Below are positions 1 through 64,000 of a stretch of 64,000 nucleotides of DNA, one piece after another. The DNA comes from Chlorokybus atmophyticus (lineage: Eukaryota; Plantae; Mesostigma and Chlorokybus algae). Position 1 is the first letter of the stretch. Every line of letters begins with the position of its first letter. Below the pieces are notes generated by a model. It worked only from the letters and a program-made list of their open reading frames with translations, searched no databases and was not told the DNA's origin. Where the stretch lies: assembly GCA_009103225.1 (NCBI GenBank), contig RHPI01000026.1, positions 192,936-256,935 on the forward strand, read 5' to 3'. Position numbers and translations under genes: made by a program.

Positions 1-2133
1 TCAACTGCTAGAGGCAACCATCGCGGAATACGTCGTTGCTCTCAACCCAATAGAAGGCCGAGCTCAGGTCAAACACGTTCACGCACTCGCACGCGCGCTC
101 ATACACATGCCCACCCATGCATCCGCATGCGCACACACTGTGCAACCGTGCATGCACGCTTCAGACTGATATGCAACTCGTGTGGCAGATTGCCAAGAGG
201 TACAGCGGGCCGGGCCCGTATATGGTGTCCATTGACGACTGTTGCCGGACACGCGACTCAATCAACGCCGGGAGCAGCGACTACCTCGTGCAGATCGTAA
301 TCAATATGAGCAACAACAGCACCGGTGGCGTGGTCTCCTCCCTGCCGCCCATCATCCAGGTGGCCGGCCCCGGGCAGGACAACACCATCCAGCTCCCGGT
401 TCTGGACCCAGACCTGGACTCGTTTACGTGCCGGCGTGCCACAAAAGTCGAGTGGCTCATACCTGCCATCCCGAGCGCGATAGACACGCTCACAGCAAAC
501 CCTCATGTGCGCTCACGTGGCGCACACACCAAACTTCCTGGGGGGACATGTACACCGTGCAGGTGATAATCGTGGAGCGCCACGCCGGCAACGACCCCGC
601 CATCCACGCATTGGACTTCACTGTGCAGATTGTTTCTGCTGCTGCGCAGCTACCCGCATGCAACTTCAACGACCCGCTCCCCCTGCAGTGCACGCTTGAA
701 GCCACGGGAGTCCAGTGCAACGTCCCGGTGGCTGATGTCCTCACCCTCGGCATGACCGTCAAGGCCGACGCATAAATTACTCCTCTCTACTACTCTCTCA
801 CGCCTTCCCCGGACGGCGCCTTCGACATCGCCCCCCCCGCGGGTGTTGCGGTGACTTCACCACTCCATACCACGGCCATATTCACCCCCTCAGCCACCGA
901 TAGAGGGCGTGTACTCACCGTGCAGGAGACCTTGCAGCGCGGCTCGGGGCCTAGTGATTTTGGTCCCGCCTGCACCGTCTCCTTCACAGTCATTGTCCAA
1001 GGTGTGCACGTGTGTGGACACGTGTCGTGCTTAGCACAAGTTGTGTGTTGTGTCTTTTCGTGCTGTGTCTGGACGTCTTAACATCCTTTGTGCAGAGTTC
1101 TGTTTCGGCAAGCCAGATGGGACGCCTTGCCAGCAGCGCCCGGATGGCGTGTGTCGCGCCGGAGTTTGTGGGGTGCGTTTGTAGTCACCAGCAGTGTTGT
1201 CATGTCTAGCACTGGTGAGGCTGCAATTGACTCGTGCCTGTCCTTGTGCTCACTCAGCCACCGCCGCCATCACCACCCCCACCGCCATCACCGCCCCCGC
1301 CCCAACCTCCACCGTCATCACCCCACCCATCACCCCCCCCGCCACCACCCCCNCTCCCCCGCCATCGCCATCGCCTCCCCCGCCGTCACCACCCGGTAAG
1401 TGGATGGTTTTGCAGCAATGTGTATGCATGCATGTGGGACTGCATGCCACTTCAAGGCTTGCCAGCGTGAACTAACTCTTTGACTGTGTGCAAACAGTAT
1501 GCATGCTCAAACCTTGCGGCCCCTATGGCCGTTGCCAGCCTGTGACTGACGGCTATCGCTGCATCTGCCAACACGGGTTTTACGAACAGGTGCGTTGACT
1601 TTGCCGTTCCCGTCAATGTGGATGCTGCCATACGTGCGTGCGTGTGTACACATACATAGCGCGGGCGTGAGTGCATGTATGCGTGAGTGCCTGCCCGCAT
1701 CTTGGTCTCATTTCTTGGGCCGCTACTTTTACAGAAGCGTCTCGACGGCACCAAGGTGTGCGAGTCCTTCTGCTCCAAGCCGGTGTCCATAGGGCTGTGG
1801 AAGACTCCCCCGCTGCACCGCAATAAGCGGATCAACCGCGTCCCCGACGCCTACACCTGCTGCCACAAGTGCAAGACCAACCTCGCCTGCAAGTACTGGG
1901 CATACAACACCGGTGACGGTCGCCACAATAACGTGTGTATCATGTATCGGATGCAACAGCACACACGCAGCACGCGTATGCACGCACATAAGCATGTATG
2001 CGTGTGTTACATCTACTGCTGACTGCAGGTGTGCAAGCTCTTTGGTTGGGGCAATGATGCCAACACGTGTTATGGCAACGCTCAGCTACACACCAGCAAC
2101 AACGCATGGGTCGCTGGCAAGCTGTGCAACTAG
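1..2133 (+). CDS. 5'-truncated multi-exon adhesin-like mosaic protein (Sib-like 'CCR' beta-domain, Pro/Ser-rich linker, EGF-like, PAN/apple); carries an in-frame TAA, so possibly a pseudogene or a consensus error
   Basis: Spliced exons give DDCCRTRDSINAGSS...VVSSLPPIIQV...QLPVLDPDLDSFTCRRAT, a PPPPSPPPP exon (~1258-1395), CMLKPCGPYGRCQPVTDGYRCICQHGF (EGF-like) and CCHKCKTNLACKYWAYN...VCKLFGW...NAWVAGKLCN-TAG (2131-2133). GT-AG introns; in-frame TAA at 773-775. Confidence 0.6.
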
Positions 2134-4994
2134 CAATACACCCACTCTGTCCAACCGACCTCTGTGCAAGCTGCAACTAGCGGATACACGCTTGGCAGCT
2201 GATGGAAGAATGTGTATTGCAGTAATATCTAACGCAATCAGCTTAGATTATGCGTGTAGCTCGGCTATGATGGGTGATGAGCCGGAAGCTTGTGAGTGGA
2301 ATATAGAAATGTGTGATGACATTTGCAAAGTGGCTTTGGGATGCTTGCATGCACGGTGTGTTAATTGGTTTTGTATAAACAGCAGTCGCAACACCAGTCG
2401 CTGAAGCAGAGGCTGCTGACAACACATCAGCCATGTATTTACGCAAGCGGCTGTAAGCACATGCATGCAGTGACACACTCGGCAATGATCGACCTCACGG
2501 TGTGTGCATGTACTGTTGGCACCCACTGTCAGTTGTTACATGTACTACTCCGCAAGGACAGCAGAAAAAACTTGCCATCTTTGTAGCTCGCAGGTGTGGT
2601 CTTGCTGGTTGTATTGTGCTGCTACCTCTCTCCTTGATCATCTGCGTATCTTGTAACAGTACAGTGCTGTAGCACATGTGATCACTGATAACAACACGGC
2701 TCAATACCGTATATCAGAGTCTGTTGACTCCGCGAGCTAGTGCCAACATTGTTATTGCGGTAGTTCTGAAAACCACAAGATAGCAAGATGCGGCAGTGTG
2801 CCGCCATCTAATGTTGACACACTGCCCTCCCTGCCCATCCCAGGGCGCAATGTGAGCCATGACCAGCAATAACACAACAGTAACCACACTACCATGCAGC
2901 ATATCAGAAGTTGCTTGAGAATCTGTCACGCCCGCCGCTGTCCTTTGCAGTGTGGATGGACTGTCGCACCGCCCTGTCCAGCATTGCCATCAACACCTCT
3001 TGCGTACGCTTGCCTCGGCATCGCGTACGAAGACTTGCGCCTTCTGTAGATACACACCCAGATGTTACGCAATACGAGTGTGGTATGTGTGGTACACAAA
3101 AGGCAAAACACGTGTTGTTGCCCAGCTCACCCGTGATCAAGTCCGGGTGGCTGCTGTTGGGAGGGGCCAGGTGGGTCAACCGGCAGCGCTAGCTGCTGCT
3201 GTTGTAGTTGCTGTTGCTGCTGCTGCTGTTGCTGCAACTGCTGCGCGATGCCCCATATGTTTGCGAGCTCGCTCAACCACAAGCGAGGGCCGCGTGGCCA
3301 TCAGCTGCCGCTGCTGGATCTGGTGCGGCGGCTGCGAGTGCTCGGGGCTCGTGGCCACACGCAACGAGATGGACTTGCGTCTTGCCAACATCTGAGAGCC
3401 CTGCGCAGCTATGCGCAATGGGGCGTGAGTCCACATGAAGCTCCGAGCGCCAACATCTCACTCACCCCGGCATGTGGCGGGGATGTGGGGTCCTTTGGCG
3501 ACGAGGGATCCTGCTGCAGTGGCATGATGCTGCCTTGAGGTGCAACCAGTACTAGTGCTTGCAGTGACAATATTGAAAGCTGCCCGTGCCTGGGGCGGTG
3601 CCCATATGGCGGGCGCTCGGAAACGCCATCAACTAATGCACAGGAAGAGCAACGGAACCTCGTGTACGCACTCCTCCCTGTCCCGTCGGCGATAGAGGCG
3701 TTTTGGGACATAGCATATCAGCATGCCACCGCCGGAGACGTGCTGCTCCTGCAAAGACACATGGTCGGGGCCTCCGTTCATATTCGTGCTTTGCATCGGC
3801 GGGGAGACCAGGCCAACGATTATAGTGTCTAGGTGGGACCTTCTTCGTGACTGGAGCTGCGCCATCATGCTCATGGGAAGCTGTCAGCACTTGAGGGCTG
3901 ACCATTCCTATTGACGGTCATCGGCAAAACCTATGGCAGGGCGAGTTGTGCGACTCCGAGCCACTGCTCGTACTGCACCTGAGGGAGAGGTACAACAGGT
4001 TAAAAGCACAGTCATTGTCATGCAAAGGTGGGTAGAGACAAAGTGCACGTACCGATGGGGACAATTCCATCTCGCGCAGACATCGGCAGCATCGTTGAAG
4101 GCATGTCCAGCTGGTGCGGCTGTGGTTGTGAGAGAGCCGCCTCGGTGTCACTCGGTGTTTCCGCCATTGATGCTGGCGTCAATGTGACCGTCACCGTTGG
4201 CCTTTAACCAGCTGCCTTTGCCGGTGCCGGGGACGATGATGCTGCTGTTCCTGCTGCTGACTCGGGGCTTTCTTTTGCGCTGGTGGTTCTTCTCGGGGGG
4301 GCATGATCATCATGGCGGCCACTGCACACAGGCTGCAGTGGCGGCATACTTGTAGCTGCGGCACTTGTGCGAGTGACTCCCCACAGGGAAAGACAGCAAC
4401 ATCGCCCGCTGTCGCGAGCGCCCGGCTCTGCTCACAGCAGCCAACTTGCGTGTCTTGCTGATCACGCCAGTCGCGGTGCCGCTCTGCTGTTGCTCGTCAA
4501 AGCGATCCCCCTGCGTGTACCCGCTTGAGTGTTGAGTCACGAACAAGGGTCACACAAGCACACGTGCACTCACCTCCTTGCTCGAATTATTGGATGGCAC
4601 GCGCATCAAGTACTCTCGTGTTGGGGTACCACTGGCAGTACCGGCGGCCGGTGATGCAAACGTGGTCCAGCATGGCGGAGATGAAGGCGCAGGGCCGCAT
4701 GACGGGGGCGTTCCTTGCGAGGATTCATTACCTCTCACGTGGCCTTTCAGTTCTCCACCGACATCACTGCCAAGCAAGAGGTTCACAAGACAGTTTGTCA
4801 AGTAACTCGAGTATGGTGGCACCGCCGTTGACGCCACCGGCTACAACGGCGGGCCCAACGAGGGCGATGAGCAGCAACACATAGAGCATGTTCAAGCCGC
4901 TAGGGATGACGCCGCCTCAGCCTCCCTGCATCCGAACGCACTGGAGATAGAATTCCTCAAAGATACACGGTACATTCCTGTGGACTTGTCTAAC

Positions 4995-5044
4995 TCTATT
5001 GCACAAACGTGCGCTGTTCTATTGCACAAACGTGCGCTGTTCTA
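4995..5044. repeat. 23-bp tandem repeat, about 2.2 copies
   Basis: TCTATTGCACAAACGTGCGCTGT repeated exactly at 4995-5017 and 5018-5040, then TCTA. Confidence 0.9.
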
Positions 5045-6050
5045 ACGCTGCGGGCTGCAGTATCCTTTACATTAACCCCTGGTCCTGCCCTTGGAACGGC
5101 AACATGCAGCAGCGGTCGTGTCATCACGCACACATTTCATGTCCAGCCAGCGCTCCGATGTGACACACTCTCCACAGCGTTCCCCCATAGGTGTGCATTG
5201 CACATGCGATTAGTGGATGTGGGCTTGCTGTTGTGTGCTGGTAGGCTGTTTGGCTAATGACCTGCACTTGCTTACCTCCGTTGCCAGACATGGGAACACC
5301 TGAGACTGGCAGCGATGGAGCTCATTGGATAAGAGAGTACAGCACTGCCAGTTCAGTGAAGGTTTCACATACATCTTCGCGCATTGACTTGAACATTACA
5401 TTTCAAGCACATAGTGAGCACAAAAACACATCAAGCACGCACAGCCGTCAGGCTGCAGGCCTGACACATCCTCGTACACCGACGCTGATCACCAAAGGCC
5501 TGCGTTTACACACCCCAAACTGCACCCTAGAACACGTAGGCAGTCATGCGTAGGGAGCATGACACCAAGTTTCGTAAACATTCAAACTCGCACCACACCT
5601 ATACACGAGCCCACACAACCACATACGAGCACACCTCATCACCACACGCAGTCCACATCCATTTTATATGCAGGTGAGCCTGTGCGCACGTGCATGTTTG
5701 TCAAGCATGTACACGCACACAGGTGCACGCATGCATACACGCGCTTGTGCATGCTCGCACAACTTGCAACGCCACACCGGCTGCAGGACTCTCACAGCAC
5801 TTGACCAACCTACAACGCACACCACACCACGAACCACCCTGCATCCCTGCCCACCTGGCCTGCATCCCTGCCCCTGCTGTTATCTCGACTGTTATCTCAA
5901 CCGCCCTGTGCCTGCACGTCAGGCTGATCCTGCCCCAACGTATGATGACTACTCTCTTGCCGCAAACAAACGCCTTTACCTTGAGTCATTGCCGCTGTCA
6001 TGTAGAGTCTGCTGTACAGTACAACAGGTGCAACCACCACGCGCGCTTCT

Positions 6051-6143
6051 GTACACTCCTGCCTCTCACCACCTGCGCCGCTTCCATCTCCGCACCTTGT
6101 GCGGAGATGGAAGCGGCGCAGGTGGTGAGAGGCAGGAGTGTAC
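6051..6143. repeat. Perfect inverted repeat, 45-bp arms with a 3-nt loop
   Basis: 6051-6095 is the exact reverse complement of 6099-6143; loop CTT. Confidence 0.95.
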
Positions 6144-6755
6144 GGCAAAGAACCTATCAGGTTGCTGAATACATTGAAGCTCCTCAGTAACATGCTGAAG
6201 AGCCGTTTCACCTGTACTAGCATTGCGCGGCATGGGGGTGTTGACAAAGTGTTGCAGTACTGGTATTGCAACACTTTGGTCAGCTGCCCCAAGTCCGAAG
6301 CTAAGGTGCAGCTGGGTGGTGTCAAGGAAGACAAGGGAATGGCATCCTGCGGAATGCCTCTAATGTTGGTCTCGGCAGCTAACCTCCACACAACTCCTGC
6401 CACCTGTGGTTTTCTTGACACTTTCTTAGCACTCTCTCCTTACGTGTAAGCATGCCTGTTCAAAATACGAACGGTTCCCTCCCCTGTCCAACAGGCATGC
6501 ATGCGTGCACGCGTGCGTGCGCATGTGCATGTTATTCAAAACATATCGGTTGGTGACAAAGACAGACCACACCGTTTTGTAGCCTGTACTCATTGCACCG
6601 TGAGTCACTGAATTTCCATTCATGCATCTGGTCAGCCGCATGGCACATACCGTGACAACACTACGAGGTTGACCGGTACACCATGAAAGACACTTTTGCG
6701 CAGGCTGTAATGCCATACCCACAGACCGGTGCGCGCACTGAGGTAATATGCCATA

Positions 6756-9732
6756 TTAATCTGCATCAAATGCGCCTAGCTCTTTCATATTTTCAAGAAA
6801 ATCCTGATACTTGGTGTCGAGCTCGCCGGCACCACCAGCAACGGCACCAGCTGGTTTAGCCAGAGCAGCAGCTCGTGGCATTAAAGGCGCAACTCGCAGC
6901 TTTGGCTTCAATGGCTTAACCACCGCATCCGCATCCCGTCGCACCCGAACAGAAGCCGGCACCTGACAATCAGCAACACTGTTTGTGTAATGCACGTAAC
7001 ACACGTACAAATCCACACACACGCACAGACGCACACGCAAAAGAGTAATGTACGTACGACATGATTGTCCCTCTATGTCAAAGGAAAAACCCACCATGGC
7101 TGTGAGTGTGGGGTCCTTCTGTGCGCGAGGCAGCTTCACCACAGTTGGGGCTGCTTGTTTTACGTAGGACGCCTTGTCCCGAGCAGGAGCAGCATGTGCT
7201 GAGGCGGCTGCTGGAGGAGGTGGGCCGGGTGGAGGCCCAGGTGGAGGAGGCATCAACGGGGGTGGTCCAGGCGGGGCACCATTGGGTTGGCTTTGATAAG
7301 CTCCTGGTCGAGAGGGCGGACCGGGAGGATACATCCCAGGCGGCGGACCAGGCGGCGGTCCCATTGGGCGTTGTAATGATGGCGGGGGCCCTGATGGTGG
7401 ACCGGGCAGCGGGCCAGCAGAGGATGCGCCAGCGGGGGCTCCAGGTGGGGGGCCAGGTAGGCCAGGTGGACCTGGAGGGCCAGGCGGGCCTGGTGGGCCA
7501 GGCGGGCCTGCGAGTGAGCGCGGGGGAGGAGGTGGAGGAAGATGATGACCTGGTGGCGCGTACATGTGCTGTGGCGGCGGCAGATGTGGCTGGAAACAAC
7601 ATGGGAACAATTAGCAACACGACTGAGGCTCCCAGCGACGTTATATCTGACACCGAGGACAGGCTTACTGGTAAGACAAATTGTCCCATGTGCAAGGCGC
7701 CAGGTGGTGGAAGGCCGGGTGGAGGAAGCAAACCAGGCCTTGGAGGTGGTCCAGGTGGTCCTGCTGGAGGACCTCTATTCATCACCTGCGATGCATGCAA
7801 AACACGGTCTCAGCGCAACTGGCATGCGTTACTACACATTACACAGCAACTCCACACTATGCGCCCAGCTTACCATGTTAGATGTGCCAGGTGGTGCCTC
7901 ATCATCATGTTGTACATCTTCATCTTCATCTTCATCAGAAGAGTACTCGTCGGAGTCGTCTAGAGAAAGAAATCCCACAGTTGGATCTCCAGCACCATCA
8001 TGGCAGCTGCTCACCATACACGCATGCACACAGCCAGTCACTCACCATCTGCGCCAGAGGGTCCGGGAGGCATCGGCGGCAGAGGTGGCGGCGGAGGGAC
8101 GGGAAGCTCATGCCCGGGAGAGCCGGGCATAGGTGGTGGTGGAGGCGGCGGGGGCACAGGCAGCCCGGAGGGACCTTCTTCATCAGACTCTTCACCTTCG
8201 TCACTTGATGACTCCTTGGAACCGAAGATGGAGGCAGTCACTGTACAATGAGACGGATAGTTAGCAAACCGGGTGCCTTGTGACATCATGTGAAGGCAGG
8301 TGACAGGTACAACGTATGGATGCCCTGTGCTGTCCTGCACTTGCATCAAGCCATGTATGCCACCTGCAAAGAGGCAATGCAACTTACATTGCGAGCGGTA
8401 TATCTGCGGTTTGCCAGGTGGAGGTCTGCCTTCTGGATTGGTCAGTGGATGGTAGTAAACCGAGTCTTCAGGCTTGGGAGGAGTGGCAGTTGTAGCTCCT
8501 GGTCGCTTGGGCAAAGGAGCTGTGAGATGGCTGCGAGTACCACATTGCAATGCACAATAGATCAGCTATGCCCTCTGCCCTCTGTAAGAATTGCATGTGA
8601 AACAACGAGCAGAGAGAAAAAGCCAAAGGTGAGGGCACACCTGAACATTGGCGCATTGTCCCCACCCTCTTTGGCAAGTTCCTGCACACAGGAACACCTG
8701 ATGTCAGTGTCATTAACAAGCTGTGCAAAGCGCATGACAATGACACACGTACCCTTCGCTTTTTGAGTACAAGGTTAAGTTTGTCTTCCAACTGGCGCTT
8801 CTTGTGCTTGCGGGCCTTGTCGAGTGCCCCGTCCGCCTCTGTTGCAAGAACCCATGCGTGTGAACACTTGCGCTGATGCACAACGAATGCAAGCAATCGA
8901 CGCTGCCCACATACCAATCTTTCCAAGCTTATTGATCTCCTCCCTGAGCTGGTCGGGATCCTTGCGCAGAATGACTGTCTCCCTCACCTTCTTTCGTTCC
9001 TTTTTGTTCTATAAGGCATATGCCAAAACACCAGTTCAGTGGCTGAAACCGGGAGTGAGAGTAGGTGGTGTACTTGTGAGCAATGCAGCAATGCAACCCT
9101 TTCACGCTGCATAATCTGTGCATATATACACCTACCAGTATCAACAACCAGCAAACACGGCACACAGCAGGTCACAATCCATTACACATATATGATCGGT
9201 AGAGGAGTGCTGTGTTGCACTGCCCCGCATGTCTGATCACCACACAAACACAGCATGAGCTTATGTAAATGCACAGCTGACATCTATGGTTTTCCACGTC
9301 GATTGAAACACATACACAACCTCCGCATGTAACGACACGGACAGAAGCCTGCAAAACGCAGGGCTCTAGAAAGCCAAGACACGCGCTCGACTGCAGCAAC
9401 AAACTGGCACACAGGCAAATGTACAACAAGTTTGAAAATGTACAAGACCAGAGTCATGCACACACCAAGTTACAGAAGCGATGACCTGGAATTGTACATG
9501 TAGAAAAGAGAAGGTGTATCGATCGATGTGCATGCGCACTGTGCTGTCTGCAGTCGACACGGACAACCACTGCTGACATAGCGGAAATTCAAACCAACTC
9601 ATTCACCAGAAACCCCCCAAGAGAAACATACGGTACACAGTAGCAGGCACTTACCCTCTTGACCTCCTTCTTGCGCTGCTCCTTCCGGTGGGCATCCGTA
9701 GGGTTCATCAGCTTTCCGCCCTTGGTCTTCAT
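6756..9732 (-). CDS. WBP11: WW domain-binding protein 11 (splicing factor), multi-exon
   Basis: [37 protein letters not shown]-terminus, [21 protein letters not shown] motif, poly-Pro tracts, C-terminal [14 protein letters not shown]; ATG 9732, TAA 6756-6758. Confidence 0.92.
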
Positions 9733-10009
9733 TGCGAATTGCACACAAAGGACTGCGACAAATTTAATAAACCCCAAATCTATATATTACTCAATTTATC
9801 CACCAGGCCAGCGACATCAACCACCCCACCGCCGCCACCGCCGCCGCTGCCGCCTGTGCCAACCACAACAACGTGCCTCTCAAAGCCCTAGTTACGTAAC
9901 TGTTCCGTTGCGTCACCGACACAATTAGGCGAGCGTAATCGGAGCTGAAGCGTATTTTCAGGTGTGAAGCGTCATCTCCCAAACGAGACATCTGCCACGT
10001 GGCGCGAAG

Positions 10010-13000
10010 ATGGCGGCGGCGGAGGTGGGGAGGGTAGTGGAGGTGGACGGTATTGTTGGGAAGGAAGAGCAGATTCTGCATGGTGTTCACCTGCTGTACG
10101 GAGACAAGGTGGCTGAAGCGGAGGTGTACTTTGAAGCCAGACAAGGGTGAGCTGCTCACATGCTTGCTGCTCTGCGTGCAACAGCATGCAGCTGCGATCG
10201 AGTCACGAGTTTAGTTCTTCCGTGGTAGATTGTACATTTAAAGGTTTGAAGACTTGCAAATGTACACGCTCACGCTGTTTGTGACTAGTACCAGTTCAAT
10301 TGCACAGTGCATATCAAGCTGTCAAGTCTTTGCCTGTCAGCTGATATCACACAAAAGATCTCTTTGTCACAGTGTCAGTATCGTTTGTTTCCCAACTGCC
10401 ATCTGTTAGACCAAGTCAGAATCGTACATGTTGGCGCACAGTGGGGTGTTATGCATAAGTTGCAGCTGCTCTAGCGCTCGTCAAGACGAGCACCCGCACT
10501 CCTTCCCCCTGTGGTTCCGTTCCTCTCTAGGCAGGGTTGAAGTTGCTTGTACGAACAAAAGGAGACAGTTACGGGTGGAACGACAGCATTCAGGTCAGCA
10601 CTACGTTTGGTTGAGACAATGTGGACTCGTTGTCATGCAGGTTGGGAACTCCGTTTGCTCTGCACTATGCGGAGGTGGCGACATACAAGGCGTTGCTGTC
10701 GTGCGTAGACGACGATGTCGACAAAGCCATTGGGCTCCTGCGCGCGGCTGACGAGCGAGCTGCTTCTCAGGTATAGAGTATGCACTTGACTCTGAGGGAC
10801 ACACCTTAGAATATGCTGACACTTCACGCTGAAAGGCCAGTGCGAGTTCTTCTTCTACAGCGAGCCGCATTGTCTCCTACTTCAGAACCAGTAAGGACAG
10901 CGCAGCGGATGCTGAGGAAGCTGCCCTCTCCAAATTGGAGGCGCACTGCATACAGGCTGAGACCCATCTCATGGTTGGTCTGCTGATGCTTATCAAGGCC
11001 AGTGAGTCATGGACAAGCATCCCAAAGGTGCGTTGCGCGCTCGAGTTCACAAGCATACATACATACATGCACACATACACACGTACACATACACGCATAC
11101 ATGCGTACCGACAGACACACAGGCATACGCGCACGCGCACACGCGCACGTTTCGTGTTCAAACATTGTGTGCACTGCTAGGCCAGTTACAGCCTGCGGAA
11201 GGCATGGCTTTCGTACCAGAAGTGTTTGCAGTCGCTTGAACAGTTGCGCACACCGTCCAGGAGCAGAGAGATGGTTGCTGGAGCTGTGCACTTTGGAGTA
11301 AGCTGGCTTGCTTTGTATACTGCAGGTTGTATGCAAGTGGCACTCGCAATGTATTGGTGGTCTTGATGAGGCCGCTCGTAGCGGTTGCAGGCTTGACTGA
11401 CAGCATTGCACACGCGCGTGTGTGCCTCTTGTGCATATGGGAGTTTTGTTAGCAGTTCATTCTTACGGACAGTAATGTTCTTTTACAGGTTGGCCTGTTC
11501 AACATGTTGGTGTCCCTCATACCTCCCGGGCTGATTACATTTGCGGAGTTTCTCGGTTTCTCGGCGGATCGTGACAAGGGCCTCTCTCTGCTTCAGAAGT
11601 CTGCCAGCAGCAACTCGTCGCGCGCATTTGTGGCCGCCTTTATGCTAATGCAATGTTAGTGGAAGTTCAGCGCGTGCAAGGCTGCAAGTTGCCCATTGCG
11701 ATGAAAGGCATTACCTTATTTGCCTCTTGCCTTGCAGACCACACAGTCCTATCATCCTTTCTGCCGTTTGATCGCGCGCACTGCGCAGAGACAGAGCGGT
11801 TGCTGGCCTCCGTGCCAGCTGTCATGCAGCAGTCCTCCGTAGTTAAAGTAAGTTCTAGCTGTTGTTGAGGCAGACAGAGCAGTGGCCATCTCAAGTCCAC
11901 AGCTCACGGCCGCCTTCATGGCTAGCTTGGTCACAGAGTTAGTGCCATGCACATGCATACACAGATCTGGGGTTGCTGGCTTCCTCGGACTTGTGCATTT
12001 GCAGGTTATGGCGGTGCGGTTGGCTAGGTACAAGAGTCAACCAGACCAAGCACTTGCGCTAGCCAGGTACAGAACCTCATATGGTGGTGAATCAGATGCA
12101 CAGTCAAAAGTCGCTAGCGTTGATGGGGGATGTGCATGTCTGCAGGGTGGAGTCACCAGCTGAGCTGGTGGTGCCGCAGCTGAAGCACGTGCGCATATAC
12201 GAGCTGGCATGGTGTGCTTTGGCGAAGAAACGGTATGATGAAGCCGCACAGGCATGTGATGTACTCATCAAGGAAAGCTCGTGGTCAAAAGCCTTCTCCG
12301 CATATTTCAAGGTGAGCTTCTCATGAATAATAGATAAAATTAACATGTTAGGATGCGCTGTAAGTATGGTCAGGCAGAGTATTGTTTGCTGGCTTGTCAT
12401 GTCCTCTGGTTCTTCCAGGCGTGCTGTTTGTGGCAACTGGACAGCATTGGTGAAGCCAGGCGTGTTGCTGCCACGGTCAGTGGCCTGGTGAAAAGGGCAA
12501 AGGCTCCCATTGAGCACATTGCTGACAAGAGAGCCAAAGCCATGCTGAACTCCGTGCCTCTCTTCCCTGCACTGGAGGTAGACTTGGTTGGTTGCGGTCA
12601 CATATTCACTCTTGACATAACATCATTGGTACTCAGGCTTTACTTGTCGCAGCTTGCTTCTTTTTGGAACGTGTTTCAGCAGATGTCCCGCACCACGCTG
12701 CAAGAGCATGTTACAGACATCGGGGCCGCTCTCACTTCAAAGGGGGCTTCGATTCCGGGCCGCAAGGAGGAGTGGAGCGTCAACGATGAGATGTACTGTC
12801 GCTACCTGCGTGGCGTGTGCTTCCGCTGTTTGGATCAACCGCAAGAAGCGCTGCTAGATTTGCGCGCTGTTGTGGAGCACAAAGGGTCTGCCCTGGAGAA
12901 GTACCTTGTGCCCTGGGCCACATACGAGTACGGGTCTCTGCTCATGCAGGACCCGGCCACGGCCGAAGCAGGCAGGCAATTGCTGAAACAGGCAACCGCA

Positions 13001-13078
13001 TACAAGCCGCACGACTTTCAGAGCAGACTGAAGTTCATTGTGCAGGAGAGGTTGCGTGGTTACAAAAAAAGTCTTTAG
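10010..13078 (+). CDS. TTC39: TTC39/Iml2-family tetratricopeptide-repeat protein, multi-exon
   Basis: ATG 10010 (MAAAEVGRV...), splice 10146/10641 in frame; exons include FALHYAEVATYKALL, ELAWCALAKKRYDEAA...ESSWSKAFSAYF, YLVPWATYEYG, HDFQSRLKF; TAG 13076-13078. Confidence 0.78.
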
Positions 13079-14058
13079 GTGTACCTTAATCCATTTGTCT
13101 AATCGTGCTCAGTTGGCGTGTTGAAGGAGTGAGCGCGCATCACCATATGCCGTTGTGCTGCGCAGTGCTATATTCTCCAAGGCGCATGCATTGCTGTGGC
13201 CTCCAAGCTGCTGGCCACTGTGTTTGCCAGCTGCAATTGTGCAGGGCAATTGAAGTTGCATGATTGCTTATGTCATGCACATGAAGCTGCTCTGTGATGG
13301 ACACCTGTAAGGGACAGGTGTTGCGCGAGAGGTTGTTGTAAATATCGTAGAGCCTTGCAAATCATGAAACCATACCACCACTGATCACCATTAACACCAA
13401 CACCCATTGCTATTTCTGGCATTGTTGCTACTTAAGCAGGCATCCTCACACTTTATTGATCGATTCATCCAACCCTATCAACGAGGGGAGAAACACGCGT
13501 AAGCAAACCGCATTGAGTCGGCAATGACGCATTCCACTACTAGAAACTATATGACTAACTTCATGCACTGTAATTTTATTAACGCTTTGGCGAAGCCGCT
13601 TATGAGCAATCCGCGCCAACTTTGTTTGTGGTTAGTTTCCGATCAAAGCGTTTGTTTATTTGCAATTCAGCGCAACACCTCGGTTGCGCTGAATTGCAAA
13701 TAAACAAATTGCAAGTTTGCACAGTCGATACTGCGCAATGCCTTGAAAGGAGCTGATTGGCAATTGACAGGGTCGATTGAATCCGGCAATAACCAAACGG
13801 CTGGCAGCATGCTGCAAAACACGAGCATGAGAAATATGACAGCTTGTTCCCTGTTCAAACGCGATTGTGTATGATCTACATATTGCAGTGCAATAGTGAT
13901 CTGAAGCAATGAGCCATGATATCTACCTGCATGCTCATCAAGCACGCTACCGCCTGCCAACAATTGAGCTGCTTGCTTAGACACTGCCTCGCCGCTCAGA
14001 AAAAGTACCTGAGCAGTAGATTTGCAGCCATGGCGAGCGGTTGCCAATAACCCATGCC

Positions 14059-17000
14059 TTACGCTACAGCATAAGCAGGGGTTGGGCGCTGCGTTGACGC
14101 ATACTTCCTTGTTATATACCTGGACCAAGCACCAAGCCATGCCAACATCAGCATCATAGCATGGAATCACAGAAAGGACACAACTAGGACACAACTATGC
14201 ATGACAAAAGACCCTACCGGAAGAAATCGCGCCACAGCAGCTCAAACACAAGCCAGTTCAGCCCTCCTCTGTTGCTGTCTTCAGCAGAGGATGCGACTGC
14301 GCCGCCGGCTGCCTTCAGGTCTTCGTACATCCTTCGGGGAGAGAGGCAGCCCATGGCCAGCCATGGCGATATCTTGCACGAGAAGTTAGCGCCATACTGC
14401 TTGTCAGCGGCCAAGCTGTCCTTGGCGCCACGCATGGCACTGACAGCATCAGCCACAAAAGTGCGAAGGCGTTCTAGAGCCTCTTTCTCCCCTCCAATCA
14501 GCGAAGGGGCTCCTGCGGTGTCCTGGTACAGCATGCTGCCAAGCGTGAGTTTGCGTTGCTGCATACGATAAGGCGCAGTCATCGCTGATGGTTAAAGCAC
14601 CAAATTCAGTCACGCATCCCGTCATGTGGACAAGACTCACAAGCGGGAACTGTTACTTTATCATCACTGTTTCTTGTTGGTGTGTGCATGCCTACATGAC
14701 ACTTCGCCACCAGCAAAGTACCTGACCAACGGATGTTGAAGACAGGCCAAGCTGGTCCAATGTAGGAATGTCTCCCAACTCAAGAGATCCTTGGGCAGGA
14801 AGCCGTTTCAACTCGGCGACTGGAACTGTCTTCCTGATGGCAACGTTTTGCACCTGCTCGCGGAAGGCGCCATAGTTCGATGGCATGTCATTCAGCTTGA
14901 ACGGTAGATCATCCAAATGGTAGAGCGTGCTGCCCCAAGAAGCCTTGAACTCCACGCCAATCTTCTTGAGGACGGCTTGCACCTGATGTTGATTGGCAGT
15001 TACAAGCGTGCAGAGGTAGACCATGCCAATGACTGCCAAACCGCGGGGTGAACTTGCAACAATTACCTGTTCCTCTGCTTGCACATCCTCACGTGTGACT
15101 TCCTGGTGAGTGTACACAGCCTCAGCTCCAACCTGGCAAGGAAACAATTCAAACAAAAAGAACTCCAAGCGAATTGGAATTGAAATTTGCATAAACTGTC
15201 AGGGACGCTGCCCACGATGAACAATGCTGCCATGAACCATCACATAAACAATATTTGCTCGTGTAAGTGACATTACAAGAGACAAAGAAGCCAATGGCCC
15301 CTCACAACTACAATACTGACGCTGCAATGTGTACTGTAGCGTAAAGTTGTGTGCACATGATAGCAAACTACAACGTGTGACTTTGCAAATTTGACCCGCA
15401 TCTGACCTGGCGCCTTGATGCACCACAGCCATGATGCGCGACTAACTGTTGCTGAAAATGACTTACTTGCTTGGCAATGTCTGCCAACACCTCTTCAGGC
15501 TTGCCAATACGCACGACAAGGTCGGTTCCATGCTGCTGCAGGCTTGCGCGCAAGTCTGAGACACACTCGCGCAAAAACTTGGCTCGATACGGGCCGGTCT
15601 TGTCAAAACCGGAGGCAGACTTGCCATAGTCCCGTGGGTCGAATATATACAAAGGTACTACAGAAGAGGCCTCCTCATTCGCATGCAGAAAGGCCTCATT
15701 GTCATGGACGCGCAGGTCGTTGCGGAACCACGAGATGACAGCACCACGCATGCCTCCAGCACCGGGAGGACGCCTGCTCTTGCGGCCACTGCACAGAGCA
15801 ATAGCACCAGCATGCTTGCTTAGAATGCGTGCGGCTTGACATGGGCAGGCTAGTAACTAGGTGTTTGGGTGGTTGATGCAGCTAAGGTGTGATAGCATAC
15901 GAAACAATACTTTGGCTTTTGCTGATGACTCACGCAGGAGTGTGTTTAGGGTTACGACTCATAGCATGTCACTTACCTGTCCTTGTCAAGAGATAGGTCG
16001 TTGAACAGAGAGATGTTGGCTTGCTTCAACTCGAAGCTTGGTTTGTCCATTGTCAGCGCTGACACGGTGGCAAACTTCACAGATAACGACGACATGTTGG
16101 CCACTGCTGAGTTACCAGCAGACTTGCTCGGCATGCTGGGTGCTTGCTTCTTTACAATCTGCTGCGCAATGGATGCCTTCAACTTGCTCGCTGGTGCACG
16201 GATAGCGCTTGGCGCACCCAAAGACCGTGATGCCAGCGACATGGACGCAAATGGCAGCGCAGACGCAATGGCACAGAACTGCGGCTGAACTGCCAAGGCG
16301 GAAACCTCTTGTGCGCACGAAGTTGGAGCACTAACAACGGGTGCCAACTGAATGTTAGCAGTGTGCTTGGGAGCGGCAACTTGTGCAGCACAAAGCTGAG
16401 CGCTCTGCATGCTGCGCATGTTTGCGTCCATGACCATGTTAAACTGGGAGAAAGCGGCAGAAGCTGGGCGCTGAGCTCGCAGATCAACGCGTTTCGTGAC
16501 CATGAATCTGGTGTTGTCCGCACCCTGCGCAGTGAGGGCTTCATGGAGCTGAGCGGCATCCTCCGCGACACTCAACATGGCTGGAGGCTGCTTCCGCAGA
16601 CAAGTGGAGCAAGCTGAAAAGATGCGCAACTGCAACAACAAGCAAGTGAGTAGGACTGCGACTGTGTTACACAACTCCAGCATTTAGAAAGGTTTACGAA
16701 CTTAGTACTCAATACTTGTGTAGCAAGTACACATCGTGCACTTGCATACAACCGGTCACTCATGCATTTGCCTCACCTGGAGCGCAGACAGCTGCTCAGC
16801 AGCCTCCTCCTGTGTCATGCTATCAGCGTCAACAACGAGCACTGCCTTCTGCCAGACCCGCTCTCCAAATGCACGGCTGATGCCGTTGATCACATTCTCG
16901 TTGCTATCAGCAAGGGAGCATGCAATGACGACCGCATCAACAGCTGTCTTTCGCCTGCACAGATCGTTGGCAACAGCAGCGACCTCCGCAGCAGTTGTGA

Positions 17001-17451
17001 GCTGGCCAGCCGCCAGAACAGTCGCGCCATCTTCCGCTGTGTGCAGCTGCAATTGCCCCTGGCTGACACTCTGCAACAAAAACAGATGACTTTGGCAGGT
17101 GTGTGAGTGTGTTTGCAATCAAAGCAGCGGCGGCCAGCATCCAATGCACATCATGTCAACAACATGCACAACATGTCAACAACAAACAGAGCACACTCTC
17201 ATCTGAGCATGTGCTTCCGAAATGGTGTGCTCAATATCAAAATCACAACCTCATCGACTTGCGTAAACACCGTGCAGGCAAAGGCCAGAGTGCTGCATAG
17301 ATGAAGCGCAAGCTGACTCCATCAACTACTCCGCTGTGTGACGCACCTGCGCAGGCTGCTTGCCGAGGAGAGCGCGCACGGCGCCGGTTGTGTCCGCGCA
17401 CCCAGCGCCGAGCACGAGGGCGCTGCTGAGCTGGGCCTCCCGCAGCGCCAT
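14059..17451 (-). CDS. PHR2: PHR2-type photolyase/cryptochrome-family protein with an N-terminal degenerate TOC34/AIG1-like G-domain (fusion model)
   Basis: VISWFRNDLRVHDNEA...FDPRDYGKSASGFDKTGPYRAKFL, WGSTLYHLDDLPF, GANFSCKISPWLAMGCLSPR, LNWLVFELLWRDFFRYITRKY then an early stop (TAA 14059-14061), the truncated-C-terminus PHR2 pattern. Upstream exons 17451-17347, 17070-16777 and 16629-15977 join in frame to the exon starting at 15788. Confidence 0.85.
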
Positions 17452-19343
17452 GACGAGCGACACCGACGCCAATGCCAACGACAGCACCGCCGCAGCACAC
17501 CAGCACAGCCAACAGCAGGAAACCATGCGGATGCTTTTCTGTGACGCAAACAGCGTTGATTACAGCTGCATACTTCTGAACACGTTCAATTACAGCTCAA
17601 GACACACCAGATAACGATGATATCTTCCTGCACTCTCTTTTTTGTAAGGATATCTGCTTTCTAGATACATACTAGCCGTCTTGTTTCACACGGGGTGCCG
17701 GCGTGGACAGCATGGCGGAGGTGGGAGGCGGCGGCGGTGCCGGCGATGGTGATGGGGAAGCTGGGAAGGCGCAGAGGGAACCCGGTTCCACGGTTAGGAA
17801 GCTGGTGCAGCACCTGGACGCGTTCCGGGGCGCCAGCGTGGAGGAGCACAAGTCCTGATTGAAAAACACCCTGAGCAAGGTGCATGCCCTTCGCGGAGTT
17901 GCGCACAACCTGTTGCTTCACACACGCCATGCATGAAAACTTACAGCTACGCGGCAAGTACACAAACATTAATTATCGCAAGCATGCCCAGAGATCAGCA
18001 TGTGTACGTTTGGGTGCACCTTTGTTTTGTTGATTGCCTATCAATACATCATTCCATGTTATCTTGGTTGCTGTATTGGTACTCATGTTCTGCACTAAAC
18101 CTTTGGGCGTTTGTTGTGATTGGTACAGCTGTTCAACCTTGGCAAGGCAAAGCCAGTAAAGAAGAAGGGGGACGTTGTGCCGCACGTCCACAGTGTGCTC
18201 AGGATCAGGGCGCAGCGCGGTTTGCAACAAGTAAGCAGACAAGCAACTTTACATTTTGACATCAACATGTAGCTTGTCGTCTTATTCTTTCTTCTGTAGT
18301 CTCGCATCTTGTCTATCGTCCCTCTCTGCTGTCGTGTCACAACATGCATGACAACTGCTGCCAAAGGACAGGCTCTGTCAGTACACACCATACACCTGTG
18401 CTGCCCAACATGTACGGCAGGTTGTTACTCACACTGCTGCTGTTGTACTCAGGCTAAGCATTCATGACATCTGCTTCCTATTCGCGGTTAGAATTCGTGA
18501 CGGACATTCGCCACAACCACTGATTGTGGAGGCCATGACCTGATACTCGGCTATCTGTGGATAGGAACCGCTCGCTAGATTGGACTCTCACTTAATGTAT
18601 TGACAGACTTCTCACGGCGTTGTTGAGACTGAGTCTTGTTCTGAGTAGTAGCACATAACTCGCGTGCAGGGTTGCTGCTCGACGCTGTGTCTGGTGCAAG
18701 TCGGCAATGCTTAGCGTCATGGAAGAGGGCTGCTTGACTACCAAATCACATAATGTACCACTCTGGCAGCCTGCGCAGTTGTGTGAAGCTCTGCTCCTTA
18801 GTGCGTGCATGTATGGCTGCATGCTGTGTACAGTGTCTCAGCACGTGCATAAACGCAATTTGTTCGCGGTTTTGTTGCTCATCAGCGCACTCTTTGAGTG
18901 TCAAGTCGTCATGGCCCAAGAGGGTTTCCAATGTGCGCACAAGGACTGCACAAACTGAAAGAGCTTCAGCCTTCTCGTAAGATGCAGGATACCACTAGCA
19001 TAAAAGGTACAAACATGGATGATGACACAATCAACACCTGCCAAACTAACATGCGACTGAACAGCAATGAGATGCATGAAAACACCTGCTGATACCCAGG
19101 CCGAATGTCACAGTGGGCATGCAGAGCGTGTCTTTGCTTCCGTTCCTTCTGTGCAAGTTGGCATATTTTCCATCCTCAGCTTCTTTGCAGCTTCACAACT
19201 GCCAGACCCAATGCTGTATGCTTTGTACAGCACTGCGCTGAAACAATTAATTGCTGACACTATCTTTGCAGCAGACTAAATCAAATAGCTGGTAGTGGCG
19301 TGTGTGGTATGGCTAAAGATATACGCACTCGAGGTTTGCAACC

Positions 19344-20402
19344 TCATGACTCTTCTTTGGTAACACCAGTGACCCGCGGTTTGCCCATGGAGAAGTTGAG
19401 CACGCGGGCGTTGAGGTTGTACCCTATTTCATTGGCCATGAGCAACTGGCGGATGAAATGCTCAATGTCCGAGCTTATCAAGCGCAGGGTGTAGTCGGTC
19501 ATGGGCGCACCAGCATACTGCTGCACGAGCTCCTCATATCGGTCGTACACTTTGCGCAGAGTGACGTCGTCCCACGTGAACTCGTTGTCAGGGTCCACAT
19601 CAATGGTGACCTTGTCAAGCACGCTCTGGTCTAGCGCGTTGTCAATCACCTCACCTATGTAAATGCGCACGTGGCGTGTGGTGGCTGAGAGCCACTGGCC
19701 TCCTTGCCCAGGACCTTCGCGTGCGAGCCCTGCACCTCGTCCTCTCTTGTTGGGGTCTGTTGGCTCCACAGTTGATGATGATGATGCGGAACAAACTGGC
19801 ACTCTTGTCCTCCTTGGACGAACAGCCTGCCAGGAGGACCAAAGCAGTATGTTGCAACTCCTGTTGTTATGTATTGGACGACAGTACATACACAGTCAAC
19901 CCAGGCGCATTATCGTTTTGCATTTGTAATTCCTACCTATTGCGACTACTACCAACGCGTACAGAAGACTACTGTAAATCACGCCTGCAATCAAACCACA
20001 AAGGAAGCCCTGCATGGCGGGAATATGGCGCTATGGGGTTTTCACGTGCTCTTCAGACGCTTGCAATCGCGCAAACATTACTGTGCTGCCAATTGCGATG
20101 ATTCCAAAGCATGAAGAGCAAGGGAAAAACCGTTTTTGACCTCTACCACTGTATGGATATGGTGCCGGCGGCAAGAAAGTGAGAATGTGCTTTTGACCAC
20201 AAACCTCAGTCGTGCTCAATGCAGCTGCAAGCTACTCAACTACAAGCATTGCAGATGCTGCTCATCAACTTACCAGGCGGCACGACGACAATGGTGACGT
20301 CGAGGCCGCTGGGCGGCGCAGTGAAGTCGGGAACAGTGCAACGCAGGAGCTTGCCGCCACCGCAGGGAGCGGCACGGCCGTCGCCATTGCTGCCGCCTCC
20401 AT
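19344..20402 (-). CDS. ndhM: Plastid NDH complex subunit M with chloroplast transit peptide
   Basis: Exon 1 20402-20274 (MEAAAMATAVPLPAVAASS..., Ser/Ala/Arg-rich) joins in phase 0 to 19825-19344: GGQWLSATTRHVRIY...DPDNEFTWDD...GAPMTDYTLRLISSDIEHFIR...YNLNARVLNFSMGKPRV. Confidence 0.93.
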
Positions 20403-20553
20403 GCCGAGCAAGCAGGCTCAACGGCAAGCACAACCGACAGAGAAAGAGCCTAAGACTGCCTTCGTTGTCAAACAATAGCAAGCGCCCCTCTCCACCGTCC
20501 TTAAGGCCGCCGCCGCCGCTACCGCCGCCCTTGACGCCCCCTGCCTGATGCCA

Positions 20554-20561
20554 AAACCCTA
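20554..20561 (+). promoter_or_regulatory. Telo-box AAACCCTA upstream of ndhM
   Basis: Exact AAACCCTA about 150 bp upstream of the ndhM ATG. Confidence 0.5.
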
Positions 20562-21106
20562 GAGAACGTTTTTCTGGTTGTCTTTCATTCGGGCTCAAGT
20601 GCAACAGGCTGCTTCGATAACTCGGGTGATATAAGTTATCACTGATAACTTCAGAGACTTTCTGATGCGGACACGTGTAAAGCGCATTGAATTGGTGGAT
20701 GTCCGCGTTTCCGTTGGTATCATAGACAAATGCTGCCAGCTGGCAGGCTGCAAGTGGACAATTCAGGCGACAGCTTGTTGTTTGGTGGGCTTGGCGCTGT
20801 GGGCGCCGTTGTTGTCTGTGGGGGCGGCAGCGAAAGATAGCTAGGCCAACCCTGTACTGGGTCATTCGCCGGAGTGTGTGAAGTTGTTCCAAGCTGAACT
20901 GTGCTGAGAGCTTGGTCTGTCGCTGAGACTTAGGCCACATGCAGGTTGTTGGTCATGTGAGCGGACAGGTTGCTGCTAGCTACACCTGCGCAAGTTGTCG
21001 TTAACGCTGTACAGTATGGGCAGTGCTGTGCGGGGAGCAGTCTGTGTGGCAGCGTCGGCTGAAGGGTTCTTCTAAACGTACTTGCTGCTTGTGTTGTTTT
21101 GGCCCG

Positions 21107-23169
21107 ATGTGGGCGGATATCTTGGCTCGCTCCCCCAAGCGCTGGCTGGACGCCTTCAAGCTGGGCGGTCAGGCTAGCGGAGTGGCATGGGACCGCTGGC
21201 ACTACCTGTTTGACAAGGCGTACGGACGGGTGGTGCACCATCGCACGTTTGCTGCACCGTTCTTTGCTAATGGGTGCGTTTCCTGTAACTGGAAAGTGGA
21301 GCAAGTCGTTTGCTTATGTGGTGTGCAGTCAACTTCAAGGCAAGGCCAGTCACAAAGCACCCGACTAGTAAACATGGCAGAACGCGAATACTGGTGCTGC
21401 GTTACAGGCCATGTCGAGCACTGACTTGTCAGATAGTGCCTCTGCTTTGTGACTTACATTTGCTATACGCACTGGAACAGTTGGGGTGGTGAGCGACTTG
21501 TGGAACTAGAAGAAATCGCCCAGCTGATGTACACTCAGGTTATTGATGCAGCGAGCCAATGTACAGCATACTGCTATCCCACTGGTGTGTTGCAATCAGT
21601 ATGCAGTAACCAGTAGGTATTGCTGTGCAGGCAGTCACGAAAGCAACGCCATGGCCTCCTGCTCAGCTGAGCATCCCACTTGAGACCATAGGACTCTCTG
21701 ACCGCTGCATGTAAGTCATATGGTGCTGTTGTAAGTTTCGCACCTATGTTGGTTTGCAATCTGCGCACGTGTAACATTGAGAGTCAACAGTGTGCAGGAT
21801 GCCAAGTTTCCAGCACCTTGCGATGCCAAGCTGCTTGCGGCACTGCCACCAGAGTCCCGTACCGCTCGCATAAGAGTGATCAGAGCACTAGACACAACTC
21901 CAGATGCTCCGTGTGTGCTTCACCTTGCAGGTGAGACTTGTGGTGTGCTGAGCTTGTTAAACTCATCTATCCATCACCAATTCCTGTAAGTAGTTTACCT
22001 ACAAATGCATGGCTGATTGCACCAGGGACTGGAGACCACGGCTTCTCCAGGCGATCCAAGCTTGGAGCTCGCTTGGTGCGCCGGGGCATCTCTTCCATAA
22101 TCCTAGAGAGGTGCGGTGAGTTTGGTCGTCAGCACAGCACAGCAAGAAGAAAGCATCCACCACCCTTGAACCCAATGGTACCAACTGTGTATGACTCCTG
22201 TTGCAGTCCATTCTACGGTAGCCGACGACCGCCAGACCAGCCTGGCTGCAAACTGCGTCACGTTGCAGACTTGCTTGCACTGGGGCGGGCAACAATCGAG
22301 GAGTCCCGTTGTTTGCTGAACTGGATGAGCACTGAGGGAGGCTTCAGGAAGCTTTGCATTGCTGGCCTGTCCATGGGTAAGGATATGGAGTGCAAGCATA
22401 AACCTGTATCTTTGCCGAAGACGTATGCAGCAAGTCAGTATGCCCACATCAATTTACCCATGTAGCTGTTTAGCACTACTGGTATGAGATACGTGCCGCA
22501 GGTTGACCTTTGAGCTGTCATTGGAGAAAGGCCGTGTGCTAAACTTGGTGTCAGTACGCGCGTGTAGTTTGCTATACCTGTTTATGGTGCAGGTGGGGTG
22601 CATGCAGCTATGGTCGCTGCGCTTCACGAGGTTCACGTGGCCGTTGTCCCATTGCTGGCTGCACATTCTGCTGCGCCCGTCTTCTGCGAGGGTGTCCTGA
22701 GCAACGCCACAGCTTGGCAGGTATGTACATACGCTCTTGGCAACCAGCAGTACAACTGTCATGTTATTATGCAACCCCGTGAGAGACTCGCTCTTTTTGC
22801 ACTATGTCCAGGCACTGAGTGATACACCAGAAGGCATCGAAGCTGCACGAGAGCGGCTACGCAGGGTGCTCTCTATTACTGACATCACAAAGCTACCAGG
22901 GCCATGCCGACCAGATGCAGTCGTGTTTGTTGCAGCCACGGTAAGTGCTTGTAAACAATCTACTCTCGTCACACGTTGTCCCGGACCATGCTTACCTCCA
23001 GCACTGTATGCAGAACGATGCGTACATCCCAAGGCACAGCGTAATGGCGCTGCAGCAGGCATGGCCAGGCTCAGAGATTCGTTGGGTCACTGGCGGGCAC
23101 GTCTCCTCCTTCATACTGCACAATAACGCTTTCGAGAAGGCCATTGTGGACGCATTAGACCGGTTGTAG
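21107..23169 (+). CDS. ABHD18: ABHD18/DUF2048-family alpha/beta hydrolase, multi-exon
   Basis: PFFANG/WG, CVLHLAGTGDHGFSRR, ILESPFYGSRRP, GLSMGGVHAAMVA nucleophile motif, NDAYIP, GGHVSSF, AIVDALDRL-TAG; the start codon is tentative. Confidence 0.88.
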
Positions 23170-24973
23170 TTGCACGTTCATAGTGCGCATGCAGGCAACG
23201 ACATTGCCCAATCCTGCAGCTGCTCAAGCCTGTCATGATATTAGCAGTTAGTCGCTAGACTTACGTCATCATTAGGCACGCACTGCTCGTGTTAGATCTT
23301 CTAGAAATGTTGGGGAGCATTCTGCCAAGGCAGATTGCACAAGTGGTGCCCAACACATGCACCAGTTGTGCATTCTGGCAAGCAAACCAGTACTGCTACC
23401 CTAATTTCAGTAGGGAACTAACTTCAAAAACCTTAGGCATAGTCAGTTGCCAAGTATTGTGAAGGCGGTCTGCACCATGCGTGATGAGTGTTGTGCATGC
23501 GCCATGTGGGCTGGTTGTTTTGCATGAAAGGTGAGTACTGATGGTTGTTGCGCAAAACCTTGTTGAATGACATCCGTAACTTATAGACCATACGATATGA
23601 TGGATTGCGCTTCACAAAATGACATGATTGCCAGCTCATATCACAGCCAGGTTATCTATTAACATAATTAGCTGGATCTTCTGATATATTCTGAGATGGG
23701 TATACCGAGTTGTCAAGACACGGTAGAGGCACAGTTGGCATTGTCAGCAGTCAGCTGCCGCTGCTGCACTACTCTCCTCTCTCTTCCCCTGTGGTTGCCC
23801 TCCGCTGCAAATGCCAGCGGCACGCCTTCCCAACCTGCTTGCTACTGCCTGCATTTGCACAAAGCAAACCAGCCCCTTGGCTGAGTTGTTGGAGTGAAGC
23901 CTTGCTACTGTGCTGCCTCAGTTTACTTGCATGTTGCTTGTCGTGCTTGCCTCATACAATACACCCTATGTGCGCAACAGCATCAATATGATCAGATGCA
24001 AACACTCGACCACAATCAGCTTGATGCTGTGGTGTGGAAGGGGATACAAGCTAATAGCACGGAGGGCGAGTTATAACTGTGGACAATAACGACCCGCACA
24101 GCAGCCATGAGATGCAAATGGCATACGTCTCTTCTGCATATAGTAACATATACCAGATGCCACAGCGGCCATCTGGTGACGGCCAATCAGCAGCAAGCGG
24201 TTGCTGTGCGACATCACCATTCATCTCTCTTCGTCAATGTTGGACAGCTTAGTCGCCCCCGCACCGGAAACTACTTCTCAAGCAACCCAGTCTAATATAT
24301 CTGCACTGCCCGGCAAGCCCGAGAGGGAGCGTCTGTGCAGATACCCCTTCCCTGGCTGAACACCCTCCAACAACGCAGCTTGGGCTGCGCGAGCCGGCGA
24401 CCCCGCAGCCGGCTGTAGAGGGGTATTGTCATTGTAAGGCGCAGCCCCTGCCGCAAATTACGCACCCGCAGCCGCAGCGGAGCCCTGCGTGCCTGCTGCT
24501 GAGGGTGGGCTGAAGGGTGGGTGCATACCCGGTGTTGAACTTCAAGCAATCATCTCCAAGATTTGGCGGCCACTGAGCCTCGCCCAACATTTCTGGTTGG
24601 CGGGGCAGCGGCGGTGACGGCAGGGGCAGTGCGGCAGCCCAAAGCAGTTTATTTAGTGAGGTAGCTACGTTTCTCAAAGATCCCGCACCATGCCGCAAAG
24701 ATGCGAGTTCAGTAATAAGTCTTGTGCACCTGCGACGCGCACAAAGCCTTTATGTTGACCAATATTGAGAGTGCCAGTTGAGAGTGCAATTGCGGTGCAC
24801 GAGGCCATGGATCAGACAAGATGGATGCTGTAATCAACGAGTTGCTGTGCTACGAATGCGAATTCTTGCAACCACCCAGCCAGCGCAGCCAATATTACTA
24901 TGTAGCTGGCATCTATAGGCTGAGCGAGCTCTGCTCAATCCCTAACGCCTTGCCAGCTAGATACTACGACAGC

Positions 24974-25012
24974 AACAACAACAACAACAACACGACGACG
25001 ACGACGACGACG
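24974..25012. repeat. Compound (AAC)n(GAC)n microsatellite
   Basis: caacaacaacaacaacaacacgacgacgacgacgacgacg is directly visible. Confidence 0.85.
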
Positions 25013-25796
25013 GCGACTGTAAGGACACTTGCGAGGGCATGCTTGCCACAGCTCAGGCAGCTGCCCGGGGTTATGCCCGTGTGAATGCGCTGGAAGGCGA
25101 AAGCCGAATGCTGCATCCCGCAACAACCTCAGACCTTTTACTTGCACATCATATCCATGGCCCCAAACACGGACGCATGAGGAGGAACAAGCACAATAAC
25201 CAGCAATTCTTCTCACCTTCTTGTTCGTCTTGAGCAAGCAACTTCGGCCGGTGTGCCTTTCTGAAAGTGGCACATGCAGCCAAAATCCAAAGCGTTGCAC
25301 AGTAAAGAAACACACCGTCCATTGTCGTCCCAGTTGCACATGCAAACCATTGCCAACGTCTCAGACACTGCAGTGCAATAATTTCCTCTCTGATAACAAG
25401 CAACATGCAATATCAACAGTGCAACTGTGCATACCTGCCGCTAGAAAACCATGTGTGCAGGCCCTTACAGTATGTGAGCACCGTGAACTTCGTCACAGAC
25501 ACCATTTGCGGTCCGGGAAATCAACACCATCATTACGCCCTTCGTTCCCTGCCTGTTCATCATAAATGCACAGTGAATAAATTTGAAGCCCCATCATCAA
25601 ATGCTAAGACGCCAACGACGGATGCAACCGCGCAAGTGTGTTGTCACAAGCGCTTTAGCAGCAAGCATATTACTCAGAAAGACTGAAGTACTCACTAGTC
25701 ACATAACTAACCTTGACATGTAACCGCCCTCCAACACGCCGCATCCTGCAGCACACTCCACTGTGCAAAGTCCACATACTGTTCCACCCAACAATA

Positions 25797-28723
25797 TCAC
25801 CTCTCAAACCTCCACAGCGCAACGCCAGTGCGTCCACTGTAATCGATGTTGCAGACGGCAAGCGTAGAGCAGGACGGGCGCAAGTCCAGTATGTGACGCG
25901 CCTGCGGGTGGTTCATCGCCACGTGTTTGCCCGTATCGGCCTCGAACACGCGCAGCGTCCCAACCCATGCAGCGGTCAGCAACAGGCGCGGACAGGTGCT
26001 TGAAAAGCACACAGACGTGATGGGGTATCTTTGGGTTCGATCAATCCACAAGCTGTGGCTCACCCTCCTGTTAGTTAGTGTTACAACAAGTATACACCCA
26101 ACAGTGCTGGTTGCGTTGCAATGCCCCAACGTTCACAAAATGTGCTGCATAACACAAACAGGTGACCATGGATGTAAACAAAAGCACAAGGTGGCAGTGC
26201 TGCTATGTCCACCTCAAATCCCAGCCAGCGACTTCGCCACTATGTGCGCCCGCAAACACGCTCCAACCAGTGGAAGCCTGAATGCAAAGTCTTTTGACTT
26301 GAGATGGAAAAACGTTCTTGGCCAGCACAGGTCTGCGGCAACAATTACTCTTTTATGTTGGGTGGCCAAACCGCATGCAACATGGCAAACTCGGCTTGCC
26401 TGTCAGACTGCCGCATGTCATACAGCCGCACAAACCCATCCTCACTGCCACATGCCACCAGATTCTTGTCTGCGTCTCCATCAACACAATAGACAACGCC
26501 ACCACCCACCCTGGCAAGCATCATGAGTCCGGTATAAACAATATGCACATATAAGATTTGCACGCTCATCTTGTAGCTATCATTACTGCAATAATACTTG
26601 CAATGGTTTAGCGGAATGCGATCACCGTGTCAAACCACCCGCTTGCACACTTGATCCGAGTGTACAAGCTGGTGGTTGGACAGGGCAAACGCACTCTGAC
26701 AAAGCAATGAAAGCACGATTGCGGTATCACTTAATGCTAGTGTGCAAGCTGCTTATGGCTTCACCTTTGATGCAGTCCACAACAGGACCGCCCATTCTAT
26801 TAGCATCAAGCACTTACAGGCCTCGTGCACATATTGCGTTGACATGATGCAGTTCATCCAGAATTTAGTTCTGCATCAACCAGCACAACAGGAAGAGGAC
26901 CTTTGCAACCATTGTCGGACTGAACAATGTGTGGCTTGGATTGTTTGTAGTGAACAACTACTGAGGTTGTGGTTGTTTGCCCTGCGACTGCACTGTGTTA
27001 TCAAGGCACTTATGCCAAAAGATTCAAAGTACAGTCTTGCCTGATGATCTGTTGGCAGCTGCCGCTGAACAGATCGACTACACGCAGTGTGCCATCCACA
27101 GAGCTTGAAACCAGCAATTCGTCTGCACACCTGGACAGAGGCAAAGAGCTGCAGGTACCGTAGCAAGCTCAAACACAGGCAGTAAAGGCTATGTCATACG
27201 CACCATATGGATTTGACGGGACGTACGTGGCCATCAATGCAGCGTAAGAGCTTCTTGCGTGAGCGATGCCACACATACACGCAGTCTGATGCTGCAGTCA
27301 CTGCCTGCGCAGGCCAACAAACGACAATAAACAGCGTTGGTCATCTTTTCACAAAATGCGAGAGAGCACATGATGTGTGTATGTGCGCGCACACGTGTGT
27401 GTTGTGAGTTGACAGAAGTGCTGCGCACCTTGTGCGGATCCATGAAGCAGTCGGTTATGCCACCCTTGTGCACACTTGCACCAAAGGAAGACAGGCAGCT
27501 CCCCGCGCTCATGCTCCATGTTTGAGCAATCTGCTTGTTGATGTCAATTTATGCTTGCAAATTGAGGAGACAAGTAGTTGAGACATTATGTTGCGAGGGC
27601 TGGTCACACACAGCATGCCTTTGAGTCTGTACAGCCCGTGAGCAGGCTACCGCCATCAATGCTGCAGCATTTGACCCTGCCAAAGCACATAGACATAAGC
27701 AAAGGAAAACAGATTCCTGCAGCTGAAACACATTCAGTGAGGAAGCAGCTGAACCTACCCGCCCTGCACGCCTTTAAACACGTGCCTGGTGGCATGCACA
27801 GTTCGCCAGCGCAGTTCGGTGTCAGCTGCTACATATACTTCACGCCACGAGCTCGAACCACAAGCGCCATCGGCTGTGTCGTTGAATAACTTTGTGCTGT
27901 CTGCTGCGAATTCCAAGTCTGCTGAAGCAACAGCAGAAGCTCCTTGTTGGGTTCGTTCTCCAGGCGGCCCCGAGGTGAGAGCTCGTAACTTGCGCTGCGC
28001 TTGTTCTGCGTGTATGCGCCACATGCTTGTGGCACTCGCAACAGCACGCCTGCATGCAACACACTTGTCAGGTTAACACACACGTCTGCATGGAACATCA
28101 TCTCGTCAGCCGTCCTGTGCTCAGCACAGGAACCCATTGCCTGACAAGCAGGCTGGGACTGAAGACATCAACGCAGTTATATTAGGCAGGCTAGCATACA
28201 AACGCACCAAGCTGCATCCGAGCAAGACGACCAAGGCGTCTTACAACCGTTGTTGCAGACTGGTTGCGCACATATGCTGGCTGAGACCAAGACCCATAGA
28301 TGCTTACAGTGCACGAAGGCTGCCTACAACGCGGTATCATCAGGTCTGTAACAGGTGTGCATGCACAGAACCGAACAAAACGCGAGAGAAAAGCCTAACA
28401 CAACATGCACACCTTGCAAGCTGCACCAATAGGTTGGCCAATTCTTACACCACACCTTTCTGCGACAGTACGCGTGCATGCAAACAATGCACATACACCA
28501 TACGCACACGACATTCCAAAAGACATACACACCATTCTCGGCATACGCAGCAGCATACGGCGAGGCTCTGAGGCGGCAGCTCTCTGCTGGCCAGCACCAG
28601 CACCAGCAGCTCTGGAGGCAGCACGCTCGCAGAGACGGTCCCACCAGCGGTGACGGTAACATGGTCTGACTTAGTTGGTGCAACCCGCACACTCCTCGAC
28701 GGACCTTGACGGGCAGACGACAT
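25797..28723 (-). CDS. F-box/WD40-repeat protein, multi-exon
   Basis: F-box LPPELLVLVLASRELPPQSLAVCCCVCREW; WD-like segments VKCCSIDGGSLLTGCTDSKA, HKGGITDCFMD, LLACAGSDCSIRL, VYCVDGDADKNLVACGSEDGFVRLYDMR; TGA 25797-25799. Internal exon boundaries not fully resolved. Confidence 0.75.
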
Positions 28724-28917
28724 GCTCAACGCTGTGCGGCCTCACCACCACCACCACAGCCGCCGATGCCGACAGTGGCTAACAGCATGTTCACGGAGCT
28801 TCCTTGTTGCTTTGTTTGCGGTTTAAAACTGATATCGCGGCGCCATGGTGATAAGCATACTTTTGCACCAGGAATACGTGGACTTTAAGGAGAGCGCGAT
28901 ATATATACTCTTTTGTT

Positions 28918-28925
28918 TAGGGTTT
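28918..28925 (-). promoter_or_regulatory. Telo-box (TAGGGTTT) in the shared F-box/prohibitin promoter
   Basis: Exact reverse-complement AAACCCTA between the two divergent ATGs. Confidence 0.55.
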
Positions 28926-29048
28926 TGTTGAGCGCAGGCGTAACGTCAGCGGCGGTGGCGGAGGCGGCGGTTGGTGTGGTTTGTGAGGTCGGCGACGGGC
29001 GTAGCGTGCAGAGTACTGGTTTGCTAGAGGAGCTTAGACCAGTACAGC

Positions 29049-30806
29049 ATGGCTGCCGGAGGTGCGCCTGCGGCGCTGGGTCGGCTGGCCCGCTGGGCTG
29101 TGGCACTCGGCGTCGGTGGTTCTCTGCTGCAGTCTTCCCTGTACACAGGTGGGCAAGCAGCTAGCATGCATGCATGTCTGCGGTGCATAGCATTGGCAAA
29201 TCAACACATGTAGTGCGGTTTCAATGCCGGTTGCAACTGTCCACCATGCTTGGTTGGCCATCAACTGCGACCCCATGTAGATATGTATGTGGGCTTGGCC
29301 CTTGTTCACCTGTGAGCGGTTGTATGCAGTGGATGGTGGAGAGAGGGCGGTGCTTTTTGACAGAATATACGGAGTGCTGGACAAGACCAAGGGCGAGGGG
29401 ACGCATTTCCTGGTGCCCGTCCTGCAGACGCCCATTGTCTTTGATATTCGCACGCGCCCGCGCTCTATCTCCTCAATCACCGGCACAAAAGGTGCACATT
29501 TGCCGTAGTTGGAGCGTCGCAGGCTGGTTTAGGGTTGTGTCACTGCATGCCATTGCCACCGTGGACTAGCTGCAAGTGTTCTCCTGCCATGCAATGTGAT
29601 ATGTACCATTGTTATGAAGTCGTAGGCTACTTTCAATTCGTGTCATAGCATGCCACACTCACCATTGACTCACTGCATTTGACTTGCTCTCATGCCTTAA
29701 CATCTGCATGCAATGTGACGCTCCTATGTCGTATGACTGATTGTACTTCTGGACTTGAGCACAAACAGCCGTGTGTATTATGCCTACACAAGTACAACTT
29801 GCAGCACTGACCACGTGCCATCTCCAGATTTGCAGATGGTCAACTTGACCCTGCGAGTTTTGTCAAAACCGCGTGTGGATGATTTGCCGCGCATCTACAA
29901 GAACCTTGGCGCCGACTATGATGAGCGAGTGCTACCGTCTATCGGCAATGAAGTATTGAAGGCAGTTGTGGTAAGCCATGGTTACACATCCGTGCCTGTA
30001 GGCCAGCTGTTACAGTGTGCATGTAAGTCTTGTGCTATGCGTCAAGCTCATCTGCACAAGTGACGATCGGTGCATGGCTCCTGTTGCATTAGCTGTAGCC
30101 ATACAAGTACGTTGCTTTCTTTGGTGTCTTCTGCAACCAAGTTTGGGATGGGTGTTGCAGGCACAGTTCAATGCCGAGCAGCTGTTGACACAAAGAGAAA
30201 GTGTGTCAAGACTTATCAGAGAGTCCCTCACCCAGCGCGCGCGAGACTTTAGCATCATCCTGGATGATGTCGCCATCACGCATCTGTCTTTTGGTGCGGA
30301 GTTCTCCAAGGCCATTGAAAGCAAGCAGGTGGCTCAGCAGGAGGCAGAGCGATCAAAGTTTGTCGTGCAGAAGGCTGAACAAGTAAGCATGTGTTAGGAG
30401 TTGCATGCACATGGGCATGTTGGCATACAACTGTGAAAGCTATAAGCTGTCAGTTTGGGCATGCGTGTTCGTGCGCGTGTGCAATAACAGTATGCAAGCT
30501 GTCCAGCAGCAGACTCTGAAATTTATCATCACTTTCTGGTTCCTTTCATTGGTGTGCTTACTTCTGCATTCCTCCAACTCCTTGTGCCTGCAGGAACGAC
30601 TTGCTGCTGTTGTTCGCGCTGAGGGTGAGTCAGAGGCTGCGCAGTTGATTTCCGATGCGACAACAAGAGCAGGTCCAGGCTTCATCGAGTTGCGGCGGAT
30701 TGAGGCTGCTCGCGAGATTGCTGCGACACTCTCTCGGGATCGGAATGTCGTGTACTTGCCATCCAGCAGCAATATGCTGATGGGGTTGAACGCTGGGGCA
30801 CCTTGA
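29049..30806 (+). CDS. PHB3: Mitochondrial prohibitin (PHB1/plant PHB3 type), 5 exons
   Basis: [87 protein letters not shown]; ATG 29049, TGA 30804-30806. Confidence 0.96.
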
Positions 30807-31233
30807 TTGATGCACTGCAAGCACGGATTGTCCCGCCCTTTTGCAGCCTCGCACAATGGTTCAAGCATTGTTGGTTTCCACTTGTAGCATATGGCACGTG
30901 AAGAGTTTACACAAAAGTGTTTGACATGCTTGTGTTTGGCTGCACCCGTCTCTGGGCGTGTGTGCAAAGCATGCACATGCGGCACTGTGCGCAGTTGATA
31001 GTCATCTCGTCGCCTCCATTCTTGTTTGCTTGTTGGGCTGTCAACGTTAAAAGGTATTCTACTTTGTTATTGTTTCATTGGTTTGTTGCTTTAGTAATTG
31101 TTGACTATGTCGTTACATTGTGCGCAACAAGGCATTCCAAAAGTGTTGCCCTTGCGCGCCAGTCTGAGCCCGCCGTGTGTGTGTTGTATTTTTGCCGCTC
31201 CGCGCGGTACCCTAAAGTCGGCATGCAACATTG

Positions 31234-31310
31234 ATAGTGTTAGTAATAGTGATAGGGGTAGGGATAGTGTTACTAACAGGGATAGGGGCGGGGATAGTGA
31301 TAGGGATAAC
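31234..31310. repeat. Low-complexity GATAG/GGGATAG-rich degenerate repeat
   Basis: Recurrent gatagtg/gataggg units. Confidence 0.6.
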
Positions 31311-33219
31311 TTAGTTGTACTGATACGATGACTCTGACTACACATTACTACCTACTAATGCCTAGTAATACTTGCCGTTCAGCCTACATTCTAATGACTC
31401 TCTTAGAGTCATTTTCTCTCCATAATGCTTGACATTGCATGTGTGACAATTCGCACGCTATTAACCTAGAATACTATCTCGAATACATTGCAATGAGCTG
31501 GCTTGGGCCCTTATAACTGAGCAAGTACGCACTTAAAGAGCAACAGCAGCCAAGTCAACAACAAGCAAGCATGGTAGGTAGGGGACAACAGCAGGCAACG
31601 GCAAAAGCGACCAGAGTGCGCATGCTGATGTACCATGTCCGCATACGTTTAAACATGAAGCCGGACACGCGGCTAGTAGGTACAGTGAGCAGGCACTCCC
31701 TTGTGCTCGACCACGCAACGCACGCAGTTACTGATGAGTTCGCGGAATGAGATAGTTAGTGTAGTGCCCATGATTTCGGTCTCCGGAGTGCTAAACTTGT
31801 CTCCATGCGTGTGGTCGCTGTACTACGGCACGCCTGGCCAAGTGCCGCTAAGCTCCACTACACATGCCCATAATTGGGCCGAGCGTACATATGGTAGTAA
31901 TAGTAATGCGTAGCAGGCGGCGGTGGTCAGAGTCTGAGGCCACCACGTCAGGTGTGTGTCCATGTGCCTCGTAGAATTGGCATAAACCTGGAGCGCTCTC
32001 GGCAGCCGAGTCACTCGTCTCATGAAGAACATGTTACACACCTCGTTATGCACCACTTAAGTGTGGCGTTGCTCTGTGAAGCAGACGCACATTGCAACAA
32101 GTGTTTGCCCCGTTCAAAGCAGCACCGCACGCACAGTGCTAAACATGCGTTGGCATGAGATCAAGGGCTTACGCTTGGAAACGAGCGCACCTCATAATGG
32201 TACAAACCGAGAGCGGAACAAGGTAGGATACAACGATAAAGCCATCATCCATGCACCTGCTCCAACTCAGATGGCAACCATAGCCACGCCATCTCAAATG
32301 CTAGTGCCTTGGTCACATATAATGTGCGGGTCCGGCCAACGCCTTTGTCCTATTGAAGTACAGTGACGGCAGTGGAGGTGTTTAAGAGAGTTCGACTGAA
32401 GTTGCCATGCTTTCACTTTATACACAAGGTAACTACCCAGCTTGTATAGATAGACCCCTGGTGTTTATTTGCAAACAAGTTGCTTGCATGGTGTGGATAG
32501 CTTTTGCATGCATGTGTCATGCTGATTATGCCGTTGATGGCTGCTGCTGCCTCCAGATGCGCAACACTTGCATAGCACATAGGGCACTTAACGTGGTGTA
32601 GATTAGGTGAAGGCCCTTGGTGTAATAATTGCGTTTGTTTGTTCACGCTGGCTTGTTCTGGTATACTGTCTGTTTGCGCATCAATCATGCGTGTGTGTGA
32701 CTTGAAATGACTACGATGTATACCCTATGCTTGTTGTGCATTTTCGAGTCGCAATCACTGCAACGCATATATTCTACACACGGTCGCGCACTTCTACGGC
32801 GTTCACGTGAACCTGATGTAATGTGCATTACTCGACTGGCGACATGGCAAAAGACATGCGAGTGGTTGCAACCCTCGTTGTCGCCATGTTTTTGGCTTTT
32901 CAAATGCTAGCTGAACGTGCGTTGTCAATAGGCCTGTGCTGATGCTGGCTGCATAAGCGGGTCCATGGCACACTGCACAGTGCACTGTCCATGCATACGT
33001 TGGTGTGCCTGCAGTCATGATAGGAAGTGATGTGCATGCATCCAAAGCAAGAGTGACCCATAGGCGTCACACATGTAGCAGAGCCGTGCGCCTATACAAG
33101 TGTGCCAGCACAACCATGATAAAGATGCGTTTTTATACAAGGAGGGTTTGAGCAACCCCTGTCTGCCCCAACCCTCGCGCGCAACTCAACAGCGTCTCTA
33201 TAACACCCTCATGGCCACA

Positions 33220-36200
33220 TCATCTCATTTCTGTCATGACAGTGGGTACGGCCTCAACCCTCTGCCTCTGCCCATACTTGCCGCGCCTGATTGACGCCCT
33301 GATGGCATCCACAGCGTCTTGAAGCATGCTGTTGTTGCCGCTTGATGCGCCGCGCAGGAGAGACTCCACGCACGCAAACCGCCAGTCGCTTGCCTGATCA
33401 CAGGAGTACAGTCCAAGTCAGCACAGTAGCTATGGCATGGTATCCAACCATCAACTGCCAAGACCAACACCTTCTGTCCTGTTTCGGTACTTGCGTCCAG
33501 AATCCTCTCCAACAGCTCAGCATGATGGCAGATCTGGAAACATGACATCGCCACTGGTTGAAATGGATTGTGAAACGTGAAGGAGAAGTACGCAACAGCA
33601 CACACACAAGGCAGGTTGCTAGGCCATGAATGCAACGTGCACGCTATCGTATGCCTTTGATTTGCGAATTACCTCAGCAGCCGCCCATTGCCTCACGGCC
33701 AGTGCATAAATGAGCCTATAAACCTGCCACCCGACAAAGAACCTGGTTGGCATACAACAATGGCACACATTGGTTTGCTTGCTGGACACGTACTGCAATG
33801 CGGAAGTCGCCAAATGGCTGCTGCAGCGTTTTGTTGAACCACGCCGCAGGAGTGGAGGCCCCGCATGCGCCATACACGGCGTCGCATAGGGTCTCCTCTG
33901 CCGCAACGGACAGCTGCGGCTCAGGCATGCGCTCGCTGCCTGTTCGTTGGAAAGCATAAGATTAACCGAGATTGATCTTTTGAAGCATACCCGAATGTAC
34001 TGTTGCCGTACAGAAACAGTGCAACGACACATGTTGCACACATGTTAGCAGCTCACTAGAACATAATGCGAATCCCTGACGAATGTGATTGTGCCAACTG
34101 CCAGCATGCTGGCAGTTGGTACAATCAAACACGGCGCAGACCTAGCATACTGCCGACGTCATAAAGACACTTCAACTAACTTGCACTGTAGGTAACAGCA
34201 ACGGTTGATTTGTCAAACACAACATGGCGATTGAATAAGGCACTCACCTGCAATGGACGCCAATGCGTGACAGGCAGTCAGTTGCCTGCCATCTCCACTG
34301 TTCCTAAACGCCTCTTGCGCAATGCGCTTCACAACGTCAGTCTGTTCATACAAAACAACGGACATTAGCCAAATCACTCATGGTTAAAATAACAATTGTA
34401 GTTACTCATGGTACTCACCTGTGTCAAAAGCCGATCCGCGCCATCGTGACCTCCCGCATACTCGCCCAACGCATCAACTGCAGCTTCAACGATGTCGCCA
34501 CTGCTATTGCCATTTTCGAGTGCGGACACCAAGCAGCTTGCCAGCTGGTTCAAGCCTTCAGGCGTGTCCGTTGCTGCAATAGACAGCATTAATGAGTGAC
34601 AGGTACGCAACATCATAGTGATGGTATATCAACATCAGGAATATGTATTCGTACCACCATCTTGCTTGCTCAAAATGCGACCCGCAATCTTGATTGCTTG
34701 CACTCGCAGTGGCTGCTCGCAATCGCTGCTGCTGTTGGGTAAACAGCATGGCTAAGTCAACTTCGTCACAAGTGGGTGCAACATACGCATGTTGTGTGGC
34801 ATAAGGCGCATGTACGCATGCGCTCGTGCCTGATGAGTTGCGCGATGCGTCCTATGACTTCATTGCCAGCAAAATTTGCAGCATACGGGGAGGCCAGCAC
34901 GTCCGCGACAGAGTCCAAGGAAGTCATGACCGCCAGGTGATCACGCGGGTCGGCGAGGTCGCGTGCCAATGCATTAAACAGACCGGCTCTGTAGCAAATG
35001 GTAGTTCAGAAATACGCACACAACACTGCACCCAACCAGGCAATGCAAACAACGCATAACACGCACACACGCATGCACCTTTGAACAGCCTGTGCAGCAT
35101 CGCTCGAAGAGCTCGCGATGGCGGATGCGAGGGCAACCAAGCGTACTCTCACCTGTGTGAGCGTCTTACTGCATGAATGCATCATTGCATGCAGGATGCG
35201 TAACACCAGTGCAAGGGAACAGCATGGCGCTGAGAAGCTCACAAGACGTTGTGAAATGACTGTAAAGTATAATCGTCAAACTTACTGTGGAGTCAGCGCC
35301 GTTTGCAATCGATGCGAACTTCATACGGGTCTCATCCGTGAACACCAGCGCCTGCCAGACATCGAGGGTCATGTAGCATAGACGTCTTGACCAGCTCAAA
35401 AAACATGCATGCTTTTAGTGGTAATGCTAAGCATACCAGGCCGTTATGCATGGATGCGATGGCTTCTAGCGCACGCGAGGCCTCCGCCCCAACGCCAGAG
35501 TCCCTGCAAGCATGCAAACTAGACTGTTGACTGCTGTTTACGAGGAGCAACTCACGCATGCACGTATGAAAGCATTGACTTACTCTGAGGTCAGAGCATC
35601 AATGAGGTGCACTGGGATGCTGGCGTCGTCAAGAGCTGAAGAGGCTTCATCTTGCGGGATATGTTTTACCAAAGCACGAATCTGCCATTATACTGTTTAA
35701 GGACTGCACCGTTTTGTGCTGCAACATCGATATAACATAAAATAGCATTGACGTGAGCATCACCTGCTCGCACGCTAACCGCTGCACGCTTGGGGAAGAG
35801 GACTGCAACCCCGCCGCTGCGAATGGCTGCAAAAAGAGGTCAAAGGTATGTAAAAGGCCGATTGACTACAACTGATTACGATATAACATAAAGCAGCAAC
35901 GCTTTGATCCCACCATTTTGCCCATGTGCATGCATGCGCATACATACACACATGTGCACAAGCACGATCGCTCAAACGCACATCCAGAAGCGCACATATG
36001 TGCACGCATTCAAGCTCACCATCAGCGAGGGCAGAACAGCGACGTTGAGTGCCAGAATTTTCTTCAAGGCAGCGCAGATGGTTACTTCATCCCCCGCAGC
36101 ACAATGCTGCAGTGCGCTGTGTAACAAAGCAAGCAATAAATTTGACCAGACATGTGGGCCTACGCAACTAGACAACAGTACGAAGCACGTCAACAAGGGT

Positions 36201-36761
36201 ATAAAGTACTCGAGCACATAGGCGATGGGGTACTTGCTGGTGAAAGACTGAACCAGCATGTCCGCCGTTCCTGTAAAGTATGCGTCAATATATACAAGGA
36301 GGGCAAAACTGAACACGCACAGTGAGGAACCCATGTGTCTTTCGGGTTGCACTTCAAACGGCAAAAACCGACATTAAATTCATGTCGCTCTCAGTTCTCT
36401 CAGACATGTGCTTGGGCAAACGCTACTTTATGCAAGCTTGCAAAATGACTAGTACACACTGCAAGCATGCTAATTATGCACGACGCTGTTGGCCACTGAA
36501 GAGTTGTCCAACAATTGCATGTCAAGACCGCAAACTTCTCAAAAATAAATCAGCAGCAACGACAACAACGACGTTGAAGAGGGTGGCGAAGACGACAACA
36601 ACAGCAGCAACACTCATTTGCTACTTGCGCGTACTACATGCTACGTGTGCATGCGTGCTTGCTTGCGTGCACTCACCTGGCATGTCGGCCAACTCCCAAG
36701 CGTCCGCCAGGAACTCCTGCGGCGGGCCATCACCCACGGGCGGCGTGCTCGCCTCCACCAT
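33220..36761 (-). CDS. PSMD5: 26S proteasome assembly chaperone PSMD5/S5b-like ARM-repeat protein, multi-exon
   Basis: MVEAS...QEFLADAWELADMP/GTADMLVQSFTSKYPIAYV, PFAAAGLQSSSPSVQRLACEQ, RVRLVALASAIASSS, EAAVDALGEYAG, C-terminal SIRRGKYG...VPTVMTEMR-TGA resemble the plant PSMD5-like ARM protein. Confidence 0.75.
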
Positions 36762-38385
36762 CTCTTTCTATCTCTCCTGCTCCTCCTTCTCCTCCTCGTC
36801 CTGCCCCTGCTCCTGCTCCTGCTCCTTCACGTCGTCGCCCCGCCGCCGCCGCCGCCACCGCATACACCAACTGCTACGCCATGCATACGCACTTCGCTTC
36901 TACAGACTTCGCCCCCGCCTCAGCACTCCGCCGTACACGTGCTTGCAAGTCACGGGCTTGAAGTGGCTTGCGTCAGCATAAGCGTAAGCTGTATTACAGA
37001 CCAAACGCTATTAGAGCTTAAAGCTCTAGGTCCCTAATAGCGTTTGGTCTACAGTCAGCGGGTGTCGCCCTGGCGAACAGCTGACGTCGCATGCGAGCAG
37101 TCAAATCTACAGCGTGATAACTGCTGAACCGGCAACTGTGTGTGCGTTAATGGCGCACAAGTTTTGTGGTTGTGGTTGGTATGGACACCTACAACGGAGT
37201 AGTTTGCAAACTGGATAGACTGTCAGTGTAGAGCAACACATCCAGTGCTTGATGTTTGGGCAGCCGTTTCACCACTCTTGTTCTCGTGCTGTTGCCTCGA
37301 TAGACACGGATTGAACGGGAGTGACAAACCTACATGCAGGCATGCACTGGCAAACAAACACCCAAGTTTGAGGTTGCAATGATATGTAGACTGCCAAATA
37401 AGCTAGCTGAGTTCATACCATATGTATACCGTACTGCCAGGGACTATTCAACACTTTTTCGGATAAATCATACAGGTTGAATTCGACAATTCCTTGCGGA
37501 TCTATACACCAATTGATGCACTACCTGGTCGACGTGTCATCAATGGCTTGCATGAAGTGACCATCGAGCGGAGAGGTTTTCTTTTCAACACCCCGCATTT
37601 CCTATATTCCTTTTAACTGGCGGATTGTCCGTGGCAGTACAGCAAAGCTCTAGAATGCGGAGTGGGCAGAGCACATGCAGTGGCATGCATGCCGTGCGAC
37701 ACAACTTGCTCAACATCGGTTCTTGATTGTGTCTACGCATTCGACACCAACTCTCGACATACTCTGTAAAGCAGACACGCGGTATGAGAATGGGAGGAAG
37801 CACCCATTAGCTGTTCCAGTTTAAGACATATCAGTGTGGCTGAGCAGGATCTGCATACTTTGTTTCAGACCTGCTTATTGATGCCAATGGTTGCGCTTGA
37901 TCTGCAAATCCACTTGGCGTATCCATAGCAAACAACGCATTGCAGGTCAACAGCGGCATTGACCATTACACAATCTCTACACCAGCAGCGGCTTCAGTAC
38001 GATGCACATGCTTCGCCAATGGACCAACAGGCTGAAAGAGCTGCAAGGCTGCGTACATAGCCACCTGCCAGATGCAACTCTGTTGGTTCCATCCCGTTGC
38101 TTGTGCACACGTGTAATGTAACGTTCTCAAACAGCACGTACTGCACTGGTACCTGCGCAGCAGTTGGGTGCAACCAGACTTGCTTCCTTGACTGATGAAG
38201 CTGCGCGGGTTGCGCCACCTGCGAACGTAGGATGTGTTTCAACTTGGCAGAAATACTAGCTGCAGAACTCAAATGTGGCATAGAGAAGGAATGGACACAG
38301 TTCAAAATGGGGCTCACCTTCATCTGTAACATAGCGAGCTATCACGTACGAAGACAAAACCATTGCTGGTAGTGATGTAAGTGTA

Positions 38386-40894
38386 CTACTTGAGCTCCCA
38401 TCTGTTAGCATTTGCTGTGCGTTGGGCCTCTGAGCCCTCATCATCAATGGCAGCTGCCTTGCCAGTTTTGGGGCGCTGCATTCGTGCTGCGATGCGGTCT
38501 CGTGCTGTTGGCGCAGGCTTTTTGGGCATCAACCTAGGCCTTTTTTTCCCAGCCCTGCCAACAACCTCATCAGCGTGTACACCCCACAACAGCAAACGCA
38601 ACTCGCAAATGAATAACTCTTGCATTGCATAGCTTGCAGAAATACGTCCATCACAAATAACAACAACCCTCAAAACTTGCCTGCCGGCAGGTTCATCGGC
38701 ATCTGGCAGCGGTTGCAAGCCTGTTGTCGCTGCCTCCGCCAACACTGCGTCATTGTACGCGCGATCAACTGCTGTGCGCGTGCGACCTCCACTTGCTGCT
38801 GCTACGGCTTCCTCGCGCCTGCGCACGTTCATCACGGCCGCCCTCAACAGGTCAGTTGAGTCTGGCTGCGGCCTGCCAGTGCTGCTATTCGGGCCGTCAT
38901 CTACTGACTGCAGCGGCACGCCGTGCGAGTCTCGAGGATTAATGGGGCCATGGAAAGGGCAACGCACAAGATCTCGCCTTGTGCACAATCTGCCATTCTT
39001 CAGTGGCGCATTGCACTGCTGCTGGTTGCTGCTGCTGGGAGCATAGTATGTTGCATGGTAGTTGGAGCGTTCAGCATGATCCGCAGGCAGCGCCTCGGTC
39101 AGATCAAACCTGCCCCAGTGACCGGTGATGTCCATGCCACGCCCGCCAACAGGCACCACACCACCCCAGTTGTCCAAGTGAGCGCCTGATGGCACGACAG
39201 GCGCTTGAGCTAGCAGCTTACCCCTCGAGGCGTCACTCGATGAGGAAGATGGCCGCTGTTGTTGAGATGAGTTAGGACCCGAATTGCTGCGAGTGCGTTC
39301 TACATGTGAAGCCCGAGGTGCTGAAGGATCAGGCTGCTCGGGTTGTGATGTTAACTCCAGTACAGCCTTATCCGGGTCCTCGTGTATTGCGTGCTTGTCT
39401 GATTGGCGTCTGTCTGCGTGCAGCACCTTCAAGTCATCGCACTTGGCCCGTGCTTTGGTAAGGCGGTTCCGTGTGTCAATGACTTCTCTTAACATGGCCT
39501 CTTTGGTTGCTCTTTCCATTGGCGCCTCCAAATCCGCCTTCATCAACACTGTGAGCCATGACTGCAGGGTCTCGGCATGGGCCAACATGACCTTGTAAGC
39601 GTCCCGCAAAGCGTCAAACAAGCTGGCGTTATCTGTGCCTTCACAAGCAATGGGCTCGCTCGTGTCGATATTTATCTGCAACGGCTCACTGGGTGGTGTG
39701 TTTGCAATAGCAGACGCAACATCTTCATCTTCAGGGTTGCTGTAAGCATCGGCTGCCGGCATTGCTGGTGTTGCTTCCTCCCAAGCAATGTCGTCCTCGT
39801 CCACATCACCACAAAGCGCAGGCACCAAGAGCTCGAAACACCTGTCTACTTCATCCAGGTTGGCCTTCATGGCCTCCAGCTGCTCCAGGTACTCTGCCTT
39901 CAACCGGTGAAACTTGCCAGTGGCAATTACTTTAGACCGAGCCTGCAAGCGAGGGCATAGACCTTGTCACATGGTTGCAAGCTGGCAAAGACAGTGATAC
40001 TACAAAGCATTCTCTCTCACCTCCTGCTCCTGTCGTGCACGCTCTGCAGCCTGCGCGCGTGCGCGCAGTTCTGGCACCTGCATACGCAGCGTGTCCTTCA
40101 CATACCGGTATGCCAGCGTCACCTGCGTTAAGGAAGCATGTCATTCCTGCAGCTTCACAGAGATTTGGACCTTTGCCTAGGCTGCCATGCTTTCTGCCTG
40201 CTAATTTGTGTCAGTTGTTGCACCGTGCACCATGAGACAACAAGCATGACAGCTGGTTCAAGCATGCAGGCTTTTGTATCAAAGCCACCAACAATGCAAG
40301 TTATTGTATTGAAGCCACCAACAACGCACAGCACACTGACCAAGAGCATATCACGAGCATAACCCAAAATAGTTTATATTGGAGGATATGTAACCACGGC
40401 GACATAGGTAGATAACGTCAGCAAGCCTAGCCTAGCCAAACCCTAACCCATACCTGCCTGTAAAAGCGGCCGTGAGCCTCATGCCACCTCTCCAAGGACT
40501 CCAGGGCAGTGCGGCGCAGAGTGTGAGCATCCTGCTTAGGGGGAGGCAGAGGATTCTCTGCCCTCGAACCCACGCACAGCTCCAGGAACTCGTCCATGCC
40601 GGCGGCCATGAGGGCGCGGAAGGCTCTGGAACGGGCGAAGAGGTGGTCGGCGAGCAGTACAGCATGAAGCCTCACGGCGGCGTGAGAAACGCGTAGGCGT
40701 TCCCTGAGGGCCCTGAACGCTGCCGCCGTAACTGCAAAACCCCCGCCGACGTCGTCCCGCCTGAGGACCTGCTTGAGCTGCGTCAAGGCGGCAGTGGGCT
40801 CCAGCCGCTGCCCTTCCTCGCCGCTGGTGAGCTCGCCGACCAGACGACCAACATGCTCAAAGACATCCCCACCGCCATGACCACCGCCATTCAT
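38386..40894 (-). CDS. UVSSA: UV-stimulated scaffold protein A (transcription-coupled repair)
   Basis: N-terminal VHS-like HAAVRLHAVLLADHLFARSRAFR...FLELCVG...PLPPP...LERWHEAHG and DUF2043-type CNAPLKNGRLCTRRDLVRCPFHGPINPRD; TAG 38386-38388. Confidence 0.92.
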
Positions 40895-42204
40895 AGCCAC
40901 AGCAAGACCCTTGCGGACCAAGCAGGCAGCTTTCTCAAACACTAACGCCGCCGCCGCCGCGGCCGCCGCCGCCGTCAGCAACGACCAGCACACAGACGTT
41001 GAAAAGCAATTTCCCGCCTGTTGCAGGCGCATGTGCAGTGCTCCCGCGTTGACGGCATACATTTCGCTTACAGCAAGTGCCTATATTTCATGAGTAGTAA
41101 AGTTATGAGTTAAACTTATACAGTTGTAGCCCATGAGACCTCTAGGAGTGTTGAGAATAGGTCTCATAACTTGTGAGACAGCTACATTGCGGTATCATCA
41201 GCAGGTTTCTCATCCGACAGTCCACCCTCGTTATTATGACTACGGACGTGTGTAGAGGCACTTTGGCATCATGCGCCTGCCGTTTACTCTATGATGTACG
41301 AAGTTGTCGTTGCTTCGATATAATGGTCATCATAACGCATTGATGTTGTGTGACATGCTGTTACTGTAACGAAGGTTCTTATTTCCGACTAATTCATGAG
41401 ATATTTGGATGTGGTGCAGAGTCGGACATCCCGGTACAATGACAATTGATTATGATATCAAATGCTACATACCATTCCACATGGTGACGACGACTAGTCT
41501 CTCTTACAGAGAGTGTGACAGTCACGAGGGTGTTATTGAGAAGAGTGTGATCACCGCTGTATACAGCCTACCCACGCGGCGTGGGTAGACTGTGTACGAG
41601 TGTTCATTATAATTGGAAAATCACAAAGCAGTGTATTTCGTATATACAAGCCACACGTATAACAAAGTAATGCCAAACACGATAATATTAACTATTAATA
41701 TTAATCATTTATCGACAATAAATGTAATATTGCTATCAAACATATTATCAGCAAGCATATGAGTTCGTATGCTAAACCATCACAAGTTTACAAATGTGCA
41801 AATGTAGTTGTGTCGCATGAGATAATGACCACATCATGATTGAGTCATATGATTTGTGGCAGCATAGGGTATGGTAGCACAGGGGCCACAAGCAATTGTG
41901 TAAACAAGCAGCAAAGCAACAACAATGAACGCAACAAGCACGCCACAACAAGCAACACACAGCTAGCCAGCTACACCAAAGCGGCTAGACCTATGTATAC
42001 ATTACACTTATTGTAAACATGCAACAATCTGTTGTATGCAAACGACTTATTGTTTGCGAGAACTTGTATATATGTGACAACACTTGCAACTGATGTATAA
42101 GAAAGCAGTTGTGCTGCTAATCACCATCCCGTGCGTGGCACGCACATGCTTGGTAGCATAGGTGTTACCTACTCCACCAATATCATAAGCGTTATAAGAC
42201 CGTC

Positions 42205-42759
42205 TGTGACGGGAGCAATAATAGGGATATTATTGCTACCTAAATGACACATTTTGTATGAATAAGTATATTTAAATACTTATTTATACCTCTTTTCTAC
42301 GGTTCCTCGCTTATCAAAGCTTATAATAGGTTATTATAGCTTGGATAAGTCCCAATGGGTGTAGAACCGCCTATCAAGCCTATTTAGTGTCGCATATCAT
42401 ATATGCGATCACTATAGTCAGATATTAAGTTAGGTACCTCGTCGCTAGGTACCCTATCGTTAGGTACCTTATCGTTCAGGACCTTATCGTTTGATATATG
42501 AGCTCTGGTTGGCTCACGCGAGATCTCTAACGGCAACCCTATCTATAGGGAGGATATCTACTTGTGAGTTCGATATCGAGATATATCATAGTGATGTACT
42601 CTTGATATAAAAGGCCCCATCAACTGATGGGGCCTCAATCAGTTTTCTACCCCTTGCAGCGCCATGCTGCCGGCGGTGTGATACGGCTTGTCTCCGGCGG
42701 TGTGGGTGTTGGGGTAGATGATTGAAGGGTTGTCGGCGGCGACGCCGGCATCTGTTACA
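42205..42759 (+). repeat. 5' LTR (555 bp)
   Basis: TGTGACGGG...GTTACA; differs from the 3' LTR by 15 substitutions and two indels (manual alignment). Confidence 0.96.
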
Positions 42760-43670
42760 TTGGTATCCAGGAGCTGGGGGGTGACGTGGGTACTTATAGG
42801 GGGCGGCGACCTGCTTTCGGCCAATCAAAATGCGTCGGCGGCGGCCTCCTATTCGTCCACGCAGCCCAAGCTTCAAGTTCGCTTCCCTGCGCTACCTCCA
42901 CGTTGAAGCCACCTATCAAAGAGGCGGCCTCTCCACGTGTGAGGTACCATCACACACGTCAGTGGCTTGCCTGCTTGCCTGCTTGTCAGCTGCTTGCCAG
43001 GTGCACATGTGTACTTTTACACACAGTGACTTGCCAGTGCACTATCATTGCTTGCAGTGATTGCCTGTCATTGCATGCGGTGATTGCGGCTTGCTAGTGT
43101 GCCATCACTGTTTGTCACACTTAGTGCACTATCATTGCTTGCAGTGATTGCTTGTCATTGTGCTTGCCAGTGCATGTCACAGTTAGTCACCATACGGCTT
43201 GCATGTTGCATGCCTGTGGCTTGCCTATTGCATGCCTGTGACGTACCTGTGACCTGCCAGTGGCTTTGCCCGGTCGCTTGACCGGTCGCTTGACCCGGGT
43301 CCGTAAGTTCCAAACCAAACTATTCCCAAACCCTCCCCCTCTGGCTCCGGCTCGGAGATTGGGACTTGGTTAGAACAGTTGTGGGGAGGTTCTAAGCCAC
43401 TCTGTTCCCAAACCCTGTTAGTCTGAAACCCTCCCCCTCTAGCTTCGGCCTGGAGATTGGGACTTGGTTGAGGACAACACAGGGTTAGGACATTCTGGTC
43501 CCACTCAGACTTGATCTGTTTAGTGACACTCCAGATCCAACCTTTCCTATTATGGGACTGGTTTGGACTCTGTTTGAGACTTTTACAACTTGGGGTCATT
43601 TTGATCCGCTCGCTGAACCTGGTCCATTGGTGAGGTTCTCACCATCCCATTCTGCCTGTTTTGCAGACAA

Positions 43671-44844
43671 ATGGAAGAAAACTCGGTGCCCACCTCAAAA
43701 GGGGAGAGCTCGGAAAAAGAGCAACCTTCCCGTGAGGAGGAATTTCCATCCATGGAAGATATTCCGAATCCGGATGATGCACCTGATAAGTCTCAAGCTG
43801 CCAATGCTGCGGAAGCCTCAGTGGATGATAGACCACCTTCTATATTCCCTGGGTGTTCTATTCGCATGACACAGCAGGACTTGATGGAGCATTTCCTTAG
43901 CACCTATGATCAGGACCCTCGTGAGGCAATTGTCTCATGAGTGAACTTTCTCTTCCTTTCGGCAGAAAAAGTTTCAAAGCTCACCACCTTTATGGGGCGA
44001 TTGGGAGGGGCAGATGGGTGAAGGCAAACGTGTTTTGAACATGATCGAGCGTCTTCAACGTGCTGACGGTGGTCCACCTGTTCAAGCTCTTGCTCGTCCT
44101 GCCGAGTTTGTTCCCAACAAGCAAGCAGCCATCTTCGACTGGCTTGTGAAGTTGTGACACTATGTCAACTCCCTTCACATTTCTGAGGAGGGGAAACTGC
44201 GTGTAGCTGAGTTGCTGATCCCAAATGATGCTCTGGCAGAGTGGTACCGCCGTAAGCAACGGGATACAAACCTCCGGTGGGAAGTAAATCAGTTGTGCTC
44301 TTTCATGGAGCAGCGCTATGGTGGCGCAGATCCTGCCCAGGTTGCTCGCAACCAGCTGCACAACCTGCGTCAGAACGGGCGTCCGGTTCAGCAGTATATC
44401 CAGGATTTTCAATTGTTTGTCAGCAAGATCAATGCTGGCAAACTACCTATCAGTGATGCTGATCAGCTGGATATGTTCAGGCGTGGCTTGGACACAGATC
44501 TTGTGCAGCATGTGGCCGTCAACCCCGCGAGTTTGCAAGAGTGGGCCTCGACAGATTTACCAATGCTGATGCAGATGGTTGCTGCTGTGGACAGTGTAAA
44601 GCGCTCTCACGCAAACATACAAACCACGGCAAAAGAGGCAGCCCCGGTTTCAGCTGCAAAGCGCCCGGCCACTGACAACAAACCTTTTGTGAAAAAGGCG
44701 AAAACATCTCATCCTGCTAGCCCCTACAACGCGGCCAAATCCATCATCATTTGCAGTTTCTGCAAGAAGACAGGTCATGGGGAGGCTAAGTGCTATGCAA
44801 AACAGAATGCACAGAAGGCCAAGCAGCAGAGAGACAAGAAATAG
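43671..44844 (+). pseudogene. gag: Retrotransposon gag with CCHC zinc knuckle, interrupted
   Basis: ARNQLHNLRQ...VQQYIQDFQ...DQLDMFRRGL, knuckle CSFCKKTGHGEAKC; in-frame TGAs at 43942 and 44155 plus a frameshift near 43920. Confidence 0.85.
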
Positions 44845-44847
44845 GAA

Positions 44848-47800
44848 TTGTCCGTGGTTGGTAGCTTAGTCAAGCAGAACAACTTTAAAAACTCTGTACT
44901 TCTTGATAAAGTTTCCTCTCTTTGTGATGTATCAGATGTATGGACTGATATGAGCACACCACCTGTGTTGACAAATGCAAACGGTTGTGTTTTAATCAAT
45001 GTTCCATTCTCTAAATTAGTAATTGCTGTTAAGCACTTACACGAGTTGCAACTACAACATGCTGTCACTGCATATGTAGTTATCCCTCGATATCATGGCC
45101 CGTGGTCGCGATTATTGAAAGGGGGAGAAGTGATTATGCAACTCTCACGCAAAGATACAGGAACTTCACCATTACAAGTGATCTTTATCAAGCCTGCTAC
45201 TAATCACGGCACTCCGACAATAACTACATTTGATGGCCACTCCGTGCCACTCAAATGGAGATTTGAGAGCCAACTTATGGGCGCACCATGTACAGCATTA
45301 AATGATACTGGTGCAAACCATAACTTTATTGAACATGCTTGGGTGAAACGTAATAACATTCCGTTCACACCAGTCACGTCATATGTACGTGCTGCTGGTT
45401 CCACTCTCAATGCAATGGGAGAGGTAAAAGGGCGTTTTGTTATCAATGGCCATAAAACCCGACCAGCCTTCATCGTGGTGGATATTGGTATCCCCGAGGT
45501 GGATGTTGTTTTAGGGGAACAGTGGCACACTGAAGCAGGTTTACAATTAGACTCTCGAGCCAATACGCGCACCCTTCGTAAAGGGAAATGTAGGATGACT
45601 TTAACAGCATCTGTACTCGCACATATAGCTCGCGATAATGTTCCGCTCCTCTCTGCTAAGCGATTGAAACGTTGCATGCGTAAACGTGAGTATACTTACT
45701 GCACTTACGACAAGTGGAAACCTGCTGAACAGGCTATCAGTGACCCTGTGGTGCAGTCACTTACGAAACAATACGCAGATGTATTTCAGGATGAACTCTC
45801 AGAGTTGCCTCCCGATCGAAACATACATCATACCATTCCGTTAGAGGAGGGGGCAAAGCCACCTTGGCGGCCTATATACAGGCTAAGTCCCTTAGAACAT
45901 GCGGAGATGGAAAAACAGCTCAAAGAGTTATTGGACAAGAGTTTAATAACAAAGAGCATATCTCCTTTTGGTGCACCCATTTTGTTTGTGCTCAAAAAGA
46001 ATGGCAAGCTACGCATGTGTGTTGATTACCGTGCGTTGAACAAAATAACTGTGAAAAACAGATATCCTTTGCCTTGGATTGATGATTTGTTTGATAAGCT
46101 ATCAGGTGCAACAGTGTTTAGCACACTGGATCTGACAAGTGGTTGTCATCAAATCAAAATCCACCCGTCGGATATACAAAAAACTGCATTTCGCACCCCA
46201 CTAGGACATTTTGAGTATAAAGTGTTACCATTTAGGTTAACAAATGCACCGGCTACATTTCAGACAGCAATGAACGCGGTATTTGCTGATGAATTGTACA
46301 AGTTTGTACTGGTATATCTAGACGACATTATTGTGTTCAGCAAAACCCGGGAGGACCACCACAGGCATGTGGAATTGGTTCTAGTTAAGTTACGCGAACA
46401 CAAATTCTATGCACACCTGTCCAAATGCAACTTTGCAAAGGATGAACTACCCTTTTTAGGGCATGTGATTGGCAAAGAAGGATTCAAATCAGATCCTCAA
46501 AAGGTGTGTGTGGTAAAGGATTGGCCACCACCCAAGGATGTACATCAGTTACGTGCTTTCTTGGGACTAGCTATTTTCGCAAGTTCATGCGAGCATACTC
46601 TAGCATGGCAAATCCATTAACATCTTTACTTCGTAAGGATGTAAAATTTGTGTGGACGGAAACACACGAGGTTGCATTTACACGCATCAAAAATGCGTTA
46701 ACACAAGCCCCTGTGTTAGCTTTCCCCGACCATACCAAGCCTTTTGTGGTGATCAGTGATGTTTCCACCATTGGGTGTGGGGCTGTCCTTCTACAGAACG
46801 ACAGGCCGTGTGCATATGGAAGCAGAAAATTCAATCCTGCCGAGCGCAATTACACAACCACTGAGCAAGAACTGCTTGGTGTTGTGCACGCGTTGCGCAC
46901 ATGGCGTTGCTACTTGGAAGGAGTGGAGTTTTCAGTAATCACTGATCATAACCCACTCACATTTTTCCATACGCAACAGAATCTGTCGAGACGGCAAGCT
47001 AGGTGGAATGAGTTCATTTCTCGTCTCGTTTCACTTTCACTTGGCAATACCGCCCGGGTCGCACCAATGTGGCGGATCCACTAAGTCGTAGCCCTGCTCT
47101 CTTGGCACTTACGCGCTCTCGGAGTACGCGTAATGCGCAACAGCCTGAAGACCCTTTCTTGAAGGAAGTGTCCACAGGTTACGCCTCAGATGATTGGTTT
47201 CGCAGTCAAACCAACTTGCAACGGCTTACTGCTGTCAGCAATTTGTGGTATAAAGGGGAGCAATTGGCAGTTCCCAACTCGGGCGACTTGCGTAAGCAAT
47301 GCTTGCAATCAGTGCACAACCCGCCGTATGCTGGGCATTTGGGTAAACACAAAACACTCAAAGCTGCGCAACAGTTATACTGGTGGCCATCGATGTCGAC
47401 TGATGTGGATCAGTACGTTCGCACATGTGATATGTGTCAACGTAATAAGCCACTACGATAAAAACAAGCGGGAGTGCTTAAACCGTTGGCAATCCCAAAA
47501 CAAAAGTGGGATAGTGTCAATATGGATTTGATTACTGACCTACCTGAAACAGCAGCTAAATACACTGCTATTGTGGTTTTTGTCGATCGCTTGACGAAAA
47601 TGGTGCATTTTGCCCCGTGTTGCACAACTGTGAGTGCACGGGACTTGGCACAGTTATTTGTGTCAACGATCTTTAGAGTTCACGGTGTACCTCGTGAACT
47701 CATCACAGATCGTGATCCTCGGTTTGTCTCCAATTTTTGGAGAGAAATCTGTGATTTGTTGGGGGTAAAACAAAGCATGTCGACGGCTTTCCACCGGCAA

Positions 47801-48571
47801 ACAGACGGGCAAACCGAATGATCAAATCAAATCCTGGAAGAAATGCTTCGCCATTATGTGGCTTCTGATCACTCTGATAAGGACAGGTACTTGCCAATGG
47901 CAGAGTTCGCTGTAAACAATGCGTTGCAGGAAAGTGTAAAGGAAACCCCATTCTTCTTGAATTATGGGATTCACCCGAACACACCAGCGTCATTGCGCGT
48001 ACCTCGCAATGCCCTTACTGTACCAGCGGCAACAGATTTTGCCATTGCTATGCAGGAACATTTGGCTCGAGCCAAACTATGTCTGTCAGCAGCACAAGAC
48101 AGGTAAAAAGCTTATGCCGATGCGCATCGCAGAATGGCCATCTTCGATGTCGGCGATAAAGTTGTGCTTAATGCAAAAAACATAACCATCAAAGGTACGG
48201 GTGCTTGCAAGTTGCTGCCCCGATGGTTAGGTCCTTTCTTTGTCACTGATAGAGTTGGTACGCACGCTTACCGACTGCAGTTGCCCCCGAGCATGCGTAT
48301 ACACGACGTGTTCCATGTGAACTTGTTGAAACCTTACCGCTCAGACGGTAGAACACAGCCTCCACCGCCACTAGTTCAGGTGAACAGCGAGCTTGAATAC
48401 GAGGTGGAAGCTATATTGGACCATAAGCTAAATAGTCGAGGACGCGCAACCCGCTATTTGGTGAAGTGGAAAGGGTATGGCCCGGAACATAACAGTTGGG
48501 AGCCCGACAGGCATCTTACGCACTGCCGCGAGTTGCTTCGAGCTTATTGGGATTCACATCCCAACCCATAA
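44848..48571 (+). pseudogene. pol: Retrotransposon pol (MTase-like insert, protease, RT, RNase H, integrase, chromodomain), interrupted
   Basis: NDTGANHNFI, LRMCVDYRALN, YLDDIIVFS, VISDVS...YTTTEQELL, H/C integrase zinc finger, MDLITDL, YEVEAILDH...YLVKWKGYGPEHNSWEP; frameshifts near 46570 and 47040, stops near 47459, 47819 and 48104. Confidence 0.95.
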
Positions 48572-48717
48572 ACTGTGGGCTTGGTTTATGACAGACTGGC
48601 AGTGCAGTTTCATAACCACCCTGTCATTGCCTGCTATCTCACTGGTATCAATTACTCGTACTCAAGCCTGATCAACTTGAGTTCAACGAGGACGTTGAAA
48701 TCCCAAGTGGGGGGGAA

Positions 48718-49290
48718 TGTGACGGGAGCAATAATAATAGGGGTATTATTGCTACCTAAATGACACATTTTGTATGAATAAGTATATTTAAATACTTATT
48801 TATACCTCTTTTCTACGGTTCCTCGCTTATCAAAGCTTATAATAGTTTATTATAGCTTGGATAAGTCCCAATGGGTGTAAAACCGCCTATCAAGCCTATT
48901 TAGTGTCGTATATCATATATGCGATCACTATAGTCAGATATCAAGTTAGGTACCTCGTTGCTAGGTACCCTATCGTTAGGTACCCTATCGTTAGGTACCT
49001 TATCGTTGAGGACCTTATCGTTTGATATCTGAGCTCTGATTGGCTCACGCGAGATCTCTAACGGCAACCCTATCTATAGGGAGGATATCTACTTGTGAGT
49101 TCGATATCGAAATATATTATAGTGATATACTCTTGATATAAAAGGCCCCATCAACTGATGGGACCTCAATCAGTTTTCTACCCCTTGCAGCGCCATGCTG
49201 CCGGCGGTGTGATACGGCTTGTCTCCGGCGGTGTGGGTGTTGGGGTAGAGGATTGAAGGGTTGTCGGCGGCAACGCCGGCATCTGTTACA
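48718..49290 (+). repeat. 3' LTR (573 bp)
   Basis: Preceded by the purine tract AAGTGGGGGGGAA; has one extra 15-bp TAGGTACCCTATCGT unit and an extra AAT. Confidence 0.96.
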
Positions 49291-51366
49291 CCGTCGGACG
49301 ATTGATGAGGCATGCACTCGCACAAATTTTAGATTCGCAGCTTTTGCTTAAACGCCTAAGGCCCATGGGCTGAGATTGCAGCATGGTAAAGTGCTTAACT
49401 AGGCTGACGTGTAAGGAAACCGAGCACCTTTTGTGCCTTATTATTTTCCCGAACAAGTTAGCTGCTGCAATCTGCACAATGTCGGTAGCGTGCTGATTAG
49501 CAACTGCTCGATCTGCATCATTTATTTCGTGAGTGCCTGCACGCATGCACACTGATTATTAACCGGACACCTTGCATGCAAGTTGCAGTAACAAAAGTGC
49601 ACAGCAATCAACAGGCAATGCGCAACAGGTTACAACAGACATCAAGTGCAGACTGGTCGCAACGTGCAAACCTACAGTACGCGTGCAATACTCCAAGCAG
49701 CAACTGCTACAAAGAAGACACGTTCTCACTCTCTGTACACATGCACCACTTTGACCAGCAGATGGTACAGTTTTTGTACAAGCGCCTCCATTCGTCTGCA
49801 AAGAGGTGAGCAGCACACGTGAAGACCGAAGCTTGCACTCCTTTTGTCAACTCAGCAGCCACAGCTGCAGGCAATCCCTCATCTGCACACAACAAAGCTG
49901 TGACTTCTTGCTGTGCATCATCAATGCAGTGCTTACATTGGGCACATGCAGCCCTTATCAGATTCCGGACGAAAACACAGCACTGTGTCACACCCACATC
50001 ATACTTGACTATTCCTTGAAGGATGTCACCTCCACAGAGACAGGTTGCTGACCAAGTTCTTGCCCAACTGATATACTAATATGTGAACGTGTGTAAGAGT
50101 AATGAGCTGCTGTCCAACCTGAACCCAGCTCTGAGCCCATGCTGTTGGACGCAATCAGCAAGGAGGCGGCGAGCGTTGCGCATATTGCCAGCACAGCAAC
50201 CACCACCGGTGACAAGCACAGTGAAGGCTTTGCGGACTGGGCTTCTGCGCAACAAAGCAGCCCACGCTCACTCAGCCTGACCTAGCAAAATCACCAGGCC
50301 AGCACCCATCTCACAAGCGCCTGACCTGCGCTGACGTCAGTAACGCCCGCCCTGTCTTCCGCCTTGCGCCCGTCTGCAAGTTCAGTAAGCCCCTGCCAGC
50401 CTCCTACCTCAGCCACATTGACGCACATTGGCGATCATGCCGTCACCCCCACCGCTGCTGCCTGCTGTCCAAGTCGCCCAGCCAGAATTTACCAAACAGA
50501 TATCTGCATGAAGGCGGACTACTAGCGCTGGCCCTTTGATATCCGCAGTGCCAGACTTGATATGCCCAAATTTAACGTAATACGGCTGCCAAGCCTGCAA
50601 TCTCGGCAGCGAGTTGCCCCAGAAAGTGCCGCCAGAAGAGCTCTCTGAGGTACGTAAGCCTCACAAATGAACCATGACACGCATGATCGCAGAAGCAAAC
50701 CAAAACAAGTACATTTAGAGCTGCCGGATGGCAGTCTTTTTTCTGTATTCCATGGGACACGAGCGTACAATACAATCGCACCACGTGTTCCGCTAACTAA
50801 CCATGTCCACTAACAGACCTGCACATGCGTCTCTAAGCAAGGGCTGTGTAAGAAGGACAATGGAGCTGCTGCTGTAAGTATGCTCAACTGAGTTTATCCC
50901 TTAATCAATAGCAAGGTTACATTACTACTTCACTACTGGGACTGCTAGGAATCCCTTATTGAGCGTGGGCCCTCCTTATTGTGTCAATCAGTGCTGAAGT
51001 GGCTATGAAGCGCAACCTTTGCGCCTCGGATTGGTTGGTCCGACAGAGGGGAAGCGTGCGTAACGCCTCGCTTCTTTATTCAAAACTGGCACAGCACATG
51101 TACCTGAACCGGGAGCCCTCAGTACTGGTTATACAGTACTGGGGTCGCGGCTTTTCAGGCCTGGCACCTTATTCGTCTCTTTTGCTTTTCGGTGTTGAGA
51201 AGAAGGAAATGTATCATACAACTTGGGGTATGCTGCGAGGCAGCAGCGAATGTCCCGGGACTTATGCGTGCGCTTTATTTAACTGGCCGGCTGGTGCAGC
51301 GGGCACGTGAGGTGCAGCGATAGGGAGAACAGTGTGCAGGCATGGAGCACGGCTGGGCCAAGGTGA

Positions 51367-53179
51367 TCAGCAGCGCATTGATGCCCTTCGTGCACGGAAC
51401 TCACGCATCATGTCTTGGGTTTGGGAGAGAGTGGGTGTGCCAGGCGCAGACACAACACCCTGCGAGTGACATCAGTGCAGGCAAAATCAGTCCACCAACA
51501 GGCTCTCAGCTTCAATTGTGGCTCAATAAAAAATGAGTGAGTTGATGACTCACCTTGACCCAAGGGAGAGACAGCGCCTCGCGAGCAGTGAGGCGAAGCT
51601 CGGGGTCAACAGTAAGGAGCGCGGCCACCACCTCTTTGGCATCGAGGGAAATCTTGTCCCACACAGGGTCGGACATGCTGTAGTCGCCGCGCCTGATCTT
51701 CTGGAAGAGAACGGGATCGGACTCATCATCAAATGGCGAAAAGCCAGAAAGCAGGATGTATAGGATGACGCCTATCGACCACATGTCCACGGCCGGCGTG
51801 TAGCAGGACTGATTGACACCCGCATCCAACACTTCCGGAGCTGCATGTGCACAACAAGCATTGTCAGCATCAGCAGATGGTGGAGTGCGCTATCAAAGCT
51901 CAAGCAATGTGCTGAACATGCTGCATGTCTTACCGACATACTGCGGTGAACCGCACAGTGTCTGAAGGACATCGCCATTGATGAAGAACTTCGACAAGCC
52001 AAAGTCTGCAATCTTGACCCGAGAGTCTGGCTCGTTGTTCTCCAACAGGAGGTTCTCAAGCTGAACAGCACATCAGGCTCAATAGACGTTCATTGCATGT
52101 CCAAAGGTGAATTGTTGACAAACTTTGCAATGGACTGTACGATGTATCTCACCTTGAGATCTCTGTGGACTATGCCGAGGTCATGGAGGTAGGCCACGCC
52201 GTCAAGGATCTGCCTGATGAGTGCAGAGGAATCTTCCTCGGTGTAGTTGCCCTTCTCTGCAAGGCGATCCAAGAGCTCTCCACCCGTGACCAACTCAGTA
52301 ATGAGAAACACCTTCTTGGGTGTGATGTACACCTCCTTCAAGCAGATGCAATTGGGATGCCGCACCTACACAGACCTTAGTATTAATACCAGCAACCTAT
52401 GCAACCTGCTTCACGAAACTGTGACATGTTATCTGAAAACAGATGGTGCACATGTAGAGTGGCCAGGTACCAACCTGGCCAAGAACTTGTATCTCGCGCT
52501 CCAGACTGTGATCACCCGGGGCATAACGGGACTTGTCAACTATCTTGACAGCCACCTTCTCGCCAGTTCTGAGATCAGTTCCTACTTTGACCACAGCAAA
52601 GCCTGCACAAGAAGAAAGTGCTTTAGCGATCTTGCAACAACGTGCATTGCATCAATCTGTAAGCAGCGTGCTTGTTGCAGAGCACAGGTTGACAAGCTTG
52701 TACCTCCAGATCCAAGGGTATTCTCCAGGCGATAGCGGCGTTCAAACTCTCTAGTTGAAGTGACAAAGACGATGCCCTTGTAGATTGGCTGGTTTGGGTC
52801 AAACGACTCTGCGCTGCTGTCGATCGCCGCATGCACGAGGTTGATTGACTCTCGCGACGGCGACATTGGCCGTACATTGGTGGCAATATTGCGCGGCACT
52901 GCTGCTATGGGCACAACGGCATCCTCACTCACGCGTGAAAGGATTGCCGCAGCAGCAGCTGGGATGGATTCCTGAGACAACAACCATGGGTATAAGTACA
53001 CAAACCTTTCAGGGCTGCGCCGAGCATGGGACGACAAGCGAGGTCACAGCAATGTCATTCGGCTCTAGCAGCACGACACCAACCTGCTTGACTGGGTCAG
53101 GGTTGTAGTTGAGGTGATGAACCGCCATGAAATCGGTCATGGCAGGGTATGCCACCTTCACTTCTGACTCGCGTCCCAT
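51367..53179 (-). CDS. CaMK-group Ser/Thr protein kinase without EF-hands, multi-exon
   Basis: LGSG/G...VAVKIVDK, ELVTGGELLDRL, HRDLK/LENLL, KIADFGLSK, LCGSPQY.APEV, DMWSIGVILYILLSGFSPF; short basic tail MREFRARRASMRC-TGA. The 5' start is uncertain and upstream exons may exist. Confidence 0.87.
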
Positions 53180-56100
53180 AAGCGTGGTACAGCGACCCTG
53201 CTGTGGCAGCTGTAGACAGGCAGAGCATTAGCAACCTCCGATTGGACCTGGTTGGAACTGCACAACAAGCCCAAAGGCACGCTCAAGTCGCGACCGAAGC
53301 TGGGTTTCCTAATCACGTTCACTGTCGAACAACTGATTCGCTGAAGCAACACTAGCATCCATGCACTTCTCAACATGGTAACATATGCAGCATTGCGAGA
53401 TGCTAAGCAATGAGCTCGAACCCCGCAGGAGGTCACCTGTGGCAAGCGACACGCCTCTCATGGCAACTTTGAACAAGCAACACACAATTACGGACGTTGG
53501 CAACCAGGCATTGGCAAGTTACATGGCACTGTCCTTGCCCTTGCTCTTGCGCCCCCCCCCCGCCCCGCGAGCAGTTATAGAGCAGGAACTTCTCACACAT
53601 TGTGCATGACAACGACCCACAGCTGCAATGCCCGACGTAATGCACCTTTCCTGGCAAAGCAATTTCACCCTACAGCAGCGAGTCCAAGGGCACAATAGGT
53701 ATGCTCTCATAGTAAGCGAATCTTATCCTTGGACTAGCAATGCCACATTGTGGACAGCAATCAGGGCACTCTGAGTCAACCCAACCAGGGGGGGAGTAAC
53801 GAGCAATCAACCCACCGCAATTCAAGCTAGCAGGCAAGCTCCTTGCCGCTCCTGGCAGCGGTCATGTAGGCGGGCAACGCCGACACGCCCCACAACCTAG
53901 CGTTCGCTGTGATGGCTACGACAACCAACACGACACGCCCGCTCCGCAGCCCGAAAAGCCCGCCGCCCACTTCGTTTACGCCGCCTAAGCCACCGCTGTC
54001 GTCGCCGCCTTCAGCACAACCTACCACTCTTCCCTACTGCCAAGCGGTAAAGCTCTCCAGTCAATGGATGATTACCTACGCCGGAAATTGCTCAAGTGCA
54101 CTTTGGTCTCCAAGCCGGCATCGTAAACCGCGATGCCGAGCACGACTCGGATTACGTAACAAGCCCCTATCTGCTGCGAGCAGTGCTTGGCAGCCAAGAA
54201 ACTCTCGGCTCGTGCTCAGCGTCACTGGGGGATTACAGCGGTTACAGGACGTGTGAGCGCAAGCGAACAGAACCGCGTTGTGCGGTTGGGATATGTAACG
54301 GGGCCCGGGCACTGACTGGGACACCGAGCGGCGGGCTACGTTTGACTGACCCCGCGGCCGTTTCGGACCCGTTTTGGCCTCAGCCTGGGCCGCAACGCCC
54401 GAGCCAGTGTGCTAATGATAATGTTTGGGTTCATGACTTCACACCTCATAACGCCTGTCCCAACCCTATAGCGAGTATCAATATCTCCATTAACCTCGCC
54501 TTGGCGCGGCTGCGCGTTACGTCGAGAGCGGCGCGACGGGTCGCGCGGGCTGTTACGCACCGCACGCGCATATTGTAACTGGACAATGCTGTAACGCAAT
54601 GACGGCATTAGGGTCACGTCTGCCTCCAACGGTACGTTAACCGAGAACCGGCCTCCTTACGTGACCCGTCACGTGATGGGCCGGTAGGTGCCTCAATACC
54701 AGTCGAGCATACTACGTTAGAGTTATTGTGCCGCTTCAGTGACCAGAGTCCTGTACACTCTGTCTCCGCCGCGGCTGCGCTGGCTGGTGACGGCCTTGTG
54801 CTCTTTCCGGCCGAGGTTACCTGGGCCGCGTGTAACTGGGCTCTGACTGAAAGCTCTAGGCCTTGAAGCCGCGCTTATGATCCCTTCCCCGGAGTATGTT
54901 CTGAGCTGACCAAAGCCCTCCTCGCTTTTTTGGTACTATTACAATGGTGGGCACTGAAGAGCCTTGGAGCGGTCGGATATCGGACCTTGCGAGTGTGACC
55001 TGACACCGGATGGGGTTATGTCGGCTACCGTACCAATGTGGACGCGCGTGAAGCAATGGCGAAAGGGTAGGGTTCGTAAATCCGGTGCCTGTACCCAGCT
55101 GGCTCTAAATAGCCTGATGCGAGTGGGGCGTCATTGAACTGGATGCTTTTCGTTACTGCATTGGCTAAAGGCATGCGCCATCGCCTTGCAGTTGGGATAT
55201 TTCCGTAGGTAACGGTAACGGGAGCGACGCGCATTCTACTTAGCAGTACCGATCGTACAGTCATCTTAGCGCGTGCCGCATTATCAAGTGAGCTTCACGG
55301 TAATTCATTGACGGTGAGCACAAAAGCCTTCACAATTTGCACACGCTTTGACATGCATGTGCTCAACTCCTGCATAGTAGATGTAGATTATGAGCTTATT
55401 CGCGACCTGCTTTGCCGGAGCTCTGACAGCGTGAGAAGACAAGAAAGTTTGCTGGTCGACTACCCTCTGCGAATGTGTCAGGCGACACGTTGGCATCTTT
55501 GGCTGTCCGCCGGCAAGTTGGGACGGTGACATAACCGTTACCGCGTGCCTTCGTTAACCTCTAGGTGGGCAGTGATAGCGGTGCAACCCACGGGTTTCGC
55601 CGAATGACGGTTTCGCCAAGCTGCGCCAGAGGGCTCCTATTTGGGCGATTGGCGAAACCGACCTATTACCTCCAAACTTCTAAGTAAAGGCGAGAATTGC
55701 AATAGACTTGTCAATGTGAAGGTTTGTCATGGGTCAAGACCGATGGATAATCTTATTTGATTGGTTAAAAGAGTATGTGGGAGATCGAAGTTAACATGAG
55801 GTATAGTGCAAGTGCACAATGCGATTAAATTATTGTATATCAATAGATGACACATTGTACCATTGTCATTTACATTATAATGTACCTGTTTCATACTTCA
55901 GCATATTGTTGTGTGTTATAAACCCTACTACTTCTAATGTAAATGTGTGTTTACGTATATCATTGTGTAAAAGAGTTATAGAGATATATATACACGGAAG
56001 AGCCCCTCCAACAGCTAGCCAGGTACCCCCCACACGAGTAAACCATCAATGCGCAAACATGTTAATGCCCACTAATTGCTGCCACTCAGCAGATATACCC

Positions 56101-58088
56101 GTGTTGCTCTCCGACCTTACAAATGATGATAGCTTATAGCCCTTGACAGTGTGCGTTGACTTGCTAACACGTGCTGACATATTCCCTACCTCTTGAGTCA
56201 ACCGACCTTAGGAGTATCACCTGTCACACCACTTATAAACATGGCTTCGAGAGTGTGGTGACATTACCTGCCACCAACAATGTCACGCTTAATAGGCAAA
56301 GCATGATCACTCTCAGGCTGCTATGCTGACATTCTGATTGTACGAGTTTAACTGCTTGGGTGGGTGCAGTATCGAAGTGGTTCGCTCGTACAGTCAGTTT
56401 TTTAGCTCATAAGCCTTGGCATGAAGAACTATACTTGTACTAGCATGAAGAACTGAACTCACAAGGCCTTGATAAGCAGCTTGCACACAACTGATCAGTG
56501 TGCACATGCATGCACAAGCATGTCATTTGTTACTGTGGGTGATAAGGCGTTGATGACTCTTTAAAGTGCCTATATGTGCACAGGCGCCAAGAGCATCTTA
56601 TGTGTTAGCACAGTGTGGGTCACATGCGTGGATGCCTTGTGAGTTGCTTATGGCCAAGTAAGAAGGCAACCTGGAAGAGTATTACAGGCGCGGCCAGCAT
56701 GGTGTTGGTAAGAGAGTTTTTTACTCAAGTCTGGTGGTCACTCGCTGTGTGTTTGGGGTGCTTGGCTAACTCAGCCAAGTTACATTGTTCAAAGGGGCCT
56801 TCCTTACCCTCCTGTGTGGGGCTTTTTGCGTGGTCTACCTAAGATTTTGGGTGTTTACCTTGTAGTTAACGCCTGCGCTAAAGAACAGGCACCTACAAAG
56901 GGTTGGGAGGTGGTTTTATCTGGTAGTTTGCGCCTGCACTGAAGAAGACTCTTATGCCTCGGAGGCGCCTACGTAGGGTTTGGTGTGGTGTAGCTTGTGG
57001 TGGACGCGTGTATGTACTGCCAGTACAATGAGGAGGAGGTGCCTCCCACGTTCTGCTACTACTGGTAGCTTTCTTGGTGTTCTTCCATGACTATCTCATG
57101 TTGTGGAAAACCCCTGCCCAGCTGGTTTTGCCCTTGTGTATTACTAAGTATGCATGCATGTGTATGTGCATGCAATAACCTTACACACTTGTAAGTGTGC
57201 ATGCATGTGTATGTGCATGCTATAGCCTCATATACTGTTGGTGTATGTGTGTGCCTCTTGCATGTTGAGGGTGTTCATGACCTACGTGCATGCACAGTAG
57301 CCTTGCACTTGTGTGCATGTGTGGCTGCATCCTTGCAGGGGCATGACACCGATTAACGTTAAAGGACCATGAATGGTCCGTACCCTTGGACCCAGATTTT
57401 CCCCCTGCTAAGTGAATTTTCCGTATGTATGGTCAGATCGTGCATGGTTCAAAGTTCATAAAGATGGTCCCATGTTTTTTCGGGGTCGCACCAGGGATGG
57501 TCCGGTCAATTGCGCTCGCGTCAAGACCAGATAGCGGCCGGGCAGCGGACCAGGAACCGAATCAAAGTATTACGACAATTTCAATTATCACTAGTCCAGC
57601 GGATCATAAACTGAAATATATATGGATGACACTTAGATTTTGAGAGTGAATGCAAAACCCGGCGTAATGTTATGCTATCAGCACCGGCCACGCCCCTATA
57701 GCGCACGACTCGTGCAACACCAGGCCGCGGCGAGGCTAAAATGATGAGTTGAGTATACAAGTAAGTCCATAGATTCGACCCAAGCACTTCCAGCATACAG
57801 GCAAACGCCCTAACCACCAAAACCACAAGTGCATGAACCAAAAATGGTCGGCAAACCATTCATTTATATGGTTTAGCAAGCGTGCCGATGGACTGTCAAT
57901 TAATGTGTGTCAGTGCTAACAACACCACTATCACTTTATGAAAATTTCAAATTGAATGGACAGCCGCAACTCGGCGATTGCCAGGGTAATTGAAATACAA
58001 CATTCGGCCGGGCCCTGACCGTCGAGGGCTGACAAATGTGCCAATAACCTTTAAAGGAGCTTTCAATGACAGCCCGCTTGAGTAAAAA

Positions 58089-58365
58089 CATATATAGACA
58101 TATATATATATATATATATATANNNNNNNNNNNNNNNNNNNNNNNNNNNNNNNNNNNNNNNNNNNNNNNNNNNNNNNNNNNNNNNNNNNNNNNNNNNNNN
58201 NNNNNNNNNNNNNNNNNNNNNNNNNNNNNNNNNNNNNNNNNNNNNNNNNNNNNNNNNNNNNNNNNNNNNNNNNNNNNNNNNNNNNNNNNNNNNNNNNNNN
58301 NNNNNNNNNNNNNNNNNNNNNNNNNNNNNNNNNNNNNNNNNNNNNNNNNNNNNNNNNNNNNNNNN
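58089..58365. other. (TA)n microsatellite running into an assembly gap (N 58123-58365)
   Basis: Directly visible; sequence on either side may not be truly contiguous. Confidence 0.97.
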
Positions 58366-61300
58366 TGTATACGTGTATTTGTATATTTGTATATACATTC
58401 ATACAGTGTCATAGAAAATGCATGATATATGTATGTAATTAATATATACATAAATATTTATATGTTATATGCAATCCGTTGTCTCACAATGGGCTGTCAT
58501 AAAATATAATCATTGCTTGTGTGTTAAATAAAAATATAATAGCATTGATCGCAGTATTCAGTCATTATTACGATATAGTTGAATTGACCAATATTTCATA
58601 GTAATTAATAAAATACATAATCAATATCATTATTATTATTATTTTAAAGATATACAATGTATGACACATATAAATTGACATCGCTAGCGCAAAACATATT
58701 AATAACATTATAATTGAATAACTTACTATTATGGATGTAGTAGTCCATCGATTGATACGCGCATTACAACCTATGTACGGGTTACATTTTGCTGTTTATT
58801 CCACAATTGTATAAGACATATATATGTTTAAACATGTATTTATTTATTTATTAAAGCATGCATGTATGAAGATCGTATTTGTAGTGCACATTCGCAACTT
58901 CGTGCACATGCAATCATGTTAATGATGGCAAGCATGACTACATTGATTCTAATGGTAACTAGCGGTGCGGCTGATTGGGCGGGATTGGGCCGGCCGGCCA
59001 GCCGGGAGGCCGGCATTAGGGCACAAAGACACATCACGCGCACTGAGGGCCATCACACACGGCACCCGAGATTACATGCCTGCCGCGCATACCGAGCAGC
59101 CTACCTACCTCTCATTGGCTATGCGACGTTTATCAGCTATCAGCCATTCGATTTGTGTTGAACAAATCTCAACCTTCCAAAGCACATCCCCATACTGTGC
59201 AATGGCACAAAGTATATGCGAGTGAATAAAAAAATCCATTTATTTTTAGCACAACATGCACGGTGCACATATGCGTCATGTGTGCGTTGTACAGTCCACC
59301 CCCGCTAAAAGACTTTGCTCCAAGAGAATAACCCCGCTTTCAGCATACGTTCTAAGATCACCAACGATTCTACAGGGTAATGTTAGCGCTTAAGAGAATA
59401 TGACTAACCGCGAGCATATTATTTTTCATGCCATTTTTGCAAATGTCATGGTGCGTATTCTTAACATTGAGGGAGTAGCGCGTGACGAGTGTGTCATCAG
59501 GCGTAATTAGTGTGATAGATAAGGCGTGATGGGTACAATGTCATGCGTAATTAGCATAATGAGCGTGATGGCATAATACGTGACATAATGCGGGTGATGT
59601 AATGGGCGTGATGGGCTGCTTTATAGCATACAAATGCTTGTAATGGTTAAGAGCATACTATGCTCTTTTTAACGCCAAAAACATAACCCCGCCAGGAGCA
59701 AACTATCTTTGAAAACAAACAGCATGTTCTTAAAAGGGGTAGACCGTACAATAAATGTTTCAATGTAATTAAGTACGTACCACTATGTACCTTAACTGTA
59801 CAGTTTACCTCGCTATAAGAATCACGTGTATCTTTCATTTTATCAACGGGGTTATTCTCTTGGCGTTTATAATAATATATACTGTTTGATTTTTTACATA
59901 ATATATATTTTACTAACAGGGGTATTGCAAAATAACCGTAAGCCACGTCATTATGTTTTAACGTGGCATTAATTAAATTGATAATAGGTAATAATAAATT
60001 AATTATGTACGTAACTATATATGAGTCTTATAACATGTGTACGCTTATAATATTTAAAATAAACATGCCATTATCGAGGTATTCCCCCGTAACAAGACTG
60101 AGCTCACACAAAATTCTAACCCTTCGTTGTAGTCTTATAGCGTATAAAACTACTCCCCTATCGATGATGTTGGCCTGTAAAAGCATTGGATTTTTGCAAA
60201 TCTATGATCTCAACGGGGTTATTTTCATAAACCGAAGTCTTTTAACGGGGGTAGACTATATAGTCTACCCTTTTGTAAGAGCATACTGTTATCCTCAAAA
60301 ACCGTATGCTCTTGGCGACTAAGAGCATAATATGCTCTTGAACGTTAGGAGCATATATATGCTATAAGCGCAGATTCATTACGCCCATCACGCCTATTGG
60401 TCGGGCCGGCCTGTCGGCATTCAACCTACATACATCCCGCGCTATGGCCATCACACGGCACCCGCGACTGCCGGGCTGCGCGGCAGTATGTGCGGCCCGC
60501 CTGCTTCTCATTGGCTAGGCGGCGAGAACAAGCGTTACACCGTTAGATCTACCTAAACACGATTATGGCCGTCCAAAGCACATCCAATTGTTCAAGCGCA
60601 TGCCAATAAATGTAAAAATAAGCACATATCTGCATACGTGGCCGCTTATGGCTGCATGTTGATGATTTTATAATGTGTTACATTAATAATATTGATAAAC
60701 ATGCTGCAATATGGTGCAGTATGGTGCCATATGATTAGCAAATGCTGTTAAGTGTTTCAAATCTTAATAATCAACGTAAAGTTCACGCCACGGTACGTGC
60801 TGCGATATTCAGTAAACAATGCCGAGGTTACGACCATAAAAATAATGCTAACCTGAATTACCTTAACGTTAAAATTCAACTAAACGAAAAATCGCATCGT
60901 TAGGCCATTTGGTCACGCATGAGATTGATCAAATGGGATCGCAATGGTAACAACAGCTAGTTGCTCAAAAAGGCAGCGAAATGGCCAATCATTGCAAAGA
61001 TGCGTAAAAGATGCTAAAAAATATGTCAGCGGCAACCGCTTACCAACGGCGACCCAAACTTGCTAGGGAATTGATGCAATTGCGGCACATTTAGTGGTTA
61101 AAACGGCCGCGTTTTTGGCGGTACGAGGTCGGGGCAGGCCCTATACCCCAAAAACATGCCGCCACTACTCACCCTCGTTCTAACTGATCCACTCTACCCT
61201 TTAACGCTAATTGATTACACGCTATAGTTACTGCGTCATCAAACATGGTCAACAGCCGAAGTAAGATAATCGCCCTTCAAGCTAATACAGCTTAATTGAC

Positions 61301-61539
61301 AATCCGGCTGTCAATTAGCCGCCGACCATGTGTTGTCGGTGAGCATTTTCCGACAGTTGGGGCGATCAGTAAGTACCAGCAAAGTCATTGATTATTTTAC
61401 CCGATTCGTCCCAAACCATGTATGGTCTGGGACGGATTGGGTACGGTGCGCGACATGAGGGCCGCGGAACCGTACCTGGTCCGCAGCGAAATTGACCGTT
61501 CCTCCACATACAAGTACATGGTGCGGCACGGACCATAGG

Positions 61540-62097
61540 TGTAATGCCGGTTAATGTGGAATAGGCTACGAAAGGCTTATGAAGCATTGATAAGCAATAC
61601 ACAACCTCTCATGGCAGCGACTTTTGCTACCATGGCTTGGTCGGCTAAGCCCCGCGTTACATCGGTAATCGGAGCTCTAAAGGTTTTGAGATCAAATCCC
61701 ACCGGGCGCAAGATGCGCGCGAGTGGGTAGATTTCGGCGACCGTCGGAAACGATCCAAGACAGTTAGTGTGATTGATTAACAATAACTTGTGAGGTGAAG
61801 CTGACTGAGTCGGCGCGCAAACTCGCTCCTGCGCGCGGCAACGTGGCAAGTCGCCGCGGAAAACTACGCGGCATAACCGGTAATGGCTGGTCATGACCGG
61901 ACGCGAGCAAATCCTGCCGGTCATGAAGGGTCCAAGATGTGCAGGTAAAATCGCGGTTAAAGCCGGGTTGAATGTAATGCCGGTTAATGTAGAATAGGCT
62001 AAGAAGGGCTTATAAAGCATTGATAAGCAATACACAACCTCTCATGGCAGCGACTTTTGCAACAACCCTGGCTTGGTTGGCTAAGCCCCGCGTTACA
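61540..62097 (+). mobile_element. TRIM (terminal-repeat retrotransposon in miniature), 558 bp, 5-bp TSD ATAGG
   Basis: Direct repeats 61540-61661 and 61973-62097 with TGTAA...TTACA ends; ATAGG at 61535-61539 and 62098-62102; 311-bp interior with no recognisable coding sequence, starting with PBS-like TCGGTAATCGGAGCT. Confidence 0.9.
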
Positions 62098-64000
62098 ATA
62101 GGTGGTGCGCGCCAGCGTACCAAAATTTGGGGCCCCGAACGGACCCAGGAACCAGGCAGTCCTGGCCGGCGGGATAACGGATCGTGCATGGTCGGCGGGG
62201 TCCGTATACATGGTCCTTGAACGTCAAGCCGTGCATACCACACGGAATTTTTTCCACGGACCAGCCCTGGTCCGCACGTACGGACTGGGGCCCAAACGCC
62301 CGGGCGGCTTAGGGTCCGGACCAGGGTCGTCTGCCTTGGTCTGCACGCGGGGACCAGGACTGGTCCAAATAGTACGTAATTGACCCACGGTCCCCCAAAA
62401 AACCGAACCAAGGCTGGTTCCGGTCAGAAACTGTTGGAGGTCGGACCGGTATGGTCATGTGTGAAGGACCATCGTCGAACCACGTGTGGTCCGGCTGGCA
62501 GTGTTCATTGTGCGTTATGGCCAGCTATAGCCGGACCGACTTTATAAGCTGACCGGCAGCGGCTGAAATGCTTGAAATTGACTGTGCTCTGGTGGCTGAC
62601 TGCGGTCAGCTGCAGCTGCAATTGACCCGCAGCTGACCGCAGTTAGGCCGCCGCTCGTGGCCTGGCGGGCGGCCTGGTGCTCCACACCAAGAGCACCAGG
62701 CCACGCCGCTGGCTCGGTCATGCTGGCCTGGTGGCGGCAAGCATGCTCAGGCTAACATCGTCGCCTAAGCATGCTTGCCGCCTCCAGGCCAACACCGTCC
62801 CCAGGCCACAGCCAAGGCGTCCTTACCAGCCGCCTTCGCCCGGGACGGTCATGCGAAGTAAACGTCACCAGGCTATGCCGACGACATGCATGTGCAGATG
62901 GAGGCCTTCAAGCTGCACTACTGACACCTGCTCACAGTAAATCTACCGCAAAGTAACAGCACGCACACAAAGCAAGCAGACACACTCTCTACTCCTCTAC
63001 GAAAAGAACCAATCGACATGAATAATTGTCCATCTTAAACAGTAACAAAAACAAGTGTGTTACATGAAGCAAAACAACTGTTTGCATGCAACTATACCAG
63101 CAAACAATCACCCCAACACGGTGTCAGCTACCTAGTCAGTCCTAGTGCACGAGGAGGGTACCTGCACAGTACACAAGCGCATACACATGCACACACAACA
63201 CGTCTTTGCCTACGCAATCACGCACATCCACAGCTGAACACGCAGGCACACACGCGCATATTTGTACCTGTCATACTGACGTTTGCTGCTCCTCCATCCC
63301 CAATAATTGCCACACCTTGCCTGTGCGGGGCCTGCATGTGCGTGCGCAACTGGTTTATTGCTTGATACTGATGGTATACATGTACACATAGCGTGCGCGT
63401 GTATGTATGCAGGTCTGCCTGCACAGCTGCCGCTTTCACATTCAGTAGATTTTAGAAGTTATAGGCGGATGTCCTCACATCCGCCTATGACTTTTAGAAA
63501 TCTATTAAATGTATTTCATTGAATCGCACTGACCATTGCGGCCTATGAGCCAGCCTCAAAGGCTGCCCTGGATAAGGCAGCCTACAAGGCTGGCTTATAG
63601 GCGTATGTGTGCACGTTCATGCGTGCGTAACATCGAGCAATTGCATGCATGTGTGGACAATGTGGTCTACAAGCTTAAGTAAGTGTGTGCACATTCACGC
63701 ATGATCAATGTTTCACGACATATGCACGCAGGAACATGCACACACTCAGAGCACCTTGAAGAGGTGAAGATCACGGGCAGTTCGGGCGAAGTAGTGCTTG
63801 CATACGCAGCGTTGTGCATTGCAGCAGCACTTCTCTCTTTCAGCACCGGATTGCTGATTTTTAGCTTGGGGGGCAGTCCACATACCTGCGCGTGCGCGTG
63901 CCTGCGAGCGCGTGCGCGTGCCCGCATTCACATGCCGGTGCGTGCATGCTTGTATGAGTGTGCGTGTACGCATCTCTTCAAGAAAGAAGGGGGGGGGGGG

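Follow-up and report, generated by a model that had tools for sequence, protein, structure and literature searches.

Within the cryptochrome/photolyase family, no branch is understood less well than PHR2/PPL, and the locus described here raises the question of what the N-terminus of its member in Chlorokybus atmophyticus is, where it came from and what it may do. The window analysed is a stretch of 64,000 nucleotides of the Chlorokybus genome (GenBank assembly GCA_009103225.1, contig RHPI01000026.1), and all coordinates below are those of this window; the gene lies on its minus strand. An earlier note on this DNA, made from the letters alone, had proposed that a degenerate TOC34/AIG1-like G domain is fused in frame to PHR2. 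In the earliest-diverging streptophyte algae, PHR2 starts with a G domain of the kind found in the two GTPase receptors of the chloroplast import gate, and it is thereby connected in evolution with the TOC machinery in a way that was not expected. We found no description, as far as the literature could be searched, either of a TOC-type GTPase-PHR2 fusion or of a cryptochrome/photolyase-family protein fused to a pseudo-GTPase, a domain with a G fold but without its former nucleotide motifs. Such a fusion would add a TOC-type G domain beyond the Toc34, Toc159 and IAN architectures of a recent plant AIG1 survey.

The Chlorokybus PHR2/PPL orthologue is 688 residues long, and its gene has eight exons. 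Exon 1 (17347..17451, coding from the ATG at 17451-17449, residues 1-35) carries strand beta1, the degenerate P-loop and helix alpha1 of the putative G domain, exon 2 (16777..17070, residues 36-133) holds the remainder of this domain, and exon 3 (15977..16629, residues 134-351) encodes its final helix and then an Ala/Ser-rich linker. The PHR2 core begins in exon 4 (15465..15788) with the photolyase alpha/beta domain (Pfam PF00875; WFRNDLRVHDNE at 15730-15695) and continues through exons 5 (15065..15130) and 6 (14721..14980) to exon 7 (14215..14521), where the truncated FAD-domain part is found (YGANFSCKISPWLAMG, 14396-14349), and to the coding part of exon 8 (14059..14116), which completes the PPL3 motif FFRYITRK and closes with the stop codon TAA at 14061-14059. 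Exons 1 to 3 each have a GT donor, with polypyrimidine-AG acceptors preceding, and exon 3 closes in phase 2, so that the frame is kept where it meets exon 4 at 15788 (...DKDS/GRKSRRPPG...WFRNDLRVHDNE). The three exons that the earlier note had spliced in phase, without a stop, into the PHR2 core translate into exactly the peptides it had quoted, and the junctions for which it had called for transcript evidence (17347/17070, 16777/16629 and 15977/15788) are found with zero mismatches in spliced transcript contigs from two independent studies. One of these contigs (2358 nt) runs from 17468 to past 13900 and contains all eight exons with the seven introns removed, and the other (1408 nt) runs from 17452 to 15465 and joins exons 1 to 4. 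Further downstream, the joints 15465/15130 and 15065/14980 as well as exon 6 are present in transcript contigs, the acceptor of exon 7 at 14521 is transcript-supported and the joint 14215/14116 occurs in two contigs. The G-domain region is at full depth in the transcript contigs. A low-depth unspliced fragment lying within intron 4 was also seen among the transcript data. That the fusion is a read-through or an assembly chimera of two separate genes, or that PHR2 has its own internal transcription start, is practically untenable: a single molecule cannot be proved from contigs and the fragment of intron 4 could be read in this sense, but exact GT-AG junctions link exons 1-4 in one contig and exons 1-8 in another, in one open frame and with the contigs coming from two studies, five other proteins have the same collinear architecture, three of them in uninterrupted reading frames on transcript-like contigs (L001, L002 and L004), conserved linker motifs bridge the G domain and the PHR2 core, and there is no space for an upstream gene because a divergent neighbouring gene starts at 17712.

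The identity of the core was established from its sequence. It matches PF00875 (DNA_photolyase, alpha/beta domain) with 147.3 bits (E 5e-43), and its best matches are all PHR2 proteins, with 50-61% identity over 94-100% of the core. The PPL group is defined by the PPL-specific motifs ppl1-3 and a truncated FAD domain (Deppisch et al. 2022, PMC9498864). All three motifs are present in Chlorokybus, as EEASSVVPLYIFDPR, KQYGANFSCKI and FFRYITRK, and the protein stops 14 residues past ppl3, like its orthologues, those of the relatives ending in FFRFITKKYG.... Arabidopsis PHR2/PPL/GERALT (At2g47590) and the other land-plant orthologues have cores that are 55-61% identical to that of Chlorokybus and consist likewise of PF00875 and a truncated FAD domain. 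On these comparisons, the Chlorokybus gene is an orthologue of land-plant PHR2/PPL. In Arabidopsis, the GERALT protein is stromal without a predicted transit peptide, and it is required for cotyledon greening, chloroplast biogenesis and the transcripts of the plastid-encoded polymerase (10.1101/2024.08.16.608208).

Taken alone, the N-terminal segment of the Chlorokybus protein gives only weak matches. Against Pfam AIG1 (PF04548) it scores 13.0-15.8 bits (E 0.009-0.066), below the gathering threshold of 27 bits, exon 2 by itself giving 15.8 bits (E 0.0089). The sole match in NCBIfam is TIGR00991 (Toc34), with 11.1 bits for a full-length cut-off of 421. In a sequence search of the PDB, four of the five best matches are AtToc33, with a patch of exon 2 resembling AtToc33 residues 131-160, but they are not significant. 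In a search based on ESM features, AIG1/MMR_HSR1 clusters fill all ten top ranks (0.91), and shuffled proteins reach scores of 0.9 in 4-10% of cases. A phmmer search of 1.84 billion representative proteins with exon 2 alone recovered only the sequence itself and a spurious repetitive protein, so that the domain remained an apparent orphan until a search with the PHR2 core found its orthologues.

In these orthologues, from Mesostigma, Klebsormidium, Chara and two algal transcript contigs (jgi738 and lgn754), the N-terminus is a homologous G domain whose P-loop is intact. Two of the five domains lie above the Pfam AIG1 threshold (Klebsormidium 39.4 and jgi738 39.1 bits) and three below it (Mesostigma 24.3, Chara 21.8 and lgn754 17.6 bits), and for all six family members, Chlorokybus included, the top NCBIfam match is TIGR00991 or TIGR00993, the Mesostigma domain scoring higher with the Toc159 model (43.5 bits) than with the Toc34 model (29.7 bits). 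A profile built from the five relatives without Chlorokybus gives the Chlorokybus domain 37.5 bits, whereas none of 1000 shuffles that preserve its composition exceeds 8.0 bits. When the six-sequence family profile is searched against the PDB, it aligns over about 150 residues with AtToc33 (E 8e-19) and pea Toc34 (3e-15), followed by Chlamydomonas Toc34 (1e-11), Toc120/90 (5e-7) and GIMAP7 (7e-6); the GIMAP/IAN AIG1 GTPases thus score far below Toc33/34, at E 7e-6 or worse. Neither the Klebsormidium G domain nor the G-domain alignment, used as queries in word-indexed searches, brought up any Toc34 or Toc159; what came back was limited to Klebsormidium-like sequences and fragments. Since the direct matches of Chlorokybus are below every curated threshold, its assignment is transitive and passes through just five relatives: the Chlorokybus domain matches the algal PHR2 N-domain family, and this family matches Toc33/34, hence the inferred homology with the TOC type. 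With this restriction, the alignments support the N-terminal ~135-160 residues of the Chlorokybus protein as a degenerate Toc34/Toc159 (AIG1)-type G domain, in line with what had been proposed from the letters. An N-terminus that is merely an Ala-rich transit peptide or a low-complexity extension, resembling Toc34/AIG1 by chance, is hardly conceivable. The segment is indeed 20% alanine, the direct matches are sub-threshold and the ESM score can be attained by shuffled proteins, but shuffles of the same composition do not approach the profile score, the alignment with orthologues that pass Pfam AIG1 is collinear over the whole domain, and the modelled topology is a regular beta-alpha-beta one with a G fold at Z ~12.

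The model in question is an AF2 prediction made on a shallow alignment of the relatives (pLDDT 75.4, pTM 0.74). The single-sequence prediction reached only pLDDT 52 and was used for the order of the secondary-structure elements only. As the note had suggested, the model was submitted to Foldseek, and the top matches were Toc33/34 (E 1e-5, TMq 0.59). In the structural alignment by VIA, Toc33/34 reach Z 12.2 over 151-155 residues at 3.0-3.2 A, tied with Arf, EF-Tu, Rag and eIF2-gamma, all near Z 12. Because this comparison cannot separate Toc33/34 from other GTPases, the TOC-specific assignment rests on the sequence matches. The Chlorokybus domain is predicted, and no more than predicted, to keep the G-domain fold of the TRAFAC GTPases. 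A reading of residues 1-35 as a transit peptide was also considered and was rejected, as strand beta1 already begins at residue ~10 and leaves no room for one.

The search for the same architecture in streptophyte algae, another check that had been called for, was successful in Mesostigma, Klebsormidium and Chara. The Klebsormidium nitens protein, named 'photolyase/cryptochrome' (740 aa), and Mesostigma viride Mv16955 (725 aa) have the same three parts in the same order as Chlorokybus, and the core tree pairs Chlorokybus with Mesostigma as sisters (83/96). No second Chlorokybus sequence of the gene was present among the cluster members. In a metagenome scan that gave 57 PHR2-like loci, the G-domain HMM matched only L004, with the same score as L002; the scan thus brought no new fusion lineage, with the reservation that G-domain exons in intron-rich genomic contigs could escape detection.

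In land plants, PHR2 is about 440-590 aa long, compared with 688 with the G domain in Chlorokybus, and its N-terminus aligns from just past the G domain with the linker motifs kept. The motifs A-S-[LI]-S-L and SAFPD[FY]xxL are common to algal and land-plant PHR2, and [DE]LExIMDxN is common to the orthologues except those of angiosperms. In Chlorokybus, three stretches of exon 3 align with the algal and land-plant N-termini: FSQFNMVMDANMRS (16452-16411), LPFASMSLA (16257-16231) and ISLFNDLSL (16014-15988). The note had described the land-plant N-terminus as only a low-complexity extension with a segment similar to LPFASMSL; the similarity holds, LPFASMSL aligning to the A-S-[LI]-S-L motif, but the extension is, on these alignments, a conserved linker that remained after the loss of the G domain, which gives the land-plant PHR2 N-terminal extension an origin. 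Spirogloea apparently also lost the G domain and kept the linker. Since Mesostigma, Klebsormidium, Chara and another alga share the fusion with an intact P-loop, the fusion is read as ancestral and only its degeneration as specific to Chlorokybus, and since land plants lost the domain, the PHR2 core can function without it. We give a probability of roughly 0.85 to the identity of the domain and this evolutionary reading taken together, namely that a TOC-type GTPase-PHR2 fusion was ancestral to the streptophyte algae, became degenerate in Chlorokybus and lost its G domain in the land plants.

The degeneration itself can be followed motif by motif. The G1 P-loop (GxxxxGK[ST]) is intact in 5/5 relatives, for instance GPAGAGKS in Klebsormidium and GKSGAGKT in Mesostigma, whereas Chlorokybus has GAGCADTT (17409-17386, exon 1) aligned to their GxxGxGK[ST], with Gly replaced by Ala and Lys by Asp; the Thr-Thr after the position of the lost Lys remains. 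The loss of the P-loop GK[ST] reported by the note is thereby confirmed. Its second claim, that DxxG is lost, is correct for Chlorokybus, which has VLAAGQL (17019-16999, exon 2) in place of G3 without the conserved Gly and acidic residue, but the canonical DxxG is already replaced by a non-canonical ExxG (E[AC][SE]G) in all the relatives, compared with DTPG in Toc34. The G4 motif is THxQ in Toc34 and NKxD in classical GTPases; the Chlorokybus sequence is DADS, that of Mesostigma is THTE and the other relatives vary. This region belongs to FGERVWQKAVLVVDADS (16869-16819, exon 2), which spans the Toc34-like FGxxIWxKA stretch and the lost G4. The hydrophobic box, as defined for AIG1/TOC-type GTPases (PMC12845241), is present in Chlorokybus as AVDAVVIAC (16944-16918, exon 2), similar to AVDVVLxV in the relatives and to IDVLLYV in Toc33/34. 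The loss of G1, G3 and G4 together is confined to Chlorokybus among the six family members. Its G domain is also the most divergent one, with 19-29% identity to the relatives (29% to Mesostigma) compared with 28-33% among the others.

From these losses we infer that the Chlorokybus domain would be unable to bind GTP, an inference for which there are no binding data. It could be objected that nucleotide binding persists through non-canonical residues and that the domain remains an active switch, since the Thr-Thr is kept and some GTPase-fold proteins are generally known to bind nucleotide through atypical motifs. Against this stand the change of the P-loop Lys to Asp and of the preceding Gly to Ala, the missing Gly and acidic residue of G3 and the DADS sequence in the G4 region, and we regard an active switch as very unlikely.

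Among known systems, the algal PHR2 N-domain family is closest in sequence to Toc33/Toc34 (PDB 3BB3, 2J3E, 3DEF, 1H65 and 3BB1), the small GTPases that serve as TOC receptors in the chloroplast outer envelope. LVLGxxGxGKS and FGxx[IL]WxKA are common to Toc33/34 and the algal PHR2 domains, and a Toc33/34-like hydrophobic box, [IV]D[VL]xLYVDR, is found in Mesostigma and Chara. In contrast to Toc34, which has a C-terminal membrane anchor, the algal PHR2 domain has no anchor and is followed by the linker and PHR2, and the arginine finger of Toc34 is missing from the whole family, no conserved Arg being found in the alignment at the R130/R133 position anywhere in the algal PHR2 N-domains. With neither an arginine finger nor a membrane anchor, and with a G3 that reads ExxG in the relatives too, the domain is unlikely to act in the canonical manner of Toc34. 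The Toc159 family (Toc159/132/120/90; TIGR00993; PDB 7VCF_F) belongs to the same AIG1/TOC clade, but its A domain and M/beta-barrel domain are absent here, and the PHR2 G domain lies at the very N-terminus of a protein that looks soluble.

What the domain does in Chlorokybus is much less certain than its identity and evolution, and the loss of GTP binding, a retained function and a connection to TOC are all inferred. The protein consists of a G domain (~135-160 residues), an Ala/Ser-rich linker of ~200 residues and a photolyase-like core with a truncated FAD domain. As its G domain has kept the hydrophobic core and the predicted G fold while losing G1 (Lys to Asp), G3 and G4, we propose that it may work as a nucleotide-independent pseudo-GTPase, a fixed-state interaction or dimerisation module on PHR2. 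For its partners, our preferred guess is TOC-type G domains or other partners at the envelope; the guess is tentative, less likely right than wrong, and has no interaction data behind it. Such a contact would fit land-plant PHR2, which acts in chloroplast biogenesis and resides in the stroma, yet has no transit peptide that can be predicted.

The alternative that has to be weighed most carefully is that the Chlorokybus G domain is a decaying and functionless relic on its way to a loss of the land-plant kind, only the linker and the PHR2 core being at work. All three of the testable G motifs are gone, land plants and Spirogloea keep PHR2 without the domain, and the Chlorokybus domain has diverged more than any other. 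However, over ~135 codons and two introns there is no break in the reading frame, the splice phases or the beta/alpha hydrophobic pattern, the 29% identity to Mesostigma nearly matches that between P-loop-bearing members, the profile score of 37.5 bits and the confident fold prediction would be unexpected after a long neutral decay, and the domain is represented at full depth in the transcript contigs. A functionless relic is therefore doubtful to us, without being excluded, and it would still provide a clean case of a domain gained, degraded and lost in the streptophyte lineage. The series formed by an intact P-loop (Mesostigma, Klebsormidium and Chara), a pseudo-GTPase (Chlorokybus) and no domain (land plants) is a natural one that could be used to probe its role.

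A further hypothesis, speculative and quite improbable in our estimation, is that the ancestral streptophyte PHR2 used its own TOC-receptor-type G domain to engage the import apparatus, perhaps by pairing with the G domains of Toc34/Toc159. Chlorokybus would then have a nucleotide-independent, always-docked version, and in land plants the linker would have become a non-canonical targeting sequence in place of the module, accounting for a stromal GERALT without a predictable transit peptide. If true, this would point to a plastid route independent of transit peptides, or to a light- or flavin-linked regulator of import.

The transcripts also allow the public gene model of this locus to be compared. 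The model starts at an upstream in-frame ATG (17526-17524) and adds 25 hydrophobic codons (17452..17526). This start was rejected, the two transcript contigs ending at 17468 and 17452, none of the five relatives having the segment and their starts being level with the Met at 17451; the segment is probably 5' flank or UTR and not coding. At the other end of the gene, the model places the acceptor of exon 7 farther upstream than the transcript-supported 14521, adding 12 residues, and lacks exon 8, which the transcripts include.

Three minus-strand exons (17451-17347, 17070-16777 and 16629-15977) had been read in the earlier note as running without a stop, in frame, into the PHR2 core, and this exon-level observation is confirmed by translation and by two transcript contigs. 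The stop-free translation of exons 1-3 gives exactly the quoted peptides, a GT donor ends each exon and a pyrimidine-rich AG acceptor precedes each, and the phase-2 end of exon 3 continues in frame into exon 4 at 15788. A 2358 nt contig of the public run X2 (study P2) has every one of the seven introns spliced out and reaches from 17468 to beyond 13900, a 1408 nt contig of the public run X1 (study P1) spans 17452 to 15465, and the predicted joints 17347/17070, 16777/16629 and 15977/15788 are present in both without a mismatch. These contigs from two studies settle the splicing of the G-domain exons to PHR2. The transcript-supported coding sequence comprises 688 codons, from the ATG at 17451 to the TAA at 14061-14059. 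Since a divergent plus-strand gene begins at ~17712, the PHR2 gene has its 5' end at exon 1. This small neighbor (17712-18559, beginning MAEVGGGGGAGDGDGEAGK) lies ~260 bp upstream of the PHR2 ATG, and the two must be driven from one very short bidirectional promoter.

The protein-database entry for the gene (Chlorokybus atmophyticus Chlat1/7101, P0001, 706 aa) already links the N-terminal part to PHR2 and departs from the transcripts at three points, all on the minus strand. Its start codon is an in-frame ATG further upstream, at 17526, which adds 25 hydrophobic residues (17452-17526); the transcript contigs all stop short of this ATG, and the segment is absent from all relatives. An upstream acceptor for exon 7 (14521-14557) adds 12 residues, QRKLTLGSMLYQ. 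The last exon (14059-14116) is missed, the model reading into the intron and stopping at FFR, so that the conserved FFRxITxK end (PPL3) is lacking. A second X1 record (340 nt, 15103-15442) is unspliced over the intron 4/exon 5 boundary, at a depth of 5.3 versus ~436 for the spliced form, which points to a small share of retained-intron transcripts or pre-mRNA.

Taken without its relatives, the N-terminal part of the Chlorokybus protein is barely recognizable. Its Pfam AIG1 match (13-15.8 bits) is below the threshold of 27, its sole NCBIfam match is the Toc34 model TIGR00991 (E 0.15), and Arabidopsis Toc33 provides four of the five best matches among PDB sequences, all at E >1; these matches are confined to two patches, around the P-loop and around FGxxIWxK, which are collinear. 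With exon 2 as query, an exhaustive phmmer search of 1.84 billion representatives gave no genuine match beyond the protein itself, and all top ranks of an ESM-feature search were AIG1/MMR_HSR1 clusters (score 0.91). A 666 aa protein with six weak matches to exon 2 (P0002, E 2e-5) was rejected as spurious and composition-driven; it is repetitive, Ala/Ser/Val-rich and resembles a translated repeat.

A search with the PHR2 core proved decisive. It reached five orthologues that match the Chlorokybus protein in length: those of Mesostigma viride (725 aa), Klebsormidium nitens (740 aa), a Klebsormidium-like JGI contig (738 aa), Chara braunii (820 aa) and a Logan transcript contig from ERR2041121 (754 aa). 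All five carry an N-terminal AIG1-type G domain (Pfam 17.6 to 39.4 bits, two above threshold), and collinearity of all six proteins extends from the first G-domain strand to the C-terminus. A profile made from the five relatives, without the Chlorokybus sequence, matches Chlorokybus residues 10-133 with 37.5 bits, whereas 1000 shuffles of the same residues reached at most 8.0 bits; the segment thus belongs, as a true but divergent member, to the relatives' domain family. The G-domain fusion that the earlier note had proposed is thereby supported, and its interpretation broadened to these algae. A metagenome scan yielded no further G-domain lineage. The Logan contig (2399 nt) is transcript-like, with an uninterrupted 754-codon G-domain-PHR2 reading frame; in the core tree its branch is long and unresolved, and it may stem from an additional streptophyte algal lineage that has the fusion.

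Concerning the type of GTPase, a family profile of the six sequences was run against all PDB sequences and matched Arabidopsis Toc33 (E 8e-19, 71 bits, ~150 residues aligned), pea Toc34 (E 3e-15), Chlamydomonas Toc34 (E 1e-11), Toc120/Toc90 (E 5e-7) and GIMAP7 (E 7e-6), with other GIMAPs following more weakly. The Klebsormidium domain alone matches pea Toc34 (E 7e-7), and the best NCBIfam match of every member is a Toc34 or Toc159 model. Mesostigma and Chara have even kept a TOC-like YVDR behind the hydrophobic box. The arginine finger and membrane anchor of Toc34 are absent from all members. The AF2 model of the Chlorokybus domain from the six-sequence alignment (pLDDT 75.4, pTM 0.74) has the beta-alpha order of a G domain, as does a single-sequence model (pLDDT 52), and its first Foldseek matches are Toc33 and Toc34 (E ~1e-5, TMq ~0.59). 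The VIA alignment to Toc33/34 (Z 12.2, 151-155 residues at 3.0-3.2 Å) is tied with Arf, EF-Tu, Rag and eIF2-gamma; therefore the fold identifies a G domain, and the sequence its TOC type.

The P-loop and DxxG were indeed lost in Chlorokybus, as had been claimed. It reads GAGCADTT at G1, where the five relatives have GxxGxGK[ST], and AAGQ at G3, where the relatives' E[AC][SE]G is already non-canonical; the G4 region is DADS, against THTE in Mesostigma and variable residues in the others. Chlorokybus still has its buried strands, FGERVWQKAV and a hydrophobic box (AVDAVVIAC). G-domain identity is 19-29% between Chlorokybus and its relatives and 28-33% among the latter, thus the excess divergence is only modest; core identity is 58-64% in all pairs except Klebsormidium versus its close relative jgi738. 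The P-loop-bearing relatives (P0007, P0013, P0022, P0027 and P0003) have ExxG at G3, a poorly conserved G4 and no Toc34 arginine finger, so that, judging from motifs alone, the whole family may be an atypical nucleotide binder, perhaps slow or non-hydrolysing. The main rival, a relic G domain in Chlorokybus, is not excluded. The frames and splice phases are intact, the core pattern is conserved, and Mesostigma is nearly as similar to Chlorokybus as functional members are to one another; all this speaks against long neutral decay, without ruling it out.

The analysis establishes one transcript, one reading frame, a conserved Ala/Ser-rich linker, an orthologous PHR2 core and a predicted TOC-type G fold without G1, G3 and G4; what follows on function is inferred. 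The Chlorokybus domain would be expected not to bind GTP and, if functional, could serve as a fixed-state interaction module. TOC GTPases work through pairing of G domains. Arabidopsis PHR2 (GERALT) is stromal without a predictable transit peptide, and is required for cotyledon greening and plastid-encoded-polymerase transcripts (10.1101/2024.08.16.608208). Taken together, GERALT biology and G-domain pairing make contact with TOC G domains or other envelope partners attractive. No data support such a role, which the missing arginine finger weakens, and the functional TOC link remains a hypothesis.

The Pfam annotations already precomputed for the Klebsormidium and Mesostigma models show the fusion; the data are thus public, yet apparently undescribed. 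In the searchable literature, subscription-only work being outside, no paper combines 'photolyase' and 'AIG1', and combined PHR2 and TOC searches gave nothing relevant. Neither the GERALT preprint nor two family-wide cryptochrome/photolyase surveys (PMC9498864, PMC4564169) mention a GTPase domain or these algae, and a 2026 plant AIG1 survey (PMC12845241) mentions neither such a domain in this context nor these algae. The architecture uniting two known families is new, with a pseudo-GTPase member in Chlorokybus.

An alignment covered the N-terminal regions of 18 PHR2 proteins. In bryophytes, lycophytes, ferns and gymnosperms, PHR2 starts at [DE]LExIMDxN, which in the algae directly follows the G domain (FNMVMDANM in Chlorokybus). 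LPFASMSL, likened earlier to land-plant PHR2, corresponds to A-S-[LI]-S-L, common to all aligned proteins, angiosperms included, except two short Spirogloea models; SAFPD[FY]xxL, directly before the core, is common to most. In this linker alignment the G domain is the only part absent from land plants and from the Spirogloea models, which are short and possibly truncated. Chlorokybus and Mesostigma form a pair in the core tree, as orthology predicts. The simplest history places the fusion already in the streptophyte ancestor (chlorophytes and red algae being outside the sampling); from there it persisted in Mesostigma, Klebsormidium and Chara but degenerated in Chlorokybus, and it disappeared on the way to land plants. 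The Spirogloea muscicola models (P0015, 395 aa; P0056, 435 aa) start ~50-65 residues before the photolyase core and keep only SAFPDFQRL; either the G domain was lost in Zygnematophyceae together with most of the linker, or the models are truncated at the 5' end.
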